Source: Aulosira sp. ZfuCHP01 | GTDB taxonomy: Bacteria; Cyanobacteriota; Cyanobacteriia; Cyanobacteriales; Nostocaceae | Assembly: GCA_034530575.1 (NCBI GenBank) | Contig: JAVRCU010000042.1 | Span: forward strand, 6,648-70,647 | Length of the DNA stretch: 64,000 bases | Reading direction: 5' to 3' | Part shown: one piece after another, positions 1-64,000 of the stretch | How the letters are laid out: each line of letters begins with the position of its first letter | Position numbering within the stretch: position 1 is the first letter of the stretch | Position numbers and translations under genes: made by a program | Notes under the pieces: generated by a model | The model's input: only the letters and a program-made list of their open reading frames with translations | Told to the model about the DNA's origin: nothing | The model's database searches: none

Positions 1-253
1 GTAGTTCCCCCCAACCTAACTCTTTGGCAATAATTGCCGGATATGAGAGTTGCGTATTAAATATAGCTCCACTTTGGAAACCTTGTGTAATTGAGTCTCC
101 CAGCGTTACCAGCCGATTTTTAGGAGTTCCCGTTTTGCTAACATTAACAGCAATGCCTAAGGTTGGGTCTGTAACAGGTTTGCGTGGTTGCACTGAGATA
201 ACCACATCATCTGGTGTTTTGGGATCTAATATAGAACTCGATACATTGGTCAT
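1..253 (-). CDS. SGNH/GDSL-family hydrolase, N-terminal part only; the gene runs off the window start
   Basis: Translating the minus strand from the ATG at 253-251 gives MTNVSSSILDPKTPDDVVISVQPRKPVTDPTLGIAVNVSKTGTPKNRLVTLGDSITQGFQSGAIFNTQLSYPAIIAKELGWGEL. The GDSxTxG block (LGDSITQG) is the SGNH hydrolase block I motif. The tracked plus-strand ORF 24..275 has no recognisable features and is probably spurious. Confidence 0.5.
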   Translation of the reverse strand, partial: MTNVSSSILDPKTPDDVVISVQPRKPVTDPTLGIAVNVSKTGTPKNRLVTLGDSITQGFQSGAIFNTQLSYPAIIAKELGWGEL

Positions 254-692
254 GATTACCTACTGTATTAAGTAATGAACTGAAGACAGAATACTTTAAT
301 GAACCAAATTCGATCGGTAGATATACATAAATCTCAACTACTAGTACCCATTCGGTAAATCAGAGCTACAAATTCTTCTCTCTTGCTCCTCGGTTAGCAA
401 GCCTCAAGTCAAATACTAGCAACCTCCTCGTTGAGGCTATGTTAAGTGAAAAAAAGTTTTGTTAAATTCCGGGAATTTATTTTCCCCAACTTGTAGTTAA
501 AAATTTTTATATTCAATTTTAGTGATTATTATTTATTTTATGACTTTTGTCAGAGCCAATTTAACAACATTTGTGGTATAAATTTTTTCTAGTCGCAGTA
601 ATTTTTGAGATGGGAAATTTATTTTTCTCTGGTCAAATGTATAAAAGAGGGTTATCAAAAGATATCGAACATTTAAACTAATATAAAAATAA

Positions 693-1649
693 GTGGAGGA
701 CAGAACAATGAAATTTGGCGTTGATATTGGGCATAATTGCCCCCCAGACACCGGAGCTAGAGGTCTCAAATTTGAGGATAATTTAACCTTAGATGTAGGC
801 AATAGAGTGATATCTAAGCTACAAGCTTTAGGACATCAAGTCATACCATGTAAACCAAATAGTGCTAGCACAGTAACTCAATCGCTTGCTCAAAGATGTG
901 ACAAAGCAAATGCTAACAGAGTTGATGTGTATGTATCTATTCACTTTAATTCTTTTAACGGGCAAGCAAACGGCACAGAAGTATTTGCTGGTAGCGAAAC
1001 TAGTACAAAGATCGCTAAACCAGTATTAGATGAAATTGTCAAATTAGGATTTTTTAATCGTGGTGTTAAAAGTGGTTCTCATTTATATGTTCTGAGAAAC
1101 ACAAATATGCCTGCGATTCTTGTAGAAGGTTGCTTCCTCGATTCCCAAAAAGATATGAATCTTTTTAATCCAGAAGCACTGGCAAATGCAATTGTCAAAG
1201 GCTTAACAGGTAAATTACCAACCACTCCTGTCAACCCAGTACCAGATGAGGAACAGAATGTAGATACTACAGTTCAAAGGTTACAAAAAACTTTGAATCA
1301 ACTAAAGATAACCGATAAAAATGGTAAACCTTTGGTAGAAGATGGCATAGCAGGTAGTGCTACAAGTTCTGCAGTAGCCAAATTTCAAAAAATTGCTGGA
1401 ATTGCGGAAAGTGGAAATGCTGACAAAGCTACATGGGATGCAATTAATTTGATTTTAGCAAAAAGAATCATTCGTCTAAATCATGCTGGTGGCCCAGTTA
1501 TTCGCTACTTGCAATATCGTTTAGGCGTTGAAGTTGATGGTGTTTATGGCCCACAAACAGAGGCAAGTATGAAAAACTTTCAAAGGCAAAATGGATTACT
1601 CGCTGATGGAATTGTCGGACCTACTACTTGGCAGAAGTTAATTGGTTAG
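693..1649 (+). CDS. N-acetylmuramoyl-L-alanine amidase (Amidase_3 family) with two C-terminal PG_binding_1 repeats
   Basis: The N-terminal MKFGVDIGHNCPPDTGARG...VYVSIHFNSF...ILVEGCFLD region matches the Amidase_3 (CwlD/AmiC-type) catalytic domain. The C-terminus has two DGxxGxxTxxAxxxFQ peptidoglycan-binding repeats. A GGAGG ribosome-binding site lies 8 nt upstream of the ATG. Confidence 0.8.
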   Translation: MEDRTMKFGVDIGHNCPPDTGARGLKFEDNLTLDVGNRVISKLQALGHQVIPCKPNSASTVTQSLAQRCDKANANRVDVYVSIHFNSFNGQANGTEVFAGSETSTKIAKPVLDEIVKLGFFNRGVKSGSHLYVLRNTNMPAILVEGCFLDSQKDMNLFNPEALANAIVKGLTGKLPTTPVNPVPDEEQNVDTTVQRLQKTLNQLKITDKNGKPLVEDGIAGSATSSAVAKFQKIAGIAESGNADKATWDAINLILAKRIIRLNHAGGPVIRYLQYRLGVEVDGVYGPQTEASMKNFQRQNGLLADGIVGPTTWQKLIG

Positions 1650-1856
1650 TTATGAGCAATTCATGGCTATATAAACACTAGGCAAGTGAAGTTTTTTTAA
1701 ATTGTCAATCAGCCAAAAATATGAAAATAACGATTGACAATTTTACTATTGAACTCTGATAGCTTGCTAATAAATAGACAGACTTGCAAAAGTACCTAAT
1801 AAAGATATAAAGGGAGGCAAAATCCTGATTACCTTTACGTAACATTTATTAATCTT

Positions 1857-2969
1857 TTGCAAGAAGTCTATAATTTTAAGTTGGAGAAAATTATGGCTTT
1901 TAATGTCAGCATTCTTAAATTACCAGTTATCAAACTTGGTTCAGAAGGATCTGTTGTTCTTGCTTGGCAAAGCTTTTTAAAAGATGCCGACTTTCCTATT
2001 GGTGTTGCTGATGGTGACTTTGGTAAACAGACAGACCAAGCAACTCGTAGCTATCAACAAAGAAATGGCTTAACTGCTGATGGTGTTGTGGGTAATATGA
2101 CTTATGCCAAAGCACTAGATCGGGGTTTGATTTTCAAACTGAATATTTCCGCGAATACATTGCTAAGTTACCTTGGTTTTGGCGAAGCAGAGGTTAAAGA
2201 TTTACAAGCATCTGTAAATAAAACTGGGCAATTAAATCCTGCTTTAAAAGTAGATGGAGACTTTGGTGATACAAGTAGTAAAGGGTTAGCCGAAGCATAC
2301 AAAAAAAGAGATGTCCGCTTGCGTAGTGAACTAGAACAGGCATTAAGCAATGCTACTAAGCAGAAACTCGGACAAGATTTAACGCCGGCGTTGGATATTT
2401 TAAACGGCTACGCAAAAATTCAAAGATTTTGCCTCAGCGGCCCCCATTGGGTTGATAGCTTCCCTACCAGCAAGTTAATTTCTGATTTAGCTTCACCATT
2501 TCGTCAAAGAGTAGAAGCATTTCAAAAATCACTGATTGATGCAGGATGTCAAGTAATTGTTACCGCTACTCATCGTCCTAAAGAACGTGCTTACTTAATG
2601 CATTATGCAGCCAGAATTTATAGACAAGAAATTGCTGCTAAATATGTGCCAAGCATGGCTGGAGTTGATGTGGAGTGGGAACATTACACTAATGCAGGTT
2701 CAGTACAAGCTGCCGAAGAGATGTTAGATGCTTATGGAATTGGTGGTAATCCTGTTTCCTTAAATTCTCGCCATATTCAAAGACTGGCAATTGATTGGAA
2801 TGTTACCTGGAATGGCAAAATTAATATTAGAGATGGTAATGGGCGAATGGTATCTGTAGGCGACCCACCAAATGCTGCTCTTAATAGAACTTTATGGAAT
2901 GTAGGTAGCACCTACGGAGTGTATAAGTTGAGTAATGACCCTCCCCATTGGTCTGTGGATGGCTATTAA
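1857..2969 (+). CDS. Peptidoglycan-binding protein with a C-terminal LAS-family (peptidase M15-like) zinc metallopeptidase domain
   Basis: There are two N-terminal PG_binding_1 repeats (DGDFGKQTDQATRSYQQRNGLTADGVVG and KVDGDFGDTSSKGLAEAYKK). The C-terminus contains NSRHIQRLAIDWNV, matching the SxHxxxxAxD zinc-ligand motif, and ends in PPHW, which is the M15/VanY/LAS signature. Confidence 0.6.
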   Translation: MQEVYNFKLEKIMAFNVSILKLPVIKLGSEGSVVLAWQSFLKDADFPIGVADGDFGKQTDQATRSYQQRNGLTADGVVGNMTYAKALDRGLIFKLNISANTLLSYLGFGEAEVKDLQASVNKTGQLNPALKVDGDFGDTSSKGLAEAYKKRDVRLRSELEQALSNATKQKLGQDLTPALDILNGYAKIQRFCLSGPHWVDSFPTSKLISDLASPFRQRVEAFQKSLIDAGCQVIVTATHRPKERAYLMHYAARIYRQEIAAKYVPSMAGVDVEWEHYTNAGSVQAAEEMLDAYGIGGNPVSLNSRHIQRLAIDWNVTWNGKINIRDGNGRMVSVGDPPNAALNRTLWNVGSTYGVYKLSNDPPHWSVDGY

Positions 2970-3058
2970 ATAAGGAGAGGAGCAGGGAGCAGAGGAAGTA
3001 GGGGGAGAATAATTGATAGTTTTCCTCTGCGAGAATTGCTAGATTAGGCTACTGTTTG

Positions 3059-3643
3059 CTAGCCACGATTGCGTTCTAGTAGCAGCATCATCATTAAACT
3101 TAGCAGAACCTGTTCTTCTTCGCGATCGCTCACTTGATCTACAGCTTTAATAATAAATCTGCGAGAGAGAAAAGCCGGAATTTTCTCTAAACGCATGACA
3201 ACTGTGCCATCAGTTCGGCTAACCAGGTAGACTGGGTTGAACACATAACCAGTGAACATTCCCACAATTGGGATCTCTGCGAATAAAGCATCTGCAACTT
3301 TGATCCAAGGATTTTTCTCTTGAATGTTGAGATTGCTAGTATCACCATCAAATATGTCATAGCGCGCCCGCCAAAGCGATCGCAATCCCCGCCGTTTGAC
3401 TGCTCCAATCTCCCTACCATTGCTATCTGTGAAGTTGTAACGCGCCGAAAAGTCAATAATTCGGTCAGCTTTAATGTAATAGAGGGGACGGGTACGCTCT
3501 AAGTCAGCAAAGATGGTAATTGCTTCCTTAAGCTTGAATAGTTTCTGCTGGACATAAAAAACCAAATTACCTTGACTATCAACAATCGATATTTGCGGCG
3601 CTAATGCCCAAAATTTGAACGTAAGTTCTAAAGGGTACTGCAT
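3059..3643 (-). CDS. LURP-one-related / Tubby C-terminal-like (DUF567) protein
   Basis: This 194-aa protein has the hydrophobic beta-strand pattern and central hydrophobic helix typical of the DUF567 scramblase-like family. No catalytic motifs were seen. Confidence 0.5.
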   Translation of the reverse strand: MQYPLELTFKFWALAPQISIVDSQGNLVFYVQQKLFKLKEAITIFADLERTRPLYYIKADRIIDFSARYNFTDSNGREIGAVKRRGLRSLWRARYDIFDGDTSNLNIQEKNPWIKVADALFAEIPIVGMFTGYVFNPVYLVSRTDGTVVMRLEKIPAFLSRRFIIKAVDQVSDREEEQVLLSLMMMLLLERNRG

Positions 3644-3872
3644 AATTCAGTGACAACATCAAAATGATTCACTTATTTATCCCAGTTTTCACAGTAAATT
3701 TATTGGGTATTGGTCATTTGTAATTTGTCCCCCTTGTCCCCCTACTCCCCACACTCCCCATTTCCCTACAAAACCAGAATTTAAAAAAACTTTCCCCACA
3801 GGGTGCATAAACTAATCAAGGTCAACCTATTGAGTAAGTGTAAGGGCGAAAGCCCAAGACAAACACTTCAAC

Positions 3873-4544
3873 TTGAGGAGAATGACCATGAAATTCCGTC
3901 ACTTAACTGGCTCTTTGCTAACAGCTACTGCGCTTTTGACCTCTACACTACCAGCATTTGCTGGGCCTTTTGATGTACAGCCTGCTGGTATTTTCAAACC
4001 AGGTATTCTCACCCCTGGTGCAGCTGTAGGTAATGGTACTCCTAAAACTCCTACACCTGGCGCACCTAGCAATCCAGTTGGGAATACTGAAGTTCAAGGA
4101 TTGGGAGACCATCAATCTTGGGTTGACCCGAAAACTTTAGCAAATGACCCCCGTGCTTTGTGTAGTGATGTTGGCTTGGGTAGTAACACCCGCAACAGTT
4201 CTAGCAAATTAGCCTTAGCAACCTCCACTAGCACTCGTTCCAGTTCTTCTCAAAGCCACAATGACGGCGGTGGCGGTGGGGTTAGCTTCTTAGGTATTGG
4301 CGTGAGTGGTAGCGGTGCTAGCCAAGGTAGTCAAAATAACAGCGACTCCAAAGATACCCGCAATAACCGCAATGAGGAAAATAGCAGCAGTTCCTCCACA
4401 GTGGTTCAAGGTAAAAATTGCGATGCTTTCGTTAACTCGGCTGCTGCTAGAGATATGAACTACGAAGACAACCTGACTCGTCGCTATGAAATAAAAACTG
4501 GTCGTCGGGGACAGCAGGTAAATCAACTACTAGACAACAAATAA
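3873..4544 (+). CDS. Secreted hypothetical protein, Gly/Ser/Asn-rich and low complexity
   Basis: It has an N-terminal signal peptide (MKFRHLTGSLLTATALLTSTLPAFAGP), a Pro/Thr-rich linker, a GGGGG block and an S/N-rich tail. A GAGGAG ribosome-binding site is present. Confidence 0.5.
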   Translation: MRRMTMKFRHLTGSLLTATALLTSTLPAFAGPFDVQPAGIFKPGILTPGAAVGNGTPKTPTPGAPSNPVGNTEVQGLGDHQSWVDPKTLANDPRALCSDVGLGSNTRNSSSKLALATSTSTRSSSSQSHNDGGGGGVSFLGIGVSGSGASQGSQNNSDSKDTRNNRNEENSSSSSTVVQGKNCDAFVNSAAARDMNYEDNLTRRYEIKTGRRGQQVNQLLDNK

Positions 4545-4628
4545 GTTATACCAATTCGTAATTTTAAATTAATTCCACGCCGGGGTTAGCACCCTGGCAA
4601 TTACTTTCTTTACTTCTGGGGAGATATC

Positions 4629-5027
4629 ATGAACAGCCCACCTGGAGCAAGAATTATTACCCTGAGTACAATCTTGTTGCTATCGGTAACATCTTTAGCC
4701 AGCGCCCAAACTCCGAGAATGCGTGACTCTCCAATCTTGCCTTATCTTTTAGATAACCCCAATGATAACTCCTTGGTGAAAGTGCGTTGTGTTCCTAGGC
4801 AAGAAGTTAATCGGAATCGACGGATAATTAGAGATAGTCTCTTGCGTCCAACCCAGAGCGACAATCAAACTGTCACAATTGAAATAGAAGGGAATTGTGA
4901 GAATGTCAGAATTCGCGTCCATGATGATTCCCAATCTTCCGATTTCCCTGTTTACAATCCTGATTTAGAAGACTCTTGGCTAACTCGCAAAGGTTCTGGA
5001 TGGTATTGGTTCTTACATCGTCGCTAA
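4629..5027 (+). CDS. Secreted hypothetical protein
   Basis: It has a signal peptide (ITLSTILLLSVTSLASAQ). It lies in tandem with the preceding secreted protein. Confidence 0.45.
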   Translation: MNSPPGARIITLSTILLLSVTSLASAQTPRMRDSPILPYLLDNPNDNSLVKVRCVPRQEVNRNRRIIRDSLLRPTQSDNQTVTIEIEGNCENVRIRVHDDSQSSDFPVYNPDLEDSWLTRKGSGWYWFLHRR

Positions 5028-5063
5028 AAATCAGCAGCAGAGCGAGGGAAATAATTTATAGCT

Positions 5064-6011
5064 TCATTCGATACTGTTGTTTTTGCTCTCAACTCTGCGA
5101 ATGGCATCAATGACAATCTGCGGTCGAGTTTTGGGAATTGCATGACCTGTCTTTGGCAATTCGATGAGTTCAGATCTCATCACGACCTGATGCAACGCCA
5201 ACGAATTTGCTTGAGCGTTAACAATTTGGTCTTGATTTCCTGTGACAATGACAACTGGCACACGAATCTGGCTATAGCGAGGACTGAGGGCTGCCAGCGT
5301 GGGGTTGATTGTGAGGTTGTCTTGCGTCAGAGCTAGGGTTTGGCTTGGGCGCGTCCAGAGTGCCTGTGCAATTCGGAGATAATTCGCTGGTACTGTATCT
5401 GGAGCGAAGGCTTTAATCAGATTTTGCTGGACGAGGTTGCGACCCAGCACCACAGGTAAGATGGCTCTAAATAAATCTCCAATGATCGGCGTTTCCGCAA
5501 TGATTTCTAACAAGGGATTCAACCGTTCCCGCCTGAAGGCAAGCGCACCCAGCAGCACCAGCCCTGAGAGTTCGTTTGGATACTCCAGCGCATAGCCAAG
5601 CGCAACAGAACCACCCCAAGAATAGCCAACAATAATTGGAGTTTCAATGCCTAGCTGTTGCAAAGCTTCCCGTAGCAAACGAGCCTGGTCGATGGCTGTA
5701 ATCGCTTCGTTTCTTGGACGATCGCTATAGCCATGTCCTGGTCGGTCAAAGGCAAAAGTGCGGTAAGCTTGAGCCGCAGAGTTGAATACCTCTGGAGTAA
5801 AGTCCTGAATGAAGCCAGTATTACCGTGAATCAGCACAACTGCTTTGCCTGAACCTTGACAAAGGTAATGTATCCGGACTCCTTCAACGGTAACAAATTC
5901 TCCGATCGGTGGAAACTCAGCTTCAGCCTGCTGGACTGCCTTTTTGCTGGCTAAAACAAGGACGAGGAAGACAGCGACGAGAACTGCAATGACGATTGCT
6001 AGAATTGCCAT
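5064..6011 (-). CDS. Alpha/beta-fold hydrolase
   Basis: There is an N-terminal transmembrane anchor, an HGNTGF oxyanion region and a GYSWGG nucleophile elbow (GxSxG). Confidence 0.85.
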   Translation of the reverse strand: MAILAIVIAVLVAVFLVLVLASKKAVQQAEAEFPPIGEFVTVEGVRIHYLCQGSGKAVVLIHGNTGFIQDFTPEVFNSAAQAYRTFAFDRPGHGYSDRPRNEAITAIDQARLLREALQQLGIETPIIVGYSWGGSVALGYALEYPNELSGLVLLGALAFRRERLNPLLEIIAETPIIGDLFRAILPVVLGRNLVQQNLIKAFAPDTVPANYLRIAQALWTRPSQTLALTQDNLTINPTLAALSPRYSQIRVPVVIVTGNQDQIVNAQANSLALHQVVMRSELIELPKTGHAIPKTRPQIVIDAIRRVESKNNSIE

Positions 6012-6043
6012 AATGATGTGATTCCTGCTTGAGGGTGGGGAAC

Positions 6044-7975
6044 CTAACCAAAGTTTTCAATTGCTACAGATTCAACTGATTCAGCCAATCCAAAACCGAA
6101 AATCTGCGAGTAGAAGTAGAGTTCCCCTTCCAATGAACGCTTGATATTCTCGGCTCTCCGGAAGCCATGCTGCTCACCTTCAAAGGGAAGGTACGCTACT
6201 GGCACACCTTTAACTCTTAGTGCTGTAACCATTGCTTCTGTTTGATTAGGTGGTACTACTTGGTCTTCCAATCCTTGGAAAAAAATCACCGGCGAACCAA
6301 GACGTTCGGTAAAATTGATAGGCGATCGCTCTTGATAAATCTGGCGCTGTTCTGGATAAGCACCAATTAAACGATCTAAATATCGTGACTCAAATTTGTG
6401 AGTATCTCTCGCTAAAGCTTCTAAATCACTAACTCCGTAGTGGCTAGCGCCTGCTTTAAAAGTATCGCGGAATGTTAAAGCACACAGGGTTGTATATCCA
6501 CCAGCACTACCACCAGAAATTGCTAGGCGATTACCGTCTACTTCTCCTTTTTCTACCAAAGAACGCGCCCCATCGGCACAATCATCGACATCAACAATTC
6601 CCCACTGACCATCTAATCTTTGGCGGTACTCTCTGCCATAACCGGTGCTACCACCGTAATTTACATCTAAAACTGCTATACCTCGGCTCGTCCAGTATTG
6701 AATGCGAAAGTTCAAGCTACTCCCAGCGGCGGCTGTAGGGCCACCGTGGCTTTTGACAATTAGCGGCGGTTTCTCTCCTACCGGAGCAGTGTAATCATGA
6801 TTTTGCGGTGGATAAAATAAGGCATAAGCTGTCTTACCATCGGCTGTTGGGTATGCAATTGCCTGAGGTAGGGAAAGATAACCAGCCTCAATCTTCACCT
6901 CACTAGCGCGGCGTAGCACTTCCAGCTTTTTACTTGCTAAGTCTAACTGTACAAGAGCTGTTGACTCAGTTGGAGAACCACCGATAAAAACTACCTTACC
7001 AGGGGCGGCGTGCAGTGAGGAAATGTCTGTATAAGGGGATGGCAGAGGTTCTAGTTGCTTTGTTGTCGTGTCAAGACTAGCTAAATGCCAAATACCTTGC
7101 TGAGTATAACTGCAAATAATGCGATCGCTTGACTCAAAATCATAGGTGGACATTCCTAACACCCACAGAGGCTTACCAAACTCTGCGTTCATTTGAGTTA
7201 AAGTTTCCACACTTCCATCTTGCCAGCGATAGAGATTCCACCAGCCTGTACGGTCAGAAATAAAGTACAGCGTGCCATCTGGAGACCACTGCGGCTGAAA
7301 GATGGATTCCTCTAAACCACCCGCGATTTGTTCAGCTTTTCCTAAAAGTCCATATGCTTGGACTTCTGCTACCCACAGTTCCGTCCCATCCCACGGCATA
7401 TTCGGATGGTTCCAAGTCAGCCAAGCCAAGCGCGAACCATCAGGACTGAGGCGAGGTGAGGCATAAAAGTCGTTACCCCCAAGTAGTTGCTGCGTTGTAC
7501 CATCTCCTTGTAAACCCAAGCTGACCAATGTGTTAACAGCTTCCCTTCCAGCAACGGTATGATCCTCGCACACGCAAATAATTCGCTGGCGTTGATGGTC
7601 AAAAATAGCGTCTGCATAGCGTTTAGCTACTTCTGTTGTGATCGGTTTTGGTTCGCTATCCGCAGATTGACAATACAGGCGTTGGTCGGCAAAGTTAGAA
7701 AAGTAAACTGTGCCATTAACTACAATAAAAGAAGCTCCACCGTATTCATGAACGCGGGTACGCACGTTATAGCCAGCAGGCGTTACATCCTGAATTTGAC
7801 CATCTTTTAACCGTACAATTACGTTCCTACCTTGTTCTGATGGTCGTAATTCGCTCCAGTAAATATCTTTGCCATCAATAACAACTTGCCCTAATCCAAT
7901 TGTTTGGGAAGTCATTAAATCTGTTGTAATTGGCGATCGCCAAGATCCATAAGATGCTACTTCTGGTTTAGTCAT
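6044..7975 (-). CDS. S9-family serine peptidase (prolyl oligopeptidase / acylaminoacyl-peptidase-like) with an N-terminal beta-propeller
   Basis: The C-terminal catalytic domain carries GGSAGGYTT (GxSxGG) and the downstream D and H of the triad (LEDQVVPP...GEQHGF). The N-terminus has TolB/WD40-like propeller repeats (WSPDG repeated). Confidence 0.85.
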
Positions 7976-8782
7976 GCTCTAGCTGCCTCCCTGCTCTTTA
8001 TTATCTTAGCGATCGCATTTTTGCGTGTAGGTACAAAACTCTATCACACCTGGGGGATGGGTAAGATGAGGGGAGTGTGGGGAAACAAGGGCGCAGTGGC
8101 TCCTCTGCAGGCGACTGCGTACTCCAAAGGAGAATTCGTTCGCTGAAAGCGTTCCTGTTCCCTAGAAGAGGGTTCCCGCAGGGTAGGGTAGAGTACCTGA
8201 AAGGGAGCAAGGGAAAAAATGATTATTGCCTATTGCCCAATGACCAATGCCCAAAAATTGTAAGAATGGATACTATTTTTTAGTAAAACTCAAGGTAGAT
8301 TTATTCAGTGCAATGGAGTGTCAAGGGTGCATTTACCAAAATCAAAAATCCAAAAAGCAATTTACGCACCTTAGACCAGCAATTTTCAATCGCTGTTATT
8401 TTAATTAGCTGTTATAGTTTAGGGTTGAAAAATTCTGTAATTAGTCTGGCTATCTCCGCATAGGGTAACAATATTTAAATCCGCTACATTGTTTCAATTT
8501 CCAGTTACCACACAAGGACAGCACGAGAGAATTAGTAGAAGTCCTCAAGCCCCCAGATTTATCTGTTGAATCAATCCGACTATCCACAATCTAAAATACC
8601 CAAGCCTCCAGATTTATCTGTGGGGTCAATCTAAAATCCACAATCCAAAATTGTTGGACTGCTCTAATTCCTAATCTGAAAATCTAAAACCTGATAACTG
8701 ATTTAAGGAGTGCACCCCGAAATAGAAAAATAATTGAAGCACCTGATGATTTTCTAATTCGTGAAGGAGCCAAATTGTTCTT

Positions 8783-9475
8783 TTAAGCTTGTTCAAGCAC
8801 CCCTGGTGGTATTGGCACTAGTTGAGGAGTTGACAAACAAGTTCCTTGTCTGTACCAAATACCCTCAACCTCAAAAGCCTCAAATTGAGTAGTCAAGATT
8901 GCCCAAGCACGCTCATTTAGTCCAGCGGAATAAGTCCAGGTGAACTGTCTATCGTTGTGCAACCTTTGTTCCAGTTCAGCTAAATCCTCAGGTAGCCAAA
9001 ACTGGGTCATGATCCTTTGGGTAGCAATTTCTGGTGGTGTCTGTAACATCTCAGCCATTGGCTGATTCACAATGATTTGTTTGCGAGTATCTTGTCTGAC
9101 GATGCTCACAGGACGCTCATTTTCCCCAGCCGCAACCATACGGTATAACAACTGTGATGGTATGTATAACTGGCTGCAAAACAATCCACCCTCAGATTGC
9201 AATATCCGTTCGGCTGTTTCCGATGGTGTAGGCGCTTGTTCGGTTGCCATCCATCCAAAGAATTCAATTGGTTGCTTACAGCCTCTCCATTGAATCCGTA
9301 CTTTGCCTTTAATCTTACAAGCAGTTTCGCTGAGAGCTTCTCCATAGCTTTGAGCTAAATCAGTAGCATCACGCTTTGTTGGGGCAACAATTGAAACCCC
9401 TTCGTAAGACATTTTACAATTCCACCCTGGTAAGTTGAGGATTCTAAGAATACTCACACTCATCTTCTTTGACAC
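8783..9475 (-). CDS. Hypothetical protein
   Basis: This 230-aa ORF has no recognisable motif. Its start overlaps the upstream gene by 32 nt, so the two are probably co-transcribed. It is followed by a region of ATTTTGG/ATTTTAG repeats. Confidence 0.4.
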   Translation of the reverse strand: MSKKMSVSILRILNLPGWNCKMSYEGVSIVAPTKRDATDLAQSYGEALSETACKIKGKVRIQWRGCKQPIEFFGWMATEQAPTPSETAERILQSEGGLFCSQLYIPSQLLYRMVAAGENERPVSIVRQDTRKQIIVNQPMAEMLQTPPEIATQRIMTQFWLPEDLAELEQRLHNDRQFTWTYSAGLNERAWAILTTQFEAFEVEGIWYRQGTCLSTPQLVPIPPGVLEQA

Positions 9476-9899
9476 CTCCAGAATCTCTATATACTTTTAC
9501 ACCCTTAGCATCGTGATACACGGACATTTTGAAAGTTTCTTCCCAAATTTTTTTTCTGTCCTCCTCTGGGATGTCTAAAACCGATGTGATGATGGCAAAG
9601 TCTCCTGGTGTTGGTAAAACTTCAGCTTTTGCTAATGCTGATAAGTTTTTGACACCACAGCGCTTCAGCTCTGCTATGTTGGCTCGTACCAAATCGGCAA
9701 TTGTTTTTGGAGCCGCTTTTCGAGAGTTGAGAGTATGAGAACCAGTGTTTTTGGCTACCCACTCTTGAGTTATCTCTTCTATAGCGTCGCTTTGGGAAAT
9801 GCCTAAGCGGGCACAGATACTCTTGAACTCTAGAGCTAAATCCAGTGGGATATAGCCACTGATTTGCTTGTAATCATCAGAACGCCTTCTGTCAGTCAT
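9444..9899 (-). CDS. Hypothetical protein with a putative N-terminal ribbon-helix-helix DNA-binding fold
   Basis: The segment ISGYIPLDLALEFKSICARLGISQSDAIEEITQEWV has the beta-strand plus two-helix pattern of CopG/Arc/MetJ RHH proteins. The C-terminal 90 aa is unassigned. Confidence 0.4.
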   Translation of the reverse strand: MTDRRRSDDYKQISGYIPLDLALEFKSICARLGISQSDAIEEITQEWVAKNTGSHTLNSRKAAPKTIADLVRANIAELKRCGVKNLSALAKAEVLPTPGDFAIITSVLDIPEEDRKKIWEETFKMSVYHDAKGVKVYRDSGGVKEDECEYS

Positions 9900-10566
9900 A
9901 TACCAAAATCCTGAATATTACGCTTGTCTTTATTTTCTCTCATGAAGTCTGAAATGCAAGACATTTTTTTGAGTCACATTTAAATGACAGCTTGACAAAA
10001 AAAAATGACAAGCCTAGTATGGGAAATGGAGCAGTAAGCGGCTGAAGACAAAGAAACGGTAGATACTCTATAAGCTAGCTGCTTTTTTTAGTGGCTAGCT
10101 TCTCCCCTTTATTTTAAGAATACGAAAGCTTTTTGACCCGGTTATCTTCAGTATATCTGCTTATAAGAATTTTGCAACACTAGGCTGGTAGTTGAAATAA
10201 GGATATTTCAATTGTTAGGAAAGAGGGTGTTAATAGAAACCTTGTCGCTTAAGAGTCTTAGCACTTATTAAAGAGATGGTGAAGACTGATTTATGATTTG
10301 ATGATTTTAAGGTAGGCGATCGCACAGTAAGTAGGTCAGCATGAATATTTAGCACCATATATGAGAAAGCAGAGGAACAGGGAGACAAGGAAGACAAGGG
10401 AGACAAACTATTTTTGGGTAATAACCTAGAGGAAATACTTAAAAAAATAAAAAATTGACAAATATTTATACTTTAAGAAAACCTTATATTTATCAATACG
10501 AAATTCATTAAAGCTTGATTACGCTATTGGCAGATAAAAATATAACTGCGTAGTAGAGCAGGCTTC

Positions 10567-11451
10567 ATGATGATACGTAATTTGAAATTCCTCCTTGCTA
10601 CTACAGCCGTCAGCATTAGTATCCTAACTTTGTCTGGTCAACAGGCAAGTGCTGGACAACTATACAACGGCTGGAACTATGGTATTGACGCGGTTGGAGA
10701 TGGCTCTGGTGGTGACATCTTTGATATTAAAGGTATGGCCATCAAAGATTCCGGCGACAAAATTTATGTCGCTCTGACGGGTGCAATGCCTTTAGAAGGC
10801 ACTACCCATAAAGTTCATATTGGTTGGAGTGACTTGTTCTTTAATTTCTCCGGTCAAGATTTTCAAACAGCTAGCCAAACAGGTCAACTTTTTGGTGTTA
10901 GGTTTGCCGACTATGACAACAGCCTGGCAACTGGAGTTTACCAAGGAGTCACAGCTAAGAGTACCACCAATGAGCATGATGGTCAGAGCAGTTTGAAGCG
11001 TTACTATGACAAAGGCTCGGGTATGCCTAATACCCAAGGTACAGACTTAGCAACCGAACAAGCTGTCTACAACTACTATTATCAATCTGCGATCGCGAGT
11101 AACCCTACCACAAACAATACATCTATCCTAAATGCGATCGCTTCAGGTACAAAAGTTGGAAATATCTCCATGCTTGGTAGTCAAGATTTGACAGATGCTG
11201 GGCTAGATTTTTCTCACTTCTCTGCGCTAGGAAACCATACCATTGGCTTTTCTTTGGATAAAGATTTGTTAGGTAGTGGTAATTATTTCAGTAATATATT
11301 TTTGGAATGTGGCAATGATGCAATTGCACTCAAGGGAAATATTCAGTCTCAGTCTGTACCAGAATCATCAGGAGCAATTGGTTTGCTTGTAGCGGGTTTA
11401 ACTTTCGTCATCGGCCAGCAACATCAACTTCGGAGAAAGCAGGATATATAG
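10567..11451 (+). CDS. PEP-CTERM (exosortase-sorted) secreted protein
   Basis: There is an N-terminal signal peptide. The C-terminal VPESSGAIGLLVAGLTFVIGQQHQLRRKQDI reads as a (V)PE(P) motif followed by a transmembrane helix and an Arg/Lys cluster, which is the PEP-CTERM architecture. Confidence 0.6.
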   Translation: MMIRNLKFLLATTAVSISILTLSGQQASAGQLYNGWNYGIDAVGDGSGGDIFDIKGMAIKDSGDKIYVALTGAMPLEGTTHKVHIGWSDLFFNFSGQDFQTASQTGQLFGVRFADYDNSLATGVYQGVTAKSTTNEHDGQSSLKRYYDKGSGMPNTQGTDLATEQAVYNYYYQSAIASNPTTNNTSILNAIASGTKVGNISMLGSQDLTDAGLDFSHFSALGNHTIGFSLDKDLLGSGNYFSNIFLECGNDAIALKGNIQSQSVPESSGAIGLLVAGLTFVIGQQHQLRRKQDI

Positions 11452-11735
11452 CACTGAGGTTTCTCATACTTCAAAAATGAGTTTACATCATCTCTCTTTT
11501 ATCTATGCATGGTTAAGACATTAAAGGTGCATCTAATTCTCTTAGCAATCTGCAATAGCTTGTTTTTTCGTGGGCGTTGGGATCGCTGTAATACCTGTGA
11601 AACTTCTCCTCATCCTCCAACAGAGTAGAGGAGATTTTAGTGTGAGCCAAAAACACGGTGAATTTAATTTTAAAAGAGATGGGATCAAACTGTAAGATAA
11701 GGCTGAACATATTGTAAGTAATTGGCTGCTGGGCA

Positions 11736-12485
11736 ATGAAATTTCTCGGCATTGATTTAGGTTGGAAATCGCAACCAAGTGGACTATGCTGCTTAGAATT
11801 AATAGATGGAGAATTAGAGATTATTGATTTAGATCGTAAAGAAGCGATCGCAGATATTCTCACCTGGATCGATACTTGCATACACCCAGATGCACCAGCA
11901 ATCATCGCTGTAGATGCACCGACCCTCATCCCTAACGCTAGCGGGAGTCGCCTACCAGACAAACTCAGCCATAAACACTTTGGTAAATATCATGCTGGAT
12001 GCTACCCAGCTAATTTGGGTTTAGCCTTTGCCGAGCGCACCGTCAACTTTGGTTTAGAATTAGAATTTCGTGGTTTTGCCCACGCACCAACCATAAAACC
12101 CCAAACACTCGGCAGATATCAAATAGAAGTTTTTCCCCATCCAGCAATAGTTCATTTATTCAATTTAGAACGCATCCTCAAATACAAAAAAGGACGCTTG
12201 CGCGAGCGTCGCTTAGAATTAATCAGACTCTACAATTATATTGTTGATATCCTGCCCACCCTCCAACCACCTCTGCGTTCTCTGCGCCTTGGCGGTTCGT
12301 TTATCCCGGAAATTCCCAACACAGGTGCAGCACTCAAAGCCGTTGAAGATAGGCTAGATAGCCTGATTTGTGCTTATGTGGCTGCACACTGGTGGTATTG
12401 GGGCGAACAACGTAACTTAGTATTAGGCGATCGCACTACTGGTTACATTGTTATCCCCCAAAGAATTTTAGATTTTAGATTTTAG
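11736..12485 (+). CDS. DUF429 family protein (predicted RNase H-like fold)
   Basis: The N-terminal MKFLGIDLGWKSQP...IAVDAPT is the characteristic start of DUF429 proteins. Confidence 0.6.
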   Translation: MKFLGIDLGWKSQPSGLCCLELIDGELEIIDLDRKEAIADILTWIDTCIHPDAPAIIAVDAPTLIPNASGSRLPDKLSHKHFGKYHAGCYPANLGLAFAERTVNFGLELEFRGFAHAPTIKPQTLGRYQIEVFPHPAIVHLFNLERILKYKKGRLRERRLELIRLYNYIVDILPTLQPPLRSLRLGGSFIPEIPNTGAALKAVEDRLDSLICAYVAAHWWYWGEQRNLVLGDRTTGYIVIPQRILDFRF

Positions 12486-12522
12486 ATTTTGGATTACTAA
12501 TCTAAAATCCGTCTTGGAAAGT

Positions 12523-12549
12523 TCTGAGCGCCGGCTTCCGGCGCTCAGA
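12523..12549. terminator. Bidirectional intrinsic terminator hairpin between convergent genes
   Basis: TCTGAGCGCCGG-CTT-CCGGCGCTCAGA is a perfect 12-bp GC-rich stem with a 3-nt loop, flanked by T/A runs. It sits between the stops of the DUF429 gene (+) and glgP (-). Confidence 0.6.
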
Positions 12550-12573
12550 CTTTCCGCAAAATCCAAAATTGAC

Positions 12574-15156
12574 TTACTCAGCCCAAGCAATCAACCTTGG
12601 CTCATAAGCATTAGAGAGGTATGGGTGTTTCGGTAATACGCGCAAAGACAAACCTTGTAAACCAGAGGTTGTGTAAATGACATTAGCCGTGTAAACACTT
12701 AAACCTTGTGTATCCTCGCCTTGGTAATCCATGACAACAGGAGTAGCGTTAACTATCTCACCATTGGCATCAATTGTGCCTTGGTATAGTTCCACTTGCA
12801 CATCGTTGTTTGTCAATGTTGCCAAATCTACCTTGGCTTTGACAGCGACGGTTTGGTTGACTTCAATATCTGCTGCTGCTGACACGTCAACATCTTTGAT
12901 TTTGATGTTAAACCAGTGGTCGCTGAGTTTGGCTTTCCACTCGGCTAATTCTTTCGCTGGGGCGTAGTTATCAGCAGTGAGAGTGTGATAGCGATCGCTA
13001 GCAGGGAAATAAGCTCGTTGGGCATATTCTCGCACCATCCGGGCTGTGTTGAAGAACGGACAATTCAAGCGAATCGCATCCTTCATTTTGGCAACCCAGT
13101 GACGAGGTAAACCATCAGCATCCCGATGATCGTAAAATAGCGGCGCAACTTCCTTCTCTAAGATATCGTAGAGAGCGTTGGCTTCTACCTCATCTTGATA
13201 GTTGGGATCTTCGTAATTTTCTCCATGTCCAATCGCCCAACCAGTGCGGACATAATCAGCTTCATCCCACCAGCCATCGAGGACGCTTAAATTAGGTAAG
13301 CCGTTCATTGCAGCTTTCATTCCACTAGTACCAGAGGCTTCTCTAGGACGACGTGGCGTATTTAACCAGATATCACAACCAGCCACCATCAAACGAGATA
13401 TGTGAATGTCGTAATTGGGAACAAACACCACTTGTTTTTCTAAATGTTGCTCGCGGATGAAATGATTAATTTCACGGATGAGTTCTTTACCGGGAATATC
13501 TTTCGGGTGTGCTTTACCTGCAATCACAAATTGCACTTTCCGGTTTTTATTACCAAGTAAAATCTTTCTGATGCGTTCTAGATCGCGCATCCAGAGAGTA
13601 GCACGCTTGTAGGTAGCAAAACGCCGTGCAAAACCAATGGTTAAAACGTTTGGATCTAAAACTTCTTGAGCTTGAGCAATTTCCGAAGCCGAAGCACCGC
13701 GATCGCGTAAATGTTTTACCAAATGCTCGCGCACATACAAAATCATATCCAAGCGACAGCGTTCGTGATTGCGCCACAACTCCTCATCGGGGATAGAGTC
13801 CATCCTCTCCCACAATTGGTTATCTGGTGGTGCTGATGACCAATTTGGCCCTAGGTAACGGTCATACAATTCCTGAGTGGATTTTGCCACACAACTACGG
13901 GCATGGACACCATTGGTAATTGCTGCGATCGGTACTTCCTCTACAGGTACTTTCTTCCACAATCCCTGGAACATCTGCCGTGAAACCACACCATGCAGTT
14001 GCGCCACGCCATTAGAAAATGTTGCCATCTTCAGCGCTAACACCGCCATACTGAAGGGTGCAGATAAATCACCTGTATTTTCACGCCCCAGCCCTAAAAA
14101 TTGTTCCTCTGGCAAGCCAAAGATAGCTGCATAATATTTCAGGTAGTCCAAAATTTTCTGCGGCGGGAACAAGTCAATCCCCGCTGGGACAGGCGTGTGG
14201 GTAGTGAAAATATTACTGGATGCTACCACCTGTTTAGCATCAGCGTAACTCAGCCCTTCTTCTTGAATCAACATCCGGATGCGCTCTAGGGCTGAGAAGG
14301 CTGCGTGACCTTCATTCATGTGGTAAGCAGTAACTTTATACCCCAAAGCTTTTAACATCTGGACACCACCGATACCCAGCATGATTTCCTGGTGGATACG
14401 CATATCAATGTCGCCACCATACAGCTGATCTGTGATGTCATGGTCGTAAGGGTTGTTGGGTTCAATGTTAGTATCCAACAAATACAGTGGTACTGTTCCC
14501 ACCTGTACCCGCCAAACCCTAGCGTACACCTTGCGACCTGGGTACTCTACGGCGATGCGTAATTCTGTACCATCAGAATTACGCTCCAGGTGTAAAGGCA
14601 TATTGTAGAAATCGTTGATTGGATAGCGTTCTTGCTGCCAACCATCAGCATTGAGATACTGGGCAAAGTAACCTTGTTGGTAAAGTAAGCCAACACCAAC
14701 CAAGGGTAATCCCAGATCGCTAGCAGATTTGAGGTGATCGCCCGCCAGAACACCCAAACCGCCAGAATAAACAGGTAGACAATCTACTAATCCAAATTCA
14801 GCAGAAAAATAAGCGTAGCATTCTTTAGGTTTTTGGCTGCGCTGTTTCTGATACCAGGAGCGCTCTTGTAGATAATCTTCTAGCTGGCGCGCGGCTCTAT
14901 CCATTTGCGCCAAGAAGCCTTCATCTTCTACAACTTCTAACAGTCGCCCTTGGCTGATAGTACCCAGCATTAAAACTGGGTTATGGTGGCTAGACTCCCA
15001 CAAGTCGGGATCTAAGCGGCGAAATAAATCTTTGCTCTCAACGTTCCAATCCCAGTGCAAGTTATATGCCAGCCGCCGCAGCGGTTCGAGTCGCGGCGGA
15101 AGAGAAGGAGAGACGTTAAATGTACGAATTGGCTGCATAGGTTGGCAAAACTCCAA
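12574..15156 (-). CDS. glgP: Alpha-glucan (glycogen/maltodextrin) phosphorylase, GlgP family with an N-terminal DUF3417
   Basis: The 860-aa protein has the conserved N-terminal RLAYNLHWDW, EFGL...GGLGVLAGD and the GT35 PLP-binding region (TNGVH...). Its length and the DUF3417 N-terminus fit the bacterial alpha-glucan phosphorylase family. Confidence 0.9.
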   Translation of the reverse strand: MEFCQPMQPIRTFNVSPSLPPRLEPLRRLAYNLHWDWNVESKDLFRRLDPDLWESSHHNPVLMLGTISQGRLLEVVEDEGFLAQMDRAARQLEDYLQERSWYQKQRSQKPKECYAYFSAEFGLVDCLPVYSGGLGVLAGDHLKSASDLGLPLVGVGLLYQQGYFAQYLNADGWQQERYPINDFYNMPLHLERNSDGTELRIAVEYPGRKVYARVWRVQVGTVPLYLLDTNIEPNNPYDHDITDQLYGGDIDMRIHQEIMLGIGGVQMLKALGYKVTAYHMNEGHAAFSALERIRMLIQEEGLSYADAKQVVASSNIFTTHTPVPAGIDLFPPQKILDYLKYYAAIFGLPEEQFLGLGRENTGDLSAPFSMAVLALKMATFSNGVAQLHGVVSRQMFQGLWKKVPVEEVPIAAITNGVHARSCVAKSTQELYDRYLGPNWSSAPPDNQLWERMDSIPDEELWRNHERCRLDMILYVREHLVKHLRDRGASASEIAQAQEVLDPNVLTIGFARRFATYKRATLWMRDLERIRKILLGNKNRKVQFVIAGKAHPKDIPGKELIREINHFIREQHLEKQVVFVPNYDIHISRLMVAGCDIWLNTPRRPREASGTSGMKAAMNGLPNLSVLDGWWDEADYVRTGWAIGHGENYEDPNYQDEVEANALYDILEKEVAPLFYDHRDADGLPRHWVAKMKDAIRLNCPFFNTARMVREYAQRAYFPASDRYHTLTADNYAPAKELAEWKAKLSDHWFNIKIKDVDVSAAADIEVNQTVAVKAKVDLATLTNNDVQVELYQGTIDANGEIVNATPVVMDYQGEDTQGLSVYTANVIYTTSGLQGLSLRVLPKHPYLSNAYEPRLIAWAE

Positions 15157-15776
15157 GTTTAGCTAAGGTTATTTTTTACTGTCTTTACCCAATGTTGCCA
15201 ATTCTTTATACTATGTTTGTAAGAATGCTATGACTTTGTTAAGCATTGAGAATCATTCTTGTCAGCGTTGCTAGAGTTTACACCAAGACCATTTCCTATG
15301 TTAATCGGTCTTCTGAAATCTGTGCTTGGTATTGTAAAACTTAACTATTGACTGTGATTTTCTGCTCAATTATAAAATTATCTGTGTGTATTAAATTTTT
15401 TCAGTATTTATATTTATTTTAGATTTAATTACTAGCTGGATAATAACTGGTAAGAACCTCTCTAGAAGCTTTATTCAAGGTTTTGACTCCATATGAAAAA
15501 AATCGGCCATGAGTTCAAACCAGATTTCTATTTTTAATGCTTTTTTAATAATCTTTGCTGAGGATTTCTAGTAATTCAAGAACGAAAATCCTGTACTGTA
15601 GCATATCGCCAATCATCTAAGTAACCATCATGAACTGCGTACACAGGACAGATAAAAAATTTTTTCATTTTTCATTTGTTGCTAGACAGTAGGCAAGTTT
15701 ATTAGTTACCTCTCCCTTCCCTTGTCTTTCCTTGCACCCTTACCCTAAACGCGATGAGATATTTTTTGACAGCCTC

Positions 15777-16091
15777 TCATGCACCTAAGTAAGAAGAATC
15801 TTTGCTGTTTTTTGGCATTGTCAAAGCCATAGCTGCGACACAAGCCAGCTCGGCTGCAACTTGATAGGCAAGTTTGATATTTGATGCAGCATCTTTAGCT
15901 GTACTGGAACGGGAAGCTTTTGGACTACGTGGTTCCTGCTTGACATCACCCGCCACTACAGCTCGCTGCAAAATGATGTATGCATCTAAGTCTTCTGAGT
16001 CATAATCACTTTGCAGCAGCAATCGGATCTGATTTTGGGCTGCGACACTCAAATAGCCAGTATTTAAAGCTTGTTGAACAATTTCTTTCAT
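15777..16091 (-). CDS. Hypothetical small protein (104 aa)
   Basis: The ORF has clearly higher GC than its roughly 600-bp AT-rich flanks on each side. No motif was recognised. Confidence 0.4.
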   Translation of the reverse strand: MKEIVQQALNTGYLSVAAQNQIRLLLQSDYDSEDLDAYIILQRAVVAGDVKQEPRSPKASRSSTAKDAASNIKLAYQVAAELACVAAMALTMPKNSKDSSYLGA

Positions 16092-16718
16092 AAAAGGCCT
16101 GCTTCTTAAACTAAGTGTGAGACTCGAAAGCGATACCTAAGTTTGGGCAATCGCACTTTTCCAATAGTGGAGTAAATTTGCTTGATAAAGTATGTCTTAG
16201 TTTTATACAAAATTTATAATGGACAGGGTTCAGCACACATCACCCGAATGGGTTATCTGAAAGGGTGATTTACAAATTGTTAGGAATCAACCATCAGAAA
16301 ATTATCAGATATGAATTATATTTTGAAGAATTATTTAAACTAGATAGTTAGAGCAGCATACTCTAGAGATTCGTTGCAAGAAATCCGTCATAGCAGTCTG
16401 GGAAGTGCTTACGTGTTTGCACAGATGGTGAACTCTAATGTAATGGCTGAAGTAGGGGATACTCCACCATAATTTTACTTGGAAATACCAAGAATCATTA
16501 AACAATAAATACATTTGAATATAAATGTCAAAACTTTTAGCCTTTGAACTAGAGACATAAAAAAGTATTTTTGTTAGCAGCAAGCTTGTTAAATTGAGTA
16601 TTTGGCTAAGGTTTAAACTAACTTAATTGCAATTTAATGAATTACGTTTTGGGAGCTTTACGCATCACGAGTCATAATTATCTGGAAAGAAAAATACTGA
16701 TTTGCAATTGTTAAAAAT

Positions 16719-19112
16719 TTAGCGTTCATAGCTAGCATTGAGGTTAGCAATAATCGTAATTAACTCAGCTGGATCTACTGGCTTAGGAATGTGCCTTTGA
16801 AAGCCTGCTTTTAATGCTTGATTACAGTCTTCGTTAGATGCGTAAGCTGTAAGTGCGATCGCCGGAATTTGTTTGATGCCAGGAGATTCTATAACTCTGA
16901 CTCTGCGAATAAAATTATACCCATCTTCTCCTGGCATTCCGATATCACTGAGCAAGATATGTGGTTGGAAGTGTTCTAAGCGCTCTAAAGCTTCTGTTGC
17001 TGAAGCTGAAGCTAAAGCGATCGCTCCATGCTGCTCTAAGATAAACACCAGAAAATCCCGTGCATCAACATCATCATCAACAACCAGTACCTTTACCCCG
17101 TTGATGTTTGGCAGACTGTTTAACGATTTATTTATCTGATTTTTTACTGGCTGTTGCTTCAGCAAGGGGAATTTGACTGTGAAAGTAGCTCCTTGTCCCT
17201 CTCCTAAACTTTCTGCCGCAACAGTACCGCCATGCACTTCTACCAAGTGGCGCACAATCGCTAAACCTAGCCCCAATCCGCCATAATTTCGGCTAATCGA
17301 AGCATCAGCTTGGCGGAAATAGTCGAACACATAAGGTAGAAATTCAGAGCTAATTCCTTTACCTGTATCGCTCACTTGAATTTGCGCCTGCGAGTCTACA
17401 GCAGTTAGTCGAATTTCCACTCTTCCTCCTGGGGATGTGAACTTAATGGCGTTAGATAGCAAATTCCACACAATCTGTTGTAAGCGATTTGAATCACCTG
17501 AGATCGTGCCGATATTAGATTCAATCACAGGCACAATCTGAATCGATTTAGCTTCTGCAGCCAAGCGCATAGTCTCGATCGCTGCTGAAATCGGTAATGC
17601 TGGGTTGATGGGAAAGGCATTCAGGCTGATATTACCTCTGAGGATGCGAGAAACATCTAGCAAATCTTCAATGAGTTGAGTTTGTAATTTGGCATTGCGC
17701 TCAATAGTTTCTAAAGCACGCATAGTAATGTCTTGATTCAACTTCCCAGAGCGCAAGACTTGTGCCCAACCAAGAATCGCATTTAGAGGCGATCGCAATT
17801 CATGGGAGAGCATTGCTAAAAACTCATCCTTGACTCGATTGGCTCGTTGAGATTCTTCGTAGAGATGGGCATTATTGATTGCTAATGATGCCATCTGAGT
17901 TAATTGCACCAGAATAGTTTCGTCGTCTTCTGTAAATTCACCTTCATATTTGTCAGAAAGCTGAATCAGACCAATCTTTTTGCCGTTAGCATGAATAAGT
18001 GGTGCTGCTAGCCAACCGCGCATTGGTAAAGACTGACAAAATTCTTTAGCAAATCCACTCCAAATGGGATGAGACTCTAGTTCAGCCTGACTCATTCGGA
18101 TCGAGCCTTGTAGACGACAAATCAGTTGAGAAACAACAGCACTATCTGGTTTGTGCTGGTAATTCTGCTGATGTGCGTACTTGTTTGAGAGAGACACTGC
18201 ATGAATCGCCTGTGCCGAGTTTTCATCTATCGTTATACTAGTGGCTGATTGATGCGCTCCGATGGTTTCCCGGGACTGTTCAGTCAGTAATTGCAGCCTT
18301 TCTTTGAGCGATAGCGTTGAGTTGATGGTGAGAGATATCTCAGCTAGCCTTTGCAATCGATATGTATGTTGCTGTGCTTGGATCAGATGCTGAGTGCGTT
18401 CTTCCTCTGCTTGCTTGCGATCGCTGATATCTCTAAAGTACAGTGCCAGCCCATTTGCGGAAGGATAAGCATGAATTTCCAGCCAAATGCCAATAGAATG
18501 TGCAAAATCTTCAAACACCAGAGTAGTCTGTTCATTCACAGCACGATGCAATTCTTGGTAAGCCAAATCTCCAAATACATGGGGAAATACTTCTTCCCAT
18601 ACCTGCTTTCCAATTAGCTCGTCGCGGGTTTTGTGTAATAGCCTCAGAGCTTGTTCATTAATATAAATGCAGCACCACTGATTGTTAAAAGAAATAAAAG
18701 CATCAGTGATACTTTCCAAGATGTTGGTGACTTCTTTGCGTGCCGCTTCTGCTTTGACTAAACTAGCTTGAGAGCGGTTTCTAGCTATCCTCAGTTCTGT
18801 ATTCAGCGAATTAATCAAAACTGAAACAAATACAAATACAAATAGCTGGGTGATATTTTCCCAACTGGTGGGCGTGACAGAGTAAATCGGAGGTATAAAG
18901 AAAAAATCGCTCACTAATACTGCCAAGATTGTCGCTAGTAATCCTGGTTTGAATCCACCATACCAATTACTGACAGCTACCGCAGCAAAAAATATTACCA
19001 ATCTGCTCTTGTCGAGAACGGGCTGCAAGATGAGAGTTAGTATTAGTGCTAATAACACACTGAATACAGCCATGCCGTAATGCAAAATCCGCTGATATCT
19101 GATGCTCAACAT
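16719..19112 (-). CDS. Hybrid sensor histidine kinase / response regulator (membrane domain, PAS, GAF, HisKA, HATPase_c, REC)
   Basis: It has N-terminal transmembrane helices, a PAS-like region, a GAF-like region, the H-box LAMLSHELRSPLNAILGW, N/G boxes (NLLSNAIKFT, DTGKGI, GGLGLGLAIV) and a C-terminal receiver with VLVVDDD...D...K. Confidence 0.9.
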   Translation of the reverse strand: MLSIRYQRILHYGMAVFSVLLALILTLILQPVLDKSRLVIFFAAVAVSNWYGGFKPGLLATILAVLVSDFFFIPPIYSVTPTSWENITQLFVFVFVSVLINSLNTELRIARNRSQASLVKAEAARKEVTNILESITDAFISFNNQWCCIYINEQALRLLHKTRDELIGKQVWEEVFPHVFGDLAYQELHRAVNEQTTLVFEDFAHSIGIWLEIHAYPSANGLALYFRDISDRKQAEEERTQHLIQAQQHTYRLQRLAEISLTINSTLSLKERLQLLTEQSRETIGAHQSATSITIDENSAQAIHAVSLSNKYAHQQNYQHKPDSAVVSQLICRLQGSIRMSQAELESHPIWSGFAKEFCQSLPMRGWLAAPLIHANGKKIGLIQLSDKYEGEFTEDDETILVQLTQMASLAINNAHLYEESQRANRVKDEFLAMLSHELRSPLNAILGWAQVLRSGKLNQDITMRALETIERNAKLQTQLIEDLLDVSRILRGNISLNAFPINPALPISAAIETMRLAAEAKSIQIVPVIESNIGTISGDSNRLQQIVWNLLSNAIKFTSPGGRVEIRLTAVDSQAQIQVSDTGKGISSEFLPYVFDYFRQADASISRNYGGLGLGLAIVRHLVEVHGGTVAAESLGEGQGATFTVKFPLLKQQPVKNQINKSLNSLPNINGVKVLVVDDDVDARDFLVFILEQHGAIALASASATEALERLEHFQPHILLSDIGMPGEDGYNFIRRVRVIESPGIKQIPAIALTAYASNEDCNQALKAGFQRHIPKPVDPAELITIIANLNASYER

Positions 19113-19455
19113 TTTCCGTTTTCGCTGTTATGAGAAACGCTGTAAAAAATTGTTAAATTTCCCTATCATAAATGATATTTAGGTAATTTAAATGCTGATA
19201 AGACAACTAATTTTACTATTTAAAACTAACTAAAACATAAGTATTTTATAAATGACATATTTACGTCATAAGTTAGCCATTAAATTGCCACATATACTAG
19301 TTAATTTATAAATGTTTTCTTAATTTAATTATTGAAATATGGCATAATTGGCTTTTTAGATTTTTAGAGCGATGTCATTTATCTTTAAAGTGATTACAGC
19401 AGAAGTTTTTATACTTTGAGTTGAAAGCTGAGGATTTTTACTTCCTAAGATTTAA

Positions 19456-19830
19456 ATGCGCTATCAGAAAAATAGTAGATTTCCAATCTTTGCTAGTTGG
19501 ATATTTCAAAATTTAGTGGAAAAAGCTAATTTGCAGCCAAAACAATCAAAAGAGCCGTTGTCATACCACATTTTACCAACAGCTTCAACAATGATTGGTG
19601 TATGTATAACGGTGATTACGTTTTTGCGGACAATCAATTTCCAAATGAACACTTATGCTGATGATATATTAGGGGTTGATACCCTTATATTCATTACTTC
19701 TTGCTTTTTATCTTATATATCTATCAGAAACAATAATAATAGAAAGTTTGAATTAATTGCAGACAACCTATTTTTAGTAGGTATGTCTATTATGGTTTTT
19801 GTCGGCTTATTAATATTACATTTAAAATAG
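19456..19830 (+). CDS. Hypothetical small membrane protein
   Basis: It has three predicted transmembrane helices and very low GC. Coding status is uncertain. Confidence 0.3.
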   Translation: MRYQKNSRFPIFASWIFQNLVEKANLQPKQSKEPLSYHILPTASTMIGVCITVITFLRTINFQMNTYADDILGVDTLIFITSCFLSYISIRNNNNRKFELIADNLFLVGMSIMVFVGLLILHLK

Positions 19831-20050
19831 GAAATTCAACTGAACTAAGTAAAGTTTTGTAGCCCATACTTTCAGATTGATCAGTTGTAGGAAGTCAACA
19901 AGTCTATAGCTTTCCGAATTATCCGAAAAATAGAGATACATTGACTAAATATCGGGCTTACATCCTGAGAGGCTCCCAATTTTCCCAGAACACAGATTTT
20001 GATCTCACGTAGAAAGCAGTCTGAATAAAAAAGTATTTTAACTTAACTTA

Positions 20051-20962
20051 TTAGTTTCCAGTTTTAGGAATGGGTTGACCAAACTCAATCACTGGGGTTT
20101 CAGGAACATTAGATGGATAGTGATATTGAGGAATTGTAGGGACTGGAAAATCAGGTTTGGCAATAGAAGCAGGGTTGTTAAAGTTACCAGGTTGATTTGA
20201 GAAAATAGGTGGAGTAAGTGAAGAACTAGGTAGTTGAGATTGGTTATTAGGTGTCAGAGGCGGTACAACAACAAAAGGTTGCTGTTGGTTAGTAGGTATT
20301 GCCGGTAAGTTGTTAGATGATGGCGGTAAAGTAAAAAAAGGTGATTGTTGGTTGGTAGTTGATGGTTGGCTAATAGGTTGTTGTGGATAGTTGTATGGAA
20401 ATTGAGGTAAGTTAATAGGTTGTTGTGGATAGTTTCCTGGTTGTACAGAGTTTCTATAACCAGAGCTAAAAGGACGTAACACCCAGCGAGTAGGGTTTTT
20501 CTTAGATATAGGTTGCAATTTAACTTGATTTGGATCTAAAAAATTGCCTGATGCTAAATCCAAAACAATCCGAGTTACGCCTGCGTTTAATTGGGAAACA
20601 CGGACTCTTTGGATAGCTCCTGAATAATTTTGTTGTCTGGGAACATACCCCAATTTGGTATTAGGCAAATCTACAACAATACGCGGAGGTTGGGCTAGAT
20701 AGAAGTAATGAGGTGTTGTACTTGCTGAGAGAGAAAATTCTAGTTGCAAAACCTCTGGAGAAAACCGCCAATCATCCAGCCTAGCTAAGGGAACAGCCGG
20801 TGAGACATTGGGATAATTGGGAGCTTGTATTTGCTTCCCGACTGGATTGGCACTACTGCTACCAGCTTGTAGAGTAATTGCTATATATATGCCAAATAAG
20901 CTAATACCAAATAGCTGCTGGCAATATGGAAGAAATTGCTTAGTACTTAAATCTTGATCCAT
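20051..20962 (-). CDS. AMIN-domain protein with a Pro/Gln/Asn-rich low-complexity C-terminal tail
   Basis: After a signal or transmembrane segment, the run LQLEFSLSASTTPHYFYLAQPPRIVVDLPNTKLGY...IQRVRVSQLNAGVTRIVLDLASG matches the AMIN domain, as found in AmiC and PilQ N-termini. The remaining roughly 140 aa are repetitive PQQP/NYPQQPI tracts. Confidence 0.6.
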   Translation of the reverse strand: MDQDLSTKQFLPYCQQLFGISLFGIYIAITLQAGSSSANPVGKQIQAPNYPNVSPAVPLARLDDWRFSPEVLQLEFSLSASTTPHYFYLAQPPRIVVDLPNTKLGYVPRQQNYSGAIQRVRVSQLNAGVTRIVLDLASGNFLDPNQVKLQPISKKNPTRWVLRPFSSGYRNSVQPGNYPQQPINLPQFPYNYPQQPISQPSTTNQQSPFFTLPPSSNNLPAIPTNQQQPFVVVPPLTPNNQSQLPSSSLTPPIFSNQPGNFNNPASIAKPDFPVPTIPQYHYPSNVPETPVIEFGQPIPKTGN

Positions 20963-21018
20963 GATTTTTACTGTTTTATTTTGAGCTATTTGGCATTTTT
21001 GGAATCGTTATTAGCTAA

Positions 21019-21543
21019 TTAATGTCTTTTTTTTAGCTGCTGAGATTTATTTTGATTTTTTTGGGGTACGGCTGTAAATTTAAAATTTTTGGTGCTACCA
21101 CTCAAGGTTAATTGACCGATAAAATTTCCTTGGCCTACTAATTGCATTTGTATTCTCGCTAAGTGAACGTATGCATCTTTGGGAGAAGCAAGATTACACA
21201 AATTAGCTCTGTCAAGTTTGCCCGATAAACTCAATTCCTGATTTTTCAATATGCCTGAGAGGAAATCATTTTTAGGATTGATATTGGGTGTCTCATCATT
21301 ATTGTTTTCTGGTAAGAACGAGGCATTTATATAAATACCGGATTGTTGAATGTTAAGTATCAAATTATCTGGTTTATCACAGTTTGGTATATTGTCTGCC
21401 AAAGCGACGCGATAGCGATTGTTAATTGCAGGAGGAGCTTTGAGAGTTGTTTCTCCGTAGGCGCTGACAGTTTTAAATAACAGGAGAACTGAACCGATCG
21501 CAATACCATAAAAGGCTAAGGATTTTAAATTGAAATGATTCAT
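21019..21543 (-). CDS. Hypothetical secreted protein
   Basis: Using the internal Met (MNHFNLKSLAFYGIAIGSVLLLF) as the start gives a signal peptide and removes the overlap with the upstream antiporter. No motif was recognised. Confidence 0.4.
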   Translation of the reverse strand: MNHFNLKSLAFYGIAIGSVLLLFKTVSAYGETTLKAPPAINNRYRVALADNIPNCDKPDNLILNIQQSGIYINASFLPENNNDETPNINPKNDFLSGILKNQELSLSGKLDRANLCNLASPKDAYVHLARIQMQLVGQGNFIGQLTLSGSTKNFKFTAVPQKNQNKSQQLKKRH

Positions 21544-21547
21544 AGTT

Positions 21548-23722
21548 TCAACTCTTAGCGACTGATTCTTGAGTATTAGCTTCAGAAAGGAAGGAGGATA
21601 AATGCGCAGCAACTTGACTATAGCGGCGGGTTATCAGCAATGAAGAACGACATTGAATCGCTAGTTGATCTGTATATCTTCCAAGAGTTTGGCGTTGGAT
21701 ACCCCAAGCGCGGCTGGTACCGGCAATCGTCAGATCGACTGTCTCTGAAGCTGCTACAACTGCTTGGATTGGTTCTGGGGACTCAATAGTCTTAATTTGA
21801 ATGCGATCGCGTACGCTATTGGGCATTTGCTCCATCATTGTGTGCAGCTCGTAACTCAATTCATTGTGAACTTGATTGCCCGACACTACTTGTAAAATCT
21901 GCAACGTACAAGTATCGCGATTGATGAGTAATCTCAAAGCCAGTATTAGCGCTAAATCATCATGGATATTTCCAGAGTAGGGAACTAACAAGCTTTCTAA
22001 TCGTTCTCCTCCTCGGTCAACAAAAACTGCTACATCTACGGGTGTAGTCGCCAAAATTTGACCAACTCTACCACCTAAACGATTATTACTAAAAGCTGGA
22101 CGGTGCCAACCTACTAAAACCAAATTAGGTTGCTCAATTTTGGCAATCTCGGCTGTTTCTCTCGCAACGTTGCTCGATAGGCGGATGATGGGTTGGACAT
22201 AAGAACGTGTTGTTGGCGGTTCTAGAGTCTCAATCAAATCTTCTAACTGTTGGCGGCGTTGCTCAATTAATCGGTCAGCCTCAACTGGTGTATTCTCAAA
22301 AGCATAGTCTTCTTCAAATTCAATCAGACTGAGGGGATGAACCACAGCAGGTTGGCGATAGTTGAGAGCGATCGCTACTGCTAACTGCACTAAGCCTTTT
22401 TGGGTGCTAGGATTAGCTACTGGTACTAAAATTCGGTACTCGCTACCAACAGTAGTTTCCTTCTCGGTTTCTGCCGATTCTGGTTCGATCACATCTAGCC
22501 GGATCAGCTTTTTCGGATATGTCCATTCCAGCAATGGAGAGGTCATAAATGTTGTTACCAATGCCATAATCACCAGCATGGTAAAAAGTACGGGGGAAAT
22601 CACACCTAAATCCAAACCAATATTTAATACGATTAACTCAGTCAAACCGCGAGTATTCATTAACCAACCAAGGGCTGATGCTTCTCGCTGATTAATCCCA
22701 CTGACACGCGCTGCCACATAAGTACCAATATACTTACCTGCGATCGCCACTCCTAAAACCAATACACACAGCAACCACAGTTCAGGATGGTTGAGCAAAC
22801 CAATTTGTGTGCGCAAACCACTAAAGGCAAAGAATACTGGTAGCAGAAATACCAATACAAAATCTTCGGTTTTTTCTGCCAGTTCCCTAACTAAATCGGC
22901 ATTTTTAGGCATGGCTGCACCTAGTAAAAAGGCTCCAAAAATTAGGTGAATGCCAATTAGTTCGGTAATCAAGGCAGAAGCCACAACAGCCATATAAATC
23001 AACGCTACTACCAATTGACTCAACCGCCCTGCGCGCTGGTAGTGGGTAGCAAGACGTTGCAAGAACCAACGCCCTGCTGTGAGCATAAAGCCGATATAGA
23101 GTAAGCTTTCGAGAATTGTGGGGAATGCACTAGCAATACTACCTTCTCTGGCGACGGCGATCGCAACTGCTAACACGCACCAAGCCGTCACATCATCCAC
23201 CGCCGCGCAAGTTAAAGCCAATGTTCCTAAGCGCGTTCCTTGCAAGTTGTTTTCGGTAATAATTCGTGCCAGTACAGGGAAGGCTGTAATTGACATCGCC
23301 GCCCCCAAAAATAGGGCAAAGGCGGTAAAAGAAACACTAGCATTAGAAACTAGAGGATAAAGCAACACTGCTAACAGTGTGCCTAAAGAAAATGGCACCA
23401 AAATGCTGACATGAGAAGTCAAAACAGCTGTTTCTAACTGGCCGCTGAGGTATTTTGGATTGAGTTCCAAACCAATGAGAAACATGAAAAATATCAGTCC
23501 CACTTGAGACAACACATTCAAAAATGGAATTGTCTCAGGTGGGAACAAAGCAGCTGCTGTTGATGGCGCAATCAGACCAAATAGAGAAGGGCCAAGCATA
23601 ATCCCGGCAACAATCTCACCGATTACCAGCGGTTGCTTAACTGACTTAAATGCCAGCCCTACTAGCCGTGACAGTCCGATAACAATCAGCACCTCAAAGA
23701 GAACGAGTATTACTGTGTGCAT
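21548..23722 (-). CDS. CPA2-family cation:proton antiporter (Na+/H+ exchanger, NhaS/KefB-like) with a C-terminal tandem USP-like extension
   Basis: The N-terminal roughly 400 aa have 12-13 transmembrane helices with IVAGIMLGPSLFG. The roughly 300-aa C-terminal soluble region has universal-stress-protein-like segments (YRILVPVANP..., LVGWHR...). Confidence 0.85.
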   Translation of the reverse strand: MHTVILVLFEVLIVIGLSRLVGLAFKSVKQPLVIGEIVAGIMLGPSLFGLIAPSTAAALFPPETIPFLNVLSQVGLIFFMFLIGLELNPKYLSGQLETAVLTSHVSILVPFSLGTLLAVLLYPLVSNASVSFTAFALFLGAAMSITAFPVLARIITENNLQGTRLGTLALTCAAVDDVTAWCVLAVAIAVAREGSIASAFPTILESLLYIGFMLTAGRWFLQRLATHYQRAGRLSQLVVALIYMAVVASALITELIGIHLIFGAFLLGAAMPKNADLVRELAEKTEDFVLVFLLPVFFAFSGLRTQIGLLNHPELWLLCVLVLGVAIAGKYIGTYVAARVSGINQREASALGWLMNTRGLTELIVLNIGLDLGVISPVLFTMLVIMALVTTFMTSPLLEWTYPKKLIRLDVIEPESAETEKETTVGSEYRILVPVANPSTQKGLVQLAVAIALNYRQPAVVHPLSLIEFEEDYAFENTPVEADRLIEQRRQQLEDLIETLEPPTTRSYVQPIIRLSSNVARETAEIAKIEQPNLVLVGWHRPAFSNNRLGGRVGQILATTPVDVAVFVDRGGERLESLLVPYSGNIHDDLALILALRLLINRDTCTLQILQVVSGNQVHNELSYELHTMMEQMPNSVRDRIQIKTIESPEPIQAVVAASETVDLTIAGTSRAWGIQRQTLGRYTDQLAIQCRSSLLITRRYSQVAAHLSSFLSEANTQESVAKS

Positions 23723-23989
23723 AGTTTCCTCGAAAGTGACTATCCGGTTTCCCTAAGATAATTCTTTAAATCAATAGAAATTGTCAACCTTTTTATACAC
23801 ACCACAGGTACAATCATGCCAGCTTATGATGTTAATTGTTGTTACGACACTGGTTTAGTAATTAGCAATGAAGTGTGGTTAATTTAACATCTAGAGTGAT
23901 AAATCAAGAGTTAAGAATCAATATTTACAGTAAATATTACCTAATAATATTTCTCTTCTCTCTGTGGCTCTGTGACTCTGTGGTTTTTT

Positions 23990-24140
23990 TACTACAAAGA
24001 CGAGGGCAGTTGCGTAGGCGGCTTTGCCGACTTGAGAAGCCAATGCGTTGGACGGGTTTCCGAGGCAGCCGCTTGCGGGGGTTCCCCCCGTTGTGCGGAC
24101 TGCCGTCGGCTTGAAGCGGCGTCAAACTGCCCGTACAAAG
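23990..24140 (-). ncRNA. Candidate structured RNA (possible riboswitch or leader) in the intergenic region between two tandem CPA2 antiporter genes
   Basis: The GC content is about 65%, against roughly 35% in the flanks. Nested complementary stems are visible: GGGCAGTT...AACTGCCC (outer), GGCAG-TCCGC...GCGG-CTGCC, and a CGGGGGG-AA-CCCCCCG hairpin. The strand is assigned only by the orientation of the flanking genes. Confidence 0.3.
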
Positions 24141-24253
24141 TATTTTTAAGACAGTCAATCACGAACAATTGCTCACAATGAGAGCATGAAAATCTTTAGC
24201 CTCCTGCCATCTGCCTGATTTCAAAATAGGCTCAAATTTTGGCTGAATTATTC

Positions 24254-25543
24254 TTAAGCTGGAGATTTTTCGTAACTTGTACCTTGTAATAAAAAGGCAA
24301 CTAATGGCGATGCCATCAATGTTGTGACAATTGCCATAATAACCATGATAGTAAATAAAGTTGGGGTGATTACGCCTTGCTCTAGACCAATATTGAGGAT
24401 AATTAACTCCATCAAACCGCGTGCATTCATGAGCGCACCAATAGTTGCTGATTCTCGCCAACTTTCTCCCGCAAATCTTGCTGCTAGCATACAAGCAATA
24501 CCTTTACCCAAAATCGCGATCGCTACAATTAACAGCGTAATTCCCCACAAAGTAGGCGTATTTACTAGCCCGATTTGAGTGTTAAGTCCCGAGAAGACAA
24601 AAAAGATTGGTAGTAAAAATGCCGTCGTTAAATATTCGGTGCGATCGCGTACTTGTTCGGCAAATTCCCCCCTTGGCATTGCTGTACCTAAAATAAAAGC
24701 ACCAAATACTGCATAGATACCTATGGCATCAGTAAACCACGCACCAAACATCAATATCATCAGCACTAAAGTTAAAGTCTGAATTGTCACACCACCATCT
24801 TTGTGTGCGATGCGAGTGAAGATAGTTAATGCAGGTTTGCCAACAAAAATTGTGAATAGCACGTAGCCAATACCACCACCAATGGCAAAGGCGGCAATAC
24901 TTGTATTCGCATTCAGACTAGCTAAGACAATAGCTAGCAAACACCATGCAGTTGCATCATCTATGGAACCAGCTGCTAGTGCCAAAGTCCCAAAGGTAGT
25001 TTTGGCAATACCGCGTTCGTAGAGCATCCGGGCTAACATGGGAAATGCCGTAATCGACATAGAAGCGCCGAGATATAAAGCCGCAGCCCAAGGTGTCACT
25101 CCCGGTTTGAACAAGTCGCCTTTACCATATAAGAAAAAAGCTGCAACTGCACCTAAACAAAAAGGCGCAATTATCCCTGCACCAGAAACCAAACCTGCAC
25201 TTTTGAGTCGCTGCTTAATCAGATCGGTATTGAATTCTAAGCCGATCAAAAACATATAAATTACCAACCCAATTTGACTGACAGCGAAGAGAATTGACAT
25301 GGAAGGATTGGGGATTTTTGCTCCCGTCGCTAATAAAATTGGTGCTTTGGGAAATAGCCATTGCTGTATGTCTGGGTTGATTAAACCTAGCAAAGATGGG
25401 CCTAACATCACACCAGCAATCATTTCACAAACAACATCGGTTTGTCCCAGATATCGTTTCCCAACAATAGTGACGAGACGACAAGTTACCAAAATTACGG
25501 TTAGTTGTAGCAACAGCCTAAGTACTAGCTCAAAATTTGACAT
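24254..25543 (-). CDS. CPA2-family cation:proton antiporter (Na+/H+ exchanger) without a C-terminal extension
   Basis: The 429-aa protein is fully membrane-embedded, with MIAGVMLGPSLLG, and is paralogous to the downstream antiporter. Confidence 0.85.
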   Translation of the reverse strand: MSNFELVLRLLLQLTVILVTCRLVTIVGKRYLGQTDVVCEMIAGVMLGPSLLGLINPDIQQWLFPKAPILLATGAKIPNPSMSILFAVSQIGLVIYMFLIGLEFNTDLIKQRLKSAGLVSGAGIIAPFCLGAVAAFFLYGKGDLFKPGVTPWAAALYLGASMSITAFPMLARMLYERGIAKTTFGTLALAAGSIDDATAWCLLAIVLASLNANTSIAAFAIGGGIGYVLFTIFVGKPALTIFTRIAHKDGGVTIQTLTLVLMILMFGAWFTDAIGIYAVFGAFILGTAMPRGEFAEQVRDRTEYLTTAFLLPIFFVFSGLNTQIGLVNTPTLWGITLLIVAIAILGKGIACMLAARFAGESWRESATIGALMNARGLMELIILNIGLEQGVITPTLFTIMVIMAIVTTLMASPLVAFLLQGTSYEKSPA

Positions 25544-25724
25544 TTTATTTTCCTGATACGAAATCGAGAGATTGGGGACGGTAGTATAGCAATCTTAAGC
25601 CAAGAGCCAGCCATTGTAGAAGTCAGGTATCTGGGCTGTAGATACTGAAGAATTGAGATTTTTTACAGATTGCGATCGCAAGTTAAATCTCTGATAAAAA
25701 ACTGATATCTTTAAACAAAAAAAT

Positions 25725-26240
25725 ATGAGCGCTAACGAAATCGTTCTTCGACCTGCACAAGAAACAGATGCATGGGATATTAGTGCAATTCATATTGCTG
25801 CCATAAAAGCACTACCAGCAACTTTCTATTCTCACAAAGAACTGTTAGCTTGGCGAAATTACCGTGACAAGCCTGATGGCTCAAATATCATGAAGAGTAT
25901 GAAAGCAGACCATTTCTGGGTTGCTGTTGAAAATGATATAGTTGCGGGATTTGCTAGTTATATTGTCGATGAACTAATAGCTTTATATGTGCATCCCAAA
26001 TACCAAAGAAAAGGAATCGGGCGAGTTTTAGTGAAACATTTTTGCAATCAAGCCAGCGAGCAAGGTATAGATAAAGTAATTACAACTGCGAGCCTTTATG
26101 CTGAAGGCTTTTATTCACACCTGGGTTTTACTTTTATCAAAAGAGCGCCGCATCAATTAAGAAAAGGGATAATTGTTCCAGTTACTAAAATGAGTAAAAT
26201 ATTAGTTAATAGTGATAGTGAATTAAAGAAGGCAGAATAG
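25725..26240 (+). CDS. GNAT-family N-acetyltransferase
   Basis: The segment YVHPKYQRKGIGRVLV is the acetyl-CoA-binding motif A (Q/RxxGxG/A). Confidence 0.8.
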   Translation: MSANEIVLRPAQETDAWDISAIHIAAIKALPATFYSHKELLAWRNYRDKPDGSNIMKSMKADHFWVAVENDIVAGFASYIVDELIALYVHPKYQRKGIGRVLVKHFCNQASEQGIDKVITTASLYAEGFYSHLGFTFIKRAPHQLRKGIIVPVTKMSKILVNSDSELKKAE

Positions 26241-26753
26241 GTAATAGTCAAGAGTCCAACGTCAAGATTCTACTGGTTGGTTGTGGTGGAATGAAAAATA
26301 TGGCAGTAAGTTTGGCAACAGGAATGGTTCCCAGGAAGTTTTAATGTAGTTGTTATTTATACTGGATTTTTACTGATTTTTGTGTGTAGAGAAATAAATC
26401 GCAGGCGCGAGTTTTCTTGTCTAAGGGAAGCATATAAATATATAATTATTTTCCTTTGGGTGTACTACTGGTAAATTAATAGTGATGCAAATTGCTTTCT
26501 TACAGACCAAGCTGCAAAAAGTAGCAAATTGGAAATTACAAGCTGACAACTTAGTTTATGATTCACTTTTAACTAAAGTGGTAGAACGCCTGGAGGTATT
26601 AGATAGCCTCAGCATAGCTTATGCAGCGCTTCGCGTTAACTGTCTCTCTATGTGAAAGAAGCTATCTTGTAAAAAGCGAATAGCACGCGGATACAGTAGG
26701 CTATATGGGTGCTATGAAAAGCTTAATGCTAACCTATTTCGTGGATTTAGAGC

Positions 26754-29700
26754 ATGATAAAAATTGGTTCGTTGGTACGTTCCCGAAATAACAGCTTGGG
26801 CGTAGGGAAGGTAATTAAGATATCTGATACTCAGGCAATAGTTGAGTATTTTTGCTCAGTTGGAAAACGTATAGAAAAAAGTTTACCTTTAAGTTCGCTA
26901 TATCGCTTCAAACTGGATTGTCAAACTCGATGCTATATTTGCCTGGAAAGTCAAGAAGCATGGCTGATTGGCAGAATTTACGAGTGGGATGAGGAACTTT
27001 ATCAGTATCTCGTTGATTTACCTGATAAAAAGACGATCGCAGTCAGCGAACAACAAATATACGTGCGTTGTAGTTTACCTCAACCAGACCCCATTGAGAC
27101 GCTGGCAATGAAGGGGCAAGAAACCCCCTACTTCCACGATAGGCGCTTTGCTTTTGTTAAATGCTTAATTGAACAACGGGCTGTCAGTCGGGGAATGACG
27201 GGATTAATTTCCGCTAATATTAAGCTTTATCCACATCAAGTTGAAGTTGTCCGTCGTGTACTCGAAGACCCGATTCAACGCTATCTACTGGCGGATGAAG
27301 TTGGACTAGGAAAAACCATCGAAGCTGGTACGATTGTTCGTCAATATTTATTGGATGAACCTTCTGGATATGTGGTAGTGCTAGTTCCGCAATATTTACT
27401 TCAACAATGGCAGCAGGAATTAGAAAATAAGTTTTACATCTCCCACTTTCCCAAACGGCTAGCAGTGCTTGCGGTTGAGAATCTTCATAAAATCAACCCA
27501 AAAGCGAAGATTGGCTTGCTAATTTTAGATGAAGCACACCACATTGCAGCAATGGCGACCTCTAGCGATGCAGCAATGCGCCAGCGTTTTGAGAGTTGCA
27601 AACATCTTGCCCATAAAAGCGATCGCCTGCTTCTACTTTCGGCTACCCCGGTTCTCAACCACGAGCAAGATTTTCTCGCAATGCTGCATCTGCTTGACCC
27701 AAAAACTTATCAACTTGATGACTTAGCAGGTTTTCGCGATCGGGTAGTCAAACGCCAAGATATTGGTCGAATTCTGCTGTCATTTCAAGAAGGCGCAAAC
27801 CTCTCCGTCCTGAAAACTAATCTCCAGCATCTCCGTAATCTGTTTGCTGAAGATGAGTATTTACTGAAATTGGCAGACAATCTAGAAAACAGTTTACAAG
27901 CAAAGGCTGACGATACCGTTGAAATTGTCAGGGCAATTCGTACCCATATTAGCGATACCTACAGACTTCACAGAAGGATGCTTCGCAATCGTCGTGCTTC
28001 TGTAGAAGATGTAATTTTTGACCGGAATATTACACCTAGAGCCGAGTACGATTTAGACGAGCGATCGCCTGACATTCACGAATTAATTGAGGCGTGGCGT
28101 AATGCGGCTCCTGATGAGAAACAATATCACCACATTTTTCTCTTGTTCTTCCGTGCTTCTGGTACTTGGTTGGGTATTTTTACACAAGTAATTCAAGCAC
28201 GTTTAAAGAGTGTCTCGCCTGCGGAATTAATTCGGGAATTTGGCGCTGATAGCCTTCGCATCCTCACTGAAACTCCTAAATTTGCTGGAGAAGCAGAGAT
28301 TTTGCAAAGCTTGCTGCGAATTATCGAACAGCCTTCAGAGGATGGCGATCGCCTGGAATTACTCAAGACAGTCATACTTTACCAACTCTGCGAACCTTTA
28401 AAATTACAATCCTTGAAATTCAACCTCCCGAAATTGCTTGCAGAGGTTCAACAACGGATTAAAAGACCGATCCCGGGAGACAGTTGGCCAAAAATTGTTG
28501 TATTTACCAGCTTTGTGCAAACTTGCGCCGAAATTGTCCGCTACTTGAGCGATCGTTTTGGTGAAGGGACTGTTGTCAGCCATCAAGTTGGACAAACTCC
28601 CTCTCAAGTAGAGAAGAACTTAAATCAATTTAAACAAGACCCCAAATGCTTTATTTTAGTTTGCGATTCTTCCGGCGAAGAAGGACGTAACTTACAATTT
28701 ATCAACAACATGATCTATTTTGACCTGCCTTGGTCGCCAAATCGTATAGAACACAGAATTGGTAGAATAGACCGGATTGGTCGTTCATTGAACGTTGAGT
28801 TAACAGTATTTGCTGGCGTAGACTTACCGGATAGTCTCCATGATGCCTGGTATCGCTTATTAAAAGAAGGGTTTAATATCTTTAAGCAATCCATTGCTAG
28901 TCTCCAGTTTTATGTTGAGGAAAAATTACCAGTATTAGCAGAAATCCTGTTTAAATCTGGTGCAAAGGGAATTTTGGAAAGTATCGAAATAATTCCCCAA
29001 GAAATTGAACAGGAACAAGTAAAAATTAGCGAACAAAACGCCTTAGATGAAATAGATGCCTTGGATGAAAGTGCTACCCAATATTTTCAAGTTTTAGATG
29101 ATTATGATGCCCGTCATCAAGAAATTCAAAAAATAACTGAAAATTGGATTTGTCAGGCATTGAACTTTAAAACCATCACTAATCCTAATTTCTCGACACT
29201 TAAGCGTTATAAACCTACCGAAAATACATTAATTCCAGCAGATGATTTGAGTAGTTATTTTGCAGATGTTTTAGAAGAATTTGGGACTTTTAACCGTGAG
29301 GTAGCCAATCAACAACCTGATGCAAAACTCTACCGTATTGGTGAAAAATTTGTAGAAGCATTATCATCTTATATCCATTGGGATGACCGGGGTAAAGCTT
29401 TTGCGATGTGGCGAGTTGAAGAAACTTGGAACGCAGGAGAAGGTGAAGAATGGTATGGTTTCCGATTTAATTACATTATTGAAACCAATTTAACAAATTA
29501 CCAAGGAAACAATCCCAAATCTAAAATTTTGCAAAGACTGGTCGATGGTTTATTCCCGCCAATTGTAGAAAGTGTATTTATTGATGCACGAAATGAACCA
29601 ATGTGTGCTGTTGAAGATGAAACACTTTTAAACATTCTGCACCGTCCTTATAAAGGCAAAGGGGGTAAATTCCGAGATTACAACTTAGCCAAAAGTCGTT

Positions 29701-30059
29701 TATCTATTCTTGATAACTTTATTGAGTCTAGCAATTGGTCAGAATTTTGCTATCAGGCGCATCGCACATCTTTGGAATTACTCAGTCAGCGTCCCGAATT
29801 TATTGGATTATGTGAAAACAGCGCCACCCGTGCTGAACAAAAATTAGGTAAGAGACTAGACCAATTACGCCTGCGTTTCAACCGACTTACTAACCAAGAG
29901 CGATTTTCCGCTCCGGTACTGGAGCAAGAACTTAATAACGAAACGGCATTAAATCAGGTAATTATTGATGGGATTCGTAATCCTACTATTCGCCTAGATT
30001 CTGTTGGTTTTATTATCGTTTCTGGGCAACATCCAGCTAAGTCTGAGGAGGATGATTGA
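26754..30059 (+). CDS. SNF2-family ATPase/helicase, RapA/HepA-like (N-terminal Tudor-like barrel, SNF2_N, Helicase_C), with a roughly 400-aa C-terminal extension
   Basis: Motif I is LLADEVGLGKTIEAG, motif II (DEAH) is LILDEAHH, and motif VI is HRIGRIDRIGR. The N-terminal SLGVGKV... barrel resembles the RapA N-terminal domain. Confidence 0.8.
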   Translation: MIKIGSLVRSRNNSLGVGKVIKISDTQAIVEYFCSVGKRIEKSLPLSSLYRFKLDCQTRCYICLESQEAWLIGRIYEWDEELYQYLVDLPDKKTIAVSEQQIYVRCSLPQPDPIETLAMKGQETPYFHDRRFAFVKCLIEQRAVSRGMTGLISANIKLYPHQVEVVRRVLEDPIQRYLLADEVGLGKTIEAGTIVRQYLLDEPSGYVVVLVPQYLLQQWQQELENKFYISHFPKRLAVLAVENLHKINPKAKIGLLILDEAHHIAAMATSSDAAMRQRFESCKHLAHKSDRLLLLSATPVLNHEQDFLAMLHLLDPKTYQLDDLAGFRDRVVKRQDIGRILLSFQEGANLSVLKTNLQHLRNLFAEDEYLLKLADNLENSLQAKADDTVEIVRAIRTHISDTYRLHRRMLRNRRASVEDVIFDRNITPRAEYDLDERSPDIHELIEAWRNAAPDEKQYHHIFLLFFRASGTWLGIFTQVIQARLKSVSPAELIREFGADSLRILTETPKFAGEAEILQSLLRIIEQPSEDGDRLELLKTVILYQLCEPLKLQSLKFNLPKLLAEVQQRIKRPIPGDSWPKIVVFTSFVQTCAEIVRYLSDRFGEGTVVSHQVGQTPSQVEKNLNQFKQDPKCFILVCDSSGEEGRNLQFINNMIYFDLPWSPNRIEHRIGRIDRIGRSLNVELTVFAGVDLPDSLHDAWYRLLKEGFNIFKQSIASLQFYVEEKLPVLAEILFKSGAKGILESIEIIPQEIEQEQVKISEQNALDEIDALDESATQYFQVLDDYDARHQEIQKITENWICQALNFKTITNPNFSTLKRYKPTENTLIPADDLSSYFADVLEEFGTFNREVANQQPDAKLYRIGEKFVEALSSYIHWDDRGKAFAMWRVEETWNAGEGEEWYGFRFNYIIETNLTNYQGNNPKSKILQRLVDGLFPPIVESVFIDARNEPMCAVEDETLLNILHRPYKGKGGKFRDYNLAKSRLSILDNFIESSNWSEFCYQAHRTSLELLSQRPEFIGLCENSATRAEQKLGKRLDQLRLRFNRLTNQERFSAPVLEQELNNETALNQVIIDGIRNPTIRLDSVGFIIVSGQHPAKSEEDD

Positions 30060-30163
30060 TGAATATCCCATTCTCATAACTGCGGAAAATTCTCAAAACG
30101 CTGAGGATATTTAGCCATGTTTTAAACGCTTGTCATCAACACTTATTAGTGGCACAGGTATGG

Positions 30164-30362
30164 CCATTGGTGTCAACTTAAGCCTAGATGTATACAGCGT
30201 AAGTCTTTGAGGTTATCTCTCTTAGCACCATAAACTTTCTATCCCCCCTAACCCCCCCTTAAAAAAGGGGGGAAAAGAATCAAAGTCCCCCTTTTTAAGG
30301 GGGATTTAGGGGGATCAAATATCTTTAGTAACAAAGCCTTTCACGTTAAGTTGACACCAATT
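30164..30362. mobile_element. MITE-like non-autonomous element (199 bp) with terminal inverted repeats and an 8-bp target-site duplication
   Basis: The TIRs are CCATTGGTGTCAACTTAAGC and GCTTAAGTTGACACCAATT. Direct repeats AGGTATGG flank the element at 30156-30163 and 30363-30370. Internally there are two CCCCCTTAAAAAAGGGGG palindromes. A second copy at 53221-53408 is about 85% identical. Confidence 0.6.
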
Positions 30363-30691
30363 AGGTATGGCAGGCTATCAAACAATTTACTTACGGATAA
30401 AAACCGATAATTTTGCGTTACTCTGTAGCACAATCATCTACTAGATTGATGCAGGGATTGTTATGCTGTTTCTTCCTCGATCTTCCCCGATTGCGCGATC
30501 GCAATCACAAATATTTACATAAATCTACTTTAATTAAATTCAAAATATCGAGACATTATTATACAAATAAGTTAGGATTGAGCAAAAATTTCCCATTAGA
30601 GTAAGGTTGCAGGAGCGCAGAGTCAAAATAATTATTTGAAGTTATATTTCTATATACAAAAATTTTAACCTTTAAAAACATTAATTAATTT

Positions 30692-43559: not shown

Positions 43560-44723
43560 ATGACTCATCAGCCATATCAAAAGTCGAAATTCAATCAAGT
43601 AGTCAAGTTGCAAGTTTTAGATACAGTCCAACAACTATTTCCATCTATAAAGCTCCCCTCAGTTAAAACCTCTGTCCTAGTGCTAGCAGCAGGGTTGGGG
43701 TTTAGTACTCTTATTCCTGTTCATGCAGCAAGTACAGCTTCTCAAACTTCTTCTATTAATCAGAAAACACAATTAATAAGCCAAAACGGTAAGAAAGTTG
43801 AAATCACTCTCGTTTCCTATGCTGTCACCAAGGCTGCTTATGACAAAATCATTCCCCAGTTTGTAGCCAAATGGAAGCGGGAAAAAGGTCAGGATGTGAT
43901 TGTGCGGGAAAGCTATGGTGGTTCAGGATCACAAACTCGGGCTGTGATTGATGGTTTACCAGCAGATGTTGTAGCTTTAGCATTGGCTTTGGATACCAAA
44001 AAAATTGAGCAAGCAGGCTTAATTCAACCTGGTTGGGAACGGGAAAACCCCAATAATTCGATTGTGACTCATTCGGTAGTAGCTCTAGAAACCCGTGCGG
44101 GTAATCCGAAAAAGATTAAGACTTGGTCTGATTTAGCCAAACCAGGAGTCAAGATTGTAACGGCTAACCCCAAAACTTCAGGTGGTGCTAGATGGAATTT
44201 TCTTGCCTTGTGGGGAGCGATCGCTAAGAATGGTGGTAATGAAACCCAAGCTCGGAACTTTGTTACCCAGGTGTTTAAAAATGTCGTTGTCTTACCTAAA
44301 GATGCACGGGAATCCAGCGACGCTTTTTATAAAAAAGGTCAGGGAGATGTCTTACTCAACTACGAAAACGAAGTGATTTTAGCAGCACAACAAGGTAAGA
44401 CAGATACTTCTTACGAAGTTCCCTCAACTAACATTTCTATAGATGCGCCAGTAGCAGTTGTGGATAAAAATGTTGATAAGCACGGTAACAGAGCAGTTGC
44501 TGAAGCTTTCGTCAAGTTTCTGTTCACTCCAGAAGCGCAGCGTGAATTTGCCAAAGTTGGGTTCCGGCCAGTTAACTCCACTGTAACTAAAGAAGTACAG
44601 AAAAAGTTTCCTAAGATTTCGCGGCTGTATACTGTTGGAGATTTAGGAGGTTGGGATTCTATCCAGAAGAAATTCTTCGATGATGGCGCAATCTTCGATA
44701 AAATCCAAAGTGGGCGACGTTAA
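43560..44723 (+). CDS. sbp: Sulfate/thiosulfate-binding periplasmic protein, second paralog
   Basis: It shares the same conserved blocks (SYGGSGSQTRAVIDGL, TANPKTSGGARWNFLALW, DVLLNYENE). It is transcribed divergently from the first sbp. Confidence 0.85.
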   Translation: MTHQPYQKSKFNQVVKLQVLDTVQQLFPSIKLPSVKTSVLVLAAGLGFSTLIPVHAASTASQTSSINQKTQLISQNGKKVEITLVSYAVTKAAYDKIIPQFVAKWKREKGQDVIVRESYGGSGSQTRAVIDGLPADVVALALALDTKKIEQAGLIQPGWERENPNNSIVTHSVVALETRAGNPKKIKTWSDLAKPGVKIVTANPKTSGGARWNFLALWGAIAKNGGNETQARNFVTQVFKNVVVLPKDARESSDAFYKKGQGDVLLNYENEVILAAQQGKTDTSYEVPSTNISIDAPVAVVDKNVDKHGNRAVAEAFVKFLFTPEAQREFAKVGFRPVNSTVTKEVQKKFPKISRLYTVGDLGGWDSIQKKFFDDGAIFDKIQSGRR

Positions 44724-44768
44724 TTTAATGATTCAGATTACTACCCAATTAATTTTTGATTGAAAAAT

Positions 44769-44810
44769 AAGATTCCCAAATTTTTAAAAAAGTTGGGAAT
44801 CTTATTGTGG
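44769..44810 (+). terminator. Intrinsic terminator downstream of the second sbp
   Basis: AAGATTCCCAA-(13 nt)-TTGGGAATCTT is a perfect 11-bp inverted repeat followed by ATTGTGGTTTTCT. Confidence 0.5.
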
Positions 44811-45003
44811 TTTTCTCATACATAATAAATAAATCCTCTTAGGGGTTGTTTTAAAAGTGGTTAGCTGTGATTTTAGATACTAATTTATCCCCCCTACCCC
44901 CCTTAAAAAGGGGGAAAACTGAATCAAAATCCCCCTTAAAAAGGGGGATTTAGGGGGATCTAAAAGTATTTGATACATCATTAGGGACTTTTCAAACATC
45001 CTC

Positions 45004-46275
45004 TTAGATATCTTTCAACCTGGCATTCTTATCAAAATGCAAGTAATGTTTAATAATATGCTCTACGCTATTACCACAGCTATTAGCAAGTAGTTTTAAG
45101 TCAACTCCATGATTAGCTTGAATGCTGATAAAAGTGTGACGTGTAGAATAGGGTTTTAAATATTCTAGTTTTCTCTCTTGGGCTAATTTCTTTACTACCC
45201 CAGGATAGTGGTAGACTTTACCTCTGACCTCAACAGTATTGCCAGTCCAGATATCTGTAAGGGTATTACTTGAATATTGCTTGCCAGCGATAGTTCTAAA
45301 AACTAATTCATTTTCCTTTTTGCCGTTTGCATATAATCTTGTTAATAAATTAACTAACCTATTCATCCCTTGAATTTTAAATAGTCTTTCAGTATTATTA
45401 TTTGATTTTTTAGTAATACCAGCACTACTATCAAATGATTCTTTAAAAAATATCCAACCCTCCTCTAGTTGGATATTTTTCCACTTCAAAGCGAATACTT
45501 CACCATGTCTGCAACCAGTGAGAAACAGAAACTCAATTAAATCAGCACCATGTCTGATAGAGGCTTGCTCAGAATTACGGAATGATTCAACGATCAAATC
45601 TCTTTCTTGGATGTTATAAGCTCTATAATCTTCTAATTCTGAGATTTTTTGCGACTTTTTGGGTATATTGTAAGTTTTTTTGATTTCTATAAAATAATCT
45701 GCCGTTAATTGCTGATTACTAATAGCCCGTTGACACATATTACTCAGCAAACAAAATAGCTTTTTTATTTGTTGTAAGTTACTTTGCTTTAGTAATAAGT
45801 GCTGAATTAAGCTATTGGCAGTATCAAGATTTAATTCTAAGTCTAAAAATTCTTTAATTAGATTGTGGTAAACAATAAAATTTTTTTTATAGGTACTTTT
45901 TTGGATCTGCTTTGTTTGCAATTTCCAATCAACAAACTCATGCCATAATTGTCCTAATTTAGGTGGTTGTGGAGGATTGCTGAACTGGTTAATTGTTGTG
46001 AGTTGCTTAATTTCTAGATATTTAGCGAGTGTTGGATCGAATGAGCTACCATCTGTGCGATCGATATCAGCTTGTATCTGTGCTGCGATTTGATTTGCCC
46101 ATTGCAGATTTTCTGGGGTGTCTCTCCTCCCCAGTCCTTTATAAGCTTGTCGCTTGCTGTAGAACTTCTGGCTAATGCGAGTGCTGAACTGTAGCCTTAA
46201 ACTACCTTTATCTGAACCGACACGTATATCTGCTAATTTGATAGAATCCTTGCTACTCTTATGTTTTGAGTGCAT
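45004..46275 (-). CDS. Tyrosine-type site-specific recombinase / phage-type integrase
   Basis: The C-terminal catalytic region carries conserved Arg, His-x-x-Arg and Tyr residues (LTGCRHGEVFAL...HTFISIQANHGVDLKLLANSCGNSVEHIIKHYLHF). GC is low, in the low 30s percent. The gene is flanked by a palindrome-rich repeat (44880-44960). Confidence 0.8.
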   Translation of the reverse strand: MHSKHKSSKDSIKLADIRVGSDKGSLRLQFSTRISQKFYSKRQAYKGLGRRDTPENLQWANQIAAQIQADIDRTDGSSFDPTLAKYLEIKQLTTINQFSNPPQPPKLGQLWHEFVDWKLQTKQIQKSTYKKNFIVYHNLIKEFLDLELNLDTANSLIQHLLLKQSNLQQIKKLFCLLSNMCQRAISNQQLTADYFIEIKKTYNIPKKSQKISELEDYRAYNIQERDLIVESFRNSEQASIRHGADLIEFLFLTGCRHGEVFALKWKNIQLEEGWIFFKESFDSSAGITKKSNNNTERLFKIQGMNRLVNLLTRLYANGKKENELVFRTIAGKQYSSNTLTDIWTGNTVEVRGKVYHYPGVVKKLAQERKLEYLKPYSTRHTFISIQANHGVDLKLLANSCGNSVEHIIKHYLHFDKNARLKDI

Positions 46276-46308
46276 AGTAAATTTCTAGTAAAAATAGCAA
46301 TTTTATAA

Positions 46309-47427
46309 ATGACAATTACTAGAGTAGTTGATTTTCCGTCTTTTGATGAAAGCAGGAATGGGGTTGTTGTAATGGTCGATCCATACAGCCAAACACAGCA
46401 GATGCAGCAAGTTGTCTACCGAATTTTAGATGCTAATTTAGATCGCGCTCGTGAGGGTTTGCGAATTATCGAAGAATGGTGTCGCTTTGGGTTAAATAAT
46501 TCTCAGTTGACTGGGGAATGCAAGCATCTGCGACAAGAGGTAGCTAACTGGCATACAGCGGAAATAAGAGCAGCACGAGATACACCAGGGGATACTGGTA
46601 CGGAGTTAACACATCCCCAAGAGGAGCAACGCACTAGCATCAAAGCCGTGTTGCAAGCTAACTTTTGTCGCGTGCAAGAAGCAATGCGGGTGCTAGAAGA
46701 ATACGGTAAACTTTATCACTCTGAGATGGGTAAAGCATTTAAGCAGATGCGGTATCAAGTTTACACCTTAGAAAGCAATTTATTGGGTTATCAGCGCCAT
46801 CAACTGCTGTGGCGATCGCGTCTGTATCTAGTTACCTCACCGTCAGAAAATCTATTGACAACTGTGGAAGCTACACTCAAAGGTGGATTGACTTTGTTAC
46901 AATACCGTGACAAAACTGCTGATGATGCTATTCGTCTAGAACAAGCTAAAAAACTGCGACAGCTATGCCATCTCTACGGCGCTCTTTTCATTATTAATGA
47001 CCGTGTAGATCTGGCTTTGGCGGTAGATGCAGATGGCGTGCATCTAGGACAGCAAGATATGCCCATTGACATCGCCAGACAATTACTCGGTTCCCATCGC
47101 CTCATCGGACGTTCCACCACAAATTTAGAAGAAATGCAAGCAGCAATAGCGGAAGGTGCTGATTATATTGGTGTCGGGCCAGTTTATGAAACACCAACAA
47201 AGGCAGGTAAGCCAGCCGCAGGCTTAGAATATGTCAGCTATGCTGCCAAAAATTGCTCTATTCCCTGGTTTGCAATTGGCGGCATAGATGCAAATAATAT
47301 CAATGACGTGATTGATGCAGGTGCAAAACGTGTAGCGGTAGTGCGATCGCTCATGCAAGCAGAACAACCCACCTTGGTGGCACAATATTTGCTCTCGCAA
47401 TTAAATCGCATTAAACCAGAATCTTGA
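46309..47427 (+). CDS. thiE: Thiamine-phosphate synthase with the cyanobacterial-type N-terminal extension
   Basis: The C-terminal roughly 210 aa carry ThiE motifs (LYLVTS...LLQYRDK, FIINDRVDLA...GVHLGQQD, GVGPVYETPTK, WFAIGGI). The true start is probably an internal Met (MVDPYS or MQQVVYRILDANLD), because only 33 bp separate the tracked start from the divergent integrase start. Confidence 0.85.
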   Translation: MTITRVVDFPSFDESRNGVVVMVDPYSQTQQMQQVVYRILDANLDRAREGLRIIEEWCRFGLNNSQLTGECKHLRQEVANWHTAEIRAARDTPGDTGTELTHPQEEQRTSIKAVLQANFCRVQEAMRVLEEYGKLYHSEMGKAFKQMRYQVYTLESNLLGYQRHQLLWRSRLYLVTSPSENLLTTVEATLKGGLTLLQYRDKTADDAIRLEQAKKLRQLCHLYGALFIINDRVDLALAVDADGVHLGQQDMPIDIARQLLGSHRLIGRSTTNLEEMQAAIAEGADYIGVGPVYETPTKAGKPAAGLEYVSYAAKNCSIPWFAIGGIDANNINDVIDAGAKRVAVVRSLMQAEQPTLVAQYLLSQLNRIKPES

Positions 47428-47460
47428 ATAACTCAAAATTTAAAATTCAAAATCACTAAA

Positions 47461-47496
47461 ATTCTGAGTAGTAGCTTTTGCTGCTCAGAATTTTTA
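47461..47496 (+). terminator. Probable intrinsic terminator after thiE
   Basis: ATTCTGAGtagtAGC-TTTT-GCTgCTCAGAAT is an imperfect hairpin followed by TTTTTAT. Confidence 0.4.
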
Positions 47497-47535
47497 TAAA
47501 ATTCCCAATTGTTTGAAATGCATTTGTGACAATTT

Positions 47536-47748
47536 ATGTCTAATCAAATTACACTTCAGGTAAATGGAGAGAGCCATAGCTGTTCATCCCAAACTCCTTT
47601 ACCAGAATTACTCCAACAACTTGGTTTCAATCCCCGCTTAGTAGCAGTAGAGTATAATGGCGAGATTTTACACCGCCAATTTTGGAATGAAACAAAAGTG
47701 CAACAAGGCGATCGCTTGGAAGTTGTCACCATTGTTGGTGGTGGGTGA
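47536..47748 (+). CDS. thiS: Sulfur-carrier protein ThiS
   Basis: The 70-aa protein has the ubiquitin-like pattern (ITLQVNGE...LPELLQQLGF...VAVEYNGEILHR...GDRLEVVTIVGGG) and ends in Gly-Gly. Confidence 0.8.
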   Translation: MSNQITLQVNGESHSCSSQTPLPELLQQLGFNPRLVAVEYNGEILHRQFWNETKVQQGDRLEVVTIVGGG

Positions 47749-47873
47749 ATCAATTTTGGATTTTGGATTTTAGATTGGGAAATTTTCTAATGTCATTTGT
47801 CCTTTGCCATTTATTATTTCTCCCCGTCCCCGCGTCCCTTTGTCTCCCTTATCTTCCTTATCCCCCTACTCCC

Positions 47874-49067
47874 TCATTCTGACTTGTACAACGAACGGTG
47901 AAAGGTCTTCCGCTGGGCTAATTCTTTACCTTTACGACCGAGTTGTTCGCGTAGCGGTTGATCTTTACACAAGCGATTGAAAGCCTGGAAGACTTCATAA
48001 CCAGAATTAGGGTTAACTAGTATGCCGTTCTCTTCGTGGTGAATTGCATCGATGACACCGCCTAAACGAGAAGCAATCACGGGTTTACCAAAGTAACTCG
48101 CTTCTAGGTAAACTATCCCAAAACCCTCTATATTACTAGCTTTTGTATTCACGAGATTGAGGATGGCAAATATATCACAGGCTGCATAATAGCCAGCTAA
48201 TTCGCGATCGGGTATATATCCAGCAAAGTGTACCCTTTGATCTACTCGCAAGCGATGTGCTAGAGATTTCAGTTCCGCTTCACAAGGGCCTTGTCCACAA
48301 ATTATATAGTGGACATCTACCCCAACAGTTAGTAGTAGGGGCAAATTGTCAATTACACGGTTAAAGCTTTTATGCTTAACCAGCTGTCCCACCGAGAGAA
48401 TAACTACTGCTGTCTCTGGAATGTTGTACATTTGGCGCACGCTTGCACGTAAATTACCCAGATTACCTTGACTTGGTACTTGGCTAAATTTCTCTGGCCT
48501 AACCATTGGGTTAATGACATGGGTAGGGGTATCCAATCGCAAGCTAGCTCTGAGGTAATCTTGTGTAAAAGAACTGTTACAAACAATCCCTTCAGCTCGT
48601 TTAAGCGTCAATTTAAATAGCGATCGCCATAAAGGATTGCGTAAACCACAAAGAATATCATTACCGTGAAGATAGATAAAAAAGCGAATAGGGAGGAAAT
48701 AGCTGAGGAGTAAAAGTGATGGAAACTCGTAGCCATGTCCCCACTCAATATAGCGATAGTGATAGCGAAAATATAATTTAATTGCCAGTACAAATGAATA
48801 GATGAGATTGAAGCAAGGATTGAGAAAACTCCAATCTCTAATAATTGGCCAGCGATATATAGGGAATTTTTGATCTCGATCGAATACTTTATCGCCTGAG
48901 CAAGCAGCAGCGAGAACAATTACTCGTTCTGGATCTTGCAGACAACGATTATATATATACTCACTAATTACAGCTTCTTTTGGTAGAAAGCTGCGAGAGA
49001 TAACTAGAATATCGGGGAAGGCAGTTTTTTCGCGAACATTTGCCGCCAGTTGTGAAATATGTTCCAT
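47874..49067 (-). CDS. Glycosyltransferase family 1 (GT4-type)
   Basis: The C-terminal EGFGIVYLEASYFGKPVIASRLGGVIDAI matches the GT-B E-x7-E nucleotide-sugar-binding motif. Confidence 0.8.
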   Translation of the reverse strand: MEHISQLAANVREKTAFPDILVISRSFLPKEAVISEYIYNRCLQDPERVIVLAAACSGDKVFDRDQKFPIYRWPIIRDWSFLNPCFNLIYSFVLAIKLYFRYHYRYIEWGHGYEFPSLLLLSYFLPIRFFIYLHGNDILCGLRNPLWRSLFKLTLKRAEGIVCNSSFTQDYLRASLRLDTPTHVINPMVRPEKFSQVPSQGNLGNLRASVRQMYNIPETAVVILSVGQLVKHKSFNRVIDNLPLLLTVGVDVHYIICGQGPCEAELKSLAHRLRVDQRVHFAGYIPDRELAGYYAACDIFAILNLVNTKASNIEGFGIVYLEASYFGKPVIASRLGGVIDAIHHEENGILVNPNSGYEVFQAFNRLCKDQPLREQLGRKGKELAQRKTFHRSLYKSE

Positions 49068-50376
49068 AATTAAGTTTTCTAACTATATTGCTAATAATTT
49101 TTAAGTTTTCATACTCTCAACTAAGACGAAGAAATTAGCACTAATTTACTGCTGTCCTTGTGCTGTAATTTTGGTGAATTCAGAATTTTCTCAAGACAAC
49201 TCGAGAGGGAACTAAAGGACACAACAGGATGCGTGATTTATTAACGCCAGTCACATCTTACTCTCCTGAATTCTACGAGAGCAAGTAAGTAATTTAGCTA
49301 GTCAGGGAAATCGCTGACACGGTGACTCCCCTGAGTGGTAACACGTAGCGTGAGTAGCTTGCCGCCTAAGCCACATACACTAGATTTTGCGCAAACATCC
49401 TTTTCTATAATTACCATAAGGAATTTGCTATATCTGTATCTAATTTTCTACTGTTTTATCATCTTCGCCAATTGCTAGCCTGTAAAAACGCGGAATCTAC
49501 ATTATTGTTTACTATCAGTACTTACTTCAAGCATAGCAAGCAGATTTGTAAAAATAGTTATCACTTGATAATACATAGGCTGTAGAAACATCATTCTAAA
49601 TCCTTGTTTAAGCGATAGGAGTATACAAATTTCAGCAGTATTTGAGAACAGTAGTTGGGAAGATTTTATTTTTAATGTTGCTGTTGTTATTTTTTGATTT
49701 TAATTCCTCACCACATAAAATTCGTCTACCTGATTAACAAGCATTAAAGTTTGGTACTGCCAGCTAAATCAATTGCTCATAGACTATTGTGGTAATTGCT
49801 AAATTTAGTTTCTAGCAATAGGCTATCCTGAAAATCACTCACAATTATGCCAAAATGCCAAAAAGTCTCTGGTTGTCAGTCTCAGACAAGTTTGTGGGTA
49901 TGAAGCCTGTAGTACCTCCCGTTAGTTAACTAGATAAGTTGTGCTTGCTGTATCTGTGCAAAAACAATCAAACCTTGTTCTGACTATAGTTTGAATGATA
50001 AGTCTCTCTTTAGGTAGATTTCAGGATAACTGAGTGCTGAGTGCTGAGTCATAAGTGAGGATCTCACTCGTTACTCAGCACTGTTTCGGTGAGCCGCGAT
50101 CGCTAGGGTAATGATTAATTGATCCCAAAATTCCTACATTAGAGAAAAGATTTAAGGTACGGTTATCTACTCAAGAAATCCCCCCTAAGCTTGCTGCCTA
50201 GGCAAGATAAGACACGGTACATTGAATATGTAGCCGAAAAAGCAGAATGTTACAGAGAGCTACTGCCAATCAAAAACTCGCTTGCTTGCTACGGGCTGGC
50301 GTTACTGACCAAGCACAACTCTCCTACGAGCATTGGGAGAAATCATCACCAATACCGTTTTTCAAGCGACTGTATT

Positions 50377-51357
50377 ATGCGTAAAAAACTACAACAAGCG
50401 ATCAAACCGCTGTTAAAAACTTTCTTTGTCCTGAGCCTGGTGTTAGCTTTGGCACTTGGTCACGCCGATGGAGCATTAGCCGCCCGTAGTGGTGGTAGAA
50501 TCGGCGGTGGTTCTTTTAGAGTGCCTTCTAGCCGCACTTACACACCTCGCACCTACGCACCTCCTGGTGGGGGAGGATACTATGCTCCTTACCCTGGTGG
50601 TGGTTTTGGATTTCCTTTCCTGATTCCTTTCTGGGGTATCGGTGGAGGATTTGGCGGGTTGTTTACCATCTTAATTTTTATTGCGATCGCTAATTTCTTA
50701 GTTCAATCTTTCCGCCGCGCTAGCAGTGGCGATACAACAAACGAAGTAGGCTACAGCAGCAATCCTCCTGTATCTGTAACTCGTTTGCAAGTGGGTTTAT
50801 TAGCTCAGGCGCGTGGTTTACAAACTGAACTCGATCGCATTGCCGAAACTGCTGATACCAATTCCCCACAGGGAAGAGCAGAAATTCTCCAAGAAACTAG
50901 CCTGGCATTGCTCCGCCATCCAGAGTACTGGGTATATGTTGGTGGCGGTACACAGCAAGCTAAGTTGAATTCTGCTGAGGCTCAATTCAATCGTCTCTCC
51001 CTAGCAGAACGCAGCAAATTTAGCGAAGAAACCCTATCTAATGTCAACAACCAACTCAGAGCAGCACTGGCTAAAGAAGCTCTACCTGGTGGTGTAAATC
51101 CAGAAAATCCCACCGATCTCATTACTTCTGGTCCTGGAGAATATATTATCGTTACCTTGTTGGTAGCGACTCTAGGCAAGTATGCAATTCCCGCAATTAA
51201 CAGTGCTGATGATTTGCGTCAAGCTTTGCGTCAAATTGGTGGTATTCCTAGCGAGCAAACTTTGGCGATAGAGGTGCTTTGGACTCCTCAAGCTGAAGGT
51301 GATACTCTCACTTCTGATGATTTGTTAGCTGAGTATCCTGATTTGAAGCTTGTTTAA
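50377..51357 (+). CDS. DUF1517-family membrane protein (cyanobacteria/plastid lineage)
   Basis: The start is placed at the internal MRKKLQQ (ATG at 50377). It has a signal peptide or transmembrane segment, a Gly-rich segment (GGGSFRVP...PPGGGGYYAPYPGGGFGFPFLIPFWGIGGGFGG) and a transmembrane helix. The 62-aa upstream extension in the tracked ORF is unlikely to be real. Confidence 0.55.
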   Translation: MRKKLQQAIKPLLKTFFVLSLVLALALGHADGALAARSGGRIGGGSFRVPSSRTYTPRTYAPPGGGGYYAPYPGGGFGFPFLIPFWGIGGGFGGLFTILIFIAIANFLVQSFRRASSGDTTNEVGYSSNPPVSVTRLQVGLLAQARGLQTELDRIAETADTNSPQGRAEILQETSLALLRHPEYWVYVGGGTQQAKLNSAEAQFNRLSLAERSKFSEETLSNVNNQLRAALAKEALPGGVNPENPTDLITSGPGEYIIVTLLVATLGKYAIPAINSADDLRQALRQIGGIPSEQTLAIEVLWTPQAEGDTLTSDDLLAEYPDLKLV

Positions 51358-51636
51358 TTAAATCAAGCTGCGATAACAGCATAAAAACCGCTTGCCATTC
51401 AGCAAGCGGTTTTTTGTTTCGCTATAAACATATTTAGTATAGTTCTTCCTTATCGATTTTATCTTAGCAGATTTAGAATTAAGCGTCAATCCCAATAAAG
51501 GCAGTGAGTCTGGTAAGCGGGGACAATGCCCAATTACTATTGCCTTTGCAATCGTTTTTCATCTGCTGTGCGATCGCATTTACGCAAAAAATATTTTGCA
51601 AATAAGCAAGTGATAGCAACTTCAAGGAAGCCTGAA

Positions 51637-51765
51637 GCAACATCAGGGTTCCTTGAATTAATTTCAGGGTTCCCGTTTCCGTGTTTCGCGTACCCGGAAT
51701 TAACATCAGGGTTCCTTGAATTAGCATCAGGGTTCCTGTTTCCGTATTTTGCGCAGATTGAAATA
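51637..51765. repeat. Tandem duplication of a roughly 62-bp unit, about 250 bp upstream of the CRISPR array
   Basis: Unit 1 is AACATCAGGGTTCCTTGAATTAATTTCAGGGTTCCCGTTTCCGTGTTTCGCGTACCCGGAATTA. Unit 2 is ACATCAGGGTTCCTTGAATTAGCATCAGGGTTCCTGTTTCCGTATTTTGCGCAG. Each unit contains the sub-repeat TCAGGGTTCC twice. The three short ORFs called on both strands here are artefacts of the repeat. Confidence 0.6.
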
Positions 51766-52017
51766 CATCTCGACAATAATTGATGAAGATCTTATGATTA
51801 GTTATTAGCTTGATGTTTGGCAAATCAAAGCGGGGGCAAAAACCCTAGGGGATCTGCCAAAATCGCCAGAACCTTGACAAAGCAATAATTATAGCGTTTA
51901 AGAGATTTGGGAAGATGCAAAATAATTGCAATAAGGTCGGCTAAAAATGACCATAATTTTCGACCCGTCAAAACTCTTCCCAGGAAGCTTGCTATTGTTA
52001 AGTTTCAGAACCCAGCT

Positions 52018-53162
52018 GTTTCAAACAACAATTACCCCGCAAGGGGATTGAAACTTTGAGATCCTTGATGGGATAACACAAGCTGTAGAGTTTCAAACAA
52101 CAATTACCCCGCAAGGGGATTGAAACATGCGATTATTACTGGAGTTTGTGAAACCGATTATTCAGGTTTCAAACAACAATTACCCCGCAAGGGGATTGAA
52201 ACAACCAATTATGACATTTAGCGAATTCACAGAAAAATGGTTTCAAACAACAATTACCCCGCAAGGGGATTGAAACATCAATATCTCATCCAAAAAATAG
52301 CGATCGCTGCCCAAAGTTTCAAACAACAATTACCCCGCAAGGGGATTGAAACATCGCTTTAAATCTTTAGATGCGCATATTCATCATGTGTTTCAAACAA
52401 CAATTACCCCGCAAGGGGATTGAAACATGCCGAAAAACAAAGAGCTTACAGGCAAAGAATAAGTTTCAAACAACAATTACCCCGCAAGGGGATTGAAACA
52501 AGAATAGTAATGCTTTGCTCCTTGATTCCAATCAATTAAGTTTCAAACAACAATTACCCCGCAAGGGGATTGAAACTCGCCAATAATGCGCTTTAATTCT
52601 ACTTCCACCGGTTTCAAACAACAATTACCCCGCAAGGGGATTGAAACTAGCAATTATAGCAACTAGTTTAGCTGGCGCAATCAAGTTTCAAACAACAATT
52701 ACCCCGCAAGGGGATTGAAACCTAAACCGCTACTAAAACCCTACTAAAAATCGACCCAAAGTTTCAAACAACAATTACCCCGCAAGGGGATTGAAACTGC
52801 TATATAATACTCTCGACGTAGCATTTACTGGAGTTTCAAACAACAATTACCCCGCAAGGGGATTGAAACGCGGCTAATACGTTTTTAGCTAGTAATGGCG
52901 TCACGTTTCAAACAACAATTACCCCGCAAGGGGATTGAAACTCTGGTGATGCTTGATTTCGCAGGTCAGCAGCGTTAATGTTTCAAACAACAACTACCCC
53001 GCAAGGGGATTGAAACCAGCTGATGTTAATGGAACCGCAGGGAGCGATTCGGTTTCAAACAAAAATTACCCCGCAAGGGGATTGAAACTTAGCAGGCGAT
53101 GAGGAGCTATTGAAACCAGTGATCAGTTTCAAACAACAATTACCCCGCAAGGGGATTGAAAC
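52018..53162 (+). CRISPR. CRISPR array of 16 direct repeats (37 bp) and 15 spacers (34-40 bp), with no cas genes in the window
   Basis: The repeat GTTTCAAACAACAATTACCCCGCAAGGGGATTGAAAC starts at 52018, 52090, 52166, 52240, 52316, 52390, 52463, 52540, 52611, 52685, 52761, 52833, 52905, 52980, 53052 and 53126. The repeat at 52980 carries CAACTACC and the one at 53052 carries CAAAAATT, so the variant repeats are at the 53-kb end (trailer). An AT-rich putative leader spans 51840-52017. The repeat has a CCCC-GCAA-GGGG hairpin followed by an ATTGAAAC 3' handle, typical of Cas6-processed class 1 (type I/III) repeats. Orientation is inferred from the leader and degenerate-end positions. Confidence 0.95.
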
Positions 53163-53220
53163 ATCAATATCCGTAACTTTAAATAGGAACAGTGGAAGTA
53201 ATAGAGGGTTTAGCAATGCT

Positions 53221-53408
53221 CACCTGTGTCAATTTAAGCGTAGATGCATACAGCGTAAGTCTTTGAGGTTCTGTCTCTTAGCACCATAAACTTTTGATCC
53301 CCCTTAAAAAAGGGGGAATTATATTAGAATCTTAGCCCCCTTTTTAAGGGGGTTGGGGGATCAAATATCCTGATTGACAAAGCCTTTCACGTTAATTTGA
53401 CACGTATG
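53221..53408. mobile_element. MITE-like element, second copy, flanked by a 9-bp target-site duplication
   Basis: The TIRs are CACCTGTGTCAATTTAAGC and GTTAATTTGACACGTATG. Direct repeats AGCAATGCT sit at 53212-53220 and 53409-53417. Internally it is about 85% identical to the copy at 30164-30362. It lies between CRISPR repeat 16 and the degenerate repeat remnants. Confidence 0.6.
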
Positions 53409-53450
53409 AGCAATGCTAAACCCCTACAAAAAATCTATCTCTATCATGAT

Positions 53451-53557
53451 TTTCGTGAATTGGTATTACCCCGCAAGGAGACTGAAACAACTCAGCGAAT
53501 GTTTTCTCGAATCCAGCAGCAAAACTTATCCCGCAAGGGGACAAATATATCAATCGC
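53451..53557 (+). repeat. Two degenerate CRISPR repeat remnants (decayed trailer end of the array)
   Basis: The first is TTTCGTGAATTGGTATTACCCCGCAAGGAGACTGAAAC (53451-53488), which keeps ATTACCCCGCAAGG-GA-TGAAAC. After a 36-nt spacer-length gap comes CTTATCCCGCAAGGGGAC (around 53525), which keeps the hairpin core. Confidence 0.5.
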
Positions 53558-53617
53558 TGGCACAATTGAGAGATTTCAAATTAATGAAATGAACCGCCGA
53601 TAAACGGCAACAATTTG

Positions 53618-54448
53618 TTAATGCGCGGTTGAATTATGCAGCCAAACTTGAAACAGAGATTCTAAAATATTTTCCCTGGCTGAATTACTCAATTCAGGAT
53701 GTAACCACTTTTCAACTCTGAGAATGTGATGACCAAGTTTGGTGGGAATTGGCCCTATGACTTGTCCTGCTACAGCATCGGTAATAGCTTGGACAATTTC
53801 TGGTATCAATTCTACTAGCAAACACAAGCCAACAAAACCGCCATTTTCTAGAGAGAGTTGATCTTGAGAATACTCTACGGCTAGGGCAGCAAAAGAAGCA
53901 TTTTCTTTTTGAATTAAGTGGACAATTTTTAAGGCATCAGATAAGTCAGGTACTAAAATCTGAGATAGTATCACTTGTCGATAGCGATCGCGGTTTTTCA
54001 TATAATCAGCATCGACTTCCATGCCAAACAGATATTCTTTCAGCTTTTTGGTGAGCAGTTCAATTTTGATTCCCAAAGACCAATCTTCTACAGAGATGCG
54101 CTGCTGAGATAGCCAGTTGAGGGTTTCTGATGCTCCCAACAGCTTGTGTTCTAGACGAAATGCATCTCCGGCTGCTTGTAATTCTTCATTGGTAACTTTA
54201 ATCTTAAACTCCTCGCAAGCCCTTAAAACTAGAGTATCTCGTTCTGCTAAAGCAGCAATGTCAGCTATTTTGTGAACGCGACGCAGGTAAGCCAAAATTT
54301 CTGTATCTGTTGCTGGGGAAATTGATGAAGGTTTTGTCAGGCTTTCTAGCATTACTTTGTCCTGTGTAATTAATAGCAATTTGTATAAGGTAAAGGGCGG
54401 GGAAACTCCGCCCATAAAGCACATTCTTTTATTTGAAAAATTACTCAA
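53618..54448 (-). CDS. PpiC-type (parvulin) peptidyl-prolyl cis-trans isomerase
   Basis: The C-terminal GGFVGLCLL...AVAGQVIGPIPTKLGHHILRVEK matches the rotamase (PpiC) domain. The true start is probably an internal Met (MLESLTK), since the tracked start overlaps the upstream MFS gene by 8 nt. Confidence 0.7.
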   Translation of the reverse strand: MSNFSNKRMCFMGGVSPPFTLYKLLLITQDKVMLESLTKPSSISPATDTEILAYLRRVHKIADIAALAERDTLVLRACEEFKIKVTNEELQAAGDAFRLEHKLLGASETLNWLSQQRISVEDWSLGIKIELLTKKLKEYLFGMEVDADYMKNRDRYRQVILSQILVPDLSDALKIVHLIQKENASFAALAVEYSQDQLSLENGGFVGLCLLVELIPEIVQAITDAVAGQVIGPIPTKLGHHILRVEKWLHPELSNSARENILESLFQVWLHNSTAH

Positions 54449-55862
54449 TCTGCTCTCGCCGCTGTTTGAGTTTCAGCATCATTTCGGCGTGCATCTCCCG
54501 AGTAATTGGATAAAAATACGTTAAAAATAAACCAGCAATCAAACAAATTGTAGGTAAGGGGCCAACGGCTAGGCGGATAGCTAATAATGCTGATTCAGGT
54601 TGCGTGGGTAGTCCAGTTTGTCCGGCTACAGCTTCTTTAAAACCGTATGCTTGCAAAGCGTTTCCTACTAAAAATAAACCAAAAGCTAAACCAAATTTTT
54701 GCAGCAACACCATAAAGCCATAAAAAACTCCTTCGCGGCGTTGTCCTGTTTGAAGTTCATCTAATTCAATGACATCTGGAATCATCGACCAAGGAACTAG
54801 ATAAGCTGTAGACACTCCAAAACCTGCCATGACTGCCATGACATACATTAAACCTATTTGACCAGGTTGTAAGTAATAGAGTCCGGCGGCGGCGATTATC
54901 CATAAACTCATTCCCAGAAAATAAACAACTTTCTTACCAACTTTTTTACTTAAATTACTCCAGAAAAAAAGCATCAACAAAGCTGTGCCTTGGACTGCAA
55001 TCATGACTGTAGGGACATCTGCTTCTTGCAGGCGCATACAGTAAACAACAAAATAAGGAATAATGCTGGCGGTAATCTGTACGCCTAGCCAAGAACAAAG
55101 ATATATACCAATAACGAACAGAAAAGGTCGGTTACTAAAGGCAATTTTTATTTGTTCAATGAAGGGAAGAGATGGGGGTTCTTCTATTTGGATGCGTTTA
55201 GCCTCAAATGCCAAAATGCGATCGCGCGTACCATAAACGCACCAATACAACGACGCTACCGAAATTACAGTACAGATTGCTGCTAAGACTAAATATTGTT
55301 GTGTGCGATCGCTAATGAAGGAAAAGACGATTTTGGAAAAAATCAACGATAGAATACTGCCACCGATGGAAAAGGTAAAGCGAAAGCTGTTGAGGCTGGT
55401 ACGTTCGTCATAATCTTGCGTGAGTTCTGGTGTCATTGCCGTATAAGGCAAATTGACAACGGTGTAAAACACCTGAGATATCATCCCAATGACTACGTAA
55501 TACCAAAACAAACCCCAAACGCTCAAGGGCGGTACAATCCACTGCAAGAAAAAGAAAACTCCAAAGGGAATCGCGCCATATAATAGCCAAGGCAGACGAC
55601 GGCCCCAGCGACGAGATTTCGTTTTGTCAGTCAAAAAACCGACAAACGGATCGTTGACTGCATCCCAAATTTTACCAACCATCAAAATACTGCCAGCCAA
55701 ACCCGCCGGGATACCAGCGACATTCGTAAAGAAAACCAGCAGGAAAAATATCGAAATATTTGCCGTAATCGCCGGGCCTAAATCCCCTGCACCATAGGCT
55801 AGTTTGGTTTTAAATGGCAGTTTTTCACTTTGAACAGAACCATCAGCGGCAGAATCATTCAT
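54441..55862 (-). CDS. MFS transporter, glycoside-pentoside-hexuronide (GPH):cation symporter family
   Basis: The GPH signature DAVNDPFVGFLTDKTKSRRWGRRLPWLL (D-x-x-x-G...R-x-G-R-R-x-P) is present, along with 12 predicted transmembrane helices. Confidence 0.85.
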   Translation of the reverse strand: MNDSAADGSVQSEKLPFKTKLAYGAGDLGPAITANISIFFLLVFFTNVAGIPAGLAGSILMVGKIWDAVNDPFVGFLTDKTKSRRWGRRLPWLLYGAIPFGVFFFLQWIVPPLSVWGLFWYYVVIGMISQVFYTVVNLPYTAMTPELTQDYDERTSLNSFRFTFSIGGSILSLIFSKIVFSFISDRTQQYLVLAAICTVISVASLYWCVYGTRDRILAFEAKRIQIEEPPSLPFIEQIKIAFSNRPFLFVIGIYLCSWLGVQITASIIPYFVVYCMRLQEADVPTVMIAVQGTALLMLFFWSNLSKKVGKKVVYFLGMSLWIIAAAGLYYLQPGQIGLMYVMAVMAGFGVSTAYLVPWSMIPDVIELDELQTGQRREGVFYGFMVLLQKFGLAFGLFLVGNALQAYGFKEAVAGQTGLPTQPESALLAIRLAVGPLPTICLIAGLFLTYFYPITREMHAEMMLKLKQRREQIE

Positions 55863-55933
55863 AATATCTTGCGCTCATACTAAAATAGAGAGTTTGCATT
55901 TGCCTTCAGTATTAGCTAAAAATTACTTCCGTT

Positions 55934-56470
55934 ATGCCAGACCTTTACGTTTCTTGGTCAGATTATCACCAAAAAATTGAACAACTGGCTGCTCAGATTT
56001 ATCAATCGGGTTGGGAATTTAACCAGATTGTCTGTCTTGCCAGAGGCGGACTGCGAGTAGGAGATATTTTATCCCGTATATACCAGCAACCGCTGGCAAT
56101 TTTAGCAACATCATCTTACAGTGGACCAGGCAAGCAAGAAAGGGGTTCGTTAACCTTTTCTCGCCATTTAACCATGACCACTGAAACTTTAGGTTCCCAG
56201 GTTCTATTAGTCGATGACCTTGTAGATTCTGGAGTCACACTCAAAGAGACTATCCCTTGGCTACAGCAAAAGCCTGAGTTTGCGATCGCCGAAATTCGTA
56301 CTGCTGTACTTTGGTATAAAGCTTGCTCAGTTATAGAACCTGATTACTATGTTGACTACCTCTCAGATAACCCCTGGATTCACCAACCCTTTGAACCCTA
56401 TGAATACACTAACCCCGCTGAACTAGCAGCAAAGTTTAGCCAACACGGTGAAGCATCACCCGTCCTATGA
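55934..56470 (+). CDS. Phosphoribosyltransferase-domain protein (type I PRT, Xpt/Gpt-like)
   Basis: The PRPP-binding motif is VLLVDDLVDSGVTL. The preceding CLARGGLRVGDIL fits the PRT hood/loop. Confidence 0.7.
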   Translation: MPDLYVSWSDYHQKIEQLAAQIYQSGWEFNQIVCLARGGLRVGDILSRIYQQPLAILATSSYSGPGKQERGSLTFSRHLTMTTETLGSQVLLVDDLVDSGVTLKETIPWLQQKPEFAIAEIRTAVLWYKACSVIEPDYYVDYLSDNPWIHQPFEPYEYTNPAELAAKFSQHGEASPVL

Positions 56471-56572
56471 GTCAATTTTGGATTTTGGATTTTGGATTGG
56501 GAAATTCTCCAATGTCATTTGTCAAAAGCCAGGAATTTTCCCCCAATGCCCAATGCCCCATGCCCAATGCCC

Positions 56573-57502
56573 TTAAAACAACCATAGCCAAATTGGTAAT
56601 GTAACAAGTAATACTATTACCCCTGCTGCCAAGGCGGTTACAGCTAAGTCGCGATCGAGATTGAAGGTTTCGGCAATTACTAGAGTGGCAAACGCTGGCG
56701 GCATTGCCATTTCTAGGACAATTACCTGGGCGGCTGAACCAGTTACACCAAACAGTGGTAATGTACTGCCAATAACTAAGGGAACTACCAGCATTTTAAT
56801 TGCCAAGCTCATCCCTACTTGTGGTAAGCTTTTCCATGACTTTAACTGCGACAGTCTCATCCCAATTAACACTAGGGATAAAGCAACGGCAATCCAAGCC
56901 AATTTATCCAAACAAAATTCAACTATATAAGGGATTTTTACCTGTCTAAACAGTAAGCCAAAACCGAAACTCCACAGGGCAGGATTAATTAAGATTACCT
57001 GAGTTATCTGCCAATAATCGCTCACATTACGTCCGAAATTGGCTGCTAATGCCACTCCTAAGCCGTAAGCCCCAAAGAGTGAACCTAATAAATCATAGAA
57101 TAAAGCCCAAGCAAAGTACTTTTGTCCTACCATAGCTAGGATGATGGGAAAGCCAAGATAACCAGTATTACCCACCATTGCGGCTAAAAGCAAACTACCC
57201 TGAGTTGGTTTTTGGGGCCTGGTATTTGTTAAATAGGCTTGCCCTTGAATTGCCAACCAAGCCAATAATGCCCCTAGGAAAATGGCGAGGTAAGCGATCG
57301 CAGGTGCAATCCAAATATGTCCTGAAAGGTCAGCTTGGCGTACAAAAGCAATTATGCTAATCGGCCCTCCCACGTAGAAAAGAAACTGACCTAAACGTGA
57401 GGGAACTGTGCTTGGTAGCTTACGTCCCAGAAAGAATCCTAATAGGACTAATCCTACTAGCTTGACATATAGTTCTAAAAGATTGGTCAAGATTGCACCC
57501 AA
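56573..57502 (-). CDS. AEC-family (auxin efflux carrier / malate permease-like) membrane transporter
   Basis: The 309-aa protein has about 10 transmembrane helices in two homologous halves with the typical AEC topology. Confidence 0.75.
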   Translation of the reverse strand: MGAILTNLLELYVKLVGLVLLGFFLGRKLPSTVPSRLGQFLFYVGGPISIIAFVRQADLSGHIWIAPAIAYLAIFLGALLAWLAIQGQAYLTNTRPQKPTQGSLLLAAMVGNTGYLGFPIILAMVGQKYFAWALFYDLLGSLFGAYGLGVALAANFGRNVSDYWQITQVILINPALWSFGFGLLFRQVKIPYIVEFCLDKLAWIAVALSLVLIGMRLSQLKSWKSLPQVGMSLAIKMLVVPLVIGSTLPLFGVTGSAAQVIVLEMAMPPAFATLVIAETFNLDRDLAVTALAAGVIVLLVTLPIWLWLF

Positions 57503-57567
57503 AAATATAGAACTAAAATGCTACCGCTTGCGTTTATTTTTTTCCAGTCTACAATCTGTTATGGCTA

Positions 57568-58425
57568 TTGAAAAAAAGCAGGAGTGAATTCTTGAATAAG
57601 GCTGGGTTTTCTGGAGAACCGCAACACTCATCGGCTGCTTCTGGTGATGATATTCCAGCAGCTTTACGCGATACTCCCGACACAAAATCTAAGATGCGCA
57701 TGCAACCTCTAGTTTTTCTGATTGGCGGAGTATTGGCATTTGTCCTGCTTGCTGTCAGTAGTGGCTTTTTATTTTTCATCATTTCACCCAAAAAAACTGC
57801 TACTTCTCAACCTTCACCAATTAGTTCGCCATCACAGACACCAACATCTGATAGTTCTGTCACATCTCAAAATGAGAGCGATACTATATTGGGACATTTG
57901 GCATATACTGAAGCGCCAGAATCAGAGTTAGCAGTAGTTTCTCGCAGAGGGGGGATTAGAATGCGAAAAGCTGCTGCTGAAAAATTTCAAGAGATGGTAA
58001 AAGCAGCACGCAGAGACGGGGTAATTATAGTGCCAATTTCTGGCTTTCGTTCGGTGAAAGAGCAGGAGCAGTTATTTTTTACTGTGGGTGCGCAGCGTAA
58101 TCAAACTCCAGCGCAAAGAGCATCCCTGAGTGCGCCTCCTGGTCATAGCGAACATCACACAGGCTATGCTGTGGATGTGGGTGATGGAGCAGTACCAGCA
58201 ACTAATCTCCAAGCCAACTTTGACAATACCAAGGCTTATCAGTGGTTACAAGCAAATGCTGCCCGTTTTAGTTTTGAGATGTCCTTTCCTAAGGATAATG
58301 CTCAAGGTGTCAGTTATGAGCCTTGGCACTGGCGTTTTGTAGGCGATCGCGATAGCTTAGAAACTTTCTACAAAGCCAAAAATTTAAAACCTACTCCCAC
58401 TCCTACACCCCAATCAACGCCCTAG
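57568..58425 (+). CDS. D-alanyl-D-alanine carboxypeptidase, peptidase M15B (VanY-like)
   Basis: It has GFRSVKEQEQLF, SEHHTGYAVDVGD (SxHxxGxAxD) and EPWHWRF, which is the complete LAS/M15 motif set. There is an N-terminal transmembrane anchor. Confidence 0.8.
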   Translation: MKKSRSEFLNKAGFSGEPQHSSAASGDDIPAALRDTPDTKSKMRMQPLVFLIGGVLAFVLLAVSSGFLFFIISPKKTATSQPSPISSPSQTPTSDSSVTSQNESDTILGHLAYTEAPESELAVVSRRGGIRMRKAAAEKFQEMVKAARRDGVIIVPISGFRSVKEQEQLFFTVGAQRNQTPAQRASLSAPPGHSEHHTGYAVDVGDGAVPATNLQANFDNTKAYQWLQANAARFSFEMSFPKDNAQGVSYEPWHWRFVGDRDSLETFYKAKNLKPTPTPTPQSTP

Positions 58426-58552
58426 AACCGCTGCGCGGAATTCGTAATTTGTAATTACTTGTTTACAAGGGCTACAGACATTTCCAATGGGGGGTTTATT
58501 GAATAGAAAATATTTTGGTAAATATATTGCCAAATTAATTATAAAAATAAAT

Positions 58553-58590
58553 ACAGAGTAAAAATCTTGCTTTTTACTCTGTGTTTACCT
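58553..58590 (+). terminator. Intrinsic terminator after the VanY-like gene
   Basis: ACAGAGTAAAAA-TCTTGC-TTTTTACTCTGT is a perfect 12-bp stem followed by GTTTACC. Confidence 0.5.
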
Positions 58591-59409
58591 ATGTATCTGC
58601 ACCCTCAATATTTGTGATGCCCTTTACTTTCTATTTAATAATTTATCTCTAATTCTCAAAACTCTCATCTGTCTAACGGCTGGTTTAAATATATATAATA
58701 TTACATTAATTTTTTACCTTTTGGTAGTGGTTGAAACTGAGTAATAATCCCCAATCTTTAGAGAAAAATTTAGCACAAGTTAAAGTTTTGACATTGTAGA
58801 ATTTAATACTTTATATTAATTTAATATATACTTATTTAAGTAATAAAAATGTCATGTATTTATCATTAATTTCTCAGTGATTTATTGTAAAATCAATCTC
58901 AAATACTTATCAAACAAGGATTTTAAGTATAATTGAATTTCAAGCTCAGATAAAAAATTAAGAGCTTAATAGAATAGATTACTTAGAAGCGAATCGCACT
59001 AATAACTCAGCAATTTTTGTATAGGAAAACTGACAATTGGAAACAGAGAACAAAAATGTTGCACTTTCCCTGTTTTTTAACTCTCTAGAGATGCGATCTC
59101 CTAACATTCTCTTGAGATTGATTTATACCAATTCTCTATGAAGATGCGCTGACGTGCAAGAAATAAAAACGAACTACAAAGAAGGTAAAGATAGGAAGTA
59201 TAGAGATAATTTGGCGCAGCTTCACAAATAAACAGTATTCAACCTCAAGAGTATTAGTAACTTTAATTACTAGATAATAGGTTACTGTTACACCTTGTTA
59301 ACTCAAATAAAATTTATCTCTCAAGATAGTACAAACTCATCAGCATAGCTAGCAATCTTAAAAAGACATAGTAACTAAATATACTTATTGTGTCTGAGAG
59401 GAAGCAATC

Positions 59410-59934
59410 ATGGCTCTGTTAATATTTCGGTTCGTGACGCTGATCCTTATTGCCCTCAGCATGGGAATGGCGTTCTGTCATACATTAGAACTGCCCGCCA
59501 AGATGCAATACGACGGGGCGCTGTATGTCAGAATCCAGAATTCGCTGTATGTAGCTTTTGGGCCGCCTAACATTGGTGCATTTATTGAAGTGGCTGCGGT
59601 TGTAGCCGCGTTCGTCCTAACAATTCTAGTTCGCAAACGGCGACCAGCTTTCCCACTAACATTGGTTGGCACAATATTTTTATTGTTGGCTTTCCCTGTA
59701 GTCTTTTTCTTGTTTACTGAGCCAGCAAATACCGTATTGAGGCAAGCGACACCGCAATCATTACCAGCAAACTGGTTACAGCTACGCAGTCAATGGGAGT
59801 ATTCCCATGCAGCACGCTTCTTTCTGCAATTGATTGGTTTTAGTTTATTGCTGCTTTCTGTTTTGCGGGAGACTCCGACAAATAACGCACGCGATCGCCT
59901 CACCTCGGAGGAGATACAGCTAACTAGACATTAG
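59410..59934 (+). CDS. Hypothetical integral membrane protein (possibly DUF1772-like)
   Basis: It has four predicted transmembrane helices. An AAGGAAG ribosome-binding site lies upstream. No catalytic motif was seen. Confidence 0.5.
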   Translation: MALLIFRFVTLILIALSMGMAFCHTLELPAKMQYDGALYVRIQNSLYVAFGPPNIGAFIEVAAVVAAFVLTILVRKRRPAFPLTLVGTIFLLLAFPVVFFLFTEPANTVLRQATPQSLPANWLQLRSQWEYSHAARFFLQLIGFSLLLLSVLRETPTNNARDRLTSEEIQLTRH

Positions 59935-60920
59935 ATTTCTGCTAAATTCTTTCGCCATCGCTTCACCGCCGCTTGCAATTCCTCCGACAACCAATAATCA
60001 AACTGTGGATAAACAGGTAATCGCGGCACTAATTCCCACCCCGCAGGCTGTAAAATGTCTCTCAACGCCTGCTCTTGAACGTGGGGATAATCAGGATTCA
60101 CTTCATCTTTTGGCCCAATTCCGCCTAAATCTCTCGCACCAGCTGCTAAACAAGCAAGCAACCATTGCTCATCTTTGACTAAATTCGGTGGAATTTGGAT
60201 TGTAATATCTAAGGGTAAAATCTGACGTGCCTTAGCAATTACTTCTGGTAATTGATGGGGGTCAAAAGGTGGTGCATCAAAGCTTTGCTGATTTCCTGGG
60301 CTATGGGGTTGTAAGATAACTTCTTGAATATGATGGTAACGTTGATGTAGTTGAGATATGGCTGCTAAGGTTTCCCAGCAATCATCCATTGTTTCCCCAA
60401 TTCCTAATAGTAAACCTGTGGTAAAGGGTATCTGTAATTCTCCTGCCCATTCTAATTGCCGTAACCGTACTTCTGGTAATTTACTTGGTGCGTGTTGATG
60501 CACGGTATTTAATAATTTTGGGGTTAATTGCTCTAACATTAACCCCATTGACACATTAATATTTTTCAGCTTTTGCATCTCCGTAAAACTCAACGGGCCT
60601 GCGTTAGTGTGGGGGAGAAAGCCCATTGCAAATGCTAATTTGCACAAGTCATAAATCCGTTGAAACCACTCCTCACGCTTTGGTGAATTAGGATGTACTT
60701 CGCCACTAAGAAGGAGAATTTCACAAATATTTTCGCTTTGAAGTTTTTTTAAAATGCTTTCGGCTGCTGATAGACTCAGCCAGGGACTTTTACCTGGGTC
60801 GGTGCGAAAGTTGCAGTAAGTACAGCGATTAAAGCATTCATAAGTCGGGACAATTGTATAAGCTGGGCTATAAGTAACAATTCGAGAATTATCAATTGGC
60901 ATAGAGCAAGAGAGTAGCAA
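59931..60920 (-). CDS. cofG: Radical SAM enzyme of the CofG/CofH/MqnC family, probably FO synthase subunit CofG
   Basis: The radical-SAM cluster motif CFNRCTYCNF is present. The length (about 320 aa) and the overall N-terminal pattern fit 7,8-didemethyl-8-hydroxy-5-deazariboflavin synthase subunit 1, but the assignment within the family is tentative. Confidence 0.55.
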   Translation of the reverse strand: MLLSCSMPIDNSRIVTYSPAYTIVPTYECFNRCTYCNFRTDPGKSPWLSLSAAESILKKLQSENICEILLLSGEVHPNSPKREEWFQRIYDLCKLAFAMGFLPHTNAGPLSFTEMQKLKNINVSMGLMLEQLTPKLLNTVHQHAPSKLPEVRLRQLEWAGELQIPFTTGLLLGIGETMDDCWETLAAISQLHQRYHHIQEVILQPHSPGNQQSFDAPPFDPHQLPEVIAKARQILPLDITIQIPPNLVKDEQWLLACLAAGARDLGGIGPKDEVNPDYPHVQEQALRDILQPAGWELVPRLPVYPQFDYWLSEELQAAVKRWRKNLAEI

Positions 60921-61047
60921 AAATTAAATTATCCAATTTTTACCTAGTACATTAATGAAGTGTAACTCACAATCTTCATTTACAGATTTAGATACCCGAC
61001 TTTTTGAAGAAGTCGGGTATCTGGGCAGATGCTTTCGCAGTTTTTAT

Positions 61048-61752
61048 CTAAGCGAATTTGTATTCATTCATATTGTTTTTTTCTTGTTGTTTAGCATAAA
61101 TATTCTTGAGGTGTTTTTTAACTGTGTTGATAGTAATGTAAAGCTGATTGGCGATTTCTCTATAAGAAAGGTTAGCTCGACGTAGCTGCCAAACTTCTAT
61201 TTCACGGTCTGTTAAATTGTATTTTTTGGCATCTGCGATCGCAATACTTTGGCTATACTGATTGCAATCCTCTACAGTTACTAATAAAAAATTATGTTTA
61301 CTCGCACATAGCTGTAACCATCTAGCCCGCAGACGGAATTTAACTGTGGGTTTTGGTTCAATTTCAGATTCAATAATTATTTTCTCATCTGGAAATAACT
61401 CGCGACTCTCAATTAAAGATTGACAAACACGCCAGATTTCCTCCGGTACTGCATTACTGGCAGTTTCTTCTGGCATTAATTGGCGACAAATAGAACGAGC
61501 AAACTCATTTGTATGAATTAACTGACCTTCAGTTGTTAGTATAAAGATGCCGTCAACAAAGCTTTCAATAATAGCTTGTAGTAAATCAACTTTTGGTACA
61601 GGTTGCAAGTTATCATCTTTGGCAAGTTGTTTGCAAAATTTATCTCCTGGGGTAGCTGCAAAATTTAAGTGATTTTCGTCATTTGGAAATAACATTGTCG
61701 ATTTACTCCAAAACTCAGCGTTAAAGTCAAACAGGGATACCTGTGATATCAA
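61048..61752 (-). CDS. PAS-domain LuxR-family transcriptional regulator
   Basis: There is a C-terminal LuxR-type HTH (LTDREIEVWQLRRANLSYREIANQLYITINTVKKHLKNIYAK) and an N-terminal PAS-like domain. Confidence 0.8.
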   Translation of the reverse strand: MISQVSLFDFNAEFWSKSTMLFPNDENHLNFAATPGDKFCKQLAKDDNLQPVPKVDLLQAIIESFVDGIFILTTEGQLIHTNEFARSICRQLMPEETASNAVPEEIWRVCQSLIESRELFPDEKIIIESEIEPKPTVKFRLRARWLQLCASKHNFLLVTVEDCNQYSQSIAIADAKKYNLTDREIEVWQLRRANLSYREIANQLYITINTVKKHLKNIYAKQQEKNNMNEYKFA

Positions 61753-61960
61753 GCAGGTGATTAGCTGAATTTTGATTGTCGAGATTCTGTTTATGCAATG
61801 AGTAAGCTGTAAGTACAGTAATGCTGTTGTGGTAAAACCTTGTGCGTTGAAGTTTGCGTAATTTGCCTGAAGCAGTGTGAAGTTTTTATAAAGTACAGCA
61901 AAATGTTCGGTTCAAGCTGCTGATGCTGCACAAGTTGGGAACAGTCAGGAGTCTTGCTAT

Positions 61961-62995
61961 ATGATAAATCCACAGAGTATTGACCAATGGTTTCCTGTTG
62001 AGCAACAGCGTAAATACGTTTCGCAGTTACAAGGGAGAGTGGGGATAACACGCCGTCGGGCAGAATATTTTGTCAAGCTGTGGGCTTATTTACTAGTCAA
62101 ACAACGCCAAGAATTAGGCCAGCGTTTAAAGCAACCTTTAACAGCACTGGATTTACCCGATGGGTTTGTTCCTTGTACCCATCGAGAAGCACAAGAAGTT
62201 TTTTATGGTGAAAACGACCGGGGGAGCGATCGCTCGGCGGGTATGATGATTGATAAGCTCGTAGCTTTAGGGCTAATTGAAAAAGACTTTGATGGTAATA
62301 CTACCTGCATTCGCATTCGGTCTTTATTATCCAATCCCCAAGACTCTACCCCAGCTAAAGCCGCAATCAAGTTTTTCACTGACGACTTTAACCCCCGCAC
62401 TGACGCCATCCCAGTTGCGAGTTTTTTAGCCCGCAACTACAACTGGATGAACAAAAAAGCCACTGCTTTACCCCACAGAATTGTCAGAATACTACGTGGC
62501 TGGGCGGAACAATATCCTACCGGGATGCGGGTACTACGTCGCAGCGATACTCAAGATGCTGTAGGTTTTTATATCCTGTATCCGGTGGCGACAGAATATG
62601 AAGCGAATTTCTTTCTCCCGCCACGCAATAGTCTGCACCTGAGTGCAACTTGGGACGATGACCCATTTCAAATTGCTCAGATAGGCGATCGCAATTGTAC
62701 TTCGATTTTTGTCCGCAGTTGGCAAATCGATTTACCTTACAAGCAGTTAATTAACGTCTGTGAATTCTTACAGGATGTGCAAAAAACATTAGTTCGCATC
62801 CAAGCTGATTTTCCTAACCTTTGCGATATCTATAGCCTAGTCATCCATCCAACTGATGAACAATTAGTATCAGCATTAGGCTTTCACAAAACCAACCAAG
62901 ACCCACAACTCTCTCTCAATTGGATGTATCTGCCACTAGATAAATATTTAAGCTTGGATATTGAGCAAGCAGTGTCAGGACTACGATTTGAATAA
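61961..62995 (+). CDS. Hypothetical protein (344 aa)
   Basis: It is transcribed divergently from the PAS-LuxR regulator. No conserved motif was recognised. Confidence 0.45.
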   Translation: MINPQSIDQWFPVEQQRKYVSQLQGRVGITRRRAEYFVKLWAYLLVKQRQELGQRLKQPLTALDLPDGFVPCTHREAQEVFYGENDRGSDRSAGMMIDKLVALGLIEKDFDGNTTCIRIRSLLSNPQDSTPAKAAIKFFTDDFNPRTDAIPVASFLARNYNWMNKKATALPHRIVRILRGWAEQYPTGMRVLRRSDTQDAVGFYILYPVATEYEANFFLPPRNSLHLSATWDDDPFQIAQIGDRNCTSIFVRSWQIDLPYKQLINVCEFLQDVQKTLVRIQADFPNLCDIYSLVIHPTDEQLVSALGFHKTNQDPQLSLNWMYLPLDKYLSLDIEQAVSGLRFE

Positions 62996-63437
62996 AAGGA
63001 ACCATAGATGAACACAGATAAACACCGATATTTATCTGTGGTTTGATATCAAAAACATCCACTGATATAATCCCTCTTTTGTTACTTTCAGCAGAGAATA
63101 ATCCCTAAGTCTTATTATTGGGTTATTTATCAACAAGCTAAGTTAAATGAGAAAATGATCATGCGATCGCTCAATTGATGATTTTGTCTAAGGTTCAGAT
63201 TGGGTAGAGTATTATTCTCTCCCCGTAGTGATAAAAGAGGGATAATACCAATTCATGAAAATCCTGATACAGATAGATTTTTCGTAGAGGTTTAGCAATG
63301 CTAAACCCTCTACCCACGTATTTGTATCATTATTAAACTGAAATGGTATAAGAGGATGTTTTAAAAGTCTTTTAAAAAGAGTAAGGGCACAACAATGTTG
63401 CACCCCCACCATGTTCTGTATTCAAAAAAAACCGCTA

Positions 63438-64000
63438 CTATCTGTCAACAGAACCCATAATCACATCGATGCTGCCGAGAATTACCACAATATCTGCCAC
63501 CTTCACTCCTCGTAATAAATGAGGCAGAATTTGCAGGTTGTTAAAATCTGCGGCGCGAATCTTCCAACGTGCAGGGAACACGTTATCATCGCCAACCATA
63601 TAAATTCCCAGTTCACCTTTGCCGCTTTCTACACGGGCGTAAATCTCTCCTTTGGGAATCTTAAAAGAAGGAGAAACTTTTTTACCGATGTACTGGTAAT
63701 CAAAAGCATCCCATTCTGATTTTTTTCCAGCAGCTAAACGCTTGGCTTCCAGGTTTTCATAAGGGCCGCCAGGGAGTCCTTTAATTGCTTGGCGAATAAT
63801 CTTCACAGATTCGCGCATTTCCCGCATCCGCACCAAATAACGGGCAAAGCAATCGCCAGCAGTTTCCCACTGCACATCCCAGTCGAAGTCATCGTAGCAT
63901 TCGTAGTGGTCTACTTTCCGCAAGTCCCACTTCACCCCAGAAGCGCGTAACATCGGGCCTGAAAGTCCCCAGTTAATTGCTTCGTCGCGGGTGATTGTGC
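63438..64000 (-). CDS. ndhH: NAD(P)H-quinone oxidoreductase subunit H (NDH-1 NdhH / NuoD), C-terminal part; the gene continues beyond the window end
   Basis: The in-window translation ...[59 protein letters not shown]...[15 protein letters not shown] matches the conserved C-terminus of NdhH. The reading frame stays open up to position 64000. Confidence 0.85.

Follow-up and report, generated by a model that had tools for sequence, protein, structure and literature searches.

Two short sequences in the stretch of Aulosira sp. ZfuCHP01 DNA analysed here (64,000 nucleotides of contig JAVRCU010000042.1, hereafter the window) are copies of a real, non-coding mobile element, a MITE of ~188-198 bp that we call fam1. 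We put the probability at roughly 80% that both copies belong to a cut-and-paste MITE family served in trans by a DDE transposase, which recognises their terminal inverted repeats and targets palindrome dyads. Directly observed are the inverted repeats, the target-site duplications (TSDs), the multiple and in part identical copies at different loci, the filled and empty sites, the target palindromes and the sharing of a core cassette with other MITEs, whereas the transposase family, recent activity and the route by which the cassette spreads are deduced. In the mechanism that we propose, a DDE transposase supplied in trans would recognise the ~19-bp CA-tipped inverted repeats and make cuts staggered by 9 bp, the repair of which would leave a 9-bp duplication. 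The enzyme would favour the dyad of short GTAG...CTAC REP-like palindromes at the 9-mer RGCANTGCY, and this preference would account for the repeated occurrence of fam1 in the apices of a second MITE (fam3), among them that of the fam3 copy located in a CRISPR trailer. Both the sequence of the ends and the size of the duplication suggest an IS4-family enzyme that recognises its ends in the manner of IS231. The G5/C5 twin-hairpin core of the element is an interchangeable cassette that also resides in shells of other transposition chemistries. As such, fam1 is well-documented and fairly ordinary mobile DNA, and it does not overturn the current understanding of MITEs.

Table 1. Features of the window that bear on the fam1 element (positions are those of the window).
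Feature	Position	Strand	Remarks
SNF2-family helicase gene	26754-30059		
Copy A, left 9-bp TSD	30156-30164	+	AGGTATGGC; identical to right TSD
MITE copy A (fam1)	30165-30362	+	198 bp; between SNF2 helicase and MVP genes
Copy A, left terminal inverted repeat	30165-30183	+	CATTGGTGTCAACTTAAGC
Copy A, twin-hairpin core cassette	30241-30316	n/a	ATCCCCCC...GGGGGATC
Copy A, core hairpins	30252-30272 (hairpin 1); 30287-30303 (hairpin 2)		
Copy A, right terminal inverted repeat	30344-30362	-	reverse complement AATTGGTGTCAACTTAACG
Copy A, right 9-bp TSD	30363-30371	+	AGGTATGGC
Major-vault-protein (MVP) homologue gene	30692-33316		
fam2 TSD (3 bp)	44839-44841 and 45004-45006		TTA; the latter is the integrase stop codon, minus strand
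fam2 MITE, complete	44842-45003	+	162 bp; GAGGATGTTTGAAAAGT-type inverted repeats
fam2 twin-hairpin core	44887-44960		
Tyrosine integrase gene	45004-46275	-	
CRISPR array	52018-53162	+	16 repeats of GTTTCAAACAACAATTACCCCGCAAGGGGATTGAAAC
fam3 host of copy B	53167-53466	+	~105-bp palindromic MITE; left limit approximate
Copy B, left 9-bp TSD	53212-53220	+	AGCAATGCT; near-palindromic
MITE copy B (diverged fam1 member)	53221-53408	+	188 bp
Copy B, hairpins	53299-53316 and 53336-53352		
Copy B, right 9-bp TSD	53409-53417	+	AGCAATGCT
Degenerate CRISPR repeats beyond the nested MITEs	53465-53488 and about 53520-53545		
Unoccupied fam3 copy	63245-63349	-	target palindrome 63284-63310
Would-be duplicated 9-mer in unoccupied fam3	63294-63302		AGCATTGCT

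Structure and Genomic Setting of the Two Copies

A preliminary description of this DNA had placed two copies of the element at 30.2 and 53.2 kb, one between the SNF2 and MVP genes and the other in the CRISPR trailer, and both are present in these settings (Table 1). Copy A starts 105 nt past the SNF2 stop codon, whereas copy B follows the 16th CRISPR repeat and is itself followed by two degenerate repeats. The inverted repeats of the family have the CA-tipped consensus CATTGGTGTCAACTTAAGC of ~19 bp, conserved over 15 aligned copies. Those of copy A (ATTGGTGTCAACTTAA) are perfect over 16 nt and those of copy B (GTGTCAAWTTAA) contain one mismatch, in agreement with the terminal inverted repeats reported previously. 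The flanking direct repeats are perfect and differ between the copies, as had also been reported, but their length is 9 bp in both cases rather than 8-9 bp. Global identity between copies A and B is 79.8% with 20 gap columns, and the ~85% identity given earlier is therefore a fair value for the ungapped wings only (84-90%).

The element has no coding capacity (0 ORFs of at least 80 aa overlap copy A or B). Its centre is occupied by the twin-hairpin core, the left and right halves of which are, in copy A, inverted repeats of each other. A search of the 64 kb for CCCCCTTAAAAAGGGGG-type hairpins with up to 3 mismatches yielded 13 overlapping matches, representing six hairpins at exactly three loci (chance expectation 0.1 matches). 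The hairpin loops flip orientation freely between near-identical copies.

For copy A, the nearest relative examined, Nostoc sp. T09, did not provide an orthologous empty site. This strain possesses the closest MVP homologue (94% identity) but lacks the whole 26205-30630 segment, from the SNF2 gene to the MITE, and is therefore uninformative as an empty site. Logan contigs terminate within copy A.

Further Copies and a Wider Superfamily

When a genome collection was scanned with an 18-mer of the left wing, Aulosira sp. ZfuVER01 proved to contain four full copies, Aulosira sp. DedQUE10 a single cut copy and Tolypothrix FACHB-123 a chimera (L005), in which a fam1 left wing is joined via the core to a fam2 right wing. 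The four full ZfuVER01 copies share 91-94% identity with copy A, and three are fully identical to one another (100% over 197 bp) even though they reside at unrelated loci and have different TSDs (AGCATTGCT, AGCACTGCT, and GGAAACACC). These identical copies suggest that fam1 has moved recently. The fam1 inverted repeats also bound elements of 180-210 bp in metagenome contigs and of 195-486 bp on Tolypothrix PCC 7601 and Nostoc sp. C052 plasmids. A broader MITE superfamily, present on Nostocales plasmids and in metagenomes, is defined by these repeats.

Insertion into Palindrome Dyads

Perfect 9-bp TSDs flank 11 of the 18 insertions that were compiled (A, B, L004, L007, L008, L009, L052, L055, L083, L167, and L169), and 15 out of 18 have TSDs with at most two mismatches; we attribute the imperfect TSDs (7/18) to older copies. 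The duplicated 9-mer has the consensus RGCANTGCY and a (G)TAGGG-like tag occurs within 15 nt upstream of the TSD in 15/18 insertions. When the empty sites are reconstructed, seven out of 17 contain at least 9/14 complementary pairs centred on the TSD, compared with 0.45% of random positions. The target sequences read GTAGGGGCAYGGCA-N-TGCCRTGCCCCTAC. At copy A, the target resembles a REP in degenerate form only (5/14 palindromic pairs), which counts against the proposed explanation.

Fam1 insertion thus prefers a dyad of GTAG...CTAC REP-like palindromes and takes place at a fixed position within it. It had been suggested previously that the element targets, or is tolerated in, accessory DNA and that its insertion-site preferences should be compared; the perfect TSDs, centred on palindrome dyads, indicate that its distribution is better described as a preference for these REP-like dyads. 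GTAG-tagged REPs are described by Di Nocera et al. (2013) as short stem-loops with an unpaired GTAG at one end, and the cyanobacterial families named there include GTAG-12, -15, and -16.

The Transposase

The IS231 subgroup of the IS4 family is characterized by the end signature CAT-------AA--TAA (PMC2266710). The fam1 consensus and the right ends agree with this signature at 8/8 positions, and the Aulosira left ends (CAC...) at 7/8. In comparison with the ends of IS231C (B. thuringiensis pBMB400; CATGCCCATCAACTTAAGAA), 13 out of 20 bases are shared, and both have the CAT tip and a 10-nt block, TCAACTTAAG, at positions 9-18 in the same register. Duplications measure about 9-12 bp in the IS4 family, 10-12 bp in the IS231 subgroup and 8-10 bp in IS4Sa (PMC2266710), and the 9-bp duplication of fam1 is consequently within the ranges of the IS4 family as well as IS4Sa, IS10 and IS50 but outside that quoted for the IS231 subgroup. 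A symmetric target preference, as observed for fam1, has been documented for IS231 and for IS4/IS4Sa members, e.g., ISRm22 (PMC2266710). On these grounds we consider an IS4-family enzyme with IS231-like end recognition a somewhat better than even candidate for the fam1 transposase.

The autonomous partner that the preliminary description had proposed to look for was not found in ~1 Mb of loci, PLSDB plasmids and viral contigs. Among all compiled loci, end pairs at the spacing of an insertion sequence amounted to one spurious pair in a viral coding region; searches for the YREK motif (Y(2)R(3)E(6)K) and for multi-copy ORFs among the 382 ORFs of these loci returned nothing, and no IS231-like transposase was found beside their fam1 elements. 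BLAST searches of the PLSDB with the fam1 left wing and the superfamily wings produced chance matches or more MITEs but no partner. A 15-mer of the fam1 end gave 26 isolated matches in viral contigs, which we read as chance because the scan for inverted end pairs flags just one, located in a coding ORF. Only an IS701 transposase was encountered over the initial 50 kb of the Tolypothrix PCC 7601 plasmid. In a tblastn search of plasmids with the IS231C transposase, none of the ten most frequently matched genera was cyanobacterial.

Fam1 could alternatively be moved by a transposase from outside the IS4 family, since families such as ISAs1, IS256 and IS1 have 8-10-bp duplications and duplications of 9 bp in particular are also known outside the IS4 family. 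[quoted passage not shown] However, we regard it as unlikely in view of the 5'-CA tips with their 8/8 match to the IS231 end signature, the 10-nt block that is identical, in register, to the ends of a real IS231C, and the symmetric target preference, which is documented for IS231 and IS4/IS4Sa members such as ISRm22.

The Twin-Hairpin Core

The third locus with these hairpins, at 44.9 kb, had been described as a core-only relative next to an integrase gene. The neighboring gene indeed encodes a tyrosine integrase, and the core, 85% identical across 67 nt, is all that the locus has in common with copies A and B. Yet it represents a complete MITE of a different family, fam2, with its own GAGGATGTTTGAAAAGT-type inverted repeats and a TTA duplication. 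The inverted repeats of fam2 are ~17-18 bp long and its TSD is a 3-bp TNA (TTA, TAA, TGA or TCA) in 25 out of 28 copies; the TSDs of another family, famX, measure 10 bp. By its duplication type, fam2 is a putative IS5 / PIF-Harbinger-type MITE, a class which it resembles in the 3-bp TNA duplication and the ~17-18 bp inverted repeats.

With the core as query, matches were obtained on 19 plasmids, all of them cyanobacterial and distributed over 10 genera, and on at least 120 stretches in metagenomes. The 107 core contexts comprise 33 fam2 and 20 fam1-superfamily elements, 7 famX elements, 40 singletons and three small clusters. As a promiscuous cassette, the twin-hairpin core occurs in at least six recurrent MITE shells across cyanobacterial orders and, because it is common to many families, it is not diagnostic of fam1. 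It most likely passes between shells by recombination or template switching via the long palindrome.

A rather doubtful alternative is that the core itself is mobile, in an SDR- or REPIN-like fashion, and inserts at the centre of palindromic hosts. The shells would then be hosts, fam1 being one of many, and the spread of the core would need an enzyme or mechanism that is not directed by inverted repeats. This would fit the multitude of recurrent shells and singleton contexts, the presence of the cassette in shells with 3-, 9- and 10-bp TSDs, and the occurrence of the same shell with other cassettes or with none of this type (L167, L169). Single hairpin units followed by ATTTAGGGGGATC within another shell (ATTAGACCTCTTGC...GCAAGAGGTCTAAT), tandem arrays of the hairpin unit (L023, L037, L075, and L091) and the mutually inverted core halves, as in REPINs, may be viewed in the same way. 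However, no two shells that differ solely in the presence of the cassette were found and neither an insertion junction nor a duplication is defined, while the central position carries little weight because every MITE trivially has the apex of its palindrome at its centre. The core also lacks the GTAG or CGTC tag of RAYT-linked REPs (PMC3733652), and the L005 chimera is more simply explained by recombination through the core. Even a mobile core would not conflict with the evidence for movement of copies A and B as entire units of 190 bp. It is similarly improbable, though conceivable, that the ~75-bp G5/C5 cassette spreads independently between MITE shells with 3-, 9- and 10-bp chemistries across cyanobacterial orders and that the shell belongs to an IS231-type IS4 lineage outside the Bacillota, specialised on REP dyads. 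Rather than transposition directed by inverted repeats, the mechanism may in that case be copy-choice templated by the hairpins, for instance, or involve some further enzyme.

Nesting within Another MITE

Copy B splits a second MITE, fam3, at its apex. Fam3 has the ends ATACCAWTTCAC...GTGAATTGGTAT and the apex GAGGGTTTAGCA-N-TGCTAAACCCCTAC, and, in the CRISPR trailer, the fam3 host of copy B takes the place of a repeat's initial 13 nt. The fam3 apex is likewise occupied by three of the ZfuVER01 copies (L004, L007, and L008). In-silico removal of the element and one TSD from these four sites leaves sequences co-linear with unoccupied fam3, which is represented by one copy in the window and by copies on two Nostoc plasmids, so that the comparison between filled and empty sites is one of paralogous sites. 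Together with the additional copies and their differing 9-bp TSDs, this restored co-linearity upholds the earlier view of a non-autonomous element inserted by a transposase. At the same apex position, a fam3 copy of Nostoc sp. C052 carries a 486-bp element with fam1 ends.

The preliminary description had recognised that direct repeats forming part of a longer conserved sequence might not be TSDs. The flanks of copy B do belong to fam3. Nevertheless, they are true TSDs, since the left and right 9-mers of the fam3-nested copies co-vary copy by copy (AGCAATGCT, AACAATGCT, AGCATTGCT, and AGCACTGCT). For the same reason it is highly improbable, and already disfavoured, that fam1 inserted into fam3 a single time, that the composite was spread by the fam3 transposase and that the 9-mers are conserved sequence, even though this would account for the identical fam3 position of 4/6 full fam1 copies in the window genome and ZfuVER01. 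Inheritance of 9-mers that are equal within a copy and different between copies would need paired parallel changes, and the base that varies is the loop-centre base, which also varies in empty fam3 copies. Furthermore, L007 and L008 contain identical MITEs in clearly diverged fam3 arms, the copies outside fam3 (A, L009, L052, L055, and L167) have 9-bp TSDs of their own, and the 486-bp element of Nostoc sp. C052 occupies the same apex.

Folding and a Possible Host Function

Shuffled controls fold far less well than the fam1 element (z = -6.6 as DNA and -6.1 as RNA). At the gathering threshold, no Rfam match was obtained in the whole window; at an E-value threshold, the region 30100-30420 produced sub-threshold matches only, which are generic hairpin resemblances to eukaryotic microRNA precursor models. 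A terminator scan detected one weak site, with two overlapping matches, at hairpin 2 on the minus strand, but we rejected a terminator because the sense strand has no U-tract past the hairpins. We also rejected an IS200/IS605 PATE, which would have subterminal hairpins but no inverted repeats and no TSD, because fam1 has both, its inverted repeats being clear and its TSDs 9 bp long. A host function of the hairpins (as terminator, attenuator or structured RNA) instead of mobility is suggested by the folding, by the weak site and by the position of copy A shortly past the SNF2 gene, but it is very improbable given the lack of an Rfam family at threshold and of U-tracts on the coding strand, the mixed contexts (intergenic, CRISPR trailer, inside other repeats) and the freely inverting loops.

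Comparison with Known Systems

Fam1 resembles IS231 and its non-autonomous MIC231 cassettes (IS4 family, Bacillus cereus group) in its CA(T) tips, its ~20-bp ends with the TCAACTTAAG block, its duplication of approximately one helical turn and its modularity, i.e., the same ends flanking variable cassettes. In the inverted ends of Tn4430, IS231A prefers sites of the form GGG(N)5CCC. The modular design of MIC231 was described by De Palmenaer et al. (2004; as cited in PMC2266710). Unlike IS231 and MIC231, fam1 occurs in Cyanobacteria and not in Bacillota, generates duplications of 9 bp instead of 10-12 bp, and measures ~190 bp with hairpins instead of genes. Insertion sequences that target REP palindromes include IS1397/ISKpn1 and others (Tobes and Pareja, 2006, as cited in PMC3116915) and ISRm22 of the IS4Sa subgroup (PMC2266710). 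Fam1 shares with them the fixed position inside short extragenic palindromes; in contrast, it is a MITE that encodes no transposase, and one of the palindromes that it favours is itself the apex of another MITE.

Type II MITEs are described as those for which the same genome contains no insertion sequence with matching inverted repeats (Lin et al., 2011; PMC3184786, PMC3542288), and Nezha (Zhou et al., 2008), with a length of 130-170 bp, as having the inverted and direct repeats of ISNpu3 (PMC3184786). Compared by description, fam1 has in common with Nezha and with type I / type II MITEs that it is small, structured and multi-copy, that it possesses inverted repeats and TSDs, and that it occurs in Nostocales. 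The SDRs of Nostoc punctiforme (Elhai et al., 2008) are reportedly very short palindromic units nested in other repeats, and REPINs (Bertels and Rainey, 2011) are described as doublets of inverted REPs that carry a conserved GTAG or CGTC tag and are associated with a RAYT gene. The fam1 core is, like a REPIN, a doublet of inverted hairpin-bearing halves (for SDRs, the comparison is again one by description), but compared with the REPIN / RAYT system it has the inverted halves without the tag. No published name or sequence matching the fam1 ends or core was found in the literature searched.

Implications

Our results reveal mobile DNA in layers: a MITE with IS231-like ends is inserted in a fam3 MITE, which is itself inserted in a CRISPR array. 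This nesting inside another MITE follows from the homing of fam1 to REP-like palindrome dyads. They also reveal a conserved hairpin cassette that is traded among many cyanobacterial MITE families. In practice, assemblies of Aulosira and Nostoc genomes from short reads break at repeats of the fam1 type, which are also open to being mistaken for structured RNAs or for family-specific markers. Should the cassette indeed spread independently of its shells, cyanobacterial MITEs would be two-layer modular parasites. If a cognate transposase were found, the range of IS231-type elements would reach past the Bacillus cereus group, and a site-specific DDE enzyme that targets palindromes would become available.

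Anatomy and Mobility of the Element

The preliminary description of two MITE copies at 30.2 and 53.2 kb was borne out, and their positions are listed together with those of other features in the table. Its estimate of ~85% identity holds for the wings (84–90%) but not for the whole elements, which are 79.8% identical globally with 20 gap columns, nearly all of them central. Both copies start with CA at the 5′ end and carry terminal inverted repeats (CATTGGTGTCAACTTAAGC opposite AATTGGTGTCAACTTAACG in copy A, CACCTGTGTCAATTTAAGC opposite CATACGTGTCAAATTAACG in copy B), and the flanking direct repeats measure 9 bp in both (AGGTATGGC for A, AGCAATGCT for B) rather than the 8–9 bp first given. Hairpins of the CCCCCTTAAAAAGGGGG type, claimed for three loci of the window, indeed occur at these three only, with 0.1 matches expected by chance. 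The gene context is also as claimed: copy A has a SNF2-type helicase gene and a major-vault-protein (MVP) homologue gene as neighbours, and copy B sits in the trailer of a CRISPR array, whose 16 repeats stop shortly before it and of which two decayed repeats follow it. The genes flanking the array are not cas genes (DUF1517 upstream; a PPIase, then an MFS transporter, downstream).

Features of the window discussed in the text
Feature	Position	Strand	Remarks
Segment with SNF2 helicase gene and copy A	26205-30630		missing from Nostoc sp. T09
MITE copy A	30165-30362		198 bp
MVP homologue	30692-33316		full-length; Vault repeats and MVP shoulder domain
Tandem duplication (D4-D6)	33429-35403		~1 kb, 73-79% identity; two adjacent aldo/keto-reductase genes (Pfam)
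Complete fam2 MITE	44842-45003		162 bp; GAGGATGTTTGAAAAGT-type inverted repeats, 3-bp TTA duplication
Tyrosine-integrase ORF	45004-46275	minus	fam2 inserted exactly at its stop codon
CRISPR array	52018-53545		16 intact repeats
MITE copy B	53221-53408		188 bp
Unoccupied fam3 copy	63245-63349		target 9-mer AGCATTGCT at 63294-63302
Solo fam2-type inverted repeat	63351-63368		AGAGGATGTTTTAAAAGT, one mismatch
Heptamer repeat runs (D7)	12458-12513, 47746-47801, 56468-56523		TTTTGGA / TTTTAGA

The central claim of a non-autonomous, transposase-inserted MITE proved right, and further copies exist outside the window, each full one with its own 9-bp target-site duplication (TSD). When one genome per species was scanned with an 18-mer of the left wing, four full copies were found in Aulosira sp. 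ZfuVER01 (91–94% identical to copy A) and one, cut off by the end of the locus, in Aulosira sp. DedQUE10; beyond Aulosira, the 18-mer matched only Tolypothrix sp. FACHB-123 and, by chance, one site in a Pseudomonas. Three of the ZfuVER01 copies, on separate contigs, are mutually 100% identical across 197 bp, and their TSDs differ (AGCATTGCT, AGCACTGCT, GGAAACACC). Such a combination of sequence identity, unrelated sites, and individual TSDs is the signature of recent transposition. The specific wings have no match in the PLSDB plasmids, and the family in the narrow sense (fam1) is therefore confined to Aulosira and Tolypothrix within the collections searched.

Hairpin loops are flipped between otherwise near-identical copies (window 30252-30272 and 30287-30303; element positions 88-108 and 122-138 in the ZfuVER01 copies L004, L007, L008, and L009). 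Loop 1 reads TTAAAAAA in copy A and L004 vs. TTTTTTAA in L007-L009, and loop 2 TTTTTAA in A and B vs. TTAAAAA in L004 and L007-L009; of the seven differences that separate L004 from L007, four are due to the flip. These look like small stem-mediated inversions. Logan contigs from three sequencing runs (L159, L160, L161) begin inside copy A (window 30332-30342), and the repeat therefore breaks short-read assemblies. As for the neighbourhood, Nostoc sp. T09 has a syntenic GNAT-MVP interval, which holds, instead of the helicase segment, a tandem array with a ~21-nt unit, GGCAATTGTAGTCTC.GAAAT (L163 3940-4437). With a cutoff of E <= 1e-50, the MVP protein has 2553 homologues; most are from cyanobacteria, and "colicin uptake protein" is their usual annotation. 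The heptamer runs, followed by a conserved tail at two of the three loci, resemble cyanobacterial STRR-type repeats.

Palindromic Targets and Nesting

The inverted repeat is far more widespread than the fam1 wings. Elements of 180–210 bp bounded by CATTGGTGTCAACTTAAGC occur in many metagenome contigs with the same core and other subterminal sequences; a Tolypothrix PCC 7601 plasmid carries a 195-bp element with like ends and different hairpins, and 303- and 486-bp elements with like ends and other interiors are present on Nostoc sp. C052 plasmid(s). Across 18 compiled insertions of this superfamily, the 9-bp TSD is perfect in 11 and has at most two mismatches in 15, and its consensus is symmetric (RGCANTGCY). 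The left arm bears a (G)TAGGG-like tag in 15 of the 18, and the right arm frequently terminates in CCCTAC; examples of targets are GTAGGGACACGGCA-C-TGCCGTGTCCCTAC (L055) and GTAGGGGCATGGCA-A-TGCCATGCCCC (L167). At least nine of 14 complementary pairs around the middle base of the 9-mer were counted in 7 of 17 reconstructed empty sites, vs. 0.45% of positions picked at random from these loci. For copy A, the target (TTAGTGGCAC|AGGTATGGC|AGGCTATC) resembles such a palindrome only in degenerate form. GTAG-tagged REPs have been described in Anabaena and Nostoc (PMC3733652); our targets look like these, as far as their description goes. The element strongly prefers the dyads of REP-like palindromes, and this accounts for its nesting.

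The same longer repeat, the ~105-bp palindromic MITE fam3 (ends ATACCAWTTCAC...GTGAATTGGTAT; apex GAGGGTTTAGCA-N-TGCTAAACCCCTAC), surrounds copy B, L004, L007, and L008 alike. The flanks of copy B are thus part of a longer conserved sequence, the situation that the preliminary description had set against TSDs. Independent insertions are nevertheless favoured, because the paired 9-mers match within each nested copy but, from one copy to another, vary in the base at the apex centre or that at position 2, the surrounding fam3 arms have diverged to unequal degrees, and in silico removal of the MITE and one 9-mer restores co-linearity with unoccupied fam3 copies. One of these lies in the window and two further ones on Nostoc plasmids, and the 486-bp element of Nostoc sp. 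C052 occupies the same apex position of a fam3 copy. The 53.2-kb structure is, consequently, three levels deep (fam1 within fam3 within the CRISPR trailer), where fam3 stands in place of the 13 nt at the start of a CRISPR repeat. Directly next to the unoccupied fam3 copy of the window is a solo fam2-type inverted repeat with no partner nearby, perhaps a remnant or else an insertion that was truncated.

Proposed Assignment of the Transposase

An IS200/IS605-type element is ruled out by the inverted repeats and duplications. Compared with shuffled sequences, the fold has a much higher stability (z about -6), as expected of any palindromic MITE; no Rfam family fits, and hairpin 2 contains one weak terminator-like site on the minus strand (two overlapping matches in the scan). 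We consider DDE cut-and-paste transposition with a 9-bp stagger the general mechanism, with a probability of roughly 85%. All eight specified positions of the IS231-subgroup end signature, CAT-------AA--TAA--- (PMC2266710), match the ends, and together with the CA tips and a TSD of about one helical turn this indicates the IS4 family, from which, judging by these sequence features, the transposase would somewhat more probably than otherwise derive. The IS231 end, the 20-mer CATGCCCATCAACTTAAGAA, was verified by a plasmid search: it has 3316 matches across 752 plasmids, almost all of Bacillus, and in B. thuringiensis pBMB400 it delimits an element of 1655 bp that codes for an "IS4-like element IS231C family transposase." The ends studied here have CAT and the 10-nt block TCAACTTAAG in common with IS231C, in the same register. 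However, IS231 elements make 10–12-bp duplications and are reported nearly only from the Bacillus cereus group (PMC2266710), whereas here the TSD is 9 bp and the host cyanobacterial. No cyanobacterial genus was among the ten genera with most tblastn matches to the IS231C transposase, and an autonomous partner, which the preliminary description had suggested looking for, in the form of an ORF-bearing element with these ends was found neither in the loci examined nor in PLSDB plasmids or viral contigs. So far, fam1 is a "type II" MITE in the terminology used for cyanobacteria (PMC3542288).

The Core as a Cassette

The 44.9-kb locus, previously taken for a core-only relative, turned out to be a complete MITE of a separate family, fam2, with its own inverted repeats and TTA duplication; identical 3-nt flanks, each TNA, are present in 25 of 28 fam2 copies. 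In the window, the right-hand TTA of fam2 (45004-45006) doubles as the TAA at which the integrase ORF stops. Fam2 and fam1 have in common a core of ~75 bp (GATCCCCCCTARCCCCCCTTAANAAGGGGGG...TCAAAGTCCCCCTTNTTAAGGGGGATTTAGGGGGATC), whose halves are inverted repeats of one another and which could therefore fold as two hairpins or one long hairpin. This core alone matches 19 plasmids, all cyanobacterial (Nostoc, Anabaena, Aulosira, Pseudanabaena, Kovacikia, Leptolyngbya, Allocoleopsis, Oscillatoria, Synechocystis, and Cyanobacterium), and a core 20-mer matches at least 120 metagenome stretches and no viral contig. Among the matches listed, 107 contexts were usable: 33 fam2, 20 fam1-superfamily, 7 famX (a third shell with a CAATACGGTTCACTTAAG inverted repeat, 137 bp, and 10-bp duplications), three small clusters, and 40 singletons. 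The hairpin unit was also seen singly and in tandem arrays, there is one more shell (ATTAGACCTCTTGC...GCAAGAGGTCTAAT), and the Tolypothrix locus L005 is a chimera of fam1 left wing, core, and fam2 right wing. In metagenome loci L080, L111, and L113 the famX duplications lie in AT-rich sites, and two adjacent famX copies with exchanged flanks in L103 suggest recombination between copies.

Given its presence across many shells and the L005 chimera, the core is an exchangeable cassette and no marker of fam1. By analogy with the small dispersed repeats of Nostoc the cassette might move independently, which we regard as unlikely; the simplest explanation is exchange through recombination or template switching via the palindrome.

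MITEs as such, insertion sequences targeting REPs, and the nesting of repeats are already established. What is gained here is the precise anatomy of an element with 9-bp duplications and IS231-like ends, its strong preference for REP-like palindrome dyads, and the recognition of the "twin palindromes" as a promiscuous cassette.

Follow-up and report, generated by a model that had tools for sequence, protein, structure and literature searches.

A stand-alone CRISPR leader and array between housekeeping genes of Aulosira sp. ZfuCHP01, probably served in trans

Background

Is a CRISPR array that stands between two housekeeping genes, with no cas gene beside it, a working part of an immune system encoded elsewhere in the genome, or the remains of one? 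The question is raised by an array in the window, the whole stretch of 64,000 nucleotides of Aulosira sp. ZfuCHP01 that was analysed here. On balance, we consider that this is a genuine stand-alone cassette of leader plus array, flanked by the genes for a DUF1517 protein and a PPIase, that its repeat and leader family goes with type I-D and type III-D systems, and that it is probably served in trans.

Such arrays have a precedent in Anabaena (Nostoc) sp. PCC 7120, where every orphan array gives rise to a transcript that the type I-D or the type III-D Cas6 processes in trans, yielding 8-nt tags (bioRxiv 10.1101/2020.04.14.041012). The type I-D Cas6 Alr1566 is the enzyme that processes the group 2 orphan arrays of this strain, CR_6/7, CR_8 and CR_11 (Reimann et al. 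2020, bioRxiv 10.1101/2020.04.14.041012, citing Hou et al. 2019).

Anatomy and polarity of the array

The array and its immediate surroundings comprise the following features:

50191-51357, + strand: DUF1517 gene, confirmed as a flank of the array
51768-52017, + strand: CRISPR leader of about 250 bp, recognised by alignment with the leaders of other Nostocales arrays
52018-53162, + strand: CRISPR array, in which 15 unique spacers separate 16 repeats of 37 bp
53163-53201, + strand: unique sequence of 39 nt after the last intact repeat
53618-54352, - strand: PPIC-type PPIase gene, confirmed as a flank of the array

The initial annotation had counted 16 repeats and 15 unique spacers, which is what we found on the + strand. 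The repeat, GTTTCAAACAACAATTACCCCGCAAGGGGATTGAAAC, recurs with a start-to-start period of 71-77 bp and is identical in 14 of the 16 copies. The variants had been placed in the last two repeats; they are in fact found in repeat 14 (T>C) and repeat 15 (C>A), repeat 16 having the consensus sequence. The spacers measure 34-40 nt (mean 36.9) and, when all 15 were compared, the closest pair shared 18 ungapped identical positions. The locus thus has the generic properties of a CRISPR array (at least three near-identical direct repeats of 23-55 bp, a regular period and unique spacers), and its polarity is given by the conserved leader at one side and, at the opposite side, by variant repeats 14 and 15 and two decayed repeat remnants. 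The 39 nt that follow repeat 16 have no match elsewhere, either in the window or in the loci retrieved for comparison, and may be the leftover of a spacer.

All 16 repeats are matched on the + strand by the Rfam family CRISPR-DR10 with 32-35 bits (35.1 bits, E=1e-5, for the 14 consensus copies), each score lying below the gathering score of 39. The predicted fold of the repeat RNA consists of a perfect 4-bp G-C stem (CCCC/GGGG) and a GCAA loop, directly followed by the 8-nt tag AUUGAAAC. The early assignment to the class 1 repeats of Cas6 type stands. The hairpin resembles that of the group 2 repeats, since it has no internal mismatch and precedes an 8-nt tag, but the agreement is approximate, with a stem of 4 bp versus 6-8 pairs in Anabaena 7120 (bioRxiv 10.1101/2020.04.14.041012).

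The leader was aligned with those of 14 further arrays from the Nostocales, and the mean column identity is 84%. A promoter-like site, TCGACA-17-TATGAT, lies at its 5' edge (51770-51798; promoter scan score 10/12). In the same leader, RNAalifold gave a consensus structure of -11.8 kcal/mol with no covariation, which places the conservation at the level of the DNA sequence.

Flanking genes and the absence of cas genes

When the 60 non-nested ORFs of the window with a length of 75 aa or more were scanned with PADLOC, no Cas family was detected, and Pfam identified the neighbours of the array as housekeeping genes. Upstream of the leader comes an intergenic stretch, and beyond it the DUF1517, glycosyltransferase and thiamine genes; the DUF1517 and PPIase flanks named in the initial annotation were both recovered. 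Its statement that no cas gene lies nearby also holds within the window, and extends about 1.5-1.9 kb past either end, where only non-cas genes were found. The cas-free span therefore amounts to about 67 kb of the source MAG contig of 74.5 kb, about 5 kb at one contig end and 2 kb at the other lying outside the scan. A housekeeping neighbourhood is not peculiar to this genome, as housekeeping genes occupy the upstream side of the same leader type in at least eight other Nostocales loci.

An orthologous array occupies the same DUF1517-PPIase site in Calothrix sp. NIES-2098 (AP018172.1), a near-complete chromosome record in which the gene order matches that of the window for 8 kb on each side. 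It contains three repeats, which differ by one base from the window repeat, and two spacers. Both loci share the same upstream tandem motif region; unlike the window, the NIES-2098 locus has neither the MITE nor the 74-nt element described below, and its trailer is shorter. The two arrays have no spacer in common, a difference that could reflect loss alone and not new acquisition. Three close homologues of the PPIase (P0004-P0006) have other neighbouring genes and brought no synteny information.

Two candidate interpretations of the region were rejected. A small ORF at 51479-51823, which overlaps the upstream tandem region, was not retained as a gene, as Pfam gave no match to it and the ends of its frame are not the same in NIES-2098. 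The array was also considered as part of a type V-K CRISPR-associated transposon and this was discarded: the cas12k, tnsB, tnsC and tniQ families were absent from the PADLOC and Pfam scans of the window, and the site is syntenic with NIES-2098. PADLOC additionally reported two weak Cas-related matches in the window (Cas3g, E=0.0077, and CARF3--CARF, E=6.8e-5), neither of which was traced to an ORF.

Cas-linked relatives and type of system

The family to which the array belongs can be recognised from relatives that do adjoin cas genes. On plasmid pNsp_a of Nostoc sp. ATCC 53789 (NZ_CP046704.1), a homologous leader starts at the cas2 stop codon of a complete type I-D operon, in the order cas3', cas10d-like, csc2, csc1, cas6, cas4, cas1d, cas2. 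The two leaders are homologous over about 225-250 bp, and the repeat of this array is identical to the window repeat at 32 of 37 positions and at 23 of the last 24 nt, hairpin included. The loci differ in that the cas operon of pNsp_a adjoins the leader, whereas the window has no cas gene, and in the tag, ACTGAAAC on the plasmid versus ATTGAAAC in the window. At another locus (L008), remnants of cas4 and cas2 abut the leader and the last 24 nt of the array repeat are identical to those of the window. The link to type I-D or type III systems proposed at the outset is thus supported by homology, and by sequence comparison the repeat and leader family is associated with both the type I-D and the type III-D systems of heterocystous cyanobacteria.

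This double association leaves the nature of the partner system to be weighed. It is possible, if somewhat doubtful, that an Alr1482-like Cas6 couples the array to a type III-D system, instead of or besides type I-D. Indeed, the same leader family also fronts a second array of pNsp_a, which follows a long cas6 of 383 aa; single copies of the identical 24-nt core adjoin a TIGR03986 type III RAMP gene in Anabaena catenula; the type III-D families Csm3, Cas7_IIId and Csx21 turn up at one or more of the 20 loci with this core; and in Anabaena 7120 Alr1482 also cuts group 2 repeats in vitro (bioRxiv 10.1101/2020.04.14.041012). Against this, the window repeat agrees better with that of the type I-D-linked array than with that of the array next to the long cas6, with which it shares only 28 of 37 positions and 18 of the last 24 nt, and at L008 the exact core occurs together with cas4 and cas2, both of them adaptation genes of type I-D. 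Moreover, the type III-D group 1 repeats of Anabaena 7120, which are cleaved by Alr1482 only, have a longer stem with a C:A mismatch in its middle (bioRxiv 10.1101/2020.04.14.041012), and the predicted fold of the window repeat shows neither the longer stem nor this mismatch.

Mobile elements and decayed repeats at the trailer end

Between the array and the PPIase gene, the trailer combines two repeat remnants with two kinds of dispersed element, each of which has a second copy in the window:

53202-53220, + strand: left-hand portion of a palindromic dispersed element of 74 nt, including the left duplication copy (53212-53220)
53221-53408, no strand assigned: MITE of 188 bp, with end-to-end homology to the copy at 30165-30362 and a 9-bp direct duplication
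53409-53472, + strand: right part of the 74-nt element with the right duplication copy, its last bases overlapping remnant 1
53452-53488, + strand: repeat remnant 1, 25/37 ungapped matches, a value reached by 0 of 2000 shuffles
53512-53548, + strand: repeat remnant 2, 22/37 matches, with the exact 12-mer CCCGCAAGGGGA
30165-30362, no strand assigned: second MITE copy, 198 bp, with the duplication AGGTATGGC at 30156-30164 and 30363-30371
63239-63312, - strand: uninterrupted paralogue of the 74-nt palindrome, which stands in for the empty site of the MITE

The MITE is a short non-coding element bounded by imperfect terminal inverted repeats (CACCTGTGTCAATTTAAGCG and CATACGTGTCAAATTAACG), with an internal G/C-rich hairpin module at 53293-53365 and a target-site duplication, AGCAATGCT, at 53212-53220 and 53409-53417. 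The window contains two copies, each with a different 9-bp duplication, and an inverted-repeat end related to this MITE occurs in Tolypothrix tenuis PCC 7101. Short-read contigs of two sequencing runs break at 53411, the MITE edge. When the MITE is excised, the 74-nt element regains 90.5% identity over 74 nt to positions 63239-63312 on the minus strand. An alternative in which AGCAATGCT forms part of a 32-nt terminal inverted repeat, and is not a target-site duplication, was overturned by the second copy's own duplication and by the uninterrupted paralogue of the target. The same two lines of evidence confirm the 188-bp MITE with its own 9-bp duplication, as first described. The core of the 74-nt element had no match in metagenomes.

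The 3' 24 nt of remnant 1 (53465-53488) match the repeat at 22 of 24 positions, and in NIES-2098 the last repeat of the array is the one that aligns with this remnant. The apparent 5' half of remnant 1 is the 3' end of the 74-nt element. The stem of remnant 1 is broken (GGAG for GGGG), its tag is ACTGAAAC and no hairpin appears in its predicted fold. Remnant 2 retains the hairpin core CCCGCAAGGGGA and has lost the 8-nt tag. Two degenerate remnants thus exist, as had been claimed, but not at spacer-like spacing: the gaps are 92 nt from repeat 16 to remnant 1, once the MITE and one duplication copy are removed, and 23 nt from remnant 1 to remnant 2, neither of which is a spacer length. Similarly, the MITE does lie at the ageing end of the array, between the intact array and the decayed repeats, but its target was the palindromic dispersed element and not a spacer.

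These features are consistent with a history in three steps. The old end of the array would first have decayed to the two remnants; next, the 74-nt palindromic dispersed element would have become fused to remnant 1; and later, the 188-bp MITE would have entered the 74-nt palindrome and generated the 9-bp duplication.

A maintained array or a relic

The comparison with NIES-2098 bears on whether the array is still in use. The leaders of the two species are 95.4% identical without gaps, whereas in six flanking genes the identity at third codon positions is 80-87% and the intergenic DNA just upstream of the leader is 83.7% identical with 67 gap columns. The higher conservation of the leader with respect to both argues for purifying selection on it. 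Judged from these alignments, the locus points to purifying selection on the leader combined with spacer turnover at a cas-free site, and this suggests a maintained array that is served in trans.

We nevertheless considered that the array might be a dead relic, left after the loss of neighbouring or genomic cas genes and neither processed nor extended since. Besides the 67 kb devoid of cas genes and a trailer end that is decaying and invaded by mobile elements, this interpretation can draw on the searches for cas6 and for spacer targets. A search with a type I-D Cas6 returned many Nostocales homologues, but neither this search nor two cluster look-ups gave a protein attributable to the source MAG, and no cas10d, cas10 or cas1 could be assigned to the source genome. 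The comparison of the spacers with phage and plasmid collections, which the initial annotation had proposed, yielded no protospacer for any of the 15: INPHARED phages gave one chance-level match only (E=0.7), PLSDB plasmids gave none, and 22-nt seeds from spacers 1-3 had no match in IMG/VR. No spacer targets the window itself. The repeat gave only chance matches in phages, its core had no match in IMG/VR and the full repeat none in JGI metagenomes. A match of spacer 10 to the dispersed element (18/20) was dismissed as chance-level (E=0.48).

Other observations make a dead relic distinctly unlikely. The leader is better conserved than the third codon positions of its neighbours; the identity of 14 of the 16 repeats contrasts with the divergence of the true relics downstream; the spacer content is wholly different from that of the orthologous NIES-2098 array; and orphan arrays of the same family are experimentally functional in Anabaena 7120 (bioRxiv 10.1101/2020.04.14.041012). 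Finally, it is very improbable that the array only seems to be an orphan because the MAG is fragmented and a cas operon lies just past the contig or the window: the source is indeed a MAG contig with ends outside the scan, but cas operons of this leader family abut the leader directly, as on pNsp_a, where the window has the DUF1517, glycosyltransferase and thiamine genes, and NIES-2098 has the same gene order.

Proposed mode of action

For a stand-alone cassette served in trans, we infer the following course. A pre-crRNA would be transcribed on the + strand from a promoter at about 51770-51798, the 5' edge of the leader, and a Cas6 encoded elsewhere in the genome would cut it at the 3' base of the CCCC-GCAA-GGGG hairpin, releasing crRNAs with the 8-nt 5' tag AUUGAAAC. 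These crRNAs would be loaded into type I-D effector complexes, and possibly into type III-D complexes too, while a remote Cas1-Cas2(-Cas4) module would insert new spacers at the conserved leader. Use of the window array in trans is likely, in view of the conservation of the leader at the orthologous orphan locus and of the Anabaena 7120 precedent.

With the group 2 orphan arrays of Anabaena 7120, the window array shares the lack of cas genes, a heterocystous host, a short G/C hairpin and the 8-nt 5' tag, its membership of this group being judged by described features and not by repeat sequences. Anabaena 7120 also carries several dispersed arrays in its genome, and its CR_6 and CR_7 are one array split by a MITE of 134 nt (bioRxiv 10.1101/2020.04.14.041012), which parallels the trailer described here. 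The two cases differ in that the Anabaena MITE separates two working array parts, whereas the 188-bp MITE of the window separates the array from decayed remnants and, unlike its counterpart, landed in another small dispersed element.

Conclusions

Orphan arrays working in trans and arrays interrupted by MITEs are already established in heterocystous cyanobacteria, and the window array, with no cas gene nearby and a MITE at its old end, is an ordinary example. A bolder proposal, which we regard as rather unlikely, is that the cassette of leader and array is a self-standing selected unit, held at a fixed housekeeping site across species while a distant adaptation module turns over its spacers, and that complete cassettes, each with its own leader of about 250 bp and promoter, spread through the Nostocales by active copying or mobilisation and not only by the break-up of cas-linked arrays.

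From the MITE copies with clean 9-bp duplications and the uninterrupted target paralogue, a small family of mobile elements can be defined in these genomes. As for the array, the same housekeeping site, a better-conserved leader and wholly different spacer sets in two species provide support, at the level of sequence, for selection on cas-free arrays, and NIES-2098, being a cultured strain, would be a simple system in which to test adaptation in trans at a remote leader.

Array anatomy and genomic neighbourhood

The features of the locus and of a second MITE copy are as follows (window positions).

50191-51357: DUF1517 protein (Pfam)
51768-52017, + strand: leader of about 250 bp, alignable to the regions that precede 14 other arrays
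52018-53162, + strand: 16-repeat array
52980, + strand: start of repeat 14, T>C at position 15
53052, + strand: start of repeat 15, C>A at position 12
53163-53201: 39 nt of unique bases after repeat 16
53202-53220 plus 53418-53472: 74-nt palindromic element, split by the MITE
53221-53408: MITE of 188 bp, within the central palindrome GGGTTTAGCAATGCTAAACCC of the 74-nt element
53618-54352, minus strand: PPIC-type PPIase (Pfam)
30165-30362: second MITE copy, end-to-end homologous, with its own 9-bp duplication AGGTATGGC

The 37-bp repeat GTTTCAAACAACAATTACCCCGCAAGGGGATTGAAAC has a start-to-start period of 71-77 bp, and 14 of the 16 copies are identical; the 15 spacers are mutually unrelated and 34-40 nt long (mean 36.9). 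These counts agree with the initial annotation, which was off by one in calling the last two repeats variant, the variants being repeats 14 and 15 and repeat 16 matching the consensus. The DUF1517 and PPIase flanks that it named were recovered by Pfam, among neighbours such as transporters, a glycosyltransferase, thiamine genes and an MFS transporter. Its statement that no cas gene lies near the array was borne out: PADLOC found no Cas family among the 60 non-nested window ORFs that are 75 aa or longer, the sole Cas-related matches being weak (Cas3g, E=0.0077; CARF3--CARF, E=6.8e-5), and the genes about 1.9 kb past one window end and 1.5 kb past the other are likewise non-cas, so that cas-free sequence extends for about 53 kb on the upstream side of the array and 12 kb on its downstream side. 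To find the cas genes of the source genome, Cas6 homologues were searched and two clusters looked up; the many Nostocales proteins returned included none attributable to the source MAG.

The comparison of the 15 spacers with phage and plasmid databases that had been proposed gave no match in INPHARED or PLSDB, nor did the seeds of spacers 1-3 in IMG/VR; no spacer self-target occurs within the window, and the repeat is absent from IMG/VR and JGI metagenomes.

Other genes of the window were recorded. A tyrosine recombinase (Pfam Phage_integrase; 45004-46275, minus strand) adjoins the thiamine genes, some 6 kb before the array; the corresponding position at the locus edge in Calothrix sp. NIES-2098 also holds a gene, whose identity is unconfirmed, so that the site may be conserved. 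A 1101-aa SNF2-type helicase (26754-30059, + strand) is a full-length match to the PADLOC DpdE model (E=2.5e-234), with no other Dpd component seen by PADLOC among the scanned window ORFs. Directly downstream of this helicase and the second MITE copy is encoded an 874-aa protein homologous to the major vault protein of eukaryotes (30692-33316, + strand; Pfam Vault, Vault_2, Vault_3, Vault_4 and MVP_shoulder, with E-values as low as 1e-68). A separate ORF matches PDC-S44 (E=4e-108).

Repeat structure, leader and orientation

No Rfam family reached its gathering score; at a relaxed threshold, CRISPR-DR10 matched all repeats on the + strand with 32-35 bits (gathering score 39). In the computed fold of the repeat RNA, CCCC pairs with GGGG in a 4-bp stem capped by a GCAA loop, and AUUGAAAC comes immediately after it; this is the layout expected if Cas6 were to cut leaving an 8-nt 5' tag.

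The leader has a mean column identity of 84% with those of the 14 other arrays (Nostoc, Calothrix, Tolypothrix, Aulosira, Amazonocrinis and Dendronalium), and its conserved block opens with a promoter-like TCGACA-17-TATGAT (51770-51798). RNAalifold detected no covariation in the leader, and its conservation therefore looks like DNA-level function, for example promoter or integration signals. Leader, + strand Rfam matches, 3' tag and far-end decay all agree that the array reads from left to right.

Upstream of the leader promoter, two 63-nt tandem units (51615-51753) hold the 15-nt motif TCAGGGTTCCTTGAA three times, once inverted. This region, kept at the orthologous NIES-2098 locus and missing from the flanks of the other arrays, could be a locus-specific regulatory site.

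Relatives linked to cas genes

Type I-D is the best-supported origin of the array, given the relatives of its leader and repeat. On pNsp_a, a plasmid of Nostoc sp. ATCC 53789, a leader of the same type directly follows a complete type I-D operon (cas3', a cas10d-sized gene, csc2/DevR, csc1, cas6, cas4, cas1d and cas2), whereas the window leader has no cas genes; the array repeat there is identical to ours at 32/37 positions and at 23/24 over the last 24 nt. A second pNsp_a array, after a long cas6 (383 aa), has a leader of this type too and a less similar repeat (28/37 and 18/24). At locus L008, from a Nostoc MAG, the last 24 nt of the repeat equal those of the window and cas4 and cas2 remnants abut the leader, which looks like a type I-D adaptation module partway through eroding beside the array. 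There (3307-3723, minus strand), cas4 is truncated (81 aa aligned) and cas1 is missing between it and cas2. Eight further loci have housekeeping genes in all ten positions immediately before the leader (including aldehyde dehydrogenase, MscS channel, phytochrome kinase, NDH-2, MarC and resolvase), which indicates that this leader/repeat family usually occurs as whole leader-plus-array cassettes with no cas genes.

Use of the array by a type III-D system is also conceivable, as type III-D proteins are encoded near some copies of the 24-nt core (the final 24 nt of the repeat), for example a TIGR03986 RAMP protein in Anabaena catenula. In Anabaena 7120, however, the group 1 repeats served by the type III-D Alr1482 have a C:A mismatch in the stem, group 2 repeats being served by the type I-D Alr1566 (bioRxiv 10.1101/2020.04.14.041012). 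The window repeat lacks this mismatch.

Solitary core copies, single repeats and not arrays, were seen at two loci (L018, 4510-4546, minus strand; L020, 1321-1357, + strand), one in A. catenula, immediately after a cluster of type III RAMP genes, and the other in Nostoc sp. ChiSLP01. Their 5' half (AAAC/AATC-AARCTTTAA) is unrelated to the repeat.

Orthologous array in Calothrix sp. NIES-2098

NIES-2098 has the same gene order as the window (VanY, permease, PRTase, MFS, PPIase, DUF1517, glycosyltransferase, ThiS/ThiD2), and its PPIase-DUF1517 interval holds a window-type leader and a mini-array of three repeats and two spacers. Its repeat is one base off ours, with a last copy ending in GAGAG, and neither spacer is among the window's 15. 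The matching site of array and leader indicates that the array was present between DUF1517 and PPIase before the two species split. The leaders are 95.4% identical over 263 nt without gaps, versus 80-87% at third codon positions of six flanking genes and 83.7%, with 67 gap columns, in the intergenic DNA just upstream. We infer that the leader is under purifying selection in both species and that spacer content has turned over, which speaks against a dead relic, although some of the difference in spacers could be due to loss alone.

Trailer organisation

The MITE is bounded by the target duplication AGCAATGCT (53212-53220 and 53409-53417). The initial annotation was right about this element and its 9-bp duplication, as shown by the second copy with its own duplication and by short-read contigs from two runs that break off at 53411, the behaviour expected of a multi-copy element. 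Reading AGCAATGCT instead as part of a 32-nt terminal inverted repeat was rejected, given that second copy and an intact paralogue of the 74-nt element: with the MITE removed, the element shares 90.5% identity with a minus-strand copy at 63239-63312, which lies downstream of ndhH. A MITE-related end is present in Tolypothrix tenuis.

Two degenerate repeat remnants do follow, but not at the spacer-like spacing previously described, the gaps being 92 nt and 23 nt once the MITE and one duplication copy are removed. Remnant 1 (53452-53488) agrees with the repeat at 25/37 positions (score reached by 0/2000 shuffles) and at 22/24 over the last 24 nt; the 74-nt element supplies its 5' half, the stem is disrupted, and folding predicts no hairpin. 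Remnant 2 (53512-53548) keeps CCCGCAAGGGGA and has lost the tag. The NIES-2098 terminal repeat and trailer align weakly with remnant 1 and the following sequence (37/1000 shuffles reach the score), so that remnant 1 may be the ancestral terminal repeat.

The 74-nt element (core GGGTTTAGCAWTGCTAAACC) ends 3' in ATTAYCCC, which resembles the way the CRISPR repeat's conserved half begins, and the copy downstream of ndhH runs on as CCC-14 nt-GGGGA, a loose likeness to the repeat hairpin. Within the MITE lies a hairpin module (53293-53365; GATCCCCC...GGGGGATC with CCCCCTTAAAAAAGGGGG sub-hairpins), apparently a small repeat family in its own right, with free-standing relatives at 44881-44952 (75% identical) and at locus L015.

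Proposed working and significance

From homology and the Anabaena 7120 experiments, the array most likely works in trans: it would be transcribed from the promoter at the leader edge, a Cas6 encoded elsewhere would cut every repeat 8 nt from its 3' end, the crRNAs would load into type I-D and possibly type III-D complexes, and a remote adaptation module would insert spacers at the leader. In Anabaena 7120, every orphan array is transcribed and processed in trans by Alr1566 or Alr1482, mature crRNAs begin with an 8-nt tag, and CR_6 and CR_7 are a single array split by a 134-nt MITE (bioRxiv 10.1101/2020.04.14.041012), so that both the orphan array and the MITE-split array have direct precedent. 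Orphan arrays are typical of multicellular cyanobacteria, Tolypothrix bouteillei having 44 arrays and 5 cas1 genes (cited in bioRxiv 10.1101/2020.04.14.041012). What this locus adds is an orthologous orphan array with an apparently selectively conserved leader, together with a cleanly defined MITE insertion.
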